The notes under the pieces: generated by a model
What the model saw: only the letters and a program-made list of their open reading frames with translations
Database searches by the model: none
Told to the model about the DNA's origin: nothing
Sequence record: NC_010537.1
DNA length: 41,172 bases
Reading direction: 5' to 3' (one strand)
Translations under genes and position numbers: made by a program
In this document: one piece after another, positions 1-41,172 of the stretch
How the letters are laid out: the number at the start of each line of letters is the position of its first letter
How positions within the stretch are numbered: the first letter of the stretch is position 1

Positions 1-10
1 CGAGAGAGAA

Positions 11-129
11 ACGTTATAAGACGTGTTAGACACGGATACGTCTTATACGTTGTAAGACACTGGCACGTCTTATAAGACATAAGACATGTCTTGTATCTTA
101 CGTCTTATAAGATACGTCTTAAGTTCTTA
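11..129. repeat. Telomere-like array of TAAGAC/GTCTTA hexamers in both orientations (mirrored at about 41044-41162)
   Basis: Perfect hexamers at 17, 40, 53, 67, 73, 80, 102, 116 plus several 1-mismatch copies; palindromes GTCTTATAAGAC 67-78 and AAGACATGTCTT 81-92. Confidence 0.9.
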
Positions 130-245
130 TACTGGGCTCATTCGTTCCTTTTTTTTATAGATATATTTTATACCCCCTCAAGACCTTGATTTTTGAATTT
201 TTCTCATGTTCAATTCAACGCTTGATTCAACGTTCAAAAGGGATG

Positions 246-261
246 GCAGGTTCCCACCTGC
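246..261. promoter_or_regulatory. Inverted repeat GCAGGT-N4-ACCTGC, copy 1 (mirror 40912-40927)
   Basis: GCAGGT tccc ACCTGC, nested within outer GGGATG/CATCCC arms (240-273). Confidence 0.6.
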
Positions 262-317
262 TACCGGCATCCCCACTTCGACAATTTTACTCCTTACGTC
301 AATCTAAATTTCAAATC

Positions 318-333
318 GCAGGTAGAAACCTGC
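318..333. promoter_or_regulatory. Inverted repeat GCAGGT-N4-ACCTGC, copy 2 (mirror 40840-40855)
   Basis: GCAGGT agaa ACCTGC; same arms as copy 1, different spacer. Confidence 0.6.
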
Positions 334-396
334 CAGCGGGATACACACTTTGACAATTAGAGAGAAAAATAAAAGTGATGAAATTTGTGTTATCAT

Positions 397-645
397 TTAT
401 ACGATGTACTTGTTTTCCTTTGTGAACTTTATTATTGTGTTTGTTATAACCATTTTTTGTTCGATTACAATTTTCCCTTCTTTCGTGTCTTTTATTGCGT
501 TAAAATTCACTGTTACGGCATATTCATTTCTTCCTACTATTTTTTCGATATGAATCCCTGTTATTACAATTTTATGTTCTCCGTATTTCTCTTTTAGTAT
601 TTTTTTCGTTTTTTCTATTATTTTTTCTATTTCGTCCATATACAT
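397..645 (-). CDS. Hypothetical protein, 82 aa
   Basis: ATG start, K/E/I-rich composition like the other viral genes, last gene of a co-oriented leftward cluster. Confidence 0.75.
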   Translation of the reverse strand: MYMDEIEKIIEKTKKILKEKYGEHKIVITGIHIEKIVGRNEYAVTVNFNAIKDTKEGKIVIEQKMVITNTIIKFTKENKYIV

Positions 646-648
646 TAT

Positions 649-1017
649 TCATATCCCTAATTCTTTCATTGTATGTGATATCATTCTTGGTGTTATTCCG
701 GTGCTTCTTGTTATTGTTTTTATTATCTTTGCCGTGTTTCTTGTATTGTGTTTTTTCCTTGCGTGTACTATTGCTATTACTATCAGCATCTTAAGTAATT
801 TCCAAGGTAAGTATTTTCCGTTTATCTTTGTTATTAAGTCTTGTGCCTCCATTAGTTCTTCTTTTGTTATTTCTTCGTCTAATTCTATCATGTATGTTTT
901 TTGTATTTTGTTGTTCCTTATTCTTTCTGCGTAGAATGTCTTCATGTCGTTTGTGTACACTATTACATCATATTTTCCGTTTCTATTTAGTGCAGTAACT
1001 TCGTATAACTTTATCAT
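649..1017 (-). CDS. Hypothetical protein, 122 aa, possible C-terminal HTH-like basic region
   Basis: Operonic spacing of 2-3 bp; C-terminal IIKTITRSTGITPRMISHTMKELGI is helix-turn-helix-like. Confidence 0.75.
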   Translation of the reverse strand: MIKLYEVTALNRNGKYDVIVYTNDMKTFYAERIRNNKIQKTYMIELDEEITKEELMEAQDLITKINGKYLPWKLLKMLIVIAIVHARKKHNTRNTAKIIKTITRSTGITPRMISHTMKELGI

Positions 1018-1019
1018 GT

Positions 1020-1301
1020 TTATGCACCTATGAACGTTTTTTTCTCCCCGTTTTGAATTATTTCATATCTTCTTCTCAAAAATTGGGACGGTGTAAACAT
1101 TAGTACGCTTCCTTTTTCCGTAACTATCTGAAATCTCGGAACTGTTGGTTTATTTTCCTTTAGCGTTATTATTTCTATGCTTTTTATTTTTTCTTTCCTT
1201 CCGTCTATTATTATGTATTTCTCTTCAGCTTTTTGTAATTCTTCGTATAATTGTTTTGCTAATTCCAATATGTTATCGTATCTCATTACCATATCCCCCA
1301 C
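1020..1301 (-). CDS. Hypothetical protein, up to 93 aa; shares a domain with ORF 1485-1886
   Basis: Motif EKIKSI...IVTEKG...TPSQ matches EKVTEI...IKTEKG...TPSE. Confidence 0.8.
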   Translation of the reverse strand: MGDMVMRYDNILELAKQLYEELQKAEEKYIIIDGRKEKIKSIEIITLKENKPTVPRFQIVTEKGSVLMFTPSQFLRRRYEIIQNGEKKTFIGA

Positions 1302-1480
1302 TTTTTGCTGTTTAATATTTTTATTTTGCCTTCTTCTACCATTTTTGCGTAATCAATAAGCATTTTGGATAATGCTTTGCGTAATTGTTCTTCCGTTGGT
1401 TCTTGTGGTACTTCGTCTACAGCAATATATATCTTTATGTGTAATAATTTGTTTTTTTCGTCGTATTGATATGTTATCAT
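1286..1480 (-). CDS. Hypothetical protein, 64 aa; paralogue of ORF 33379-33573
   Basis: ATG at 1480 with GGTGAG RBS; MITYQYDEKNKLLHIKIY...WGIW vs MISYQYDDKNKILHIKIY...WGLW. Confidence 0.85.
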   Translation of the reverse strand: MITYQYDEKNKLLHIKIYIAVDEVPQEPTEEQLRKALSKMLIDYAKMVEEGKIKILNSKKWGIW

Positions 1481-1484
1481 ACTC

Positions 1485-1886
1485 TCACCATGCATATATC
1501 GGGTATTCAAACAACTCGCTAGGTGTTAGAATATATGTTTTTCCTTTCTCAGTTTTAATAACCAGTTGTCTATCTACTAGTTTTATTTCCGTTACTTTTT
1601 CTTCTCTGTATAGTAGTTCTTTTCTCGTAGATAGGTATCTGTATATTTCACTTGTGGATGTTACAGGGTTAGGCTCCGGATACCTTGCTTTTATTATAAA
1701 TTCCCTCCTTTGGAACCTTTTTGGAGCGTCTATGATTTGCATTCCGTTGTCGAGTCTTGTTATTATTAATCCGTTTTTAGCTACTACTGAGACTACTTCT
1801 TTTTTACCTAGTTTCAGTTTTACGCTTATTTTGAATCCCTTATTTATTAACTCATTTAGTTGGTGTGCCTCCTCGTGTTCATTCAT
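1485..1886 (-). CDS. Hypothetical protein, 133 aa, two degenerate copies of a small beta domain
   Basis: ATG with GGGGGT RBS and upstream TATA; internal similarity and similarity to ORF 1020-1301. Confidence 0.8.
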   Translation of the reverse strand: MNEHEEAHQLNELINKGFKISVKLKLGKKEVVSVVAKNGLIITRLDNGMQIIDAPKRFQRREFIIKARYPEPNPVTSTSEIYRYLSTRKELLYREEKVTEIKLVDRQLVIKTEKGKTYILTPSELFEYPIYAW

Positions 1887-1894
1887 TTTTTTAA

Positions 1895-1916
1895 ACCCCC
1901 CTTTGTAAAGGGGGGT
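1895..1916. promoter_or_regulatory. Perfect inverted repeat ACCCCCCTTT-GT-AAAGGGGGGT overlapping the RBS and likely TSS of ORF 1485-1886
   Basis: 10-bp perfect arms read directly; minus-strand TATA at about 1923-1932. Confidence 0.7.
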
Positions 1917-1934
1917 AATTAAAATATAAAAATT

Positions 1935-2183
1935 TTACTTTTGTAATACGCCTTTTAGTATGTAGGTTCCCGTTTTTGTTATGATTAGCTCTTCTATATG
2001 TATCTTTTCCTTCAGTAGGCTTTCTAATTCCTGCTTTATTTCCGTTTTTATTTCTTTTATTTCTTGTATCTCCTGTAATTTTTGTGATTTTGTCACGTTT
2101 ATTTTGTTCGTCTCCAATGCCGTAAATATATCCTCTATTTTCTTTATGTCTATTTTTCCTTCAACCTCAATCTTTATTCTCAT
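1935..2183 (-). CDS. Hypothetical protein, 82 aa
   Basis: ATG with GAGGTG RBS; overlaps the upstream gene. Confidence 0.75.
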
Positions 2184-2460
2184 ATTCCCACCTCATTATT
2201 ATTTTTCCATCCGTTTTAATTTTTCCTTCCTTAAATTTCATTATTTCCGGTACTTTTTCCTTATATTTGTTTATTATTTCCGTCACTGTTTCATGTAATT
2301 CGGCGTTTTTTGTTATGTCTCTCTTTAGCAATTTGTTTTCTTCAAATGAAATCTCATTTTTTCCTATCAATTTCGCTAACCCCACTAGAAACTTTACGTT
2401 TTTATCATCCGTTGGTGCATCTATTATTGTTAGTATTATTTTTTTTATCATGTTTATCAC
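2167..2460 (-). CDS. Hypothetical protein, 97 aa
   Basis: Overlaps the stop of the Cas4-like gene; typical composition. Confidence 0.75.
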
Positions 2461-3068
2461 CTTATTTTGGAGTATCTACACGATTTTGCTAATTCACAGA
2501 ATTTGCATTCGCCGAATGGTGCTATTAATGTTTTTGTAAAATACGCTACTATTTGTTTATATATCCAATTATCATTTACCGTGTATTGTCCGAAGAACGT
2601 TTGTCCCGTTTCTATATTCCTTATTTCTCCGTCTCTTATTTCGAATTCTGTTATGTCATTACTTCCTAAGTATACTAAAAGTCCGGTTTTTGCTCCTATC
2701 ATATTCATGTAAATTAGTACTTGGTAGATGTGTGGTTCATATGGAAACTGTGGTGGCTTGTGGACGCTTTTGAACTCCACTATTATTCCGTCTTTTGTTA
2801 TTCCGTCCAGTCTGCCTATCAATGTGTATTCGCCGTATTGTTTTTGTACTTCTTTTTCAAACTCAATCTGAAGCTCACCGTATTCTTTCAGCAATTTCTC
2901 TATTCCCTCGTGTATTGCAGTTCCTCGTATTAGCTGAATTGGTGGTATTTCGCTTTGCGGTCTTAGTACGCAATGTAGAAGGTCGGTTACGTAAACTGAC
3001 TTTTCTCCTTTTTGCGGGTGTTGTTCCTGCATTTTTTTGAATGCCTTCAATATTTCTTCCTTTATCAT
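2457..3068 (-). CDS. cas4: Cas4-like (RecB/PD-(D/E)xK) exonuclease with a 4-Cys Fe-S cluster, homologous to rudivirus gp19
   Basis: TDLLHC, GTAIHE, GRLDG, EFKS and QVLIYM motifs; C-terminal [10 protein letters not shown]. Confidence 0.9.
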
Positions 3069-3328
3069 TTCTTTTCACCTTTTATGTTTTTGAATCCTTT
3101 TTCTTCTAATTTTGCTATTATATTTTCCATTTCTTCCGCTTCTTTTTCCAGTCTCTTTTCTAGTTCTTTTACTTCTTTTTCGACTTCTTCCAATTTCTTC
3201 AAGTCATTTTCGTCATTTATTGTAAAGTATTCTGTCCTGCTCAGTTTTACGTTCTTAGTTTTGACTTTTATTATGAAGATTGCGTTTATTATTTCATTGT
3301 CTATCTCATAATATTTCTTTATCGTCAT
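3065..3328 (-). CDS. Hypothetical protein, 87 aa, C-terminal coiled coil
   Basis: Lies between the helicase and nuclease genes, with an ATGA overlap at the nuclease start. Confidence 0.75.
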
Positions 3329-3340
3329 CTTTTCTCACCT

Positions 3341-5149
3341 TTATCTACAAATTACTTTTAACATTTTTTCGCCTATTATTTTCTTTGCGGTTTCTTTTTG
3401 TGAGCATAATTCCGTTTTATTATGGATTCCGTTTCTCATCAGTTCTACTGCTCTTTTTCTTCCGATTCCCGGTAGTTGGACTAACGCTAATGCTTGTGCC
3501 GGAACGCCGTATCTTATCTCTAAGAATAACATCCTTAGTTTGTCTGCTAGCTCTTTTCTTCCGAGTGCTTTAGTAATTCTGTAGACACCGTATGTTTGCC
3601 AAGACAGTGTCTGAATCAATTTGTTCAAATCGTTGAACGTCATGTTCCTTGTCGTCTTAAGAATGATTTTTTCATCAACTCCTTTTATCCATGAGTCAAA
3701 GATAGTATATACGTTTTCGCCTTTAGAAGCGTTTAGCACATTTTCGTTGTTTAATATTGCGTTTACTACCTCATCTTCTGTTACTTTATCTCTTTCTAAT
3801 ACGTCGTGATAGGCGATAGCGTCTTTAACGTCAAAGTACGATTCTGCTACAGCCCTTCCGTAAGGTGTCGTAAAGTAGCCTGTGCTGTCTTGCCCTATTA
3901 GTCTAGCGTCATGTAGTAGGTCTATTTTTTGTTTAACTAGGATTTCCGGCATTCCTTTGAACGAAATGGTGTGGTGTATTGCTTCCATTATTTCGCCGGG
4001 TTTTATGTAAACATATTTCGATATTAGTGCTAGTAAAAAGTCCTCGAGTTGGTGATGTCCTACTATTTCGCCGTATTCTGAATTAAAATACGTCTTCATT
4101 AGTCTTTGTGCTTGTTTTGTGTCTGTTGCTTCAATTACGCAAAGTCCTTCTTCATCGTATCCTGGTCTACCTGCTCTTCCACAGATTTGATCGAATTCGA
4201 TTGGCGTTATTTGCTTCCATCCGATAAACCTGCCGTAATCGATAATCGGTAATTTCAAATCATCAAATACTACTGCATAGAATGGGAAATTGACTCCTTG
4301 GCTTAACGCAGTAGTTGATATTATAATGTTATATTTCCCTTGTCTTGTCTCCTCCAGAAGCCTTAGTTTTGTATCTGGACTTAACCCGGCGTGGAAAAAC
4401 GCTACTTTTCCGGGAAATCTTTTATCGTAAATTAGGTATAGTTCTTCTGCTTTTTTTCTGGTTGATGTGAATATCATTACAACTTTGTTTTTTCTCACCA
4501 TTTTCTTTATGAAGTCCTCTTTTAATTCTATTTTATCACCGTCTTCGAAAATTAGCATGTTTCCTATTTTTATTGCTTTGTATAACGGGATGGGTCTCTC
4601 ATCTGTTTTTATTATTTCCGCATCAGTTATTTCAGCAATTTTGTTAATATCTGGAATTGTTGCACTCATCATAACTAGTCTAATTCCTTCATTCATTGCG
4701 TATGCTATTAAATTCTCTATCGCTCTGCCTCTTTCCTTATCGCCTATGTTATGTATTTCATCGATTATTAATGTCTCGATTCTATCAGCCCATCCATAGT
4801 GTCTTCTAAATACCGCATCAGCCTTTTCGTAAGTAGTGAAAATTACTCTTTCTGATAGGTTTTCGGGGTCTTCTTCATAGACTTCTGACGTTAGAGCTAT
4901 TGAATCGGCATATCCGTTCACTAGAGGTGCTACTTTGTTGTGGAAATCATCATTTAATTGTAGTGCCAAGGCACGTAATGGTACTGTGTACATTACTCTA
5001 GCTTTTGTCTCCATTGCCATTAGCATTGCTAGAAATGACTTTCCCGTTCCAGTAGGTGCTGATATTAGTAAGTTTTTGTCCGTCATTATGAATTCGTTTA
5101 AAGCTTTCTTTTGGAATTCATTGAGGTTTAACGTGATTATCACCTCCAT
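3341..5149 (-). CDS. SF2 Ski2/Hel308(Hjm)-like helicase, 602 aa
   Basis: APTGTGKS, DEIH, MSAT, FHAGL, TTALSQGVNFP and QICGRAGRPG motifs; C-terminal HhH LPGIGRKRA. Confidence 0.95.
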   Translation of the reverse strand: MEVIITLNLNEFQKKALNEFIMTDKNLLISAPTGTGKSFLAMLMAMETKARVMYTVPLRALALQLNDDFHNKVAPLVNGYADSIALTSEVYEEDPENLSERVIFTTYEKADAVFRRHYGWADRIETLIIDEIHNIGDKERGRAIENLIAYAMNEGIRLVMMSATIPDINKIAEITDAEIIKTDERPIPLYKAIKIGNMLIFEDGDKIELKEDFIKKMVRKNKVVMIFTSTRKKAEELYLIYDKRFPGKVAFFHAGLSPDTKLRLLEETRQGKYNIIISTTALSQGVNFPFYAVVFDDLKLPIIDYGRFIGWKQITPIEFDQICGRAGRPGYDEEGLCVIEATDTKQAQRLMKTYFNSEYGEIVGHHQLEDFLLALISKYVYIKPGEIMEAIHHTISFKGMPEILVKQKIDLLHDARLIGQDSTGYFTTPYGRAVAESYFDVKDAIAYHDVLERDKVTEDEVVNAILNNENVLNASKGENVYTIFDSWIKGVDEKIILKTTRNMTFNDLNKLIQTLSWQTYGVYRITKALGRKELADKLRMLFLEIRYGVPAQALALVQLPGIGRKRAVELMRNGIHNKTELCSQKETAKKIIGEKMLKVICR

Positions 5150-5357
5150 AGAACTCTAGTTCTGATATTTTTCGTATTACTGATATTTTAGAAATCTTTA
5201 TGTAAATAGGGTTTCCGTTACTGTCTTCTCCTATTAGGTTGTTGTAATCGTCAATTTCTGTTATTTTCATTCTGTATTTACGTCCTTGTGCTAACACTTC
5301 TACCATATCGCCTACTGAAAATGAGATTTTTCCTAATTTGAGTTGAGTTTTGCTCAT
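5118..5357 (-). CDS. Small SH3/Sm-like beta-barrel protein, 79 aa
   Basis: Likely start ATG 5357; pattern VGDMVEVLAQGRKYRMKITEIDD...IYIKISKISVI; fold is inferred. Confidence 0.65.
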   Translation of the reverse strand: MSKTQLKLGKISFSVGDMVEVLAQGRKYRMKITEIDDYNNLIGEDSNGNPIYIKISKISVIRKISELEFYGGDNHVKPQ

Positions 5358-5419
5358 TAAAAAATGATAGCACATTCTCGCATTTAAGTTTTTTAGTTTC
5401 TTTTCTTTTTCCTTTTATT

Positions 5420-5629
5420 ATGAAAGTCATTTTATCCATAGATAAGGTTCTTTATGAAGAGAAAGAGTGTAGTGAGTTTCTGGAATGTTTAGAAATTTAT
5501 ATGAAATATTTGACAGAATACGGGAAACAATTAGGGCTTTGTTACGGTAATAATTATTCTAATGAATTTCCAATCCCGGGTGAATATAAAAATAAATGTC
5601 TTAACGGATATGTGGAAATAGTGAGATGA
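5420..5629 (+). CDS. Hypothetical protein, 69 aa, four Cys
   Basis: Fills the gap between two minus-strand operons; ATG start. Confidence 0.6.
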   Translation: MKVILSIDKVLYEEKECSEFLECLEIYMKYLTEYGKQLGLCYGNNYSNEFPIPGEYKNKCLNGYVEIVR

Positions 5630-5635
5630 AAAAAA

Positions 5636-5989
5636 TCATTCAAGTAAGGATTTTCTTTTTCTTGTTGATGATGTCTTTTGTTCATATTTTTCCACATATT
5701 TGAATAATTCCTCATATTTCTCCAGTAATCTCATTATCTCTTTTGCATCTGCTAACGCTTCTGCAGGGAATGATACCGAGTTCGTGGGTTTCTGTCCATG
5801 TATTGATATTAATACATTAAGATTTCCTTTATCGTCCTTATATCCAATGAATCCCAATGACAGCGATTCTCCTTCATAGACATCAAACCTCTCTATTCTT
5901 TTCTGTGATTGCTTGAATTCTTCAACCCATTTGTCTATTTCTGATTTTAACTCTTCAACTTTTGATTTTTGTACTTCTTGTTTTGCCAC
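5636..5989 (-). CDS. ssDNA-binding protein, rudivirus SIRV2 gp17 (ORF131)-like, 117 aa
   Basis: ISIHGQ...DAKEIMRLLEKYEELF resembles gp17 as recalled (MTIHSQ...DLKLIAEFLEKYSDFL); located upstream of the helicase and Cas4-like genes. Confidence 0.65.
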   Translation of the reverse strand: MAKQEVQKSKVEELKSEIDKWVEEFKQSQKRIERFDVYEGESLSLGFIGYKDDKGNLNVLISIHGQKPTNSVSFPAEALADAKEIMRLLEKYEELFKYVEKYEQKTSSTRKRKSLLE

Positions 5990-6001
5990 CGCTCATCACC
6001 T

Positions 6002-6574
6002 TTATTGGGTTTGTATTTTTCCTGCTTTTACTAAAGCTTCATACTGTATCTTTAATGCTTCTAGTTGTGATGGGTGTATCAGCACAATCATCGGCTGTTT
6101 GTAGTCTGACTGTTGATATGCTACAGCTACAATTACCGCTCCTGATTTCAATTTTGGTATTACAGACCTCATTAGGCTATAATAAACGCCTTGTGACGTC
6201 GAAAATAAATAGACTTCTTTTCTATGTTTGTTTACTTCTTTAATTAAATCAATAGGAATTGTTTGGCTGTCTGATATCGATTTTATAAGTTTTTGTTCTA
6301 AGTTGTTGTCATCAATAACCCACCCGTCTATATAGCTAACTTGGGCGGGNGTGTTACTGTTTTTTAAGATGACATCCCTAATTTCTACTTTTCTAATTAT
6401 TAACAGTCTCCATATGTACTTTGTTAGATTTTCCCTTTGAAACGGTAATGTTAATTCATCCGATTTTGCTTCTTCTACTAATTCAACTTTTGTTGTTACT
6501 AATTCTTCTTCTTGTTCTTGTTCTTCTTCTTGTTCTTTCAATTCATCTTTAATGCTTTTTTCTTTATTCACCAT
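6002..6574 (-). CDS. Hypothetical protein, 190 aa, acidic N-terminal tail; possible OB-fold
   Basis: AGGTGA RBS; poly-E/Q N-terminus; contains an ambiguous base N at 6350. Confidence 0.8.
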   Translation of the reverse strand: MVNKEKSIKDELKEQEEEQEQEEELVTTKVELVEEAKSDELTLPFQRENLTKYIWRLLIIRKVEIRDVILKNSNXPAQVSYIDGWVIDDNNLEQKLIKSISDSQTIPIDLIKEVNKHRKEVYLFSTSQGVYYSLMRSVIPKLKSGAVIVAVAYQQSDYKQPMIVLIHPSQLEALKIQYEALVKAGKIQTQ

Positions 6575-6717
6575 GTTTTTATCACCTGTTTGATTTCTTC
6601 TGGATATGATTCATACAATTGACAAAATTCTAAAAAAATTTTTTCTGAATGACTTAATGCCTCGAGGGGTAAGCCCTCGGGGTTTACTATTTGATTGCAT
6701 TCCTCGAACTTGGGCAT
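6568..6717 (-). CDS. Small protein, 49 aa, below the ORF-track cutoff (MPKFEECNQIVNPEGLPLEALSHSEKIFLEFCQLYESYPEEIKQVIKTW)
   Basis: Translated by hand; first ORF after the promoter at 6750-6764; stop overlaps ATG 6574 (ATGGTGA). Confidence 0.65.
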   Translation of the reverse strand: MPKFEECNQIVNPEGLPLEALSHSEKIFLEFCQLYESYPEEIKQVIKTW

Positions 6718-6749
6718 GTTGTCACTACTTAGAAATGTGTTAGCATTTA

Positions 6750-6764
6750 TTTATAAATCTTTTT
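6750..6764 (-). promoter_or_regulatory. BRE+TATA promoter (AAAAAGATTTATAAA) for the 49aa-190aa-SSB operon
   Basis: Variant of the repeated AAAAGATTTATA motif. Confidence 0.65.
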
Positions 6765-6775
6765 GTTCAATAGAC

Positions 6776-6792
6776 AAGAAAGATTTATATAC
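6776..6792 (+). promoter_or_regulatory. BRE+TATA promoter (AAGAAAGATTTATATAC) for ORF 6822-7094
   Basis: Same motif family, divergent from the 6750-6764 copy. Confidence 0.65.
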
Positions 6793-6821
6793 ATTAATAA
6801 TGCATATTAGTGTGATGGGTT

Positions 6822-7094
6822 ATGAGTGTAGATGCATGTGAAAGTATACGAAAACAGATAGAAGAGTTGGCTATGACAGAAGGATATGCATATGAATTAT
6901 TATTCCAGTTAGTAAAAAGATTCAAGGCAGTATATAAAGAATATAATGAGGGCGAAAGGACGTTGAGAGGTATATATCCTGTAGCTAATTCAAGTAAGTA
7001 TTTAGCGATAGTGTATAAGCCTTTTGATGTCTCTATAAGAACATTATGTGATTCTGATGTAGAGAAGTGCAAGAGTTTTATTTTTTCAAGTTAA
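6822..7094 (+). CDS. Hypothetical protein, 90 aa (candidate early/anti-defence gene)
   Basis: Own promoter and downstream T-run terminator. Confidence 0.75.
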   Translation: MSVDACESIRKQIEELAMTEGYAYELLFQLVKRFKAVYKEYNEGERTLRGIYPVANSSKYLAIVYKPFDVSIRTLCDSDVEKCKSFIFSS

Positions 7095-7229
7095 TTATTT
7101 TTTTATGTCATATTTTTCTCATTTTAGGTAAATTATTTCTATTTATCTATATAAGTCGATTGAAATTTAAGATGAGTAGTAATATTATGATAATCATGAA
7201 AAAAATAGGGCATAAAAAAATGATTTGAT

Positions 7230-7484
7230 TTAAATGTTTGTAGTGACGATACAAGTTTTATTATTAGATGTGAAAGACTTGATGTATTTGAATAGAAGCA
7301 ATTTATTGTTGTAGCTGAACACTATTTCTTTTTTGTACTCGAATTTATCTTCTTCTTTTTTTTCTGTTATTTTTTTAATTTCTGCTATTTTTTCTAGTTC
7401 ATTACATTCTTCATTGTTCAATTCATATCTTAGATAAATTCCCTTTGCTAATAGTTCTAACATCGCTTCTATGTATGGATTCAT
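7230..7484 (-). CDS. Hypothetical protein, 84 aa (weak AcrID1/AFV1-ORF99-like pattern)
   Basis: Leaderless ATG about 26 nt from the centre of the 20-bp promoter TATA; family similarity is weak and from memory. Confidence 0.7.
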   Translation of the reverse strand: MNPYIEAMLELLAKGIYLRYELNNEECNELEKIAEIKKITEKKEEDKFEYKKEIVFSYNNKLLLFKYIKSFTSNNKTCIVTTNI

Positions 7485-7504
7485 ATTTATTTATTGTTCT
7501 TCTA

Positions 7505-7524
7505 TTTATATAAATCTTTTTCTC
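7505..7524 (-). promoter_or_regulatory. Identical 20-bp promoter GAGAAAAAGATTTATATAAA, copy 1
   Basis: Exact match with 7888-7907 and 8335-8354. Confidence 0.85.
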
Positions 7525-7596
7525 GATTAATAGAACCATAAATGAAAGAAGTAGGAATAATATCAGAAAACTGAAAAAAATAGAGTAAAAAAAATA

Positions 7597-7866
7597 TTAA
7601 CTTGAGTGGAGTATAGAAGATAATAGAAGTAGAAGTACTTGTTTATCGTGTAGAAGTTTTAAGTTTATGTCTAGTAAATTTATTTTGTATTTCAATGTAT
7701 ATTTTATCATTAACGCTTTAAATTCACATTCATTGAAGCAAGTTGAAATGTATCTATTGATGTAAAACACTATTGTATTTTTATCTATTTCTGAAAATTT
7801 CGAAATTCTTTTTCCTAATGTTTCAATTTTCTCAAGCTCTTTTAACATATCATTCATATTCTTCAC
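7597..7866 (-). CDS. Hypothetical protein, up to 89 aa (GTG 7866 or ATG 7857)
   Basis: Directly downstream of promoter copy 2. Confidence 0.65.
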   Translation of the reverse strand: MKNMNDMLKELEKIETLGKRISKFSEIDKNTIVFYINRYISTCFNECEFKALMIKYTLKYKINLLDINLKLLHDKQVLLLLLSSILHSS

Positions 7867-7887
7867 TACTTACATTTTCGTTTTTCA

Positions 7888-7907
7888 TTTATATAAATCT
7901 TTTTCTC
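7888..7907 (-). promoter_or_regulatory. Identical 20-bp promoter, copy 2
   Basis: Exact repeat. Confidence 0.85.
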
Positions 7908-8001
7908 AGTTTAGAGAACGATTTTTTGTTTTGTGAACTTTTGAAAATGGATAGAAATATTATGAGAAAAGTGAGAAAAATTGTTGATAAAAAAAACGGG
8001 T

Positions 8002-8298
8002 TTAGAAATAAGCTAAGTAGTAATTTTCGATATCACAGATGTTTTCGTTTCTTCTTATTCTCTCTATTTCATTAACGTTTACATTTAGATGCATTTTTAG
8101 ATACAATACAGCGAAATCTATATCTTTATGTAGATACTTTTTTTCATCGCTGCAGAATAATATATTTTCTTCAATTATTGCATATCTCTTTTCAATATTT
8201 ATGAATATATGAATGTTTTCTAAACAAATCTTTTTGTTACATTTATTTATTAATTCATTCAATTCAAATTGTTTTATCTTGTTTTGCATACTTTTCAT
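8002..8298 (-). CDS. Hypothetical protein, 98 aa
   Basis: Downstream of promoter copy 3. Confidence 0.7.
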   Translation of the reverse strand: MKSMQNKIKQFELNELINKCNKKICLENIHIFINIEKRYAIIEENILFCSDEKKYLHKDIDFAVLYLKMHLNVNVNEIERIRRNENICDIENYYLAYF

Positions 8299-8334
8299 TA
8301 CTTTTATTTACGTTCTCGATTTGTGTTTCTGCAT

Positions 8335-8354
8335 TTTATATAAATCTTTTTCTC
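8335..8354 (-). promoter_or_regulatory. Identical 20-bp promoter, copy 3
   Basis: Exact repeat. Confidence 0.85.
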
Positions 8355-9219
8355 TAGAAAGAGAGCTTAGTATAATTCCTTTTATAATATAATGAATTAT
8401 ACTTTTTATCGTTCTCTTTTTAGATAACGTAAAAACGTTCTCTTTATAAAGGCATATTTTTTTCATAATTAGAAATTTTATCAGTTACAATAAATTTTTT
8501 GTCTGAAAACCAATTTATTACCTTAATTTAAGGTAACAACAAAGATTTCAAACAAAAAATCTAATGTTTCAGATATTATTTCGCTGATTAAATAAAATAT
8601 ATGGACGTGCATTATTCAATTATCATGAAGAAGATTTAAATTGAATTTTTCTCAAAAGCTGCAGTAAAAAAATTCAATTTTTATACACTGAAATAGTGTC
8701 AGTGTAATACTCCAAATTGGAAAAATTTCAGCTCAAAGATTTTTCGGATTGAAGCTATATTCTTCAGAAAAAATTTTTTCTTTAAAAACGTTTTTACGTC
8801 GTTCTTTTTCATGGATTTTAGGGAAAAGAAGGGGAAAAGTTGAAAATTAAGGGTTAAAAAAGTTTTCTAGTAAAATAACGTGTGGGGTTTAAAAAGATTT
8901 TTACAAAGGGGGTAAGAAAAATTGTACTTTCTTTCAATTTAACTAAGCTGATTCCAGGTCACTTAGTTTGAAATTTTTCACAACTAGGTGAATATTCTCA
9001 ATTGGTATTGAGTTGAAAATCTCAATTGAACCGTTTCTTATTAATTGAACGGAAACAAAGAGTTTATTATCTTTTATCTCAACGTTCAGAATTTTATATT
9101 CTTTCTTTATGAATAAAACATTATTGCGTATTACTATTTAAAGCGAAACTTTAGATATTACCAAATTGACTGAAATATTATCCAAAATTTGAGAAAAATA
9201 TCTAATAAAAAAATAATGA
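8355..9219. other. Long AT-rich ORF-free region (about 865 bp); candidate origin or regulatory region
   Basis: No ORF of 60 aa or more in the track; inverted repeats TACACTGA-N7-TCAGTGTA (8684-8706) and AACTAAG-N14-CTTAGTT (8941-8968). Confidence 0.5.
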
Positions 9220-10905
9220 TTAACGAATTTGAATTATTCCGGAATATTCGTTAATTACAAATTTTTCTCTTTTCATTTTCTGTTTGGCAAATATTTCGTG
9301 AGCGTAATTGATATCGAGAACATAGCCTTTTTCTTTTTGTTTCGCTGGACGCATTACTCTACCAATTCTTTGAATTAATTTGATTCTTGATTTTCCTTGA
9401 GATAACAATACTACTAGTCTTAAATTCGGAATATCAAGTCCTTCATCTGCTAGGGATGTGGAAATCAACACTTGGAGTTTTCCATTTTTCAAAGCTTCTA
9501 TTTTTTGTATTCTTTCTTCTAGATTTGTCTTACTCGACACCCAATCTGCATTAATTCCGGATTCATCGAACATTTTGGATAATAATTCAGCGTGTCTAAT
9601 TCTCCTAACAATAACAAGAGCTGGATATTTGTTCAACGAAATTATTTTTTGAATAATTTGTTTATTCGTATAAGGAGAGTTTTCAAACATTCTCAGTAGT
9701 GCTGAGTAAAATTTTGCAAAAGGTGAATCAGTATACATTAATTCTATGTTTTTTATTTTCTTTTCTATTTTCTCTGAAAGTTTTGGTTCAAATGAAATAT
9801 ATTCAATCGGTACTAAATATCTATTTTGCACTAATTCTGTATAATCTATTGTAAATGATATTTTTCCTAACAATCCCATAATTTCTAGTTCACGCCCGTC
9901 TTCTCTTAATGGAGTAGCAGAAAGTCCTAACCTTATTGAATTTGGTGAATCTAGAAGTAACGATTTTACAATATTAGCGGGTGTATGATGGGCCTCATCT
10001 ACTATTACTAAATCAGCGTTACTAATCAGTTCTTTTAGTTTCTCATTTTTATTTTGTTTTTTCTGAGAGTAATAGTAAGATATCGATAATGCTATTAAAT
10101 CACTTTTTTCTCCTTTTTGTAATTCATTTACTTCTCCTGAAACTAACACAAACGGCAAATCTTCTTTTTTAGCAAAATTCTGAAATTGTTTTAATAATGT
10201 GGTTGAATTTACAGCATATATTATTTTTGCATTACTTTTATTCTTTAGCATTTCCAATGCCGAAAGTATTGCAATCACAGATTTTCCAGACCCTGTAGGG
10301 GCTTTTATAACTCCATTACCTGTAATGTTAATATCATTTATCCATGCTTTAATACTATTAATTTGGTAACTTCTCATTTCAAAGTTCTTTAGTTGAATTT
10401 CGTGGAATTGTAAATTAGTAAACGGCTTCACTTTAATATTAGTAATTGTTGATAATTTCCAATATAATCCTCTAAAAGTAGCAAAATTATTTTGTCTTTG
10501 CCAGGCTAGTAGCACTGGAGTCTCAATGTATTGACCTTGAATATGGTCAAATGTTTTGATTTTATATGTTAATAGTTCTTTATATTTTGATAGGTCATCA
10601 TAAACTATTAGATAATTTCCTTTTATTTCGCCATAGACATAATTATTTTTATCTTTGATATAGTCACTTAATACATCATAAACAATATCTCCTAGATAAT
10701 CTTTTAATCTATCAACAGTTTCCCTTATCATTTCTTTATCAGTTATCGCCAATTTTCTTTCATTAAGATACCATTTTTTGTTTTGAGGGTCAAAATTAGC
10801 AATTATTTTTACTAATGATATATAGTCTTGAAACTCATCTCTTGATAAAAATCTACTTGGACTAGGTAAATAGATTTTATCCAAATTTTGAGATTTATCA
10901 TTCAT
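9220..10905 (-). CDS. SF2 XPB/Rad25-like helicase, 561 aa
   Basis: APTGSGKS, DEAHH, GLSATPLREDG, TSLADEGLDIP and QRIGRVMR motifs; N-terminal ANFDPQNKKW (HARP-like). Confidence 0.95.
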   Translation of the reverse strand: MNDKSQNLDKIYLPSPSRFLSRDEFQDYISLVKIIANFDPQNKKWYLNERKLAITDKEMIRETVDRLKDYLGDIVYDVLSDYIKDKNNYVYGEIKGNYLIVYDDLSKYKELLTYKIKTFDHIQGQYIETPVLLAWQRQNNFATFRGLYWKLSTITNIKVKPFTNLQFHEIQLKNFEMRSYQINSIKAWINDINITGNGVIKAPTGSGKSVIAILSALEMLKNKSNAKIIYAVNSTTLLKQFQNFAKKEDLPFVLVSGEVNELQKGEKSDLIALSISYYYSQKKQNKNEKLKELISNADLVIVDEAHHTPANIVKSLLLDSPNSIRLGLSATPLREDGRELEIMGLLGKISFTIDYTELVQNRYLVPIEYISFEPKLSEKIEKKIKNIELMYTDSPFAKFYSALLRMFENSPYTNKQIIQKIISLNKYPALVIVRRIRHAELLSKMFDESGINADWVSSKTNLEERIQKIEALKNGKLQVLISTSLADEGLDIPNLRLVVLLSQGKSRIKLIQRIGRVMRPAKQKEKGYVLDINYAHEIFAKQKMKREKFVINEYSGIIQIR

Positions 10906-10924
10906 GTTTTCTCATTATTATATA

Positions 10925-10943
10925 AGAAAAAGATTTATATAAA
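10925..10943. promoter_or_regulatory. AGAAAAAGATTTATATAAA (plus orientation); its palindromic TATA could also serve the minus-strand helicase gene
   Basis: 19 of 20 nt of the repeated promoter; TTTATATAAA is self-complementary. Confidence 0.6.
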
Positions 10944-10948
10944 TGTTT

Positions 10949-12010
10949 TTAGAATTCGAATATCTTTGTCTCTTTGTCAAGATTGTATAGAAATTTATAG
11001 ACAGACTTTATAGGATATTTCAATGTAATTGCAGGCAGTCTCATGCACCATAATGTATTTTTATAATCTACTCCACACAAATATGATTCGTTGTCAGGTT
11101 CAATAAACTTTAACAGAACCTGGTTTACGTTATCGTAATCATAGTCTTGAAGTACTATAATTCTGAAATCAGGGAAACGCCCGCCTGTTAGTCTGCGATA
11201 ATCAGGCTCTATTAAATTCGTGAACGTGAAGATTGGAAATTCGTTGAATTTGTCTAAGATTCTCAGCATTTTCGATAATGCTTTTTTCTGTAAGTCATCA
11301 AACGTTTGTATATAACTTAGATGCTCTTTTATATCATAATCATGGGGATTTCTCAGTTTCATTATCCCTTTCTTTATTAACATTCTGAAGAATTGATATT
11401 CAATTTTTATATTCCTCATCTTCACTTTAGCAAAATACGGCATTCTGTGTTCTAAATTCCCAAACCTTTCTTTCAATTCCTTATATGGAATCCCGTTAAT
11501 TTTATGTAGATATAAGATATCGCCGTATATCGGATAGCCGTATTCCGATTCCGGTAACTCTTTTTCTTCTAAATCCGGTAACGTTAGATAATATCTTTTT
11601 ACTTTTCTTATTATTTCAAGTTCAATGTTTGGTTTATTTCTCCTTATTACAACGCCGAAATTCTTGAAATTGAAATAAGCTTTTCCTTTGAAAAACAATA
11701 TGTAATAAATTCTTAGTTTTCCTTTAAAACCGGCTGTAAAATTTTCTAATCTTCTCCTTTCTGCAATTGTTTGGAATTTGCTAATATTAAACCTTACAAT
11801 AAATTTCCTATTGCATTTTTTCTCAATCTCTATTTTATTGTGGTATAAATACATATAAATGATATTTTCGTTTAATTTGTGTAGGATATATTCGTAATCT
11901 TTCAATCTATAGTTTTTCTTAAAAACATATTCCACTTTTTCACTAAATTTATCGAAATTTATTATTATGTTCATAAGATATTTGATTTTTTCATCTTCTT
12001 TCCTGAACAT
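10949..12010 (-). CDS. Hypothetical protein, 353 aa
   Basis: Long ORF; shares a 16-bp upstream/start sequence with the XPB-like helicase gene. Confidence 0.85.
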   Translation of the reverse strand: MFRKEDEKIKYLMNIIINFDKFSEKVEYVFKKNYRLKDYEYILHKLNENIIYMYLYHNKIEIEKKCNRKFIVRFNISKFQTIAERRRLENFTAGFKGKLRIYYILFFKGKAYFNFKNFGVVIRRNKPNIELEIIRKVKRYYLTLPDLEEKELPESEYGYPIYGDILYLHKINGIPYKELKERFGNLEHRMPYFAKVKMRNIKIEYQFFRMLIKKGIMKLRNPHDYDIKEHLSYIQTFDDLQKKALSKMLRILDKFNEFPIFTFTNLIEPDYRRLTGGRFPDFRIIVLQDYDYDNVNQVLLKFIEPDNESYLCGVDYKNTLWCMRLPAITLKYPIKSVYKFLYNLDKETKIFEF

Positions 12011-12049
12011 GTTTTCTCATTATAATGTATAAGCAAAAGTTTATAAGTT

Positions 12050-12061
12050 TGTGATATCACA
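12050..12061. promoter_or_regulatory. Perfect 12-bp palindrome TGTGATATCACA between divergent genes (candidate operator)
   Basis: Lies between TATA (12040-12047) and ATG 12073. Confidence 0.55.
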
Positions 12062-12072
12062 TTTTTAGATGA

Positions 12073-12426
12073 ATGAAAATGAGCATGCAAGTCCAGATTC
12101 AAAAATTAAACGAAAAAATTGATTTTTTAATGAGTTCAATGTATGATAGGTATGATTTAACAAATCTGATAAGACAAGGACAAAGATTCATGATAAGGCA
12201 AGGTGACTTAATAGTAGCAAACTATGAGATATACAACCGTAGACAAAGGGGATTAACATACGCTAGAATGGTTGGGCGTGAGAACATATATACATTTATG
12301 ATGACACATCAGATAATTGATTTGGGAAATGAGACAGTACTTATACACCCTGAACACGGAATCGTTATTATTCCTGAGAAGTTAGAGAATCTCAACTTTT
12401 ATACGTTCAGAGAGAACGCTGATTAA
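12073..12426 (+). CDS. Hypothetical protein, 117 aa, with RQGD...H...HPEHG motif
   Basis: Motif order resembles a small phage protein family (QGD...HxH...HEEH); function unknown. Confidence 0.8.
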   Translation: MKMSMQVQIQKLNEKIDFLMSSMYDRYDLTNLIRQGQRFMIRQGDLIVANYEIYNRRQRGLTYARMVGRENIYTFMMTHQIIDLGNETVLIHPEHGIVIIPEKLENLNFYTFRENAD

Positions 12427-12432
12427 AAAAAG

Positions 12433-12717
12433 TTATTTTTTTATTGTTTCCATTATTATTTGATACTTACTTTTCCCTAGTTTTCGGGCTAGTTCTTCAA
12501 GTCTCTTGTTTTCCTCATCATAAATTATTATGAAAACGGGTTTGGGTATATTATCTCTCATCCTTTTCATGTCATGGCTTTTTTTCGAATTGTATATTTT
12601 TACCCCGTATTTTTTCTCAATTTCTTTTAAAACACATTCTCTAAACGAATTGTATTCTTCACATAATTCCTCTAGTTTGAAATAATATTTTATAGGCACC
12701 CTTACCGAGTATATCAT
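12433..12717 (-). CDS. Tandem ribbon-helix-helix DNA-binding protein, 94 aa
   Basis: ATG 12717 with GGTGAG RBS; YSVRVPIKYYFKLEELC and IIIYDEENKRLEELARKLGKSKYQII. Confidence 0.75.
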   Translation of the reverse strand: MIYSVRVPIKYYFKLEELCEEYNSFRECVLKEIEKKYGVKIYNSKKSHDMKRMRDNIPKPVFIIIYDEENKRLEELARKLGKSKYQIIMETIKK

Positions 12718-12763
12718 TTTCTCACCGTATATAATTAGCACGTATTCATTTATATATTTCTTT

Positions 12764-12780
12764 GAGAAAAATTTATATAC
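12764..12780 (+). promoter_or_regulatory. Promoter GAGAAAAATTTATATAC for leaderless acrIII-1
   Basis: TATA centred about 26 nt before ATG 12802; resembles the 20-bp repeated promoter. Confidence 0.7.
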
Positions 12781-12801
12781 TTCTTTAACGCTCTATCTCA
12801 T

Positions 12802-13170
12802 ATGCTATATGTCCTTAATTCCGCAACCCTTCCCTTGAAGCCGGGGAAGGAGTACATGATAAGAGCAAGGGAATTAACGATAGAAGAGGCTAAGGAGTTA
12901 TTAAGTACTGAACCTTACGTATCGGCAGTTGGACACGAAGCTACAGCTGTAGCTTTAAGTAATATATTCGGCGTAACAATACCATACAACAGAACTCAGA
13001 TATTCCTAGACAAAGGCGATAAATTGCTTTCTATTATATTGAAGAAGAGACTAGAAGAGGGTAAGGTTATAAAGACCGTTGAGGAGCTTCAGCAGGTAGG
13101 TTATTCGATATGGCTTTTTGAAGTAGAGCCTGATGGACAGAAAGAATTAGGTAACCCCGGGATTGTTTAG
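12802..13170 (+). CDS. acrIII-1: AcrIII-1 anti-CRISPR ring nuclease (DUF1874; AFV3-109/STIV B116 family)
   Basis: MLYVLNS start, SAVGHEATA (catalytic GH), YNRTQI and KKRLEEG motifs. Confidence 0.92.
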   Translation: MLYVLNSATLPLKPGKEYMIRARELTIEEAKELLSTEPYVSAVGHEATAVALSNIFGVTIPYNRTQIFLDKGDKLLSIILKKRLEEGKVIKTVEELQQVGYSIWLFEVEPDGQKELGNPGIV

Positions 13171-13469
13171 GCTAAAAGTAAAATTTCATTTTTTATCAAT
13201 TGGTTTATACTTATTCCCCTTTTCCTCAGCTCATTTTTTATCAGTATCTCATTCTCTTTCCTTAACTTTACTTGTAATCTAACGTATTCCTTTTCACCTA
13301 CTTTAATTACCTCATTCTCAATTTCCTTCCTCTTATAGCTTCTAGTATTGTCCTCTAATCCGAAATATTCCACAAGTAGCTCTCTGATTATGCCCGGTAT
13401 ACTTATTCCTCTTTTCTCGGCTTCTTCTTTTAATTTATCGTAAACCGATTTTTCAACCAGAACGTTCAT
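13167..13469 (-). CDS. avtR: AvtR-like double-RHH transcription regulator, 100 aa
   Basis: Two RHH units; EYFGLEDNTRSYKR linker and size match AFV6 AvtR as recalled; divergent partner gene present. Confidence 0.8.
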   Translation of the reverse strand: MNVLVEKSVYDKLKEEAEKRGISIPGIIRELLVEYFGLEDNTRSYKRKEIENEVIKVGEKEYVRLQVKLRKENEILIKNELRKRGISINQLIKNEILLLA

Positions 13470-13557
13470 TTTACCTTCAGATATATTTTATTTTATCACA
13501 AACTTAAAAGGCTTGTATTACCCCAAATTTTAAAAATGTGTTATCATATTTCTTATT

Positions 13558-13848
13558 ATGGCGTTAAGAGTTATCAGTTTTAGGGTAAGTGATAATATTA
13601 TTCAATTTCTCAGACAAAGAAAAAGTTTTTTACAAACATATGATGAAATAATAAATAAACTTGTTACAGAATGTGCTGAACTTGTTCCTAAGGTCAATGA
13701 TTTTAGTATTGAATCACTGTCTGTGCAAACTTTCAAATTATCACAATATACGATTGAAAGGCTCGATTTTCTGTCCAAGTACTACGGCATGACACGTTCT
13801 GAAGTGTTTAGAAAATTGGTTTTAGCAAAGGCTGAGGGGTTATGTTAA
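13558..13848 (+). CDS. Tandem RHH protein, 96 aa (divergent partner of avtR)
   Basis: VISFRVSDNIIQFL and QTFKLSQYTIERLDFLSKYYGMTRSEVFRKL. Confidence 0.75.
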   Translation: MALRVISFRVSDNIIQFLRQRKSFLQTYDEIINKLVTECAELVPKVNDFSIESLSVQTFKLSQYTIERLDFLSKYYGMTRSEVFRKLVLAKAEGLC

Positions 13849-14235
13849 TTGCTCAGGTTGTAAAGAAGGGGTGGTACATAGACTTTAAGGTGGACAAACT
13901 TGACGACATCCCGGCAAGATATATACCATACATTAGATCAATCGGCGAAGAGAAATACGGGACAAACAGTGTGTGTTACATTATCATTCGATTACGACGA
14001 GTGGAGCCACCCGCTTTTCGTGGAAGCAACTGGTTGCTTACCGCTGGACGGGAAGAAGGAGAGCGAGTTGATAAAGGAAATAGAGGAGGAGTTGGAAGAC
14101 CAGCTTCTGGATTTATTCGGCATTCAGGTTTTGGCATTGCTGACGGACGAGGGGATATGGTATGGTGGTGTTCCGGGGTTCAGAATAACGTGGTATCACC
14201 GATACCCGGGCGACGGGGACGAATATACATGGTAG
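13842..14235 (+). pseudogene. Frameshifted gene of about 131 aa: N-terminus in the 13842 frame, acidic C-terminus in the 13900 frame, breakpoint at (GT)4 13969-13976
   Basis: GAGGGG RBS before ATG 13842; one extra GT gives ...GTNSVCVTLSFDYDEW...; the frame-A continuation is atypically G/R-rich. Confidence 0.6.
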
Positions 14236-14600
14236 ACGTTAGGCAGATATTGAAAATTGACATTGACGTTTCTGTCAATTATTATGACCCTAATTGGCTC
14301 CTTGAAAAGAAGTCACAACAATTGCGTGCTTTGGGATACGATTACGATGACGCTTGGTGGGAATATTCGCCTTCCGGAAAACATATCCATATTCTCATAA
14401 TCCTAAAAGACCCTGTTACAGTTAAGGAGTTATTCGATTTACAATTTCTCCTAGGGGATGACCCTAAACGGGTTGAATTTAACTATTTGCGTTATTCGGT
14501 GATGGGTGAGGATGCGATACATTTTAACGTGCTTTATACGTATAAGAAAAAGCTGAGTTTGAAAGATAAAATTAGGACTATAATAAGGCATTATTTTTAG
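14229..14600 (+). CDS. rep: Rudivirus ORF119-like HUH-superfamily Rep protein, 123 aa
   Basis: LKIDID, LGY, SPSGKHIHI, DLQFLLGDD, FNYLR and FNVLY match the recalled SIRV Rep pattern; ATG overlaps the upstream stop. Confidence 0.7.
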   Translation: MVDVRQILKIDIDVSVNYYDPNWLLEKKSQQLRALGYDYDDAWWEYSPSGKHIHILIILKDPVTVKELFDLQFLLGDDPKRVEFNYLRYSVMGEDAIHFNVLYTYKKKLSLKDKIRTIIRHYF

Positions 14601-14803
14601 GAATTAGCTACTATAAATACTAAATTCTTTTTTTCCTTCAATTCATCTACTATTTTTTTGCATTCTGTTTCATTTCTACAATACCGAAAAAAATGCAATG
14701 ATGGTGATATTACATAATATAATTTGCCCGGTATTTCTTCAACTATTGCCCATCTCGCTTTTATATTATTTTTTCCAGCCCACCCTTCTTCTATTATCCT
14801 CAT
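14597..14803 (-). CDS. Hypothetical protein, 68 aa
   Basis: ATG; convergent 4-bp overlap with rep. Confidence 0.7.
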   Translation of the reverse strand: MRIIEEGWAGKNNIKARWAIVEEIPGKLYYVISPSLHFFRYCRNETECKKIVDELKEKKNLVFIVANS

Positions 14804-14860
14804 ATCTATATATTTCTCGTGGACACAAAATTTAAATATTTTGTATCCAAAGTTATATGC

Positions 14861-15229
14861 ATGGAAGAAGAAGAAAATAAACAGGAGGAAGAAATAACCT
14901 TACCCGAGCCAAGTAATAAATCGGAAACTGAGAGAATTTTAGAAGAAACAGTGAACGAAATAGAGAGCGTTTTGCCTAAGAATGTTACTTACGTAACAGG
15001 GATAATAACGGATGACGAGATGAATTTACTCATTATTAAGGACGGTAAAGTGTATGTAGGCAAGGATGAAAAAAATGCTAAGCCGGTTCTTGACTATGCT
15101 AAAGATGCTAACCCCGGGTATCTAATAAACGCTCTGTATTTGCTGAAAGCACAGTTACCTCAGTATCTAGAGCTATGGTCTGGTAAATTAGAGGCAGAAG
15201 CGAGGAAAAAACTAAGCGATATATTTTAA
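14861..15229 (+). CDS. Hypothetical acidic protein, 122 aa
   Basis: TATA TTTAAATA 14831-14838 supports a leaderless ATG at 14861 rather than GTG 14819. Confidence 0.75.
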   Translation: MEEEENKQEEEITLPEPSNKSETERILEETVNEIESVLPKNVTYVTGIITDDEMNLLIIKDGKVYVGKDEKNAKPVLDYAKDANPGYLINALYLLKAQLPQYLELWSGKLEAEARKKLSDIF

Positions 15230-15235
15230 GAAAGA

Positions 15236-15631
15236 CTATTCTTCTTCTTCATAGCCTAAAAGTTTTTTCAGTTTTTTCTTATTCTTCTTTTTTATAGGTT
15301 CTATTTCTACATCGGTATTCTGAGCTTGTTTTTGTTGCATAAACTGTTGGGCTAACATCATTTGTAGCCAATTCCCTCCTCCTTCACCTCCGGGTCTTAT
15401 TATTCCCGCTTGAGTCAGTAGCTGTACCATTTCATTAATGTGGTTTAATGCTACTTGTATGTCCTCCAATGTCCATTTTCCCTTCAAATGATTGTCCAGA
15501 ATTCCGGCTATCGTTTTCACAGCTTGTCTTACTTTATCCAATTGCGAATTAGTCTCGTCAAGTTTTTTCTGTAACTCTTCTACTTTTTTACTGAGTTCTG
15601 AAATAATTTCCTCTTGAGTTTTCTCACTCAT
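15236..15631 (-). CDS. Coiled-coil protein, 131 aa, in the capsid operon
   Basis: Heptad N-terminus; Gly- and Gln-rich linker. Confidence 0.8.
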   Translation of the reverse strand: MSEKTQEEIISELSKKVEELQKKLDETNSQLDKVRQAVKTIAGILDNHLKGKWTLEDIQVALNHINEMVQLLTQAGIIRPGGEGGGNWLQMMLAQQFMQQKQAQNTDVEIEPIKKKNKKKLKKLLGYEEEE

Positions 15632-16160
15632 TTCCTAACACCTCCTCAATCTTTCTCGTAATGCTATCGGCTTTTTGCGACCTTACATACAATACAATGT
15701 ATCCGTACTTTTCATCATTACCGAATTTGACTCTTAGGTTCCTCATGTGGTTCCCGGCTCTCATTTTCGTCTCTTGTAACGTTTTTTCCAGTATTCTAAG
15801 CACAACATCGCTTAATGATACCATTATTACCGCATCGCCGTCATCTGTAATGTATGCTCCGGAATCTATGCCCAATTTCTTGAGTTTTGCCAATATTTTC
15901 GAGTTCACTTCCTTTAAGTCTTCGTCCACAAGCTCCTTCATACCGACAAGGAACATTTTACCGTTTTTTAACTTCAGCTCCCAAATTTCCTTGTTTATAT
16001 CCTCTGTCAGTTTATTAGCAAGTTGTTCATAATCTATAGCTATCACAACACTTTTTTCATTTATGGCACCGCTTATCGGGTTTATACCTAATTTCTTCAG
16101 CGATTCAACGAACACTTTGAAAACGTAAGCAACAGAACCCAATAGTTTTACTTTATCCAT
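15624..16160 (-). CDS. Hypothetical protein, 178 aa, internal duplication
   Basis: LKKLGI...I..EQLANKL repeated as LKKLGI...VSLSDVVLRIL. Confidence 0.8.
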   Translation of the reverse strand: MDKVKLLGSVAYVFKVFVESLKKLGINPISGAINEKSVVIAIDYEQLANKLTEDINKEIWELKLKNGKMFLVGMKELVDEDLKEVNSKILAKLKKLGIDSGAYITDDGDAVIMVSLSDVVLRILEKTLQETKMRAGNHMRNLRVKFGNDEKYGYIVLYVRSQKADSITRKIEEVLGNE

Positions 16161-16197
16161 ATCTCAAAATGAGTAAAAGAAATATAAAAATATATTA

Positions 16198-16701
16198 TCA
16201 CTTACCCGCACGTTTCATTAATTCTTTTTCAATTTCCGTTAATACGAGCGACATATCTACAACGTGTGGGTGACCGGCTTTGTCCAGGAATGTGAAAACG
16301 AAACCGCCACTGGTTGTTAATGTGCCGGGTGCGGATTTCAGCATTAAAGTCCATAGGAAGTTGTGATGCATTTCCGTTAATGGTTCTCCTTTATAGTCAA
16401 GTATGTAGTTTGCCAATACTTTCTCAGCATAAGCCATTAACAAGCCTTGATATGTGGTTGGGATAAAGTACTTTTCCGCAATTGATTTCACTACTTCCTT
16501 TGCAATATGTGATGGTTGATAATCCGTCAGCCAATTATACGTTTCGTCGTAGGAGAGTCTAGCTATAGTCTTTACGACTTCCGGGTTCATTGCCATCTCT
16601 TTTCCTGCAGTGTGTGCTAAAGTCCCTAAGTTCATTGTAAACCTTTTTGCATAATACCTATATACTGATGCGGAACTTAATCTCCTGTTTTTCCTAGCCA
16701 C
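16198..16701 (-). CDS. Major capsid protein (SIFV/AFV3 MCP, 167 aa)
   Basis: Basic N-terminus MARKNRRLSSASVYRYY, characteristic of betalipothrixvirus MCP; adjacent to the second MCP. Confidence 0.9.
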   Translation of the reverse strand: MARKNRRLSSASVYRYYAKRFTMNLGTLAHTAGKEMAMNPEVVKTIARLSYDETYNWLTDYQPSHIAKEVVKSIAEKYFIPTTYQGLLMAYAEKVLANYILDYKGEPLTEMHHNFLWTLMLKSAPGTLTTSGGFVFTFLDKAGHPHVVDMSLVLTEIEKELMKRAGK

Positions 16702-16712
16702 CTAACACCACC

Positions 16713-17327
16713 TCATAACCCTCTTTCAATATCTTCTAGTGCCTTATATCCGGATTCCATACTGGAGAACGTTGGAGTACCCGCATAGTGTGGTGGTGGA
16801 GTCGGCGTTGCAGACTTTAATGCGGTTCCGGCGAAGCTGTTGGGTAATGATGGGTTCTTTATCACGATATCGTCTACAACTCTTACTACGTTAGCAGGTG
16901 TTAGTTCAACTTCTCCTAATTGTTGTGCAACAAATGGTACTAGGTTCTTTAATTGGTTGCCTACATCGGCAAGAATAGTTCTTGTAACGTCAGCCGGGAT
17001 TCCTCTAGCTAGGAACTTTGTTACAAGGAATGATGCAGTTTCTTTATGAGTCAGGTAAACTGCATATATTGCCTCATTTATTATTTGCCATAATGGGAAA
17101 GTCGAACCGCTACCTGCAAGGCTTGCTAGTTTATTCCTTAACGCATCGTGTATTTTAGTGTATATGTTCTCGAATATTTCCTTATAATCCGAATACATGT
17201 TTTCTGCGACTTCCTCAGCATACTTTTCGCCCATGTAGTTCTGCAGTATTCCGAACATTTTTCCTTTATATCTTCCCGCTGTAGTTTTCCTAATATCAAA
17301 CTTCCTATGTGCTTGCCTACCAGCCAT
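16713..17327 (-). CDS. Major capsid protein (SIFV/AFV3 MCP, 204 aa)
   Basis: MAGRQAHRKFDIR...RYKGK N-terminus; helical SIRV2-fold-like composition. Confidence 0.9.
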   Translation of the reverse strand: MAGRQAHRKFDIRKTTAGRYKGKMFGILQNYMGEKYAEEVAENMYSDYKEIFENIYTKIHDALRNKLASLAGSGSTFPLWQIINEAIYAVYLTHKETASFLVTKFLARGIPADVTRTILADVGNQLKNLVPFVAQQLGEVELTPANVVRVVDDIVIKNPSLPNSFAGTALKSATPTPPPHYAGTPTFSSMESGYKALEDIERGL

Positions 17328-17386
17328 ATTCCTACCGTGTTATGTTTCACAAATAAAATATATAAACGTTTGGATACAGATATAAT

Positions 17387-17680
17387 ATGATGATACGGAC
17401 TAAGACAGAATTAATAAGGTGGATATTCATAACCCTTGCAAGTATGAAAGGTAACGGTATAAAATTCGTCCCTTATCTTGTTTACGAATTACTGGACAAT
17501 TCCAGTGTTTCGAGTAAAGTGAAAGAACGTATATTAATATATACAGACCAGCTTGAAACGGGAAAGATTACGCCGAGAGAGTATGCGAGATTAATATTCC
17601 TTGAGTATCCCAAGCCAACGAGAACGGGGAGGATATTAAGATATAAGGTAGGCGAAGCTGTAACACTCATCTTGAAATAA
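17387..17680 (+). CDS. Hypothetical protein, 97 aa
   Basis: Divergent from the MCP genes, with an upstream TATA. Confidence 0.75.
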
Positions 17681-17860
17681 GTCCTCAAGTTGAGACGGGA
17701 TATAAAGCACTTTCCTCTTCGCAGTTCTTATACATTTTAACCCTACTATCTTATCCTTGACGATAACGGGATAAACATGTCCCTCTTTAAAGTTATCCTG
17801 AAGAGAAGCGGGAACGTAAAGAACCTTCTTGTTACCTATTTCCCTTAAACAAAGGCTCAT
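17636..17860 (-). CDS. Small protein with two AbrB/SpoVT-like repeats, 74 aa
   Basis: ATGA overlap start at 17860; KVLYVPASL and KVLYIPSQL repeats. Confidence 0.65.
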
Positions 17861-18345
17861 TCGAAAAGCACCCCATATACGCCACAATTCACGGGTTTAT
17901 TATAACGGAATGCTAGACTTAAACACCATCCGATAGCTTCTATACTCATTGGGTTCATGTCCCATTTTATGTTCACTCTAATTAAAGGTTCACTATTATC
18001 GTTGTACCCCGTCCTAGTTTTTACCACGTTAGCTTCCTCATGGTAAAATAATTCCCTACCTACCCATATATATACGGCGTTATTATAAAGTGAGAAAGGA
18101 GGGTTTAAATAAATTGATGATGCACCCGCTAACCCAAGCCTTGCTAACAGCACGGGTACGAATTCCGTTTTAGGGTCGTAGATTTTAAAGTATGCTAGTA
18201 TCACATCAAATGAATCCGTGCATAGCTCATACTTCTTTAGATATTCATCCTCAAAACCGTACTCAAAGCCGTTCAGACATACATATCTCTTGTTTGATGT
18301 TAAGTATTTATCATAAACCGTTTTTGCTAATTCATAAGTCTCCAT
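17857..18345 (-). CDS. Hypothetical protein, 162 aa
   Basis: GGAGGT RBS upstream of ATG 18345. Confidence 0.75.
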
Positions 18346-18349
18346 AATA

Positions 18350-19030
18350 TCATCTAACCTCCTTTGCACTTATAACTTTTCTGCACTCATCTATATCGTG
18401 TCCTATCCTTTCAACGCATTCCGGACTGCTACAATCCATAGCTAAAAGCGTCAAAATGCTACCGGCACGGTCGAAATCGTGGGCGAAAATAGCTTCAACG
18501 AATTTTACAACGTCACCTTTCAGCCCGAAATATTTGGCAACATCCCAACATTCGGGATAACGGGAATGCACGTAGTCCTTTGCACGATACCACTCACTGC
18601 CACGAGCAATGGATTTACCGCTTTTTAGTGATAACTTAACGATTAACCTATCAAGGTCGAAGTCTCCCTGCTTGGGAGGTGTTGATGCTGGAGAAACTAC
18701 AGGTGCGGAGACCATTTTCTCAAGTTCACTACATAATGCTCTAGCTTCCATGAATAGTTGTAAAGCGTTAGGGTAGGAAGCATAGAACGGCATGCTGAAA
18801 GCGGAATACCTGTTTAAAACGGGGTCGTAAAACATGTGGAGGTGGTCATTGGTTACCGTAACATTAATAGAAACCTCGTTGCATTGAACAAGAGCAACGC
18901 CCTTAATGTAGTAAGTATTAAACCTCCTCTCAACTCCGTTCTTTTTAGCATAATCGAGTAGCTTAGGAAAAATCGCAGGAGTCCACTGAACCACTGAAAT
19001 AACCCCTAGCTTTATTTTTCGCTTTCTCAC
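18350..19030 (-). CDS. Hypothetical protein, up to 226 aa (start may be GTG 18994)
   Basis: Long ORF in the operon; GGGGT RBS precedes GTG 18994. Confidence 0.75.
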   Translation of the reverse strand: MRKRKIKLGVISVVQWTPAIFPKLLDYAKKNGVERRFNTYYIKGVALVQCNEVSINVTVTNDHLHMFYDPVLNRYSAFSMPFYASYPNALQLFMEARALCSELEKMVSAPVVSPASTPPKQGDFDLDRLIVKLSLKSGKSIARGSEWYRAKDYVHSRYPECWDVAKYFGLKGDVVKFVEAIFAHDFDRAGSILTLLAMDCSSPECVERIGHDIDECRKVISAKEVR

Positions 19031-19814
19031 TTAAATCTTCATATTCTTCCTTTTTCATTTCAATAGCGTGCTGAATTTCATAACGTAGTTCGTGCAGTGA
19101 CAAATCCCATACCTTGAAGCAATGCTTGTTGTACGTACAATACGTGTATTCGTCTATCGGGTCTATTGGAATACCGATAAGGTTTTCCTTAAACCCGTGA
19201 GCGTTAAGGTAAATAGGTACAACCCCTAAAGCCATTGCTTCAATAGGAGGTATTCCGAATCCTTCAGACCTTGATAAAGCAAGGAAGAACTTACTCCTAG
19301 CATAGAGCCTATATTTATCTTCTTCACTTAATTGGAAGGTTTGGTAGTCGGGGTTGCCTAAATTGCCTACGATAATTGTTTTGTCCCTAACGTTAAACTG
19401 TCTTGTTACCTCGTCCGCAAGGATAAGGTTCTTCCTATCGAAATACCTACTCTCCCCGAGTGTAATAAATAACTTGTCCTTTTTCTCTTTCACGAAAATA
19501 GGCTTAATGTGCCTCTTCCTTACTTCCTTAACCTTATATCCTAACTTGATAAACATTTCATAATTCCAATAAGAGGGGACAATGAAATTATCGTATTTAG
19601 CCATTTCATCCTTATAGTATAATGCGTTATATACAGTATCACCCCATAAGAGGCAATGTACCTCGTCCTCAAGTCCTTTTATCCTTTTCAGAAATAGGAC
19701 GGGGTCATCGATACAGATATCGGCGTCAAAGAGGTTTCCGGTTATTTCGAACCCTTCATATTCCGCTACTTTCTCATAACTGCAATTTTCACAAGGGACG
19801 TATGCCTTAACCAT
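18963..19814 (-). CDS. GT-B (GT4-like) glycosyltransferase, 283 aa
   Basis: SRSEGFGIPPIEAMALG motif; N-terminal CENCSYE. Confidence 0.9.
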   Translation of the reverse strand: MVKAYVPCENCSYEKVAEYEGFEITGNLFDADICIDDPVLFLKRIKGLEDEVHCLLWGDTVYNALYYKDEMAKYDNFIVPSYWNYEMFIKLGYKVKEVRKRHIKPIFVKEKKDKLFITLGESRYFDRKNLILADEVTRQFNVRDKTIIVGNLGNPDYQTFQLSEEDKYRLYARSKFFLALSRSEGFGIPPIEAMALGVVPIYLNAHGFKENLIGIPIDPIDEYTYCTYNKHCFKVWDLSLHELRYEIQHAIEMKKEEYEDLSEKAKNKARGYFSGSVDSCDFS

Positions 19815-20463
19815 ATATATCAACCGGCTTAGGTATCGTTACAGCGTTTACTATTTCATTACATAATTCGCTTTTAGCTTTATTAAATACTCCTCCTTCC
19901 TTGTACCTCCATTCGAGAAAATTCCTACTGCATGTAAAATATATCCCGGATTCATAATTCTTCATACTCCCGGTAATTCTGACCAACAGATTGTAATACC
20001 TATCCCTCCAACCCTGAAAATTAAAGGGTATGAACACGGTACCATGAACCTCCAGCCTCGGTATCGTTAGGTTATATGTGTAGTATGTCCTAGATTTACT
20101 GTCTATAGGAGTGAAATTTATGAAAAACCCGAGAGGGGTAAGCTCTCCAGATATATTATATCTATCAAAGAATAATGCAAAACTTATGTATTTATACAGG
20201 TTCATCGTCCCGTCTTTTACGGCTTTTTCTATAAACCTGCGTAGCATTATTTCCGTCATAAAATCACAAGGTTTCCCCGTATATTTGTAAAATTCCTTAA
20301 ACTCGTTTACTATTTTTTCAGAAATCGGTAGCCTCAGTATATCGTAACCTAAACCTTTAATATTAATTATGTATTGTTGGTATATATTACTGAACCCGCT
20401 TAATTTTATTTCAATATCATATTTATCACATACTATCTCATTTTCAGTAACTATCAGAATCAT
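19807..20463 (-). CDS. Hypothetical protein, 218 aa
   Basis: GGAGGTG RBS at 20476-20470 supports ATG 20463 rather than 20550. Confidence 0.75.
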   Translation of the reverse strand: MILIVTENEIVCDKYDIEIKLSGFSNIYQQYIINIKGLGYDILRLPISEKIVNEFKEFYKYTGKPCDFMTEIMLRRFIEKAVKDGTMNLYKYISFALFFDRYNISGELTPLGFFINFTPIDSKSRTYYTYNLTIPRLEVHGTVFIPFNFQGWRDRYYNLLVRITGSMKNYESGIYFTCSRNFLEWRYKEGGVFNKAKSELCNEIVNAVTIPKPVDIYG

Positions 20464-21253
20464 ACACGGCACCTCCGGAATCGCCGGGTACGGATACTGC
20501 CTTAACTTTGAACCCTTTCTTGAAGCGAAGTATGTAATTACCATTAGCAACGTAGTTTATTTCAACATTATCACTAACCACCTCACCTTCCCTCATTCCC
20601 GATACTGCACTATACAACTTTAGTTTCATTCCGACTTTCAACGGGGGGCAGTCCTCTCTTCTAGGCAGTATATCGGGTAACTTCGAAGCATATGTATATT
20701 CACCAAGAACGGCACTAATAACGCCGTAAGCACACACTTCTTTTCCCATGACACTCAATAGCTTATAGGGATATGTGTAATTAGTATACATTATAGCTAC
20801 TTCGTATTCACCCTCGAATATGTATTTTTTCAGTATGTAGTTCGTGAGTACTACGGGAGGAGTAAGTATGTGAACCCTCCATCTACGGTTTTGGAAATAC
20901 CCCGCATTAGGTACGTTTATAGACTCTCCTCCCTTGTAAGTAGCGGTCATGGCGACATGCCATGCGGTTACACCGTAGTTCTGGAAAATGAACCCCATGC
21001 TACCGGTAGAGGAATAATACGTAATACCACGGTTTAATAGAAGACCGTTAGGATGAGTACCCAACCATTCCGGTTCCGTAAGCATGAGTGTATCTATACG
21101 TAAATCCGTTATTGCGTCTTCATTATACTTTTCAGTAGAACTTACGGGATTTAACGGGACGAGCTTATAATGGGAAGGTGGTATTAAGTCCTTATATTTA
21201 GGGTTATACTCTATGAGTTTATTACGTTTATCAACAGCATATGCGATTTCCAT
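20444..21253 (-). CDS. Putative chymotrypsin-fold serine protease, 269 aa
   Basis: STGSMGF, GVTAWHV (H99), YEVAI (E151), KVGMKLKLYSAVSGMREGEV, SVPGDSGGAV (S259). Confidence 0.65.
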   Translation of the reverse strand: MEIAYAVDKRNKLIEYNPKYKDLIPPSHYKLVPLNPVSSTEKYNEDAITDLRIDTLMLTEPEWLGTHPNGLLLNRGITYYSSTGSMGFIFQNYGVTAWHVAMTATYKGGESINVPNAGYFQNRRWRVHILTPPVVLTNYILKKYIFEGEYEVAIMYTNYTYPYKLLSVMGKEVCAYGVISAVLGEYTYASKLPDILPRREDCPPLKVGMKLKLYSAVSGMREGEVVSDNVEINYVANGNYILRFKKGFKVKAVSVPGDSGGAVYDSDSY

Positions 21254-21376
21254 ATTTTTAATGTTGCCGGAAAAGTTTTAAATTAATCAGGAAGGAGGTA
21301 ATTACCTTAGACATAATGTATTGTATCCACTTGTAATTTATAACACGACAACATAATAACAAATCAGTGGATAGAT

Positions 21377-21595
21377 ATGAGCTATGCACAAGTAAGCTCT
21401 GCTCTAAGCTCAGTAGCAACATCAATAGTAACCGCAATAGCAAACTTTCTTAGTGGTATAGCAAGCTTCATAGCAAACAACGCCGACCTATTCGTAGGTA
21501 TAGCAGTAGCAGGAATGGTAATAGGTTTAATAGCAAAATTCGGAACAAGCCTACCATTCGTCGGTCAATTCCTCAGCTATTTAGGTCTATCATAA
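21377..21595 (+). CDS. Small hydrophobic protein, 72 aa (candidate envelope or virion protein)
   Basis: Amphipathic N-terminal helix plus TM helix; biased codon usage like a highly expressed gene; own TATA. Confidence 0.75.
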   Translation: MSYAQVSSALSSVATSIVTAIANFLSGIASFIANNADLFVGIAVAGMVIGLIAKFGTSLPFVGQFLSYLGLS

Positions 21596-21616
21596 AAAAA
21601 GTAATTTCTTATTTTT

Positions 21617-21898
21617 TTACATATCTCCTTCACACAGCTTACTCTTTTTCAATTCCGGTACATGTGTACACAAAACTAAGACGATTGCGTTAAGCTTCTT
21701 ACTTATTTCACTCTCATTTAATGCCTTAATGATTATCTCGGTCATTTCCTCACTTTGCATGTATTCCCTTACCTCTTTCCTTATTTCCTCCTTTTTAGCA
21801 ACGGCATTAATATGTTTTATACGCATGAGTGTGTATATGATGGATACAATATAAAATAAACTGGAAATCATGTAAATAATTTGGAATAACATTGCCAT
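21617..21898 (-). CDS. Probable virus-associated pyramid (egress) protein, SIFV gp43-like, 93 aa
   Basis: TGATG overlap start; single N-terminal TM followed by a helical soluble part; size and position next to a glycosyltransferase agree with gp43 as recalled. Confidence 0.55.
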   Translation of the reverse strand: MAMLFQIIYMISSLFYIVSIIYTLMRIKHINAVAKKEEIRKEVREYMQSEEMTEIIIKALNESEISKKLNAIVLVLCTHVPELKKSKLCEGDM

Positions 21899-22890
21899 CA
21901 CAATATCTTCTCCCATTCTTTTGCCATATTCAAGTAGCTGTACCTTTCTCTATAAAGTACAGCCCTATTCTCTAGGTTCTCCTTCTTCTTATCTAAGCTC
22001 CAATTAGCCAACGCAATTACTAATTTCTGGTATGCGTCCTCAGTATCGGGGTCTAGGAAATAACCTACATGAAAGGGGTTTGTATACCACAGTTTAACTT
22101 TCCTACCTACTTTAATCCAATAAGCGTCTTCCTCGGACAAAACCCATTCACTCCACGCACCTTTTTCCGTAACCACAACGTCCAAACCTAAAGCCAACGC
22201 TTCTATCACCGGTATTTCAAACGCACCTCCACGAACGGGGTAAAATAAGATATCACACCCTGCAAATATCGAATAATAGTCCGGGTCTGGTAGAGGTGTC
22301 TTTATTGCGTTTAGTCCTCTTAATCTGGGTTCCAACATATTAGACACCAAAATCAGAGGGTAGAAATGGTACCCGGCTTTCATCAGTTCTTGGAATACTT
22401 TAACCACCACATCTCCTCCTTTTCTGTCCCAACTGTGAGGCAATATTGCAAGGACGCATGGGTGTGGCATTTCCTTAGGAGGATACGAAAACATGTCCGG
22501 GTTTAAAGCATGCGGGATAACGTAAATTGGCTGAGGTATGGGTAATTTAAGAGTATAGAAAGCGTTTTTAGACCATTGTGATGGTACTACTATTTCATCA
22601 ACCGGTTGTTGTCTGAAAAAATATAAAGCGGTATGGCTCACCGCATCGGTGTCCGCTACTTCGAAAACTATATTTTTACCGTGATGAGAGATACCCTTCC
22701 AGAATAATTGAGTATTGTAAATGGTATAATAGATATAATCGTTAAAACCCGGAGGTAGGTCTTCTTTTCTGGTCTTGTTTTTATCGAAGGGTATAACTTC
22801 ATGTCCTAACTCTTTCAGCCCCTTCTCTAATAATTTACCCTGTCTACCGAAACTGGTATCGATGAAGTCCCTAACCAAAGCTATCTTCAT
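21898..22890 (-). CDS. GT-B (GT4-like) glycosyltransferase, 330 aa
   Basis: VVPSQWSK, VIPHAL, WDRKGGD and GGAFEIPVIEALALG motifs. Confidence 0.92.
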   Translation of the reverse strand: MKIALVRDFIDTSFGRQGKLLEKGLKELGHEVIPFDKNKTRKEDLPPGFNDYIYYTIYNTQLFWKGISHHGKNIVFEVADTDAVSHTALYFFRQQPVDEIVVPSQWSKNAFYTLKLPIPQPIYVIPHALNPDMFSYPPKEMPHPCVLAILPHSWDRKGGDVVVKVFQELMKAGYHFYPLILVSNMLEPRLRGLNAIKTPLPDPDYYSIFAGCDILFYPVRGGAFEIPVIEALALGLDVVVTEKGAWSEWVLSEEDAYWIKVGRKVKLWYTNPFHVGYFLDPDTEDAYQKLVIALANWSLDKKKENLENRAVLYRERYSYLNMAKEWEKIL

Positions 22891-22967
22891 ATGGTAATTA
22901 TAAGTAGGTTGTTCTTTAAATAGTTTAATGTGAAAAGATAAAAGTTAGAATTAGCAATATTATAAAC

Positions 22968-23180
22968 ATGGCAGAAGCAATTTTAGGATTCTTAGGAGGG
23001 AACAGTATAGTAAGCTCAATAAATGATATAGTGAACAATATATTTATATGGCTACGTAAAATGTTCATGACAATATGGCGTACAATTGTAACGTTATACT
23101 ATAAGATAATCGATTACTTTATGAAAGACCCCGTAGGAGCAATAACGTTCATAGGGGAACTTATAGTTTTCTTAAGTTAG
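22968..23180 (+). CDS. Small amphipathic/membrane protein, 70 aa
   Basis: First gene of the rightward structural operon; hydrophobic helices. Confidence 0.7.
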   Translation: MAEAILGFLGGNSIVSSINDIVNNIFIWLRKMFMTIWRTIVTLYYKIIDYFMKDPVGAITFIGELIVFLS

Positions 23181-23190
23181 GTGACACAGA

Positions 23191-23664
23191 ATGATATCAA
23201 TAGATGACGTTTACTTTCAGCTTATAATGATGCCGTTCCAAGCGTTGGGAATAAAATATGAGATGAGGAAAGAAGGTAGCATATACAAGGGGATAGTAAA
23301 CATAAAGGAGTTTAGGAAAATGTTCAAAAGTACATTAGGGAAAATGAGTGCGGTAAAACTGGACGAGAACACGATACAACTAATGAAGACCGGAGACATA
23401 AGCAATATTAAAGTTGAAGAAATGCAGGATGGAATAAAAATAGGTATGGGCGAAATAGGAGAGATAATCCTGACGGATGATAAATTAGCAGAAAAACTAA
23501 ATGAAACATTCAGAGAACAATTCGGCGACAACGTTACGGTTACCAAACAAGGCGAAACGATAGTAGTAACGGTAACAAATCCGCAGAAAATATTCCTTAA
23601 TGTACTTAATAAGGCAAACTCACCTATAAAATTAGAGAACGGTAAACTAGTATTCAAGTTGTGA
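23191..23664 (+). CDS. Hypothetical protein, 157 aa
   Basis: AGGTGA RBS; weak resemblance to ORF 15624-16160. Confidence 0.8.
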   Translation: MISIDDVYFQLIMMPFQALGIKYEMRKEGSIYKGIVNIKEFRKMFKSTLGKMSAVKLDENTIQLMKTGDISNIKVEEMQDGIKIGMGEIGEIILTDDKLAEKLNETFREQFGDNVTVTKQGETIVVTVTNPQKIFLNVLNKANSPIKLENGKLVFKL

Positions 23665-24422
23665 GTACAATGAGTTTATTTAATATTAACATATCGGGAG
23701 TAGCGAGCGAAGTAGAAACAGCTCTTTACGATTACTTAATTCAACCTATAGAGTGCCTTGTACAAGACGCAATAAATTGGATAGTTTACATTACGTTTTA
23801 TTTGGCTAAAGTAGTATGCGATTTAATATTCTCTTTCCTGCAGTCAGTATATAATTTCGTGTTGCAAATATTACAAAATATAATACAAGTAATAGCGGGG
23901 ACTATAAATAACGTAGTATCAACACTTAGGGCTAAATTAGTTCCTGCATTCGTAGTAGCTATAACTCCTAGAGGTGAAGAATTATTAATACGATATGCCA
24001 TTCGAGGAATAACGCACGCAAACAATTTCAAGCAGGGTTTAGTTAGGGGATTCTTAGCCGGTATGACAGGTATATCAATACCATTATTGGCATATTTATC
24101 GGGAATTATCATGGATAGCGTTATACCTAATACTCAAATAGACGTTACCAACTTATTGTTCCCAATCCAAACATTACAGCAGTTAAGCAAGGACATATGT
24201 TGCCCTATATCAGCAGTAACACCACCGCAGTGTAGTAATACTTGCGGAGTTACAGGATTTCCCGTATGCACTCCTCCGTGCCTTGAGTTATCTAACGGGA
24301 ACACGTATTGCTTCGGTGTACAATTCATATCCCAAACTTCAACGTCCACTACTCCAACAACATCGATACCGCCATCACAAGCAGTATATTTCTTACAACA
24401 GATGACGGTGACAACGTCATGA
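23661..24422 (+). CDS. Putative membrane/virion protein, 253 aa, with a Cys-rich and Thr/Pro-rich C-terminus
   Basis: Long amphipathic helices, TM segment, CCP...C...C...C...C...C tail. Confidence 0.8.
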   Translation: MSTMSLFNINISGVASEVETALYDYLIQPIECLVQDAINWIVYITFYLAKVVCDLIFSFLQSVYNFVLQILQNIIQVIAGTINNVVSTLRAKLVPAFVVAITPRGEELLIRYAIRGITHANNFKQGLVRGFLAGMTGISIPLLAYLSGIIMDSVIPNTQIDVTNLLFPIQTLQQLSKDICCPISAVTPPQCSNTCGVTGFPVCTPPCLELSNGNTYCFGVQFISQTSTSTTPTTSIPPSQAVYFLQQMTVTTS

Positions 24423-25099
24423 GCCTATGTGAAAGTTGGGTTCAGAACGTATTACCTACGGGGACGGTTTATAAAATAGCTACGGCATATTTCATGTATA
24501 ATAGTACTGTAGTAGGACAAGGTAGTGTAACAGTATCAATCAGTTATGATAAAGCTAGTGCAATGTTTATATTAACTCTTACCATTACGGATAATTCTAC
24601 AAATACTTATACTTATAATGCAATACTGGTGAAAGACAGTAACGGAAATAATGTAGTATTATTCCAATATTCACAAGCCTACAATAAAGGAACGGGTTCA
24701 TTAACTGTCACTGAATATATTTACATAAACGACGTCCCACCTATAACGGAAATCACAAGTCAATTTACGGCAAGCGGTGATTGGTCTGAGATAATCGCCA
24801 ACGCACTTGTAAACGGAGGGGCTGTATATATGCCCAACTCGGTTTTCGTATTCGATGATAATTACCAGGCTATTACACAATATAATTTTACTCCAACAAC
24901 AAGTATACAAGGGACTTCGTATATTGAGCAGGAACAAATATCGTGTACACCTTGCAGTTCAATATCCGGACTATACGTTGTTTTAGCGTATTATGACCAG
25001 ACATCCGGTACATTTATATGGGTGAATTACCAATATATAGCATCATCATTTTCAGTAATGAATATAATATGGAGTTTATCTATTAATCCTAATTGTTAG
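24419..25099 (+). CDS. Beta-rich putative virion/terminal-structure protein, 226 aa
   Basis: ATGA overlap start at 24419; T/S/Y/N-rich. Confidence 0.75.
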   Translation: MSLCESWVQNVLPTGTVYKIATAYFMYNSTVVGQGSVTVSISYDKASAMFILTLTITDNSTNTYTYNAILVKDSNGNNVVLFQYSQAYNKGTGSLTVTEYIYINDVPPITEITSQFTASGDWSEIIANALVNGGAVYMPNSVFVFDDNYQAITQYNFTPTTSIQGTSYIEQEQISCTPCSSISGLYVVLAYYDQTSGTFIWVNYQYIASSFSVMNIIWSLSINPNC

Positions 25100-25107
25100 G
25101 TGAGATT

Positions 25108-25539
25108 ATGAGCTATTATTATGAGGAAGAAACGGTAGACGTTCTTGATATTTTTAAATTACTGAATACAATCCAATATAAAAACCCTGCACAATTCAGA
25201 CAGCTTTACATTAATACGGTATACCAGTTCCTATACGATGTTTCACTGTACTTACCTTATTTCCCGCCCGGTAATTATACATTATTTGAAACTGACAACT
25301 TCTCATTATACATATCAAATAATACAATAAAAGCGACATACAACGGGTTTCAATTAATAGGGTTACTTAATATAGCACAAACAATAGCACAAATATTAAA
25401 CTTCGATTTTGCACTACTCAACTCGTTCTTAAGTGCGGTATACTACAACTTGACTCAGATAGCTAAGCAAATAATACCGCCCGATAACGTTAAAAAGTTT
25501 CTCCAGGACTTGTATAACTTATTGGTAAGCAAAGCATAA
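25108..25539 (+). CDS. Hypothetical protein, 143 aa
   Basis: AGGTGAG RBS before ATG 25108. Confidence 0.75.
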   Translation: MSYYYEEETVDVLDIFKLLNTIQYKNPAQFRQLYINTVYQFLYDVSLYLPYFPPGNYTLFETDNFSLYISNNTIKATYNGFQLIGLLNIAQTIAQILNFDFALLNSFLSAVYYNLTQIAKQIIPPDNVKKFLQDLYNLLVSKA

Positions 25540-25564
25540 ATATTTTGGATACAGTCATTATATC

Positions 25565-25915
25565 ATGCCGTGCGGTAAAATCGAACAAATAAGTGACGGA
25601 ATAACTAAAACGGAACATTACGAAATGGTAGCATACCAAAAAAGTGGGGAAAATGTATTAATAAAAGGTAAATTATTCCTGAGTACGGTACTGAAATTAA
25701 GGGAAATAGTAAAGGACAACTTTAAGGTAGAGTTTTTCATAGGAGAGGACTTAAATAAGCAGAGACTTTTCATCATAAGGGAAACCACTAATTCACTACT
25801 GAGGAAAAATAAGGAAACGGTGAAAATCGAGAACTGTGACTTATATATAACAAGGGTATCTCCTAACGTAGTTACAACACTTATTCAGCTTTTATCAGAT
25901 AACCGGGAGAAATAA
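25565..25915 (+). CDS. Hypothetical protein, 116 aa
   Basis: ATG start, typical composition. Confidence 0.7.
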   Translation: MPCGKIEQISDGITKTEHYEMVAYQKSGENVLIKGKLFLSTVLKLREIVKDNFKVEFFIGEDLNKQRLFIIRETTNSLLRKNKETVKIENCDLYITRVSPNVVTTLIQLLSDNREK

Positions 25916-26429
25916 AATATTTTTTACCGTTTATTATATGGTAAGTCCCGGGTATTATTTTAGCTATAGGCAACAGCTTGGAATGTAAATATATGTCCAC
26001 ATAATAGTTTTTCCATATCTCATTCTTTAGATAATCGTCCATAACGTCCCTAGCGAATTTTAGGAATGATATAGGGATGAATAAATTAGTAGACATGCAG
26101 AATAAGATAACGTCATCACTAGGTTTTGCCCTAGCGGGTATGCAGAAAGTGTAGATACCGTTGGACAGAGAGACCGGAGGTATGTAAACGTCACTATCTA
26201 CTAAAAGTAAGTCATCATTTACACGTGAGAATATTTCCCTAAGCATATACGCAATCCTATACCTCCTATATTCCCAAGTGCATTCCTTTACCCCGGAGTC
26301 CAGATGAATTATGTTGGGATGGTTATTAACTCGTTCAGGGCATAATGTAAATGAATCGTCTACAAAAACCATATCGTAATTCATGAGAGGAAAGTAGCAG
26401 AAATTCCCTCCGAAAGTTACTACTTTCAT
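25881..26429 (-). CDS. Putative minimal GT-A fold glycosyltransferase, 182 aa
   Basis: DDLLLVDSDVYIP (DxD after a hydrophobic strand). Confidence 0.6.
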   Translation of the reverse strand: MKVVTFGGNFCYFPLMNYDMVFVDDSFTLCPERVNNHPNIIHLDSGVKECTWEYRRYRIAYMLREIFSRVNDDLLLVDSDVYIPPVSLSNGIYTFCIPARAKPSDDVILFCMSTNLFIPISFLKFARDVMDDYLKNEIWKNYYVDIYLHSKLLPIAKIIPGTYHIINGKKYFISPGYLIKAE

Positions 26430-27622
26430 GTCTGTGCTTGCACCTCATATTCGAAGTTCATTGTTAAAGTTACCGTTTGACTTAAGGTAGCATCTATATC
26501 TAAAGTGATTACAACCGTGAGGGTTTGTCCGCCGTAATAGTCCTCAAGGTTGAATTCCGCAAAAGTTTGGTTTTCTAATACATTTACTTGTTGTGATGCA
26601 ATTACGACTCCGGGAGATGTTTCAATATCTATAGTGATTGTAAATGTAGTGAAACCGGACGTACAAGGAGATGTTGCACAAGATAGTGAATACGATGGAA
26701 GGAGCTTGAAGTAGCCTACGGGTACTAATAAAGTGTAGGACTTAGATACGGAGCCGTTATAAGGAGTCTGTATTGTGAAAGTGTATTCACTCGGATTTAA
26801 TATGTTATTATAGCCCGTAACTTCAAATAGAATTATATTATCGAGACCGCATGAGGAATTTATGAGTATCAAAGCCAGTTCTTGAGACCATGTGACTTGG
26901 TAGGTATTGTTAGCGGTACCCGTGACTTGGAAAGACGAAATGGATGACTCTCCGGAAAAGAACTCCGTATTAGCACAGAACGTCCCATTTGAAGCGACGA
27001 TACACGCACTATAAGAAGTTAGGCCCGATGAACCTCCGGAAATAGACCAGAAAGCGAGGTAATCCGAGGTAGTAATATCTAAAGTAATAGAATAAGTCAA
27101 TGACTGGTTATAGAAGAATAGGGGTTCTATGTAGTAAGTGGGAGGTTGAGAATAGAAATACACATCGGTAACCCAAATTTGGAAATATTCACCAGCCTCG
27201 CAGTTGCCTGCAGAAACGCTCAATTGAATTGTATCAGTACCTTCGGGGACGGGAGCGGTAACAATATAATATTGTACTTGTTCGTTTGATAAATTATAAG
27301 AGAGTGTAAAAGTATAAGAGCCTATACTATCACCGCTTGCGTTAAGGTAATTGAATTCGAATGAAGGACTAAGCGGTGTACATTCCGATTGTATAGCACC
27401 CATTACCGCAATCCATACATTTTCGGGATTATATATAAGGGAAGAATAAGGAATAGTAATTGTCATAGTACCGGTTGTTGAAATAGATGAAGGAACAATG
27501 TATAAATATTCACCACAGTTACCGCACGGGTCTCCCGAACTTTGACCGGAACCTCCGGATTCGGAAAATATCCCTAGGTTTATCTGTTGGCAAACGTTAT
27601 ACTGAGCTATAGTTAAGCCCAT
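26426..27622 (-). CDS. Beta-sandwich-rich putative tail/adhesion protein, 398 aa
   Basis: S/T/Y/C-rich, low K; extracellular-type composition; start ATG 27622. Confidence 0.75.
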   Translation of the reverse strand: MGLTIAQYNVCQQINLGIFSESGGSGQSSGDPCGNCGEYLYIVPSSISTTGTMTITIPYSSLIYNPENVWIAVMGAIQSECTPLSPSFEFNYLNASGDSIGSYTFTLSYNLSNEQVQYYIVTAPVPEGTDTIQLSVSAGNCEAGEYFQIWVTDVYFYSQPPTYYIEPLFFYNQSLTYSITLDITTSDYLAFWSISGGSSGLTSYSACIVASNGTFCANTEFFSGESSISSFQVTGTANNTYQVTWSQELALILINSSCGLDNIILFEVTGYNNILNPSEYTFTIQTPYNGSVSKSYTLLVPVGYFKLLPSYSLSCATSPCTSGFTTFTITIDIETSPGVVIASQQVNVLENQTFAEFNLEDYYGGQTLTVVITLDIDATLSQTVTLTMNFEYEVQAQT

Positions 27623-27656
27623 AATAAATATTAACAAGGCTGAAGTATTTTAAAAT

Positions 27657-28076
27657 ATGGGTTTTATAAGGCACGACCCTAAAGGACTTATTTGGCAAAG
27701 TGACGGAGAATTTGCACTAAAAGCACCGGAAGACTTCTTCATAATAAACGTAGCAAAGGGATTTTACAACCCTAAGGCGAAAATCTGGATACCGTATGAC
27801 GATAACGTACCTATAGATATAAACGACTTATTGAAAGTAGCGGAAATAACCAGAAATAATTTTGAGAACGGTAAAAAGACGTTAATACATTGTGTAGCAG
27901 GGGTGCATAGAAGCGTAACGTTTACCCTAGCATCAATTATGTATATATATCATATAAATATTAGAGAAGCAATGAAAATGTTATGTGAGCCGTGCATTGA
28001 TTTTGACATTTATGTACACGAGATACCACACCATTTTAATTCATTACAAGCGTTTTATATTGCATACGTAAAATGA
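27657..28076 (+). CDS. Dual-specificity/tyrosine protein phosphatase, 139 aa
   Basis: P-loop LIHCVAGVHRS; IPYDD general-acid loop. Confidence 0.92.
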   Translation: MGFIRHDPKGLIWQSDGEFALKAPEDFFIINVAKGFYNPKAKIWIPYDDNVPIDINDLLKVAEITRNNFENGKKTLIHCVAGVHRSVTFTLASIMYIYHINIREAMKMLCEPCIDFDIYVHEIPHHFNSLQAFYIAYVK

Positions 28077-28124
28077 CCGTATAAACCAGATAAATTTTTA
28101 GTAAACTTATGCATTGTATAATAT

Positions 28125-28412
28125 ATGATAACAATAGAAGAACTGATAAATGCGTTAAAAAAAATATTCAAGGCTGTCCCACCTTCCAGTGTAGACATTG
28201 CGATAACTGATATCCGTAACTACGAATATACATGTTATATTGAAGGCGAAAAGAAACCACGTATTGTGTATGAAGTCCATTTTATTGCGGTAATATTTTC
28301 AAAGATGACGGATGGGACGTGGCAGGGTGCGAAATTAGGGGACTTTGAGGCTACAGTAACCGAATACGAAGACGGAGACATTGACGTTAAATTAGAAAAA
28401 ACAAGTGGATAG
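28125..28412 (+). CDS. Hypothetical protein, 95 aa
   Basis: ATG start, typical composition. Confidence 0.7.
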   Translation: MITIEELINALKKIFKAVPPSSVDIAITDIRNYEYTCYIEGEKKPRIVYEVHFIAVIFSKMTDGTWQGAKLGDFEATVTEYEDGDIDVKLEKTSG

Positions 28413-28413
28413 T

Positions 28414-31400
28414 TTACCATATCCTCGGAGACCACCTTATAAATGACCAATTTCCGTATTGACCGCTACTCGAACCGGCAATGACCATATAGTAAGTACC
28501 GGAGGAAGGAGGAGAGAAGTAACTTGAAATATCTACACTACCACTAGCTATTTCATTATTATAATCATCATAAAAAGTGAAATATACGTAACCACTAGAT
28601 GGATCATATGTTATAATCAGAATATACCCTTTACCCGTTACGAAATTCTGACCTTCAAAACTGCCCGACCCTGTATGACAAACCGCATATGATACACTGT
28701 TATTATTTACGACAACGACGTTGAAACAAGCCCCACTTCCCTCATTTTGACCGCATGTAGCACAACAATACGGATCAAATTGGACATAGAAATACGTACC
28801 TGACGTAGTAGGCATCACGACATCTCCTTGACACGGACATCCCGTATAGTTATATACATCAAACAACGATGAAGTATTGGGAGATTCCAGAAATAACGCA
28901 ACGGTTACTCCGTCTGCGGGACAGCTAGATACTGACGTTGCAGAAACTATAATGGATACAGTAATTATATCACCTTGAGTATAACTAAACGGTATAACAG
29001 TACCTCCGTATTGACCTTGGGAAGCAGTAATCAGTTGCATATATTGTGTATCATTACAAGAATCCCATCCCGAAGAATAATATGTTGCATCACCGTAGTT
29101 AGAATACGAAGGTAATTCGGAAATATTCGATGATGATTCCCCGACAGCAGAACAATAAGAATGATCATCGGCTATATCATACCTTACCCTTGCATAATGA
29201 AAAACGATATCTAGGTCTCCATTTAAACTACTAAACGCCGTACCTATATACATATAAACGTCTCCTGATGGTACACATTCATTTGAACATGATGATGAAC
29301 AACTATTATAAGTCAAATCACCCATAGTATTTGCTCCGCCTGATCCCAATTCCAGCGGTACATAATCTATATACCATCCGTTTTCAATACCGGGGTTGTA
29401 TACTACTCCTAACACTCTATGAGAAAACGGGAAATTTATACCCGTTTGTATATAATAGGTACATGATGGATTACATGCACCGTTATTATACCCCGATTCC
29501 ATCATCCACCAAGGATAACAGTTAGAATTTATACTCCAGCTCATAACGGGGACGGAAGGAGAACAACCGGATATAACGGCAGGAGAATCCGGAGAAAAAT
29601 AACAAACACCGGATCCGGATGAAATAGCAGGGGATGCAGTCCTGATATTGGTATTAAACGTTTTTGCCGTCTGGAGGACTTCGAATATCGTACCCGTCCC
29701 GAACGTATTCTTAGTTTGAAGGACATAGTACCCCGTAGATCCACTTGATGCAGTTATTTCTAAATCATTATCAACAGTAACAGAGACCGAACCACTTTCG
29801 TATACATACCAGTTATCAGTATTTACCGATGTTCCACAGAAATTATCGTAGAATATGAAGACCTTATCACCATTATCATAATCACACCCTGCTATCTCCT
29901 TATATGCCCCGGCAACTCCATCATATACATAGTCAGACTCACCGTACCATACATCAATAGTTAATGACCCACCTGAAGATATAGAAGTAGGTAATACTAT
30001 AAATACCCAAGCATAACCATCGTCAATGTATTCTACCCAAGAATATAATTCCTGACCGTTATATGAAAACCTAATATTAGAATAAGTCGAATTGGCATTA
30101 GGGACGTTAATATATAACGGAACTTCATAACCCGATTCCCAAGTAATTGATGAATAATTGTATATAGTTAATTGATAAGAATTATTATAGCATTGACCTA
30201 TTGCGTCACTAAATGCACACGGAACAAATTGCAAATCAATAACTTCCTCAGTCTGAGATGACAATTCCGATACCTGAGTAGGACTAACCTGTTGCATAAA
30301 ATAAGAGACTTGATAAACTTGAGTCTGTGAGGTCTCTTCCGATATCTGAGTAGGAGATACTGTCTCGGAAATAGAAACAACTTGAGAAGTCTCACTTTTT
30401 GACGTTTCTTCCGATATTTGAGTAGGAGTAACTTTCTCAGAGAAATAGGAAACTTGATAAACTTGAGTCTGTGACGTTAAAACACTCTCGACCACCTCCT
30501 TAACAGTCTGATAAATCAGAGAATCAAGGAATTCCTGAGTAGAACTCGTGACCTCAGGGACTAAAACCTTCTTAACAGTCTCAAATACTTGACTAATAAG
30601 TATATCCTCACTGACCGAAGTAGGTTCAGATTTAAGGACTTCGGTAACAATTTGAAATACTAATACATCAATAACACTCCTAATAGCATTAGTATATTCA
30701 GCCAATTTTTCAGGGACTACAGTCCTAATAATATCAAGAGTAGTAATAAGTTGAGTAACCGAAGTGGGAACTGATTGGTAAAAAGTAATAGGTTTAGTGA
30801 ACTTAACTTGCAAAACCCGTTGAGATAATGACGTTACCTCACTCTCGGTAACAAGTTTAATAGGAGGCTGGAAATATCCCAATACCGAAACGGAAGTAGC
30901 GGTAACACTTTCAACGAAAGTCTGTTTTACTACAGGATAAGTAAAATAAACTGATTGTAAACTCCTAGTAGCCGTAATACTCTCTATTTCTTTAATTAAA
31001 GTAATAGGATAAATAAACGATACTTCAAGGACGGGCAAAGTAGCGGTAACAAGGTAAGAGAGGACGAAAGATACTCCTTCTTCAACGCTTTCGGTCTCCG
31101 TAGTATGAGAAGGAGCCTCCTCAAGAGATAATTGGTCTTGAGGTACAACGTATTCACTCTGAGGTACTTGTTCAACGGTACCTATAGGAGTTTCCTCATA
31201 ATTATAAACGGCATCGGTAGGGTCTACGATTTCTATACCGAGCATGTAGTAGCAAGTACACCCGGGGCAAACATTAGGACACGGCTCGGAAACCACTAAA
31301 ACTTGAGTAGTCTGAGAAGGAGGAGGAGTAACAGTGGTCGTAGGATATGTAGTATAAGAAGGGTAGGTAATAGGAGTAGGAGTGGGATAAGTAGTATATG

Positions 31401-31926
31401 TAGGAGGAGGAGGGGAAACGTAAAGAGAAGTTGAAGTAGTAGTAGGAGGGACTACGGACGGAAAAACTACAACCCCACCCTCATTAACAAACCACAGTTC
31501 TTCACTTGCCGTAACACCCGGAGGTACGCAGAAACCCGTAGGAGAAGAACAAGGTTGTCCTATATCATTAACTTGAACGTTCTCATAATACGTGTACTTC
31601 TTCACGGGATATTTACCTACATTAAGAACGTCACCGACACTCACCTTTTCAGTCAGCTTCTCCTCTTCCTTATGAGCAACGAATATCTGCAATTGGTCGA
31701 ATACGGGTATAACCTCAGTATTTATACTATTAACAGCCTTAGAAATAAGGATTGTGACATGGTCTTTAGCCTCTGCAATATAATGAGCTAAAGCACACTG
31801 AATACAGCACTCATAAAACGCTTGAAAATCGGGCTGGTTAAGGCATTGGTACATACACTCAACGTCACTGCATTCCCAATTGGGAGTAGGGACACAGTTA
31901 TTGTTAGGGAATTCTCCACAAGACAT
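28414..31926 (-). CDS. Large terminal-fibre/adhesin protein, 1170 aa: Cys-rich N-terminus, P/T linker, 24-aa repeat stalk, DUF2341-like domain, ConA/legume-lectin-like C-terminal domains
   Basis: YQLTI...IRF...LYSWVE...VFIFYDNF (DUF2341-like); ADGVTVALF...YVQFDPY (L-lectin-like). Confidence 0.8.
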   Translation of the reverse strand: MSCGEFPNNNCVPTPNWECSDVECMYQCLNQPDFQAFYECCIQCALAHYIAEAKDHVTILISKAVNSINTEVIPVFDQLQIFVAHKEEEKLTEKVSVGDVLNVGKYPVKKYTYYENVQVNDIGQPCSSPTGFCVPPGVTASEELWFVNEGGVVVFPSVVPPTTTSTSLYVSPPPPTYTTYPTPTPITYPSYTTYPTTTVTPPPSQTTQVLVVSEPCPNVCPGCTCYYMLGIEIVDPTDAVYNYEETPIGTVEQVPQSEYVVPQDQLSLEEAPSHTTETESVEEGVSFVLSYLVTATLPVLEVSFIYPITLIKEIESITATRSLQSVYFTYPVVKQTFVESVTATSVSVLGYFQPPIKLVTESEVTSLSQRVLQVKFTKPITFYQSVPTSVTQLITTLDIIRTVVPEKLAEYTNAIRSVIDVLVFQIVTEVLKSEPTSVSEDILISQVFETVKKVLVPEVTSSTQEFLDSLIYQTVKEVVESVLTSQTQVYQVSYFSEKVTPTQISEETSKSETSQVVSISETVSPTQISEETSQTQVYQVSYFMQQVSPTQVSELSSQTEEVIDLQFVPCAFSDAIGQCYNNSYQLTIYNYSSITWESGYEVPLYINVPNANSTYSNIRFSYNGQELYSWVEYIDDGYAWVFIVLPTSISSGGSLTIDVWYGESDYVYDGVAGAYKEIAGCDYDNGDKVFIFYDNFCGTSVNTDNWYVYESGSVSVTVDNDLEITASSGSTGYYVLQTKNTFGTGTIFEVLQTAKTFNTNIRTASPAISSGSGVCYFSPDSPAVISGCSPSVPVMSWSINSNCYPWWMMESGYNNGACNPSCTYYIQTGINFPFSHRVLGVVYNPGIENGWYIDYVPLELGSGGANTMGDLTYNSCSSSCSNECVPSGDVYMYIGTAFSSLNGDLDIVFHYARVRYDIADDHSYCSAVGESSSNISELPSYSNYGDATYYSSGWDSCNDTQYMQLITASQGQYGGTVIPFSYTQGDIITVSIIVSATSVSSCPADGVTVALFLESPNTSSLFDVYNYTGCPCQGDVVMPTTSGTYFYVQFDPYCCATCGQNEGSGACFNVVVVNNNSVSYAVCHTGSGSFEGQNFVTGKGYILIITYDPSSGYVYFTFYDDYNNEIASGSVDISSYFSPPSSGTYYMVIAGSSSGQYGNWSFIRWSPRIW
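30229..31017 (-). repeat. Eleven tandem 23-24-aa repeats within the fibre gene
   Basis: 72-bp period; exact 23-bp DNA repeat at 30308-30330 and 30452-30474. Confidence 0.8.
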
Positions 31927-31952
31927 AATATAATAAAGGAAAAAAGTAATTT

Positions 31953-32834
31953 ATGAGTTTATACATAAGGAACATTATAGGTAACGGTTGCCAATCCGTA
32001 ATTCTGAACTTCAACCTTACGGGGACTTTTACGGTATCAACAAAAGTCATAAAACCACCATCAATATTATCTCCTTGGAACGTGTCGATTTTTTATGACA
32101 ACATATTTTGGGCATCCTATAACGTTGATACCGCAAACAGTGATGATATATATAATTTTAACGAAATTAAAGTACAAAATTTAAATTATATTGAAATATA
32201 CTTTTGCAACTCCGGGGGTTACCAATTAACAAGTGACGAGATACAGCTACAGATTACAGTAACAAACAACAGTACGGGAGATGTAATATATGATGACACG
32301 ATAACAATAGAAATAAACGTAGACCCGATAGAACCGGTACCTGTATTCGTCCCCATATCGGTAAATACGAGAACGGAAGAAGAAACGGTACCGGTACCAG
32401 CAGGAACTAAATTTGAGTTCACACAGAATATAAACATCACCTACACTCCCGTAACCCTATATTTCCTAATGTCCACCCCCAATACCTTCCTATTTAAATT
32501 ATACTTCGAAATATGCGGTCAAACATACGAAGTGGAAAACCCATCAATAATCTACCCCGGGGGATGTATAGCGGAAAAAAACCAATATGTATGTACAAAA
32601 TGCGACTCAAACGGGTTCTGTTACCAATTAATATACCCATTCACAAGCATACCTATATATAATGCAAAAGGACAGATTGTAGGATATCAAACAATAACGT
32701 TAAACACTTATTACATAAGGTTCTCAATAACGATATCATCACCTTGCTCCGGAGTTATAAAATGGGTATTAGAACCTATTCTTGTAACGGGAAGTGGAGG
32801 CACGGCGGTAATGAATGTAACGTTTTCGGAATGA
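31953..32834 (+). CDS. Beta-rich putative virion protein, 293 aa
   Basis: I/T/N/Y/C-rich composition. Confidence 0.8.
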   Translation: MSLYIRNIIGNGCQSVILNFNLTGTFTVSTKVIKPPSILSPWNVSIFYDNIFWASYNVDTANSDDIYNFNEIKVQNLNYIEIYFCNSGGYQLTSDEIQLQITVTNNSTGDVIYDDTITIEINVDPIEPVPVFVPISVNTRTEEETVPVPAGTKFEFTQNINITYTPVTLYFLMSTPNTFLFKLYFEICGQTYEVENPSIIYPGGCIAEKNQYVCTKCDSNGFCYQLIYPFTSIPIYNAKGQIVGYQTITLNTYYIRFSITISSPCSGVIKWVLEPILVTGSGGTAVMNVTFSE

Positions 32835-32871
32835 GTAAAATAAATATAACGGAAAATAGAACATTGAAAAT

Positions 32872-33366
32872 ATGAAACTAAAACAACCTATTATTGTTGA
32901 AGGCATAGTGACAATTAGGATAAAACATATTGATACGGGAAAAGTGGAAGAGTATGTAACCACGAATATAATGACCAATGCGGGATTGAATGAAATAGCC
33001 TCTCATTGGGCTACTCCTTGGTCAATGCCACAAAATTATAGTTACGTAATGGAAGTAGGTAGTGGAACCGGTACACCCCAACCCACAGACACGGGAATGT
33101 TCCAACCTATTTACCCTTGTTTTGAATATGTGTCACCCACAGTTTCCGGAAACCAAGTATCATTCATAGCTACTTATCTACCCAGCCAATGCAACGGATA
33201 TACGTTTCAAGAAGCGGGTATAGCTTTCCCCGCACAATTACAGGAAAGTAACGGTACAATAACGGGAGTAAGCGGTACACTAGTAGACCACTTAGTATTC
33301 CCGATACCGATACAAAAGACGTCCTCAATTTACTTGGAAATAATCATAACATTCGTAATTGTATGA
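32872..33366 (+). CDS. Putative virion terminal/baseplate-like protein, 164 aa
   Basis: TNIMTNAGLNEIA...VGSGTGTPQPTDTGM resembles a motif of phage tail-collar/baseplate proteins. Confidence 0.65.
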   Translation: MKLKQPIIVEGIVTIRIKHIDTGKVEEYVTTNIMTNAGLNEIASHWATPWSMPQNYSYVMEVGSGTGTPQPTDTGMFQPIYPCFEYVSPTVSGNQVSFIATYLPSQCNGYTFQEAGIAFPAQLQESNGTITGVSGTLVDHLVFPIPIQKTSSIYLEIIITFVIV

Positions 33367-33378
33367 GGAGTGAAAAAA

Positions 33379-33573
33379 ATGATATCTTACCAATACGATG
33401 ATAAAAACAAAATACTACATATCAAAATCTACTTACTGATAGAGCAAGTACCAAAAAAACCGACTCAAAATGAATTAAAAAAAGTATTACCAAAAATATT
33501 AAAGGATTATGCGAATATGATAGAAAAAGGTGAAGTTAAGATAATGGATAGCAATGAATGGGGATTATGGTGA
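33379..33573 (+). CDS. Hypothetical protein, 64 aa; paralogue of ORF 1286-1480
   Basis: GAGGAG RBS; clear sequence similarity along the whole length. Confidence 0.85.
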   Translation: MISYQYDDKNKILHIKIYLLIEQVPKKPTQNELKKVLPKILKDYANMIEKGEVKIMDSNEWGLW

Positions 33574-34361
33574 AATCAATATACACTCAATGCCGGAACT
33601 GTAGTTACGAGTGGGTAGTAGACCAGACTATCTATTATATGAAAAAATATCATAATATAGAATTAATGAAATCTTATTTCAGACCGGCACATTTTTACGT
33701 AGGGGACTGTAACACAATATTCCAAGTAGCATATAACGGAATAACTTGGTGTGACACTCCAAGTGACGTTACTGCTAAACCTGCGGATAGCCTAAAGGTA
33801 ATAACGACGTCCATGTGGCTAAAAGAACATATGGAGAAAAAAGGAATTCATGTAGAACAGGTAATCCCAAGAGGAGTAAACGACAAAATGGCACAAAAAC
33901 ACGTGAATTTTGACTTCAACGCTAGGAGAGGATATATCATTATCGCAAAAAACAGACCGTATAAAAGGATAAACGACGTCCTTAAAATGTTTGAAGGCAG
34001 AAGAGCGGAATTAACGTTAATAAGTGACAACCCTAATGCGGACTTTAACTTCTTCTCGTTAAGTGAGGACATGAAATACTACTTATTATCTCACTCATTA
34101 TTTTACATCGCAGTAAGCGATGCAGAGGGGTTTAATATCCCTCCCGTAGAGGCAATGAGCGTTGGGACACCACTTATTTATGTGAGAAAACACGCTTATG
34201 CGGAATACGGATGCGGAATCGAGATAGATTCAATTGAAGACCTAAAGAAGATAGAGATATCTAAAGAAGAATGGGAGGACTTGAGTTGGAAGTGTTGGTT
34301 TAAATCCCTCCGCTATCACTACATAACAATAGGACAGGAATTATGGGGATGGCTCAAGTAG
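33567..34361 (+). CDS. GT-B (GT4-like) glycosyltransferase, 264 aa
   Basis: SDAEGFNIPPVEAMSVG; VIPRGV; N-terminal CRNCSYE. Confidence 0.9.
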   Translation: MVKSIYTQCRNCSYEWVVDQTIYYMKKYHNIELMKSYFRPAHFYVGDCNTIFQVAYNGITWCDTPSDVTAKPADSLKVITTSMWLKEHMEKKGIHVEQVIPRGVNDKMAQKHVNFDFNARRGYIIIAKNRPYKRINDVLKMFEGRRAELTLISDNPNADFNFFSLSEDMKYYLLSHSLFYIAVSDAEGFNIPPVEAMSVGTPLIYVRKHAYAEYGCGIEIDSIEDLKKIEISKEEWEDLSWKCWFKSLRYHYITIGQELWGWLK

Positions 34362-34620
34362 TATATTTAATATTAACGTATAGGAAAATGACGCCGAGTA
34401 AAATAGTATCGATTACTGCGAAAGTGAAAGATAAACTAGGTAAAATAAATATAATGTAAATCATGAAAAACGCCAAAATATATGCCGATAAAACGGTTAT
34501 AATTCCTGCTTCACTAAAATCGCATATCCTATTTTTTGCTATAGAATAAAAAAAATACGGATAAAGGAAAGAATAGGCAATAGTAAAAAAGGAATACAAA
34601 ATATCGGTTTGTATACTCAT
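34354..34620 (-). CDS. Three-TM membrane protein, 88 aa, SemiSWEET/PQ-loop-like pattern
   Basis: FLYPYFF..IAKNRICDFS...3 TM...K; family inferred. Confidence 0.65.
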   Translation of the reverse strand: MSIQTDILYSFFTIAYSFLYPYFFYSIAKNRICDFSEAGIITVLSAYILAFFMIYIIFILPSLSFTFAVIDTILLGVIFLYVNIKYTT

Positions 34621-34632
34621 AAAAAATACTCC

Positions 34633-34968
34633 TCACTTCATTATTTCGAGAATTTGTTTTAAAATATCCGGAAGTCCGGGGATAGACTTAATTACCTTAG
34701 CGATATCCTCGGATTTACCATACTTTATAAGATAATCGGGATGGACACATAATACTAAACGTGCAATAGCTAGCTTATCCTCATCAGGTATCTTATTAGG
34801 GTCTGAGTTCATGAGTTGCTCGAAAACATATACTAATGATTTATCGATTGAAATACCGTTAAACCAAAGAAAAATTGCATCAATAATATACTTTTCAGCT
34901 TGAGTAAACTCAAAATTATGTTTATCGATTATTTTATCTATCTTGTCTTTTAAAGGATAATAACTCAT
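34633..34968 (-). CDS. Hypothetical helical protein, 111 aa
   Basis: ATG, own TATA, downstream GAGGAG RBS for the next gene. Confidence 0.75.
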   Translation of the reverse strand: MSYYPLKDKIDKIIDKHNFEFTQAEKYIIDAIFLWFNGISIDKSLVYVFEQLMNSDPNKIPDEDKLAIARLVLCVHPDYLIKYGKSEDIAKVIKSIPGLPDILKQILEIMK

Positions 34969-35053
34969 ATGTAATAAATCGTCACTATAAGTATATAAAT
35001 TTTCATGAAAGCCATGAAAAATTAATAAAGGGGAACTGAAAAAGAAAAGAACA

Positions 35054-35527
35054 ATGAATATTGAAGAATATTTTAGGCAAAAAGAATGTGATTATTGGAG
35101 AGAATACCCCCATTCATACGGGTTATTAAATGTATTCAACAAGACAATTCAAATAGTAGGTGCGGATTGCGGTAGCTCTGCATTATACTTCTTATTAAGA
35201 GGAGCAAAATACATCATACAATATGAGAAAGAAGAACACCTCAGAAAAAAATGGAATGAAGTTTGCCAGTATTTTAACATATGCGATAAAGCTACAATGA
35301 AAAAAGAATGGAATGGAGAATACGAAAACGTAGATGTCTTCGTAATGGACTGCGAAGGGTGTGAGGAGCAATTGAATGTAGATATGCTGAAAAAATACGA
35401 GCAATGGTGTATAGGAATCCATGACTGGACTAAAAATAGGGTAGAACTAATGAGGAAAATGGAAGGGACTATTTTCACTTACGTAAGTGACGACGGCAGA
35501 GAAATAACATTATGCAAAACACACTAG
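35054..35527 (+). CDS. SAM-dependent methyltransferase, FkbM-like, 157 aa
   Basis: VGADCGSSALYF (motif I) and MDCEGCE. Confidence 0.88.
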   Translation: MNIEEYFRQKECDYWREYPHSYGLLNVFNKTIQIVGADCGSSALYFLLRGAKYIIQYEKEEHLRKKWNEVCQYFNICDKATMKKEWNGEYENVDVFVMDCEGCEEQLNVDMLKKYEQWCIGIHDWTKNRVELMRKMEGTIFTYVSDDGREITLCKTH

Positions 35528-35904
35528 ATTTTATACAACTCGACAGTACAATTAAAATACTTACAAACATCCTCAATTATACCTTCATACTCTGGTTTAT
35601 CGATAATAATAACTTTAGAGACCTTATTACTCATTATTTTATTAAGCAACTTACGCAAATTCTCGATATTATTATCAGGGTCGATTATAGCTTCATCATA
35701 ACTAAAGATAGTAACATTTTTACCACTAAAAAGGATTATTTCCCTCCTGCCTCTAGTCGCTAATAAACTATTTACCTCCTTCTCATCAAACCTTAACTGA
35801 CCGCTAGGAAGGACAATAGGATGAAGATAACCATTATTTACATACCTCATAAGAGTACGATAACTTACACCCAAAATCTGACAAACTTCTTTTGGTTTAA
35901 GCAT
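35524..35904 (-). CDS. MerR-like HTH fused to a degenerate IS607 serine-resolvase domain, 126 aa
   Basis: MLKPKEVCQILGVSYRTLMRY...G.LRF HTH; C-terminus aligns with the IS607 TnpA catalytic domain but lacks YARVS and DRLxR. Confidence 0.75.
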   Translation of the reverse strand: MLKPKEVCQILGVSYRTLMRYVNNGYLHPIVLPSGQLRFDEKEVNSLLATRGRREIILFSGKNVTIFSYDEAIIDPDNNIENLRKLLNKIMSNKVSKVIIIDKPEYEGIIEDVCKYFNCTVELYKI

Positions 35905-35938
35905 ATTATAATAGTTGTCAGTAATTGTATATAAATTT

Positions 35939-36661
35939 TTAGAGAACCTTCTTGATACGGTCTATGAAACTCTTGAAATCCGAAATCAAACTCTCGACAA
36001 CATTAACATCGCTTTGAGGTATCTCCAATATAACCCTAGGAGTAACGGGATAACCGAGTTTAGGAATGGAGAAAGTATATGAAAACACAGCATACGGGTC
36101 TGGAGGAGCGGTAACATTAATACCGGATTGTTGCTCATACTCCACTATTTCAGCATAATCGTAAATAATAGCATAAAGGTTAAGTTGCTGAGGCGAAACT
36201 TCCAACAGTTCACCATTCAAAGACTGTAAACAATAAAACCCATATTCCGGTGCTAACACAACACCATTAGGAGGCAAATAAAACACAAAACCTATTTGTG
36301 AATGAGAACCGTCGGATAATATAGCAAGAGAATACAACGGGATATTCTTCAAGTCGGTAATAAATGATGAAAGAGAATTAGCAAAATAGACCTCAGCGAA
36401 AGCATCACCGAAAATATAAGAAGGTATGCTAACATTATTACCATTTATCCTTATCTCTGCACCACGTAACAATGAAACATACTTAGGCTTATCCGTCTTA
36501 TTAACGAATATCCAATCAACTTCCCCGTAATAAACAGAGTAGACATAATAAAGTGCTAATTCATTATTCTCCCATAATTTTTGAGCATTAGGAGGAATTT
36601 GGGAAAGGACTTGTATACGGTCTGGTTTAGCATAAACGTATCTCATAAAATTATCATACAA
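35939..36661 (-). CDS. Hypothetical protein, 240 aa
   Basis: Long ORF, Y/V/S-rich. Confidence 0.85.
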   Translation of the reverse strand: MYDNFMRYVYAKPDRIQVLSQIPPNAQKLWENNELALYYVYSVYYGEVDWIFVNKTDKPKYVSLLRGAEIRINGNNVSIPSYIFGDAFAEVYFANSLSSFITDLKNIPLYSLAILSDGSHSQIGFVFYLPPNGVVLAPEYGFYCLQSLNGELLEVSPQQLNLYAIIYDYAEIVEYEQQSGINVTAPPDPYAVFSYTFSIPKLGYPVTPRVILEIPQSDVNVVESLISDFKSFIDRIKKVL

Positions 36662-36733
36662 CCGAAAATATAAAAACCTAACGGTGACAATAAAAAATTA
36701 ATACACCGAAAAGAAAATATACCATGATTCGAT

Positions 36734-37015
36734 ATGAAATTATTCCATTTCAAAAAGGAAGAAAAAACGAGTAGGTCATTATTCGTACAAACGACAGCAC
36801 AAATACCGCTGGAAATAATGGTAGCAATAGGAAAAAGACATGCAGTAGGAATAGGCGAAATAGGAGATAAGTCAGCAACAGTAGAAAAAACATTATTCCC
36901 ATTCGGAGCAAAACCTACACCGGAAGAAATAGCCCAATTAGTATTACAGAAACTAGGAGTACCGAAAAGCGAATGGGAAGAAATATTGAAAACTAAAAAA
37001 GAAATAGTATTCTAG
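36734..37015 (+). CDS. Hypothetical protein, 93 aa
   Basis: ATG start, typical composition. Confidence 0.75.
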   Translation: MKLFHFKKEEKTSRSLFVQTTAQIPLEIMVAIGKRHAVGIGEIGDKSATVEKTLFPFGAKPTPEEIAQLVLQKLGVPKSEWEEILKTKKEIVF

Positions 37016-37025
37016 GAAAAACAAA

Positions 37026-37357
37026 ATGATAGGCTTAATAAAAGCTATATTATTTGGAATAATTTACGCATTTATAGAGGAAAAGTACATAAATCTACCC
37101 AACACGCAACACCGGAAAATTTATTCTCACCGTATAGAATACTGTATTTTATACTGTTTTTGATAGCGAATCTAAGTATGGAATACAATAAGTGGATTGC
37201 ATATTGGTTCATTTCTATGAGTATTGAAGATATATTCTACTGGATAATAGCGGGGAAGAAACCCTATCAATGGACGTGGTATTACCTAGTAGTTAAAGGA
37301 ATACCGATAATAGACGTGATAGAAATAGTAATTGCAATAATACTGTTACTAATTTAA
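37026..37357 (+). pseudogene. Frameshifted membrane-protein gene (about 110 aa if repaired by +1 nt)
   Basis: ATG 37026 gives MIGLIKAILFGIIYAFIEEKYINLP and stops at 37161-37163; the other frame continues ...LYFILFLIANLSMEYNKW... to 37357. Confidence 0.6.
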
Positions 37358-37695
37358 CATTTATGACTACGAAAAGACAAAATATTAATATAAATCGAAA
37401 AAATTACGGAAAATAACAAGGCAACATCCGCAAAAATGTTAGTAAAAAACGAACATAAAGCATAAACAAGAGATGTCATACCGTAAAACCCTACAAATAC
37501 AGAAATAAATGTAGCGTTAAAATTATGACAGAAATACAAATCAACAACAAGCTCGTAAATTATCCATATGGAGAGAGAAAGAAGAACACCCATACCAAGA
37601 ATAAAATTAACATGATAACATGTAACAAAATAATAAGCAAGCCCAAAAATATATAAAAGACCGATTAAAAACCTATCTTCATGAGTAAACCTCAT
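37354..37695 (-). CDS. Four-TM membrane protein, 113 aa
   Basis: Four hydrophobic segments; ATGA overlap start. Confidence 0.7.
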   Translation of the reverse strand: MRFTHEDRFLIGLLYIFGLAYYFVTCYHVNFILGMGVLLSLSIWIIYELVVDLYFCHNFNATFISVFVGFYGMTSLVYALCSFFTNIFADVALLFSVIFSIYINILSFRSHKC

Positions 37696-37943
37696 CTGGT
37701 CACCACCATTTCTGTAACAACAAACTTATCTTCTATCTCTCTGGCACTGGAAAGCATGTACTTCAAACCCGGGTTCTCTTTAATTATCTCTTTTTCGACG
37801 TGCTTCACTTTTCTCTCTTCAATAACAGACATTATATCAACCAATATATCGGCATACGTAGTACGGTCTACACTATTATCAAACTCCCTCTGAACAAGTA
37901 TTTTACCATCACCCGAAACTACATTAACTATATGTACCATCAT
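37692..37943 (-). CDS. Hypothetical protein, 83 aa
   Basis: GGTGA RBS; operonic. Confidence 0.75.
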   Translation of the reverse strand: MMVHIVNVVSGDGKILVQREFDNSVDRTTYADILVDIMSVIEERKVKHVEKEIIKENPGLKYMLSSAREIEDKFVVTEMVVTR

Positions 37944-37946
37944 AAT

Positions 37947-38144
37947 TCATTCACCAATTACAACCATTTTATCAGAAATTTTAAGAATGTATTTATTATC
38001 ACGTTCTTCAAACGTTACATTATACCCCAAACTTTTCATATCTTCCATCAACATTAAAAGGTATGCATAAGAAAATTGTTTAGATGGAAGTATAATAAAT
38101 CGTATTTGTTTATCACCATTTTTCAGAAAAGTTAAACCGTGCAT
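37947..38144 (-). CDS. Hypothetical protein, 65 aa
   Basis: Operonic spacing. Confidence 0.65.
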   Translation of the reverse strand: MHGLTFLKNGDKQIRFIILPSKQFSYAYLLMLMEDMKSLGYNVTFEERDNKYILKISDKMVVIGE

Positions 38145-38167
38145 GTTAAAGTTTTTGGATACGGGGT

Positions 38168-38740
38168 TTATAAATCTAACTTTGCTATATTTATAGCCCC
38201 CATTATCGTACTCCTAGGTTTCTTGAAATCAATCTGAAGGTCATCAAGATAATAAGCATAACTAAACCTATTACCTATAGAAACCGTAAGATAAGGGTTA
38301 TTACACACATGAACAAGTACGGATTCAACACATTTATTATCACAACGTGTTATATGAAGCTTGGATTTCTTAATACTGTCCAAAGTGTGATAAGCATAGT
38401 CATTATTTAGCTTAAACACAATACCGTAAACAAGTTGAGATATTGAAAAACAATCCGGAAGAAGAGAATTAAGACAATGATAATCACGATTAATGTTATG
38501 AATGGGTAAATACACCCTAGTACGGTAATCCGTAATACGGTTCTTCGGAACAAAATACGTATAACTGAATAAGTCGCCGTATTCATTACCACCATATGTT
38601 TCACTAAAATAGTCTTCATATAATTTAAGTTGAAGGTAAAAATACAAAGAATCACTATTAAACTCAATAGTATCATCACGAATATACACATCATACTTAC
38701 CTTCCTTTATAGCCTTAAGTACTTGAGAAATAACACCCAT
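38168..38740 (-). CDS. Hypothetical protein, 190 aa
   Basis: ATG; Y/D-rich. Confidence 0.8.
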   Translation of the reverse strand: MGVISQVLKAIKEGKYDVYIRDDTIEFNSDSLYFYLQLKLYEDYFSETYGGNEYGDLFSYTYFVPKNRITDYRTRVYLPIHNINRDYHCLNSLLPDCFSISQLVYGIVFKLNNDYAYHTLDSIKKSKLHITRCDNKCVESVLVHVCNNPYLTVSIGNRFSYAYYLDDLQIDFKKPRSTIMGAINIAKLDL

Positions 38741-38765
38741 GAAAAAAATTAGGAAAAATTAGTAT

Positions 38766-39359
38766 TTAACTCTTAGCAATTGCACACAATATACAAGCAA
38801 ACTTCTCCCAGTCAAGTAACGTGAGAGGGTCACCGGACGTAAGTTCTACATTAGCTACCTCTATGTTACCATAATAAACCTTCCCATTACGCACATAAAA
38901 CGGACAAAAACCGTTAGCATATAGACATGCAGGTAACAAATTAACATTTTTGAAACATTTATAAGGAATAATTAAATTGGAACCCTTAGTACAATAATAA
39001 CGTTTACCGTTATAGATATACGAGTTATCTGTATAATCGAAAGTCGCACCAATCATAGCAAGAATAGTACAAGGGTAACCGTAAACGAAACTGAGCATAC
39101 GGTCTAGATTATTAGTATCGGTATACCTAATAATAATCCAACCGGATGGATAACCGAGACCATAATGAGAATATTTTAAATCGGGATACTTAGATGAAAG
39201 GAAAACGATTATCTCATCACTACTTTTAAAACCAAAGAAATCTGCAACAGCAATAATATTATCAGGCAACTTCTCACCGCTTATCATTCTGCCTCCTTCG
39301 GGCAAGATAGCAAACCCGGAAATATAACGTTTTGTAATAGAGAGGATAGGGTAAGTCAT
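38766..39359 (-). CDS. Hypothetical protein, 197 aa, Cys-containing C-terminus
   Basis: ATGA overlap with the upstream gene. Confidence 0.8.
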   Translation of the reverse strand: MTYPILSITKRYISGFAILPEGGRMISGEKLPDNIIAVADFFGFKSSDEIIVFLSSKYPDLKYSHYGLGYPSGWIIIRYTDTNNLDRMLSFVYGYPCTILAMIGATFDYTDNSYIYNGKRYYCTKGSNLIIPYKCFKNVNLLPACLYANGFCPFYVRNGKVYYGNIEVANVELTSGDPLTLLDWEKFACILCAIAKS

Positions 39360-40063
39360 TTACAAACCCTCTCAATTTTTTCTATCAAATCTTCACTCAC
39401 AATTAACTCATACAAGGAATGGGTCATGCGGAAAATTTCACAAATCTCATCCTTTTGAAGGACATATTTAACTTTACGCTTAGGATAAAGATAACAACGT
39501 ACCTCGGATTCCCTAAGGTACTTTACTGCTCCATAATTTATAGGTTTCTTACCATCCATAGCAGTTAGCTCACCGGTCGTAAAATAATAATAATCTGGAC
39601 TGCAAATACTATCATCCATCTCACCAACCAGAATAACGGGATTTGATTTGTTGATAGCGAATAATAAAGCAGAAGTAGGTAAAATACTCCAATAAGATAT
39701 ATGTTCGGGAAAAGTACCGTAAGTGAGAACAATACCGGTACTAATTACATACAAGTCATCTTTATATCTATAAAAACCATAAGATGTACCACGATAAATT
39801 AACCGTGACATATTAACAAGATTATGAAACTGTTTTATCAAACCAACTATATCAGAAAATGATTTAAGGTTAAACTCATAATTAATGTACTTATGGTTCT
39901 TGATTAAATCAAAAATGAACCTACGTTGCACATTATAAACAGCCATATCAAATTCTGAAGTTAAGAGATTAGTGATATAATAGTAACTATCAAAAAGAGA
40001 ATATAAACGTTTAGCATAATCGTATTTTAGATTAATATCAAAGACAACATCAGTAGGCAACAT
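39356..40063 (-). CDS. Hypothetical protein, 235 aa
   Basis: GATGGG RBS; overlaps the upstream gene. Confidence 0.8.
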   Translation of the reverse strand: MLPTDVVFDINLKYDYAKRLYSLFDSYYYITNLLTSEFDMAVYNVQRRFIFDLIKNHKYINYEFNLKSFSDIVGLIKQFHNLVNMSRLIYRGTSYGFYRYKDDLYVISTGIVLTYGTFPEHISYWSILPTSALLFAINKSNPVILVGEMDDSICSPDYYYFTTGELTAMDGKKPINYGAVKYLRESEVRCYLYPKRKVKYVLQKDEICEIFRMTHSLYELIVSEDLIEKIERVCK

Positions 40064-40253
40064 AATAACCCATCTCCGTCAATATCCTAAGTACATCGGA
40101 AACAATCTTATCGTAACTCATACCTGTTTCCTCTACAATAGACGAGACAATTAAATTAAACGTATGAGAATCGATAACATATGAATTTATGTACTTGATT
40201 CCACGAAAATATTCAACTTGTCTTTGAACAAGCTCATATAAATCCGTGACCAT
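40050..40253 (-). CDS. Hypothetical protein, 67 aa
   Basis: ATG with upstream TATA-like TTTAAAAA. Confidence 0.7.
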   Translation of the reverse strand: MVTDLYELVQRQVEYFRGIKYINSYVIDSHTFNLIVSSIVEETGMSYDKIVSDVLRILTEMGYYVAY

Positions 40254-40292
40254 TGAAAAAAATAAGAAAAAGGAGTTTTTAAATTTTTTCAG

Positions 40293-40466
40293 CTACTGCT
40301 TCCCCGTTTGGTGACCCGTATGAAAAACTATAGCAGTAAATAGCCCAATAAGTATGTAATCCCAATATTGACAGTGTAGTAAAGCAGGATTTGTATATGT
40401 AAATAAAAGCATAACAACGAATATTATTGCATTAACTAGATACATAATAACAGAAAAGTAATTCAT
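40293..40466 (-). CDS. Small two-TM protein, 57 aa, below the ORF-track cutoff (MNYFSVIMYLVNAIIFVVMLLFTYTNPALLHCQYWDYILIGLFTAIVFHTGHQTGKQ)
   Basis: Translated by hand; fills the gap; upstream TTTAAATA. Confidence 0.55.
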   Translation of the reverse strand: MNYFSVIMYLVNAIIFVVMLLFTYTNPALLHCQYWDYILIGLFTAIVFHTGHQTGKQ

Positions 40467-40500
40467 GAGAAAAAGATAGAAAAAAAGAATATTTAAACCT

Positions 40501-40725
40501 TTACTCTAATGTTGATGTAAGGTAAACTATCCTCTCACAATCAATAACATGATAAGCTTCAATATGAAGATTCGCAAAATAAGGAACTCTTTTATCACAA
40601 TAAGTAGACTCACCCAGAATACATACTAGCATGCCGTAATATAAACGAGCCATAGATTTACTAGGAAAAGCACGCTGAAAATAGGAATGACCGTTAAAAT
40701 CCATAGCTTCAACAAACCAAATCAT
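40501..40725 (-). CDS. Hypothetical protein, 74 aa
   Basis: ATG just inside the right ITR boundary. Confidence 0.65.
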   Translation of the reverse strand: MIWFVEAMDFNGHSYFQRAFPSKSMARLYYGMLVCILGESTYCDKRVPYFANLHIEAYHVIDCERIVYLTSTLE

Positions 40726-40788
40726 AAAACAAAAAACGAAAAACAGGATAATAAGAGTTACGAAAGAAGGAAAAAAGTGTTACCCTTT

Positions 40789-41172
40789 ATTTCATCACTT
40801 TTATTTTTCTCTCTAATTGTCAAAGTGTGTATCCCGCTGGCAGGTTTCTACCTGCGATTTGAAATTTAGATTGACGTAAGGAGTAAAATTGTCGAAGTGG
40901 GGATGCCGGTAGCAGGTGGGAACCTGCCATCCCTTTTGAACGTTGAATCAAGCGTTGAATTGAACATGAGAAAAATTCAAAAATCAAGGTCTTGAGGGGG
41001 TATAAAATATATCTATAAAAAAAAGGAACGAATGAGCCCAGTATAAGAACTTAAGACGTATCTTATAAGACGTAAGATACAAGACATGTCTTATGTCTTA
41101 TAAGACGTGCCAGTGTCTTACAACGTATAAGACGTATCCGTGTCTAACACGTCTTATAACGTTTCTCTCTCG
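40789..41172 (-). repeat. Right inverted terminal repeat (384 bp)
   Basis: Reverse complement of 1-384. Confidence 0.97.

Follow-up and report, generated by a model that had tools for sequence, protein, structure and literature searches.

An island of single genes under a shared, putative early promoter in Acidianus filamentous virus 9, with genes previously predicted to act against host defences

The window analyzed here is the complete genome of an archaeal virus, Acidianus filamentous virus 9 (AFV9; NC_010537.1, 41,172 nt). Near its left end lies an accessory island of early-promoter type, comprising the small genes gp16 to gp19, which has been published before as a prediction within the anti-defence gene (ADG) regulons proposed for archaeal viruses (Bhoobalan-Chitty et al. 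2024, Nat Commun 15:3699; PMC11065993). In the reading that we favor, and consider fairly probable, AFV9 has an early promoter class of its own, under which gp16–19 form separate three-module units; these would yield an early burst of accessory proteins, most likely for anti-defence or host takeover, would be shut off later, and would turn over within a hypervariable slot.

The island lies between the conserved gp15–gp13 unit and the helicase gene (table 1). Described in an earlier note on this sequence as very AT-rich, the region 6750–8354 has a GC content of 24.7% compared with 34.6% genome-wide, and the lowest-GC windows of 1.6 kb in the genome begin at 7001–7201. Five ORFs of at least 84 aa are present, whereas 0.02 would be expected by chance at 25% GC. 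All of gp16–19 are single genes outside any operon, separated by intergenic gaps of 112–144 nt, and each has its own promoter motif and a bipartite oligo-T module. The annotated gp20 is probably not a real gene: it overlaps the third promoter copy, the early motif is missing, and none of the related islands contains a relative of it. A conserved noncoding stretch of about 480 bp adjoins the GC minimum; an Rfam search of the whole AFV9 genome gave no RNA match, and RNAalifold returned −5.65 kcal/mol for the stretch, which does not support an RNA structure.

The 20-mer GAGAAAAAGATTTATATAAA occurs exactly three times, at the positions that the earlier note had reported (7505, 7888, and 8335), always on the minus strand; 0.05 copies are expected from shuffled sequences, and none of 100 shuffles gave four matches, a count that includes a copy with one mismatch. 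As had also been noted, each exact copy precedes one ORF of 84–98 aa (gp17, gp18, and gp19, respectively), which starts 20–36 nt downstream. The 20-mer consists of an all-purine GAGAAAAAGA, corresponding to a BRE, followed by the TATA box TTTATATA. The gp16 promoter has AGAAAGA joined to TTTATATA, with the TATA box (6784–6791) centered about 34 nt 5′ of the ATG at 6822. In Sulfolobales, transcription usually starts about 26 nt downstream of the TATA-box center, and the TATA-to-ATG spacing of the AFV9 units is consistent with this geometry; judged by the same spacing, gp17 is probably leaderless. The ATG of gp18 is preceded by AGTGA, as are those of gp15 and of metagenomic relatives, and an in-frame GTG is found for gp18 at 7866.

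The 11-mer core AAAGATTTATA occurs exactly six times in 41 kb, all within 4.2 kb (6752–10939): in the promoters of gp15 and gp16, which are divergent and lie back to back, in the three exact 20-mers, and in an inverted copy near the helicase gene, where the palindromic TTTATATAAA also serves as the TATA box of gp21. Close variants of the 20-mer had been proposed to drive the gene at 6822–7094 and an "SSB operon"; the variant promoters of gp16 and gp15–gp13 were recovered, but the SSB label for gp13–15 found no support in Pfam, NCBIfam, or the PDB. The exact 20-mer was found in IMG/VR only in AFV9, apart from two bacterial phage contigs with in-frame matches attributable to chance. The wider 5′ module of 56 nt is 70–75% identical among the gp17–19 units, and an extended 28-nt pattern occurs three times, with none expected. 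All three units carry a GYTCT-N7 element 5′ of the core. GTTCT-N7-GAGAA also stands upstream of three variable genes in the related contig L013. We regard GYTCT-N7-GAGAA as a candidate, and likely, operator for a viral repressor. This position-fixed element was taken in place of GAGAACG, which with 11 occurrences genome-wide is nonspecific as an operator half-site. The palindrome TGTGATATCACA, considered as a second regulon, showed no enrichment.

Table 1. Coordinates of genes, promoter motifs, and terminator modules in and around the AFV9 island
Feature	Position	Strand	Remarks
Variant putative early promoter of gp15–gp14–gp13, AACAAAAAGATTTATAAATA	6748–6767	−	Exact core AAAGATTTATA
Variant putative early promoter of gp16, ACAAGAAAGATTTATATACA	6774–6793	+	Core AAAGATTTATA
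gp16 (ORF90), 90 aa	6822–7094	+	ADG.40
gp16 3′ terminator module (ATTATTTTTTTATGTCATATTTTTCTCA...)	7094–7139	+	Inverted copy of the gp17/gp18/gp19/helicase module
gp17 3′ terminator module	7166–7220	−	Two T7 runs; family D1
gp17 (ORF84), 84 aa	7230–7484	−	ATG 20 nt after the 20-mer; ADG.38
Promoter copy 1	7505–7536	−	Exact 20-mer (7505–7524) with upstream GTTCT-N7
gp18 3′ terminator module	7541–7595	−	Family D1
gp18 (ORF86), 86 aa	7597–7857	−	ATG 30 nt after the 20-mer; ADG.37
Promoter copy 2	7888–7919	−	Exact 20-mer (7888–7907) with GTTCT-N7
gp19 3′ terminator module	7941–7995	−	Same shared module
gp19 (ORF98), 98 aa, 4 Cys	8002–8298	−	ATG 36 nt after the 20-mer; ADG.39
gp20 (ORF52), annotated	8308–8466	−	Doubtful gene
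Promoter copy 3	8335–8366	−	Exact 20-mer (8335–8354) with GCTCT-N7
Helicase gp21	ATG at 10905	−	TATA box TTTATATAAA
Sixth motif copy, one mismatch	10924–10943	+	Inverted; near the helicase start

On the 3′ side, a module of about 55 nt with a bipartite oligo-T signature (TTTTTTTAT-N5-ATTTTTCTCA) is common to gp17, gp18, gp19, and the helicase gene, and the shared 56-nt 5′ and 55-nt 3′ modules flank unrelated coding sequences. The gp19 terminator matches the region 3′ of gp05 in the rudivirus ARV3 over 44 bp (91% identity), and GAAAGATTTA is common to ARV3 promoters and AFV9.

Repeats that lie in the GC minimum of the genome, next to a conserved noncoding stretch and with an inverted motif copy 2.6 kb away, might instead belong to a site of replication or packaging, as iteron-like or DNA-unwinding elements, the ORFs being incidental. 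This appears very improbable, given that the repeats match the BRE/TATA consensus and stand at promoter distance from a start codon in every case, that chance would not be expected to produce ORFs so long, and that the conservation of gp17 and gp18 extends to their protein sequences; moreover, the same motif is found upstream of genes in about 14 related contigs, together with a conserved AGTGA-N4-6-ATG leader.

These contigs also bear on the earlier description of gp16–19 as four orphans, which stands for gp16 but not for gp17 and gp18, and probably not for gp19. Single-protein searches had wrongly suggested strict orphan status: a word-index search with gp16, gp17, and gp18 returned only the queries, a full HMMER scan with gp19 found itself and one spurious repeat protein, and a tblastn search of phage records with gp19 retrieved the query alone. 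Homologues surfaced only once relatives were retrieved by their promoter pattern; the metagenome scan gave 120 matches, mostly chance occurrences in AT-rich DNA, and the roughly 14 that were retained were chosen on the basis of flanking elements and tblastn. Full-length homologues of gp17 (23–31% identity, alignment A8) are encoded by contigs L032, L055, L072, and L088, and those of gp18 (27–47% identity, alignment A7; tblastn E-values down to 8e-12) by six contigs (L055, L072, L077, L088, L109, and L129). By profile comparison (hhalign probability 62%, E = 7.6e-5, 83 columns) and a common C-terminal C-x-I-x-N-Y-Y, gp19 is probably a distant member of a family of 95–103 aa in L058, L072, L077, L104, and L118. 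No search found a homologue of gp16; its AlphaFold2 (AF2) single-sequence model (alpha-alpha-beta3-alpha, pLDDT 72) had no match in the PDB (best E = 0.56) and only itself in BFVD, whereas the corresponding model of gp19 (pLDDT 42) was too poor for use. None of gp16–19 resembles a Pfam family or PDB entry. In the parts of the published compilation available to us, 74 of the 116 families are singletons and the AFV9 protein is the only member of each of ADG.37–.40 (Bhoobalan-Chitty et al. 2024), whereas we find relatives for ADG.37 and ADG.38 (gp18 and gp17) and probably for ADG.39 (gp19).

The regular spacing of the promoter copies (383 and 447 bp), the shared 5′ and 3′ modules, and the similar lengths (84–98 aa) and K/E/I/N/L-rich composition of the proteins are features that would also be consistent with a tandem array of paralogues, arising by duplication of one promoter–gene–terminator unit, with the coding parts diverging and the promoters kept identical by selection or gene conversion; indeed, genuine paralogues occupy this slot in SIFV (SIFV0015, SIFV0018, and SIFV0020). 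We nevertheless regard such an origin as improbable for AFV9. Pairwise blastp among the AFV9 proteins gave no significant match, profile–profile comparison (hhalign) of the gp17, gp18, and gp19-like families gave probabilities of 0.5%, 0.1%, and 2.9%, and each family is conserved separately, in combinations and orders that differ between relatives.

Comparison with SIFV, SIFV2, AFV3, AFV6, AFV7, AFV8, and the contigs L013, L077, and L129 showed that the gene mix between gp15 and the helicase differs in every relative. About 15 families of small genes are found there, combined as a mosaic, and one of them is a Dam methyltransferase (PF05869, E = 1e-8), which takes the position of gp16 in L013, L077, L109, and L129. 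Conserved gene order across relatives, which the earlier note had named as evidence against its reading, was not found: cassette content varies and the order is not conserved.

Several junctions of gain, loss, or replacement in the relatives fall within shared promoter or intergenic modules. A cassette of AFV6 is flanked by promoter cores identical over 21 nt, and at this place AFV3 shows just one promoter, a hybrid; in L055 and L072, an intergenic module with 87% identity between the two precedes cargo that is unrelated; and the homology between AFV9 and L013 spans gp15 and ends at 6766, the edge of the gp15 promoter. Where L072 and L118 differ by an indel of two cassettes, however, the junction shows only TTT microhomology, so that not every event was promoter-to-promoter recombination. 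The relatives lend moderate, indirect support to the earlier suggestion that the promoters could act as recombination points; the junctions in the modules may also be just the only ones from which viable viruses result. A more far-reaching possibility, which we put forward tentatively, is that the promoter module (operator, BRE, TATA box, and 5′UTR) and the terminator are portable homology arms that would allow units to be swapped, deleted, or inserted without an integrase among coinfecting Ligamenvirales, possibly across families, and so constitute a dedicated recombination scaffold for anti-defence turnover, beyond coregulation. Sharing across families is suggested by the gp19 terminator and GAAAGATTTA in ARV3. 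Integron arrays offer an analogy only: they too consist of short, unrelated, repeat-bounded single-gene units whose content varies between relatives. In AFV9, however, the repeats are promoters and terminators and not attC sites, and the junctions among its relatives look like homologous or microhomology recombination. An integron-type cassette array was ruled out by the promoter belonging to each unit, by the BRE/TATA and oligo-T nature of the repeats, and by the lack of an integrase annotated in or beside the island.

That the four genes are anti-defence candidates, as the earlier note proposed, was not new: the ADG regulons were defined from genes that stand singly and whose strong BRE/TATA promoter is embedded in a shared, virus-specific regulatory sequence, and Supplementary Data 1 of that study lists gp16, gp17, gp18, and gp19 as ADG.40,.38,.37, and.39; gp15 appears there as ADG.60 ("ADa"), and gp14 and gp13 are rated low-probability pADG (Bhoobalan-Chitty et al. 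2024). The parts of that article available to us hold no experiments on AFV9 and no description of the terminator module, the GYTCT-N7 element, or metagenomic homologues, and the word "recombination" is absent from its main text. The promoters of gp16–19 all have a TTTAWATA TATA box behind a purine-rich BRE, and 20 of 20 nt are identical across gp17, gp18, and gp19, in agreement with the sequence features by which the regulons were defined. A related promoter had also been reported for acrIII-1. We confirmed both the promoter, GAGAAAAATTTATATA, and the assignment of gp25 (12802–13170) to the DUF1874/STIV_B116-like proteins (PF08960, E = 1.4e-30; score 105.9 bits, gathering cut-off 26); gp25 thus belongs to the AcrIII-1/DUF1874 ring nuclease family, with ring-nuclease activity predicted.

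A close parallel is SIFV2 gp14–gp17, a cluster in the same slot, bounded by the ORF49 homologue on one side and by the conserved 67-aa gene and the helicase on the other. As in AFV9, one plus-strand gene is followed by three minus-strand genes (90–99 aa), each gene has a near-identical promoter of its own, and the same conserved noncoding stretch follows the cluster; the promoter flavor (AGAGAAATCTTTAAATA) differs, and the proteins are unrelated to gp16–19. Activity has been demonstrated for SIFV2 gp15, a validated AcrIA, whereas the AFV9 proteins are predictions; in a preliminary screen for subtype I-A inhibition, gp15 alone of six predicted SIFV2 ADGs gave a signal (Bhoobalan-Chitty et al. 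2024), which means that a promoter match on its own predicts any given activity poorly. By homology, none of gp16–19 belongs to this AcrIA family: blastp gave no match, and hhalign of gp17, gp18, gp19, and their family alignments against the SIFV2 gp15 family alignment (A1) gave probabilities of at most 3%. SIFV2 gp15 has a pI of 4.9, unlike the near-neutral or basic AFV9 proteins. The small single genes acrID1 and acrIIIB1 of SIRV2, regulated with Aca8, likewise have nearly identical strong promoters, and genes of this type are expressed immediately after infection; the available parts of the article list no homologue of Aca8, AcrID1, or AcrIIIB1 for AFV9 (Bhoobalan-Chitty et al. 2024). It is by likeness to SIRV2 that we call the AFV9 promoters "early" and "strong." The early genes of SIRV2 lie at both genome termini, whereas the AFV9 units share a single slot inside the genome, close to its left end, and the candidate operator of AFV9 is GYTCT-N7-GAGAA.

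The promoter might, on the other hand, mark timing only, and gp16–19 might be early accessory genes for host takeover, for regulation of viral or host transcription or of the cell cycle, or for superinfection exclusion. No sequence, profile, or fold link of gp16–19 to an Acr or any known protein was found, only one of the six SIFV2 candidates gave a subtype I-A signal, and some motif-associated proteins, such as gp15, are marked as regulators ("ADa") in the published compilation. In addition, most AFV9-like contigs carry a member of the gp18 family, whose conservation exceeds that typical of Acrs with fast turnover and hints at a broader function early in infection. Against this, the syntenic SIFV2 cluster contains a proven AcrIA, the same slot in relatives holds a methyltransferase of Dam type, a function classically directed against restriction, and cargo turnover between close relatives is extreme, as is typical of arms-race genes. 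We judge a role outside anti-defence to be rather unlikely, though worth keeping in view.

In the reading favored here, the 20-mer would be the core of a virus-specific early promoter class, with GAGAAAAAGA as the recognition element for TFB and TTTATATA as the TBP site. Each of gp16–19 would be a separate transcription unit, built up of a promoter module (about 30–56 nt; GYTCT-N7-GAGAAAAAGATTTATATAAA for gp17–19), a short cargo ORF, and an oligo-T terminator. On genome entry, the host RNA polymerase would at once start strong transcription from these units, giving a burst of small accessory proteins whose likeliest task would be to neutralize host defences or to assist host takeover in other ways, until a virus-encoded regulator shuts the units off. 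They occupy the sole hypervariable slot of betalipothrixvirus genomes, between gp15–gp13 and the helicase, where, in this reading, cargo is gained, lost, or replaced as whole units and the conserved promoter and terminator modules are frequent junction points.

Few inhibitors of Sulfolobales defence systems have been characterized, and gp16–19, if they are anti-defence genes, would enlarge this set by as many as four new families. Since the prediction is already in the literature, the value now lies in testing it. To this end, our analysis adds that gp17 and gp18 are conserved, real genes with alignments usable for structure prediction, that the candidate operator provides a handle for finding the regulator, and that the slot is a mosaic, as catalogued in the island gene families from AFV9-like metagenomic viruses. 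The junctions seen at the sequence level suggest that shared expression modules may also be the sites at which such units are exchanged.

The DNA is 100% identical over its 41,172 bp to the complete genome of Acidianus filamentous virus 9 (AFV9; Betalipothrixvirus uzonense, host Acidianus uzoniensis; EU545650 / NC_010537), for which the NC_010537 record annotates 73 genes. The island of small genes gp16–gp19 forms the GC minimum of this genome (24.7% vs. 34.6%), and GAGAAAAAGATTTATATAAA occurs there in exactly three copies, on the minus strand only, with a mean of 0.05 matches in shuffled sequence; the motif observation is real and highly non-random. Both points bear out an earlier note, which had described an AT-rich region with three exact copies of the motif. 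By its composition, the motif is a TFB recognition element (BRE) of 10 purines followed by a TATA box of the TTTAWATA type, TTTATATA. The centre of the TATA box usually lies ~26 nt 5′ of the transcription start; with this geometry applied to the distances from the 3′ end of the motif to the annotated ATG (20 nt for gp17, 30 nt for gp18, and 36 nt for gp19), gp17 is predicted to be leaderless, and gp18 and gp19 to have short leaders. The same combination of BRE and TATA box is described as the strong early promoter core in Sulfolobales viruses (Bhoobalan-Chitty et al. 2024; Nat Commun 15:3699, PMC11065993).

The 11-mer core AAAGATTTATA is found exactly six times genome-wide, all inside 6752-10939: in two promoters lying back to back, that of gp15 on the minus strand and that of gp16 on the plus strand, in the three exact 20-mers, and in one inverted copy. 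The latter, AAGAAAAAGATTTATATAAA, has one mismatch to the 20-mer and lies between gp22 and the helicase gene. Its palindromic TTTATATAAA is spaced from the minus-strand ATG of the helicase (10905) as a promoter would be. This copy therefore either drives transcription in both directions, one product being antisense to the gp22 3′ end, or is the helicase promoter with its BRE-like run placed downstream. The AFV8 helicase promoter has a similar look. In AFV9, gp22 (353 aa) has the helicase on one side and, on the other, a divergent promoter with TGTGATATCACA, which resembles the SIFV2 helicase promoter. SIFV and SIFV2 have their large neighbouring gene (336-343 aa), likened to gp22 by position, on the opposite strand, which suggests a local rearrangement in AFV9-like viruses; two metagenomic contigs (L077 and L129) are arranged as AFV9. 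Further downstream, gp25 proved to be a DUF1874/STIV_B116 (AcrIII-1 family) protein with GAGAAAAATTTATATA upstream at leaderless spacing, both as the earlier note had it; its label of gp13–gp15 as an SSB operon found no backing in searches of Pfam, NCBIfam, and PDB.

Repeat analysis showed the motif to be part of a larger unit. A 5′ module, 70-75% identical between copies, precedes gp17, gp18, and gp19, and a 3′ module follows each of them, with further copies after the helicase and, inverted, after gp16. When aligned, the 3′ module reads as a stop codon, then ATTTTTTTAT-N5-ATTTTT(C/T)TCA-N-TTTT...ATAATATT, and comprises two oligo-T runs, a kind of signal at which archaeal transcription terminates. 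Upstream of the 20-mer there is an element at fixed distance, and the extended pattern GYTCT-N7-GAGAA-N3-GATTTATA was observed 3 times with 0 expected; in the closest relative, three variable genes likewise have GTTCT-N7-GAGAA ahead of them. We take GYTCT-N7-GAGAA to be a candidate operator that overlaps with the BRE, an argument of the same kind as that made for SMV2 (PMC11065993). At the DNA level, the coding sequences of gp17–gp19 between the modules have nothing in common beyond the motif. This promoter and cassette anatomy is very likely correct.

Features of the AFV9 island and its surroundings, and methyltransferase genes of related contigs
Feature	Sequence	Coordinates	Strand	Annotation or size
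gp16	AFV9	6822-7094	+	hypothetical protein
gp17	AFV9	7230-7484	-	hypothetical protein
gp18	AFV9	7597-7857	-	hypothetical protein
gp19	AFV9	8002-8298	-	hypothetical protein
gp20 (ORF52)	AFV9	8308-8466	-	hypothetical protein; small ORF
GAGAAAAAGATTTATATAAA	AFV9	7505, 7888, 8335	-	
5′ module	AFV9	7484-7539, 7867-7922, 8314-8369		56 nt
3′ module (gp17, gp18, gp19)	AFV9	7166-7220, 7541-7595, 7941-7995		55 nt
3′ module (helicase)	AFV9	9159-9213		
3′ module, inverted (gp16)	AFV9	7094-7139		
Conserved non-coding stretch	AFV9	8472-8960		~480 bp
SIFV0021 homologue	AFV9	8964-9137	-	unannotated
Inverted motif copy	AFV9	10924-10943	+	
gp22	AFV9	10949-12072	-	353 aa
TGTGATATCACA	AFV9	12050-12061		
Dam-type methyltransferase	L013	11717-12172		PF05869
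Dam-type methyltransferase	L077	1230-1640		PF05869
Dam-type methyltransferase	L109	176-586		PF05869
Dam-type methyltransferase	L129	7259-7669		PF05869

Five ATG-ORFs of at least 84 aa were observed, compared with 0.02 expected from Markov simulations of the AT-rich region; given this length and the protein-level conservation of gp17 and gp18, gp16–gp19 are real genes. The very basic gp20 (pI 10.3) overlaps the gp19 promoter and lacks an early motif, and none of the related islands has an equivalent ORF; gp20 is unlikely to be a gene. An AF2 model of gp16 reached moderate confidence (pLDDT 72, pTM 0.62) with alpha-alpha-beta3-alpha topology, without a significant PDB neighbour and matching only itself in BFVD; the single-sequence model of gp19 failed (pLDDT 42).

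Single-protein searches of large protein databases with the island proteins returned self matches only. A helicase-based scan identified L013, a 45.7-kb IMG/VR contig with a 72% identical helicase, and a metagenome scan with GAGAARAAGATTTATATA gave ~14 AT-rich contigs that also share the flanking elements and have a conserved AGTGA-N4-6-ATG leader. Three contigs (L129, L077, and L059) show synteny with AFV9, with helicase identities of 70-71% and gp13-15 and gp22-25 present. In L059 (Ga0080003_1005950, 1064-3437), the helicase lies ~545 bp from the gp15 homologue in opposite orientation with a single 101-aa gene between, so the island is rearranged or relocated there. Homologues of gp18 were found in six contigs (tblastn E down to 8e-12; 27-47% identity) and of gp17 in four (23-31%), and gp19 probably belongs, as a remote member, to a family of 95-103-aa proteins (hhalign probability 62%, E 7.6e-5, 83 columns), with a C-terminal C-x-I-x-N-Y-Y in common; these three families show no relationship to one another and no Pfam or PDB relatives. 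Of the four ORFs called orphans, the term thus still fits gp16, for which database searches and the related contigs yielded no relative, does not fit gp17 and gp18, and probably not gp19. Clustering of the island ORFs gave ~15 families in mosaic combinations, and at the position of the unrelated gp16, divergent from the gp15 homologue, four contigs encode a Dam-type N6-adenine methyltransferase (PF05869, E 1e-8). Gene content and order of the island are therefore not conserved, which agrees with the earlier note, and the island of relatives contains at least one function that, by its family, would be classic counter-restriction.

The slot between gp15 and the helicase is also variable in cultured relatives. 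SIFV2 carries gp12-gp17 between the ORF49 homologue and the helicase, including the AcrIA gp15, and there the slot closes with ~470 bp of non-coding DNA and a conserved gene for a 67-aa protein; SIFV has two genes more, and AFV3, AFV6, AFV7, and AFV8 have 8-10 each, partly differing among the four. Promoters are near-identical within each of these six viruses and differ in flavour from virus to virus. None of their slot proteins matched AFV9 gp16–gp19, and profile comparisons of the SIFV AcrIA family with AFV9 gp17, gp18, and gp19 and their families gave probabilities <=3%. The non-coding stretch of AFV9 has no ORF and is 73-76% identical to its equivalent in SIFV, SIFV2, and L013, with invariant blocks including TTTTTAAACCCCAC and GACGTAAAANCGTTTTTAAAGAAAAAATTTTTTC; it gave no Rfam match and no supported structure (RNAalifold -5.65 kcal/mol), and its role could lie in protein binding, regulation, or replication. 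The adjacent open frame is homologous to the conserved lipothrixviral 67-aa protein (SIFV0021 / SIFV2 gp18; 64% identity over 58 aa, E 4e-20) and has ATA both at the SIFV ATG site and at the L013 start of its 58-aa version, hence no canonical start codon; it could be a pseudogene, have a non-canonical start, or reflect a sequencing error. An ambiguous base (N) at 6350, giving X within gp14, shows that some positions of the deposited sequence are ambiguous, a point relevant to the start codon absent at 9137.

AFV9 is explicitly among the viruses analysed by Bhoobalan-Chitty et al. (2024), who proposed that anti-defence genes of archaeal viruses are single genes whose strong early promoter is embedded in a regulatory sequence common to them and specific to the virus. 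In Supplementary Data 1 of that paper, gp18, gp17, gp19, and gp16 appear as predicted anti-defence genes ADG.37, ADG.38, ADG.39, and ADG.40, gp15 as ADG.60 (with the label 'ADa'), and gp14 and gp13 as candidates of low probability. The approach was validated there on the sister virus SIFV2: six candidates were assayed, of which gp15 inhibits subtype I-A CRISPR-Cas. The central proposal of the earlier note, that the four genes are new anti-defence candidates, is thus a re-derivation of this prediction: their candidate status agrees with its promoter-based criteria, their novelty does not hold.

Alignment of AFV9 with L013 stops at the border of the gp15 promoter (6766) and resumes at 8472, with terminator modules alone matching in between. 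The AFV6 gp18 (ORF113) unit has promoter cores identical over 21 nt on both sides; AFV3 lacks a counterpart and has one promoter there, its upstream part 85% identical to the gp18 upstream of AFV6 vs. 46% to the gp17 upstream, followed by the orthologue of AFV6 gp17 (51% aa). This is the pattern expected if promoter repeats recombined. Similarly, contigs L055 and L072 have a common 172-bp intergenic module (terminator, promoter, 5′UTR; 87% identity) with unrelated genes from the ATG on. A 741-bp indel of two units separates L072 from L118, its left breakpoint lying between BRE and TATA box; L072 retains at ~283-308 a remnant, GTTCTTTAAAGAGAGAAGAAGGTTT (operator and BRE, without TATA box), fused to the next intergenic region and marking the deletion. 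Only TTT is common at the right breakpoint, so this event was microhomology-mediated and not promoter-to-promoter. The idea of promoters as recombination points has moderate, indirect support from the relatives, and not all events are of that type. Taken together, shared modules appear to be frequent junctions among the few genomes compared; survivorship could also account for this, since genes stay functional only where junctions fall between them. In the gp19 terminator module, 44 bp (7952-7995) are 91% identical to 2501-2544, downstream of gp05, of the rudivirus ARV3 (MN876842), which infects Acidianus brierleyi, and the ARV3 promoters (AGATAGAAAGATTTAAATAG) resemble that of gp16; expression modules, but not cargo proteins, are thus common to the two virus families.

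With the core claim for gp16–gp19 already published, novelty is low; what is added are terminator and operator modules, homologues from metagenomes, a catalogue of the mosaic, and evidence from junctions. We somewhat favour a reading in which the hypervariable slot of betalipothrixviruses holds accessory genes that are monocistronic, bounded by terminators, and united in a virus-specific early-promoter regulon, for which anti-defence would be the most likely role, tentative as this predicted function is, and in which shared expression modules may help the turnover of units.

Follow-up and report, generated by a model that had tools for sequence, protein, structure and literature searches.

In the canonical chymotrypsin fold, three strands and a C-terminal helix follow the catalytic Ser residue, and the last two of these strands build the S1 pocket. 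Such a fold may reside in the virus particle itself, as in the alphavirus capsid protease (togavirin, MEROPS family S3), a chymotrypsin-fold serine protease that is also a virion structural protein. The rice NARROW LEAF 1 protein (NAL1) acquires an active triad only through oligomerisation and an exchange of strands (PMC12012508). In filamentous archaeal viruses, VP3 of Pyrobaculum filamentous virus 1 (PFV1) is a membrane-associated sheath protein (PMC7189273, PMC12662031), and gp43 builds six-sided exit pyramids, while the maturation of lipothrixviruses, their crossing of the S-layer and the opening of the pyramids are largely unknown (PMC10791045). An earlier note on the DNA described here, made from the sequence alone, knew of no protease described for the genus, and likewise we found no paper on a protease in lipothrixviruses; recent structure-based annotation surveys may exist.

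The window, i.e. the whole stretch of 41,172 bp that we analysed, is 100% identical to Acidianus filamentous virus 9 (AFV9; Betalipothrixvirus uzonense). It harbours ORF269 (AFV9_gp40; NC_010537/EU545650), which the earlier note had correctly placed on the minus strand at positions 20444-21253, and whose 269-residue product is predicted to be a complete chymotrypsin-fold serine protease homologue. In the deposited AFV9 annotation it is called "viral structural protein", a label also carried by ORF167, ORF204, ORF162 and ORF214, and for which Bize 2008 is reportedly the likely source. The hmm profile of PHROG 18698, "virion structural protein", matches ORF269 over its full length (E 3.6e-157, residues 1-265); the name of this PHROG adds no function beyond the deposited annotation. 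No signal peptide or membrane segment is obvious on reading the sequence of the protein.

From large protein collections including metagenomic relatives we collected 22 homologues of ORF269, all between 261 and 282 residues long, with identities down to 27%, and an exhaustive profile search added a handful of further relatives. A translated search of phage records identified orthologues in AFV3, AFV6 and AFV8 only (ORF267b, 49% identity). The gene is absent from AFV7, SIFV and SIFV2, although capsid genes of these viruses were detected, and in AFV7 approximately 100 bp separate ORF95 from ORF71 at the site where AFV3, AFV6 and AFV8 carry the gene. The ORF269 gene is accessory, being carried by a subset of betalipothrixviruses. 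Because AFV7, SIFV and SIFV2 lack it, a general maturation protease of the whole genus is ruled out. Across the 22 homologues, 24 of the 269 columns are invariant, including W63, T66-H-P-N-G70, T96-A-W-H99 and P256-G-D-S259-G260.

All the protease motifs listed in the earlier note are present at the residues given there. They comprise TGSMGF (residues 83-88); the catalytic His motif T96-A-W-H99 within VTAWHV (20957-20968, minus strand; His99 codon at nt 20957-20959), which is invariant and comparable with TAGH or TAAH of S1 proteases; Glu151 in YEVAI (20801-20803, minus strand), the candidate third member of the triad, in a family motif [DE]-[VIL]-[AS]-[ILV]; the segment KVGMKLKLYSAVSGMREGEV (residues 206-225); and the nucleophile and oxyanion-hole motif P256-G-D-S259-G-G261 in SVPGDSGGAV (20471-20488, minus strand; Ser259 codon at nt 20477-20479). 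Upstream of these, the invariant motif W63-x-x-T-H-P-N-G70 (21044-21067, minus strand) aligns with the RP(I/A)HPG sequence that opens Nal1_C-type protease domains. The order His, acid, Ser is kept in all 22 homologues.

The identity of the catalytic acid deserves attention. Residue 151 is Asp in 18 of the 22 homologues and Glu in the other four, and it is never non-acidic. Alignment of the family with streptogrisin B using hhalign superimposes this Asp/Glu on Asp102, TAWH on TAGH and GDSGG on GDSGG, although the stretch around the acid is of low confidence. In the alignment with Nal1-like domains, in a stretch that is also of low confidence, the Asp102 site instead coincides with Ala175-Tyr-Gly-Val-Ile, a segment without an acidic residue in the family; counting from the VGM motif as in streptogrisin B leads to the same place. 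The invariant acid at residue 151 favours that residue over the Ala175 site as the equivalent of Asp102. The segment Ala175-Tyr-Gly-Val-Ile of ORF269 is similar to Asp-Tyr-Gly-Ile-Val of streptogrisin B.

We generated an AlphaFold2 model of ORF269 with the 22-sequence family alignment as input. It predicts a protease fold for ORF269 alone, as a single confident domain (pLDDT 91.9, pTM 0.91), and the BFVD model of the AFV6 orthologue, built independently, superposes on it at a TM-score of 0.90; both His99 and Ser259 are conserved in the orthologues. In a Foldseek search of the PDB, rice NAL1 fills the first 28 places (E 5e-5 to 1.6e-3), followed by Rv3671c/MarP of M. tuberculosis, the Streptomyces Glu-specific protease, streptogrisin B (SGPB), V8 protease, trypsin and coronavirus main proteases. 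Almost all of the best 50 matches are chymotrypsin-fold proteases, the top ones at a probability of 1.00. The TM-scores of the ORF269 model against proteases are modest, between 0.3 and 0.5, as would be anticipated for a chain that is rearranged in part.

Profile comparisons point in the same direction. With hhalign, the ORF269 family aligns with Nal1_C-type domains at 97% probability (E 6.7e-11), in a span of 175 columns that starts at the THPNG motif and ends at GDSG, and proteins with the Pfam Nal1_C signature are found among P0028-P0031, the sequences most closely related to the family from outside it. The alignment with streptogrisin B, whose sequence as used here agrees with the printed PDB alignment over residues 91-147, reaches 91.5% (E 8.5e-7), with His57, Asp102 and Ser195 aligned. 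A profile search of the PDB returned streptogrisins A and B and a serine proteinase of S. fradiae as its sole matches, at E-values of 0.04-0.9; all of them, the four best included, are aligned on VGM...G.T/SG...G.V...PGDSGG of the ORF269 family. In Pfam, ORF269 has no match even at E-values up to 10, the thresholds of Trypsin_2 (PF13365), Trypsin (PF00089) and Nal1_C (PF25819) not being reached; Trypsin_2 is touched by 2 of the 22 homologues, below threshold (best E 0.005), and neither NCBIfam nor the PHROGs yielded a protease call for ORF269. Apart from these curated thresholds, the one clan PA feature that is missing from ORF269 in linear order is the set of strands after the Ser residue. 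The sub-threshold scores of all curated profiles and the weak E-values of the PDB sequence matches might be taken to mean that a chance set of protease-like motifs occurs in an unrelated beta-rich protein, but we give this practically no credence in view of the hhalign E-values, the protease folds that fill the Foldseek list and the correct order of motifs that are invariant across the homologues. The predicted protease fold and the distant homology to Nal1_C- and streptogrisin-type proteases are well supported, in line with the Nal1-like, chymotrypsin-fold serine protease that the earlier note had read from the motifs.

The stop codon of ORF269 is found 10 residues past Ser259, and the tail after the Ser motif (AVYDSDSY and the stop; 20444-20470, minus strand) contributes one short strand (residues 262-265). 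This early stop, initially regarded as an apparent truncation, is real and common to the family: in all 22 homologues the chain ends 6-14 residues past the Ser, and the AFV3, AFV6 and AFV8 orthologues end at GDSGGAVYI. In AFV9, the codons for Gly260-Gly261, GGAGGT (20471-20476), lie 7 nt upstream of the ATG of ORF218 (20463), in the +1 frame, and likely constitute its ribosome-binding site within the GDSGG codons. The two genes overlap by 20 nt, and the ORF218 product starts with a strand-like peptide, MILIVTENEIVC. These features had suggested a split or recoded enzyme, in which ORF218 would provide the missing C-terminal strands as a subunit or by frameshifting. However, ORF218 is an orphan of AFV9 without a homologue in any other phage record, and downstream neighbours differ between lineages. 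In AFV3, AFV6 and AFV8, a 59-nt AT-rich spacer and then the gene of the small membrane protein ORF71 follow, and in metagenomic contigs the protease gene runs directly into a glycosyltransferase gene (L008) or is followed by ORF95 (L005), so that with ORF218 four kinds of neighbours are found. A profile of the canonical post-Ser region run against all six AFV9 frames gave a best E-value of 0.34, at an unrelated site (25458-25562). Since the stop is a family trait, the downstream gene is not conserved, ORF218 is an orphan and the post-Ser profile has no match, we rejected this proposal as highly improbable. As judged from these comparisons, ORF269 is complete as encoded, neither split nor frameshifted.

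If the chain is complete, its N-terminus becomes of particular interest. The earlier note had regarded the first ~75 residues as a possible propeptide, a view that our data do not uphold. Residues 1-26 (21176-21253, minus strand) form two strands (2-8 and 13-16) and a helix (18-23) according to DSSP, with pLDDT values of 94-97, and they are as conserved as the core (0.59 vs 0.53 in the 22 homologues), with Tyr5, Asp/Glu8, Asn11 and Lys12 as conserved positions. The variable part is confined to the linker formed by residues 27-60 (21074-21175, minus strand), the most variable part of the protein (conservation 0.44). In the model, strand 262-265 is the last element before the chain ends, and the chain begins with strands 2-8 and 13-16 and helix 18-23. 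Read in that order, these elements correspond one for one to the canonical strand, strand, strand and C-terminal helix that come after the Ser, with loops of similar lengths (compare P0028: ...GDSGSPVFIKKENGKYQLVGIIYAGSSTKTLVIPIQNILEAF). This predicted order suggests a circular permutation in the ORF269 family, with the chain opened in the hairpin next to the strand that bears the Ser, on its C-terminal side; the conserved N-terminus would then supply the two strands and the helix that canonically follow the Ser. To our knowledge, no other circularly permuted chymotrypsin fold has been described, and if the N-terminus does complete the barrel, ORF269 would represent an unusual case of such a permutation.

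We compared permuted and native versions of the family in several ways. The permuted alignment crosses the junction in the expected register in hhalign. The permuted family hmm gained only 2 bits against the non-permuted relative P0028 (from 34.9 to 36.9), and against the PDB the E-value of the permuted profile went from 0.13 to 0.044 with an unchanged aligned span. The hhalign scores went from 76.9 to 77.2 for Nal1-like domains and from 48.6 to 49.0 for streptogrisin B. Used alone, the N-terminal profile had no match to the post-Ser region, its best match being elsewhere (P 0.62), and a search with the canonical post-Ser profile likewise gave no match at the ORF269 N-terminus. Significant support for the permutation came from none of these five sequence comparisons. 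When residues 1-26 were removed in silico, the confidence of the core was kept and residues 27-42, which thus depend on the N-terminal hairpin in the model, lost confidence; alpha-lytic protease and NAPase were added to the Foldseek matches (TM 0.41-0.51 normalised to the target), and the NAL1 matches became ~20-fold weaker. On account of the latter effect, the modelled N-terminus may resemble the domain that precedes the NAL1 protease domain rather than permuted strands.

The absence of post-Ser strands from ORF269 also fits an active protease that relies on a second chain to complete its second barrel, be it the N-terminal hairpin of a neighbouring subunit (domain swap) or a viral cofactor. 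There are precedents for such cofactors, namely NS2B for flavivirus NS3 and NS4A for HCV NS3. A small membrane protein, ORF71/72, adjoins the gene in the cultured viruses and in contig L008, and NAL1, the closest solved relative, does require oligomerisation and strand exchange (PMC12012508). The AlphaFold2 model nevertheless sets the N-terminus in cis, with the high pTM and pLDDT values given above, and as AFV7 keeps ORF71 without the protease, ORF71 does not appear to be a dedicated cofactor. Completion in trans is in our view decidedly unlikely, and we retain completion in cis by the N-terminus as the preferred arrangement.

Whether the fold still supports catalysis is a separate matter. 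ORF269 might be an inert structural protein, i.e. a pseudoenzyme in which a protease fold was recruited as a building block of the envelope or matrix, its truncated second barrel devoid of a working substrate site. The deposited label is in keeping with such a protein, as is the fact that, the orthologue aside, PFV1 VP3 is the viral structure that matches the model best (E 1.4e-4), with TM-scores of 0.47/0.54 that are above those of any canonical protease. Besides, the strands of the S1 pocket are missing from their normal place and the canonical Asp102 site may be unoccupied. An inert protein would however leave unexplained why His99, the acid at position 151 and Pro-Gly-Asp-Ser-Gly are invariant at 27-30% identity, with so few invariant columns in total, and we hold it to be unlikely. 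Because the full set of catalytic motifs is conserved over such deep divergence, ORF269 is more likely than not a catalytically working enzyme.

The genetic environment of ORF269 corresponds to that in the earlier note, with a homologue of the presumed pyramid protein, two flanking GT1/GT4 glycosyltransferases and capsid genes nearby. In AFV9, ORF269 is the first gene of an overlapping minus-strand run that continues with ORF218, the glycosyltransferase gene ORF283, ORF214, ORF162 and ORF74a. A TATA-box-like element, TTTAAAA (21276-21282, minus strand), lies 23-29 nt upstream of its ATG; we take it to be a putative Sulfolobales-type promoter, which would suit the leaderless first gene of an ORF269-ORF218-GT-ORF214-ORF162 operon. 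The AFV9 neighbours of ORF269 also include ORF72 and ORF94c, the latter 83% identical to SIFV0043, which presumably corresponds to the gp43 pyramid protein. The protease gene is always found among GT1/GT4 glycosyltransferase genes, and on longer contigs the MCP1/MCP2 capsid operon is nearby as well.

Taken together, we consider it fairly likely that ORF269 is a complete, accessory clan PA serine endopeptidase of some betalipothrixviruses that was deposited as a virion protein. Based on the operon and on the deposited annotation, we propose that the protein is late and virion-associated: it would be made from the first gene of a structural operon with MCP1, MCP2 and the glycosyltransferases. 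It is predicted to be catalytically competent, with invariant His99, Asp/Glu151 and PGDS259GG. Its putative targets are proteins of the virion or of the host envelope, at assembly, exit or entry, and they would be other than the capsid proteins common to all members of the genus. We consider such an action on virion or host envelope proteins the most likely role. One might go further and envision a circularly permuted protease that is active in the virion and has a common origin with VP3, the sheath protein of tristromaviruses. In that case, enveloped filamentous viruses of archaea from two families would use a protein derived from a protease to make or maintain their envelope layer, and AFV3, AFV6, AFV8 and AFV9 would bring an active enzyme along on entering or leaving the cell, which might cleave, for instance, glycoproteins of the S-layer or envelope. 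We regard this extended scenario as improbable.

ORF269 is apparently the first protease for lipothrixviruses. A conserved predicted serine protease, deposited as a virion protein and encoded among pyramid, glycosyltransferase and capsid genes, provides an experimental handle. The label "virion structural protein" that is attached to PHROG 18698 and used in four RefSeq genomes could be made more precise. If the match with VP3 holds, this would be a second virion protein common to the Lipothrixviridae and Tristromaviridae, beyond the capsid proteins.

Compared with the described systems, ORF269 has features in common with several of them. Togavirin excises itself from a polyprotein, after which its own C-terminus blocks it, whereas ORF269 is a stand-alone protein whose chain ends soon after the Ser, and togavirin is not among its best 50 Foldseek matches. 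PFV1 VP3, like ORF269 according to its deposited label, belongs to the virion of an enveloped filamentous virus of archaea (Tristromaviridae in the case of VP3), but the two have no detectable sequence similarity, and ORF269 is encoded by an accessory gene whereas VP3 is a major component of the sheath. With the streptogrisins A and B and alpha-lytic protease (MEROPS S1), Foldseek TM-scores reach 0.51 normalised to the target; relative to the streptogrisins, ORF269 has an insertion of ~50 residues (4-5 strands) that separates the His from the second barrel as well as a 174-191 hairpin, and it lacks a signal peptide, a pro-region and post-Ser strands in place, with plain-hmm E-values below threshold. 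NAL1, the best Foldseek match (E 5e-5), has a similar triad spacing (H234/D291/S385 vs H99/E151/S259 in ORF269), and both proteins have extra strands in the first barrel and an HPG-type motif at the start of the domain. NAL1 combines N-terminal, ATP-binding and full protease domains in a hexameric cage, whereas ORF269 is devoid of the C-terminal third and, by sequence, of NAL1-type N-terminal or ATP-binding domains, with no sequence match outside the protease core; unlike bacterial proteins that bear Nal1_C, it is not scored by the PF25819 model. Seventy-three residues follow the Ser in NAL1, including the last two strands of the barrel, as opposed to 10 in ORF269. From its sequence, ORF269 is like clan PA serine proteases, with Nal1-type and streptogrisin-type enzymes as its nearest relatives.

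In the collected loci (AFV3/6/8, that is L002–L004, the metagenomic contig L008 and AFV9), the surroundings of the protease gene fall into two arrangements. The first, found in AFV3/6/8, reads GT279(-), ORF95(-), ORF267b(+), ORF71(+) and GT330(-), where ORF267b is the protease orthologue. The second, shared by AFV9 and L008, reads GT(-), protease(-), ORF72(+), ORF94(-) and GT330(-). In AFV7 the protease gene is cleanly absent, leaving a gap of ~100 bp between ORF95 and ORF71 (L013, 4878–4978). ORF94c (21617–21901, minus strand), annotated only as a hypothetical protein in the AFV9 record, is 83% identical to SIFV0043 (89 residues). This counterpart is presumably the 10-kDa gp43, the reported builder of six-sided virus-associated pyramids (PMC10791045).

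ORF218 (19807–20463, minus strand) is an orphan inserted between the protease and glycosyltransferase genes; in L008 and similar relatives, the former runs directly into the latter. No ORF218 homologues were found among all other phage records, nor any match in Pfam or NCBIfam. Its sole strong PHROG match covers the entire 218-position profile, which may contain little besides ORF218 itself.

After the AFV6 orthologue, the top viral structural match to the ORF269 model is the structural protein VP3 of PFV1 (Tristromaviridae; BFVD A0A140F3K9), with an E-value of 1.4e-4 and TM-scores of 0.47/0.54, the latter exceeding those of every canonical protease. PFV1 VP3 is a membrane-associated sheath protein (PMC7189273, PMC12662031), described at 18 kDa versus 230 residues in the matched entry. 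These observations may point to a shared protease-derived virion protein, or else to processing.

Within the protease family, the motif W-x-x-T-H-P-N-G (residues 63–70; 21044–21067, minus strand) is invariant and contains a second invariant histidine, His67. It aligns with RP(I/A)HPG at the start of Nal1_C-type domains. The AFV-like subfamily harbours Cys174 and Cys202 (window nucleotides about 20732–20734 and 20648–20650), and the second subfamily (homologues P0012–P0022) lacks both, having Cys residues at positions 189 and 263 (GGGCY) instead. These pairs are candidates for two alternative disulfides; a 189–263 bond, if formed, would place strand 186–191 next to the short strand that follows the catalytic Ser.

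Among the closest relatives outside the family, the non-viral, Nal1_C-type proteins P0028, P0029 and P0030 have SDENV at the site of SNNHV in P0031, and the Asp of its VVDGAIAEL motif is replaced by Ala in all three. All three are possible pseudoproteases, and their fusion partners, a TPR-like region or a caspase (PF00656) domain, call to mind conflict-system proteins.
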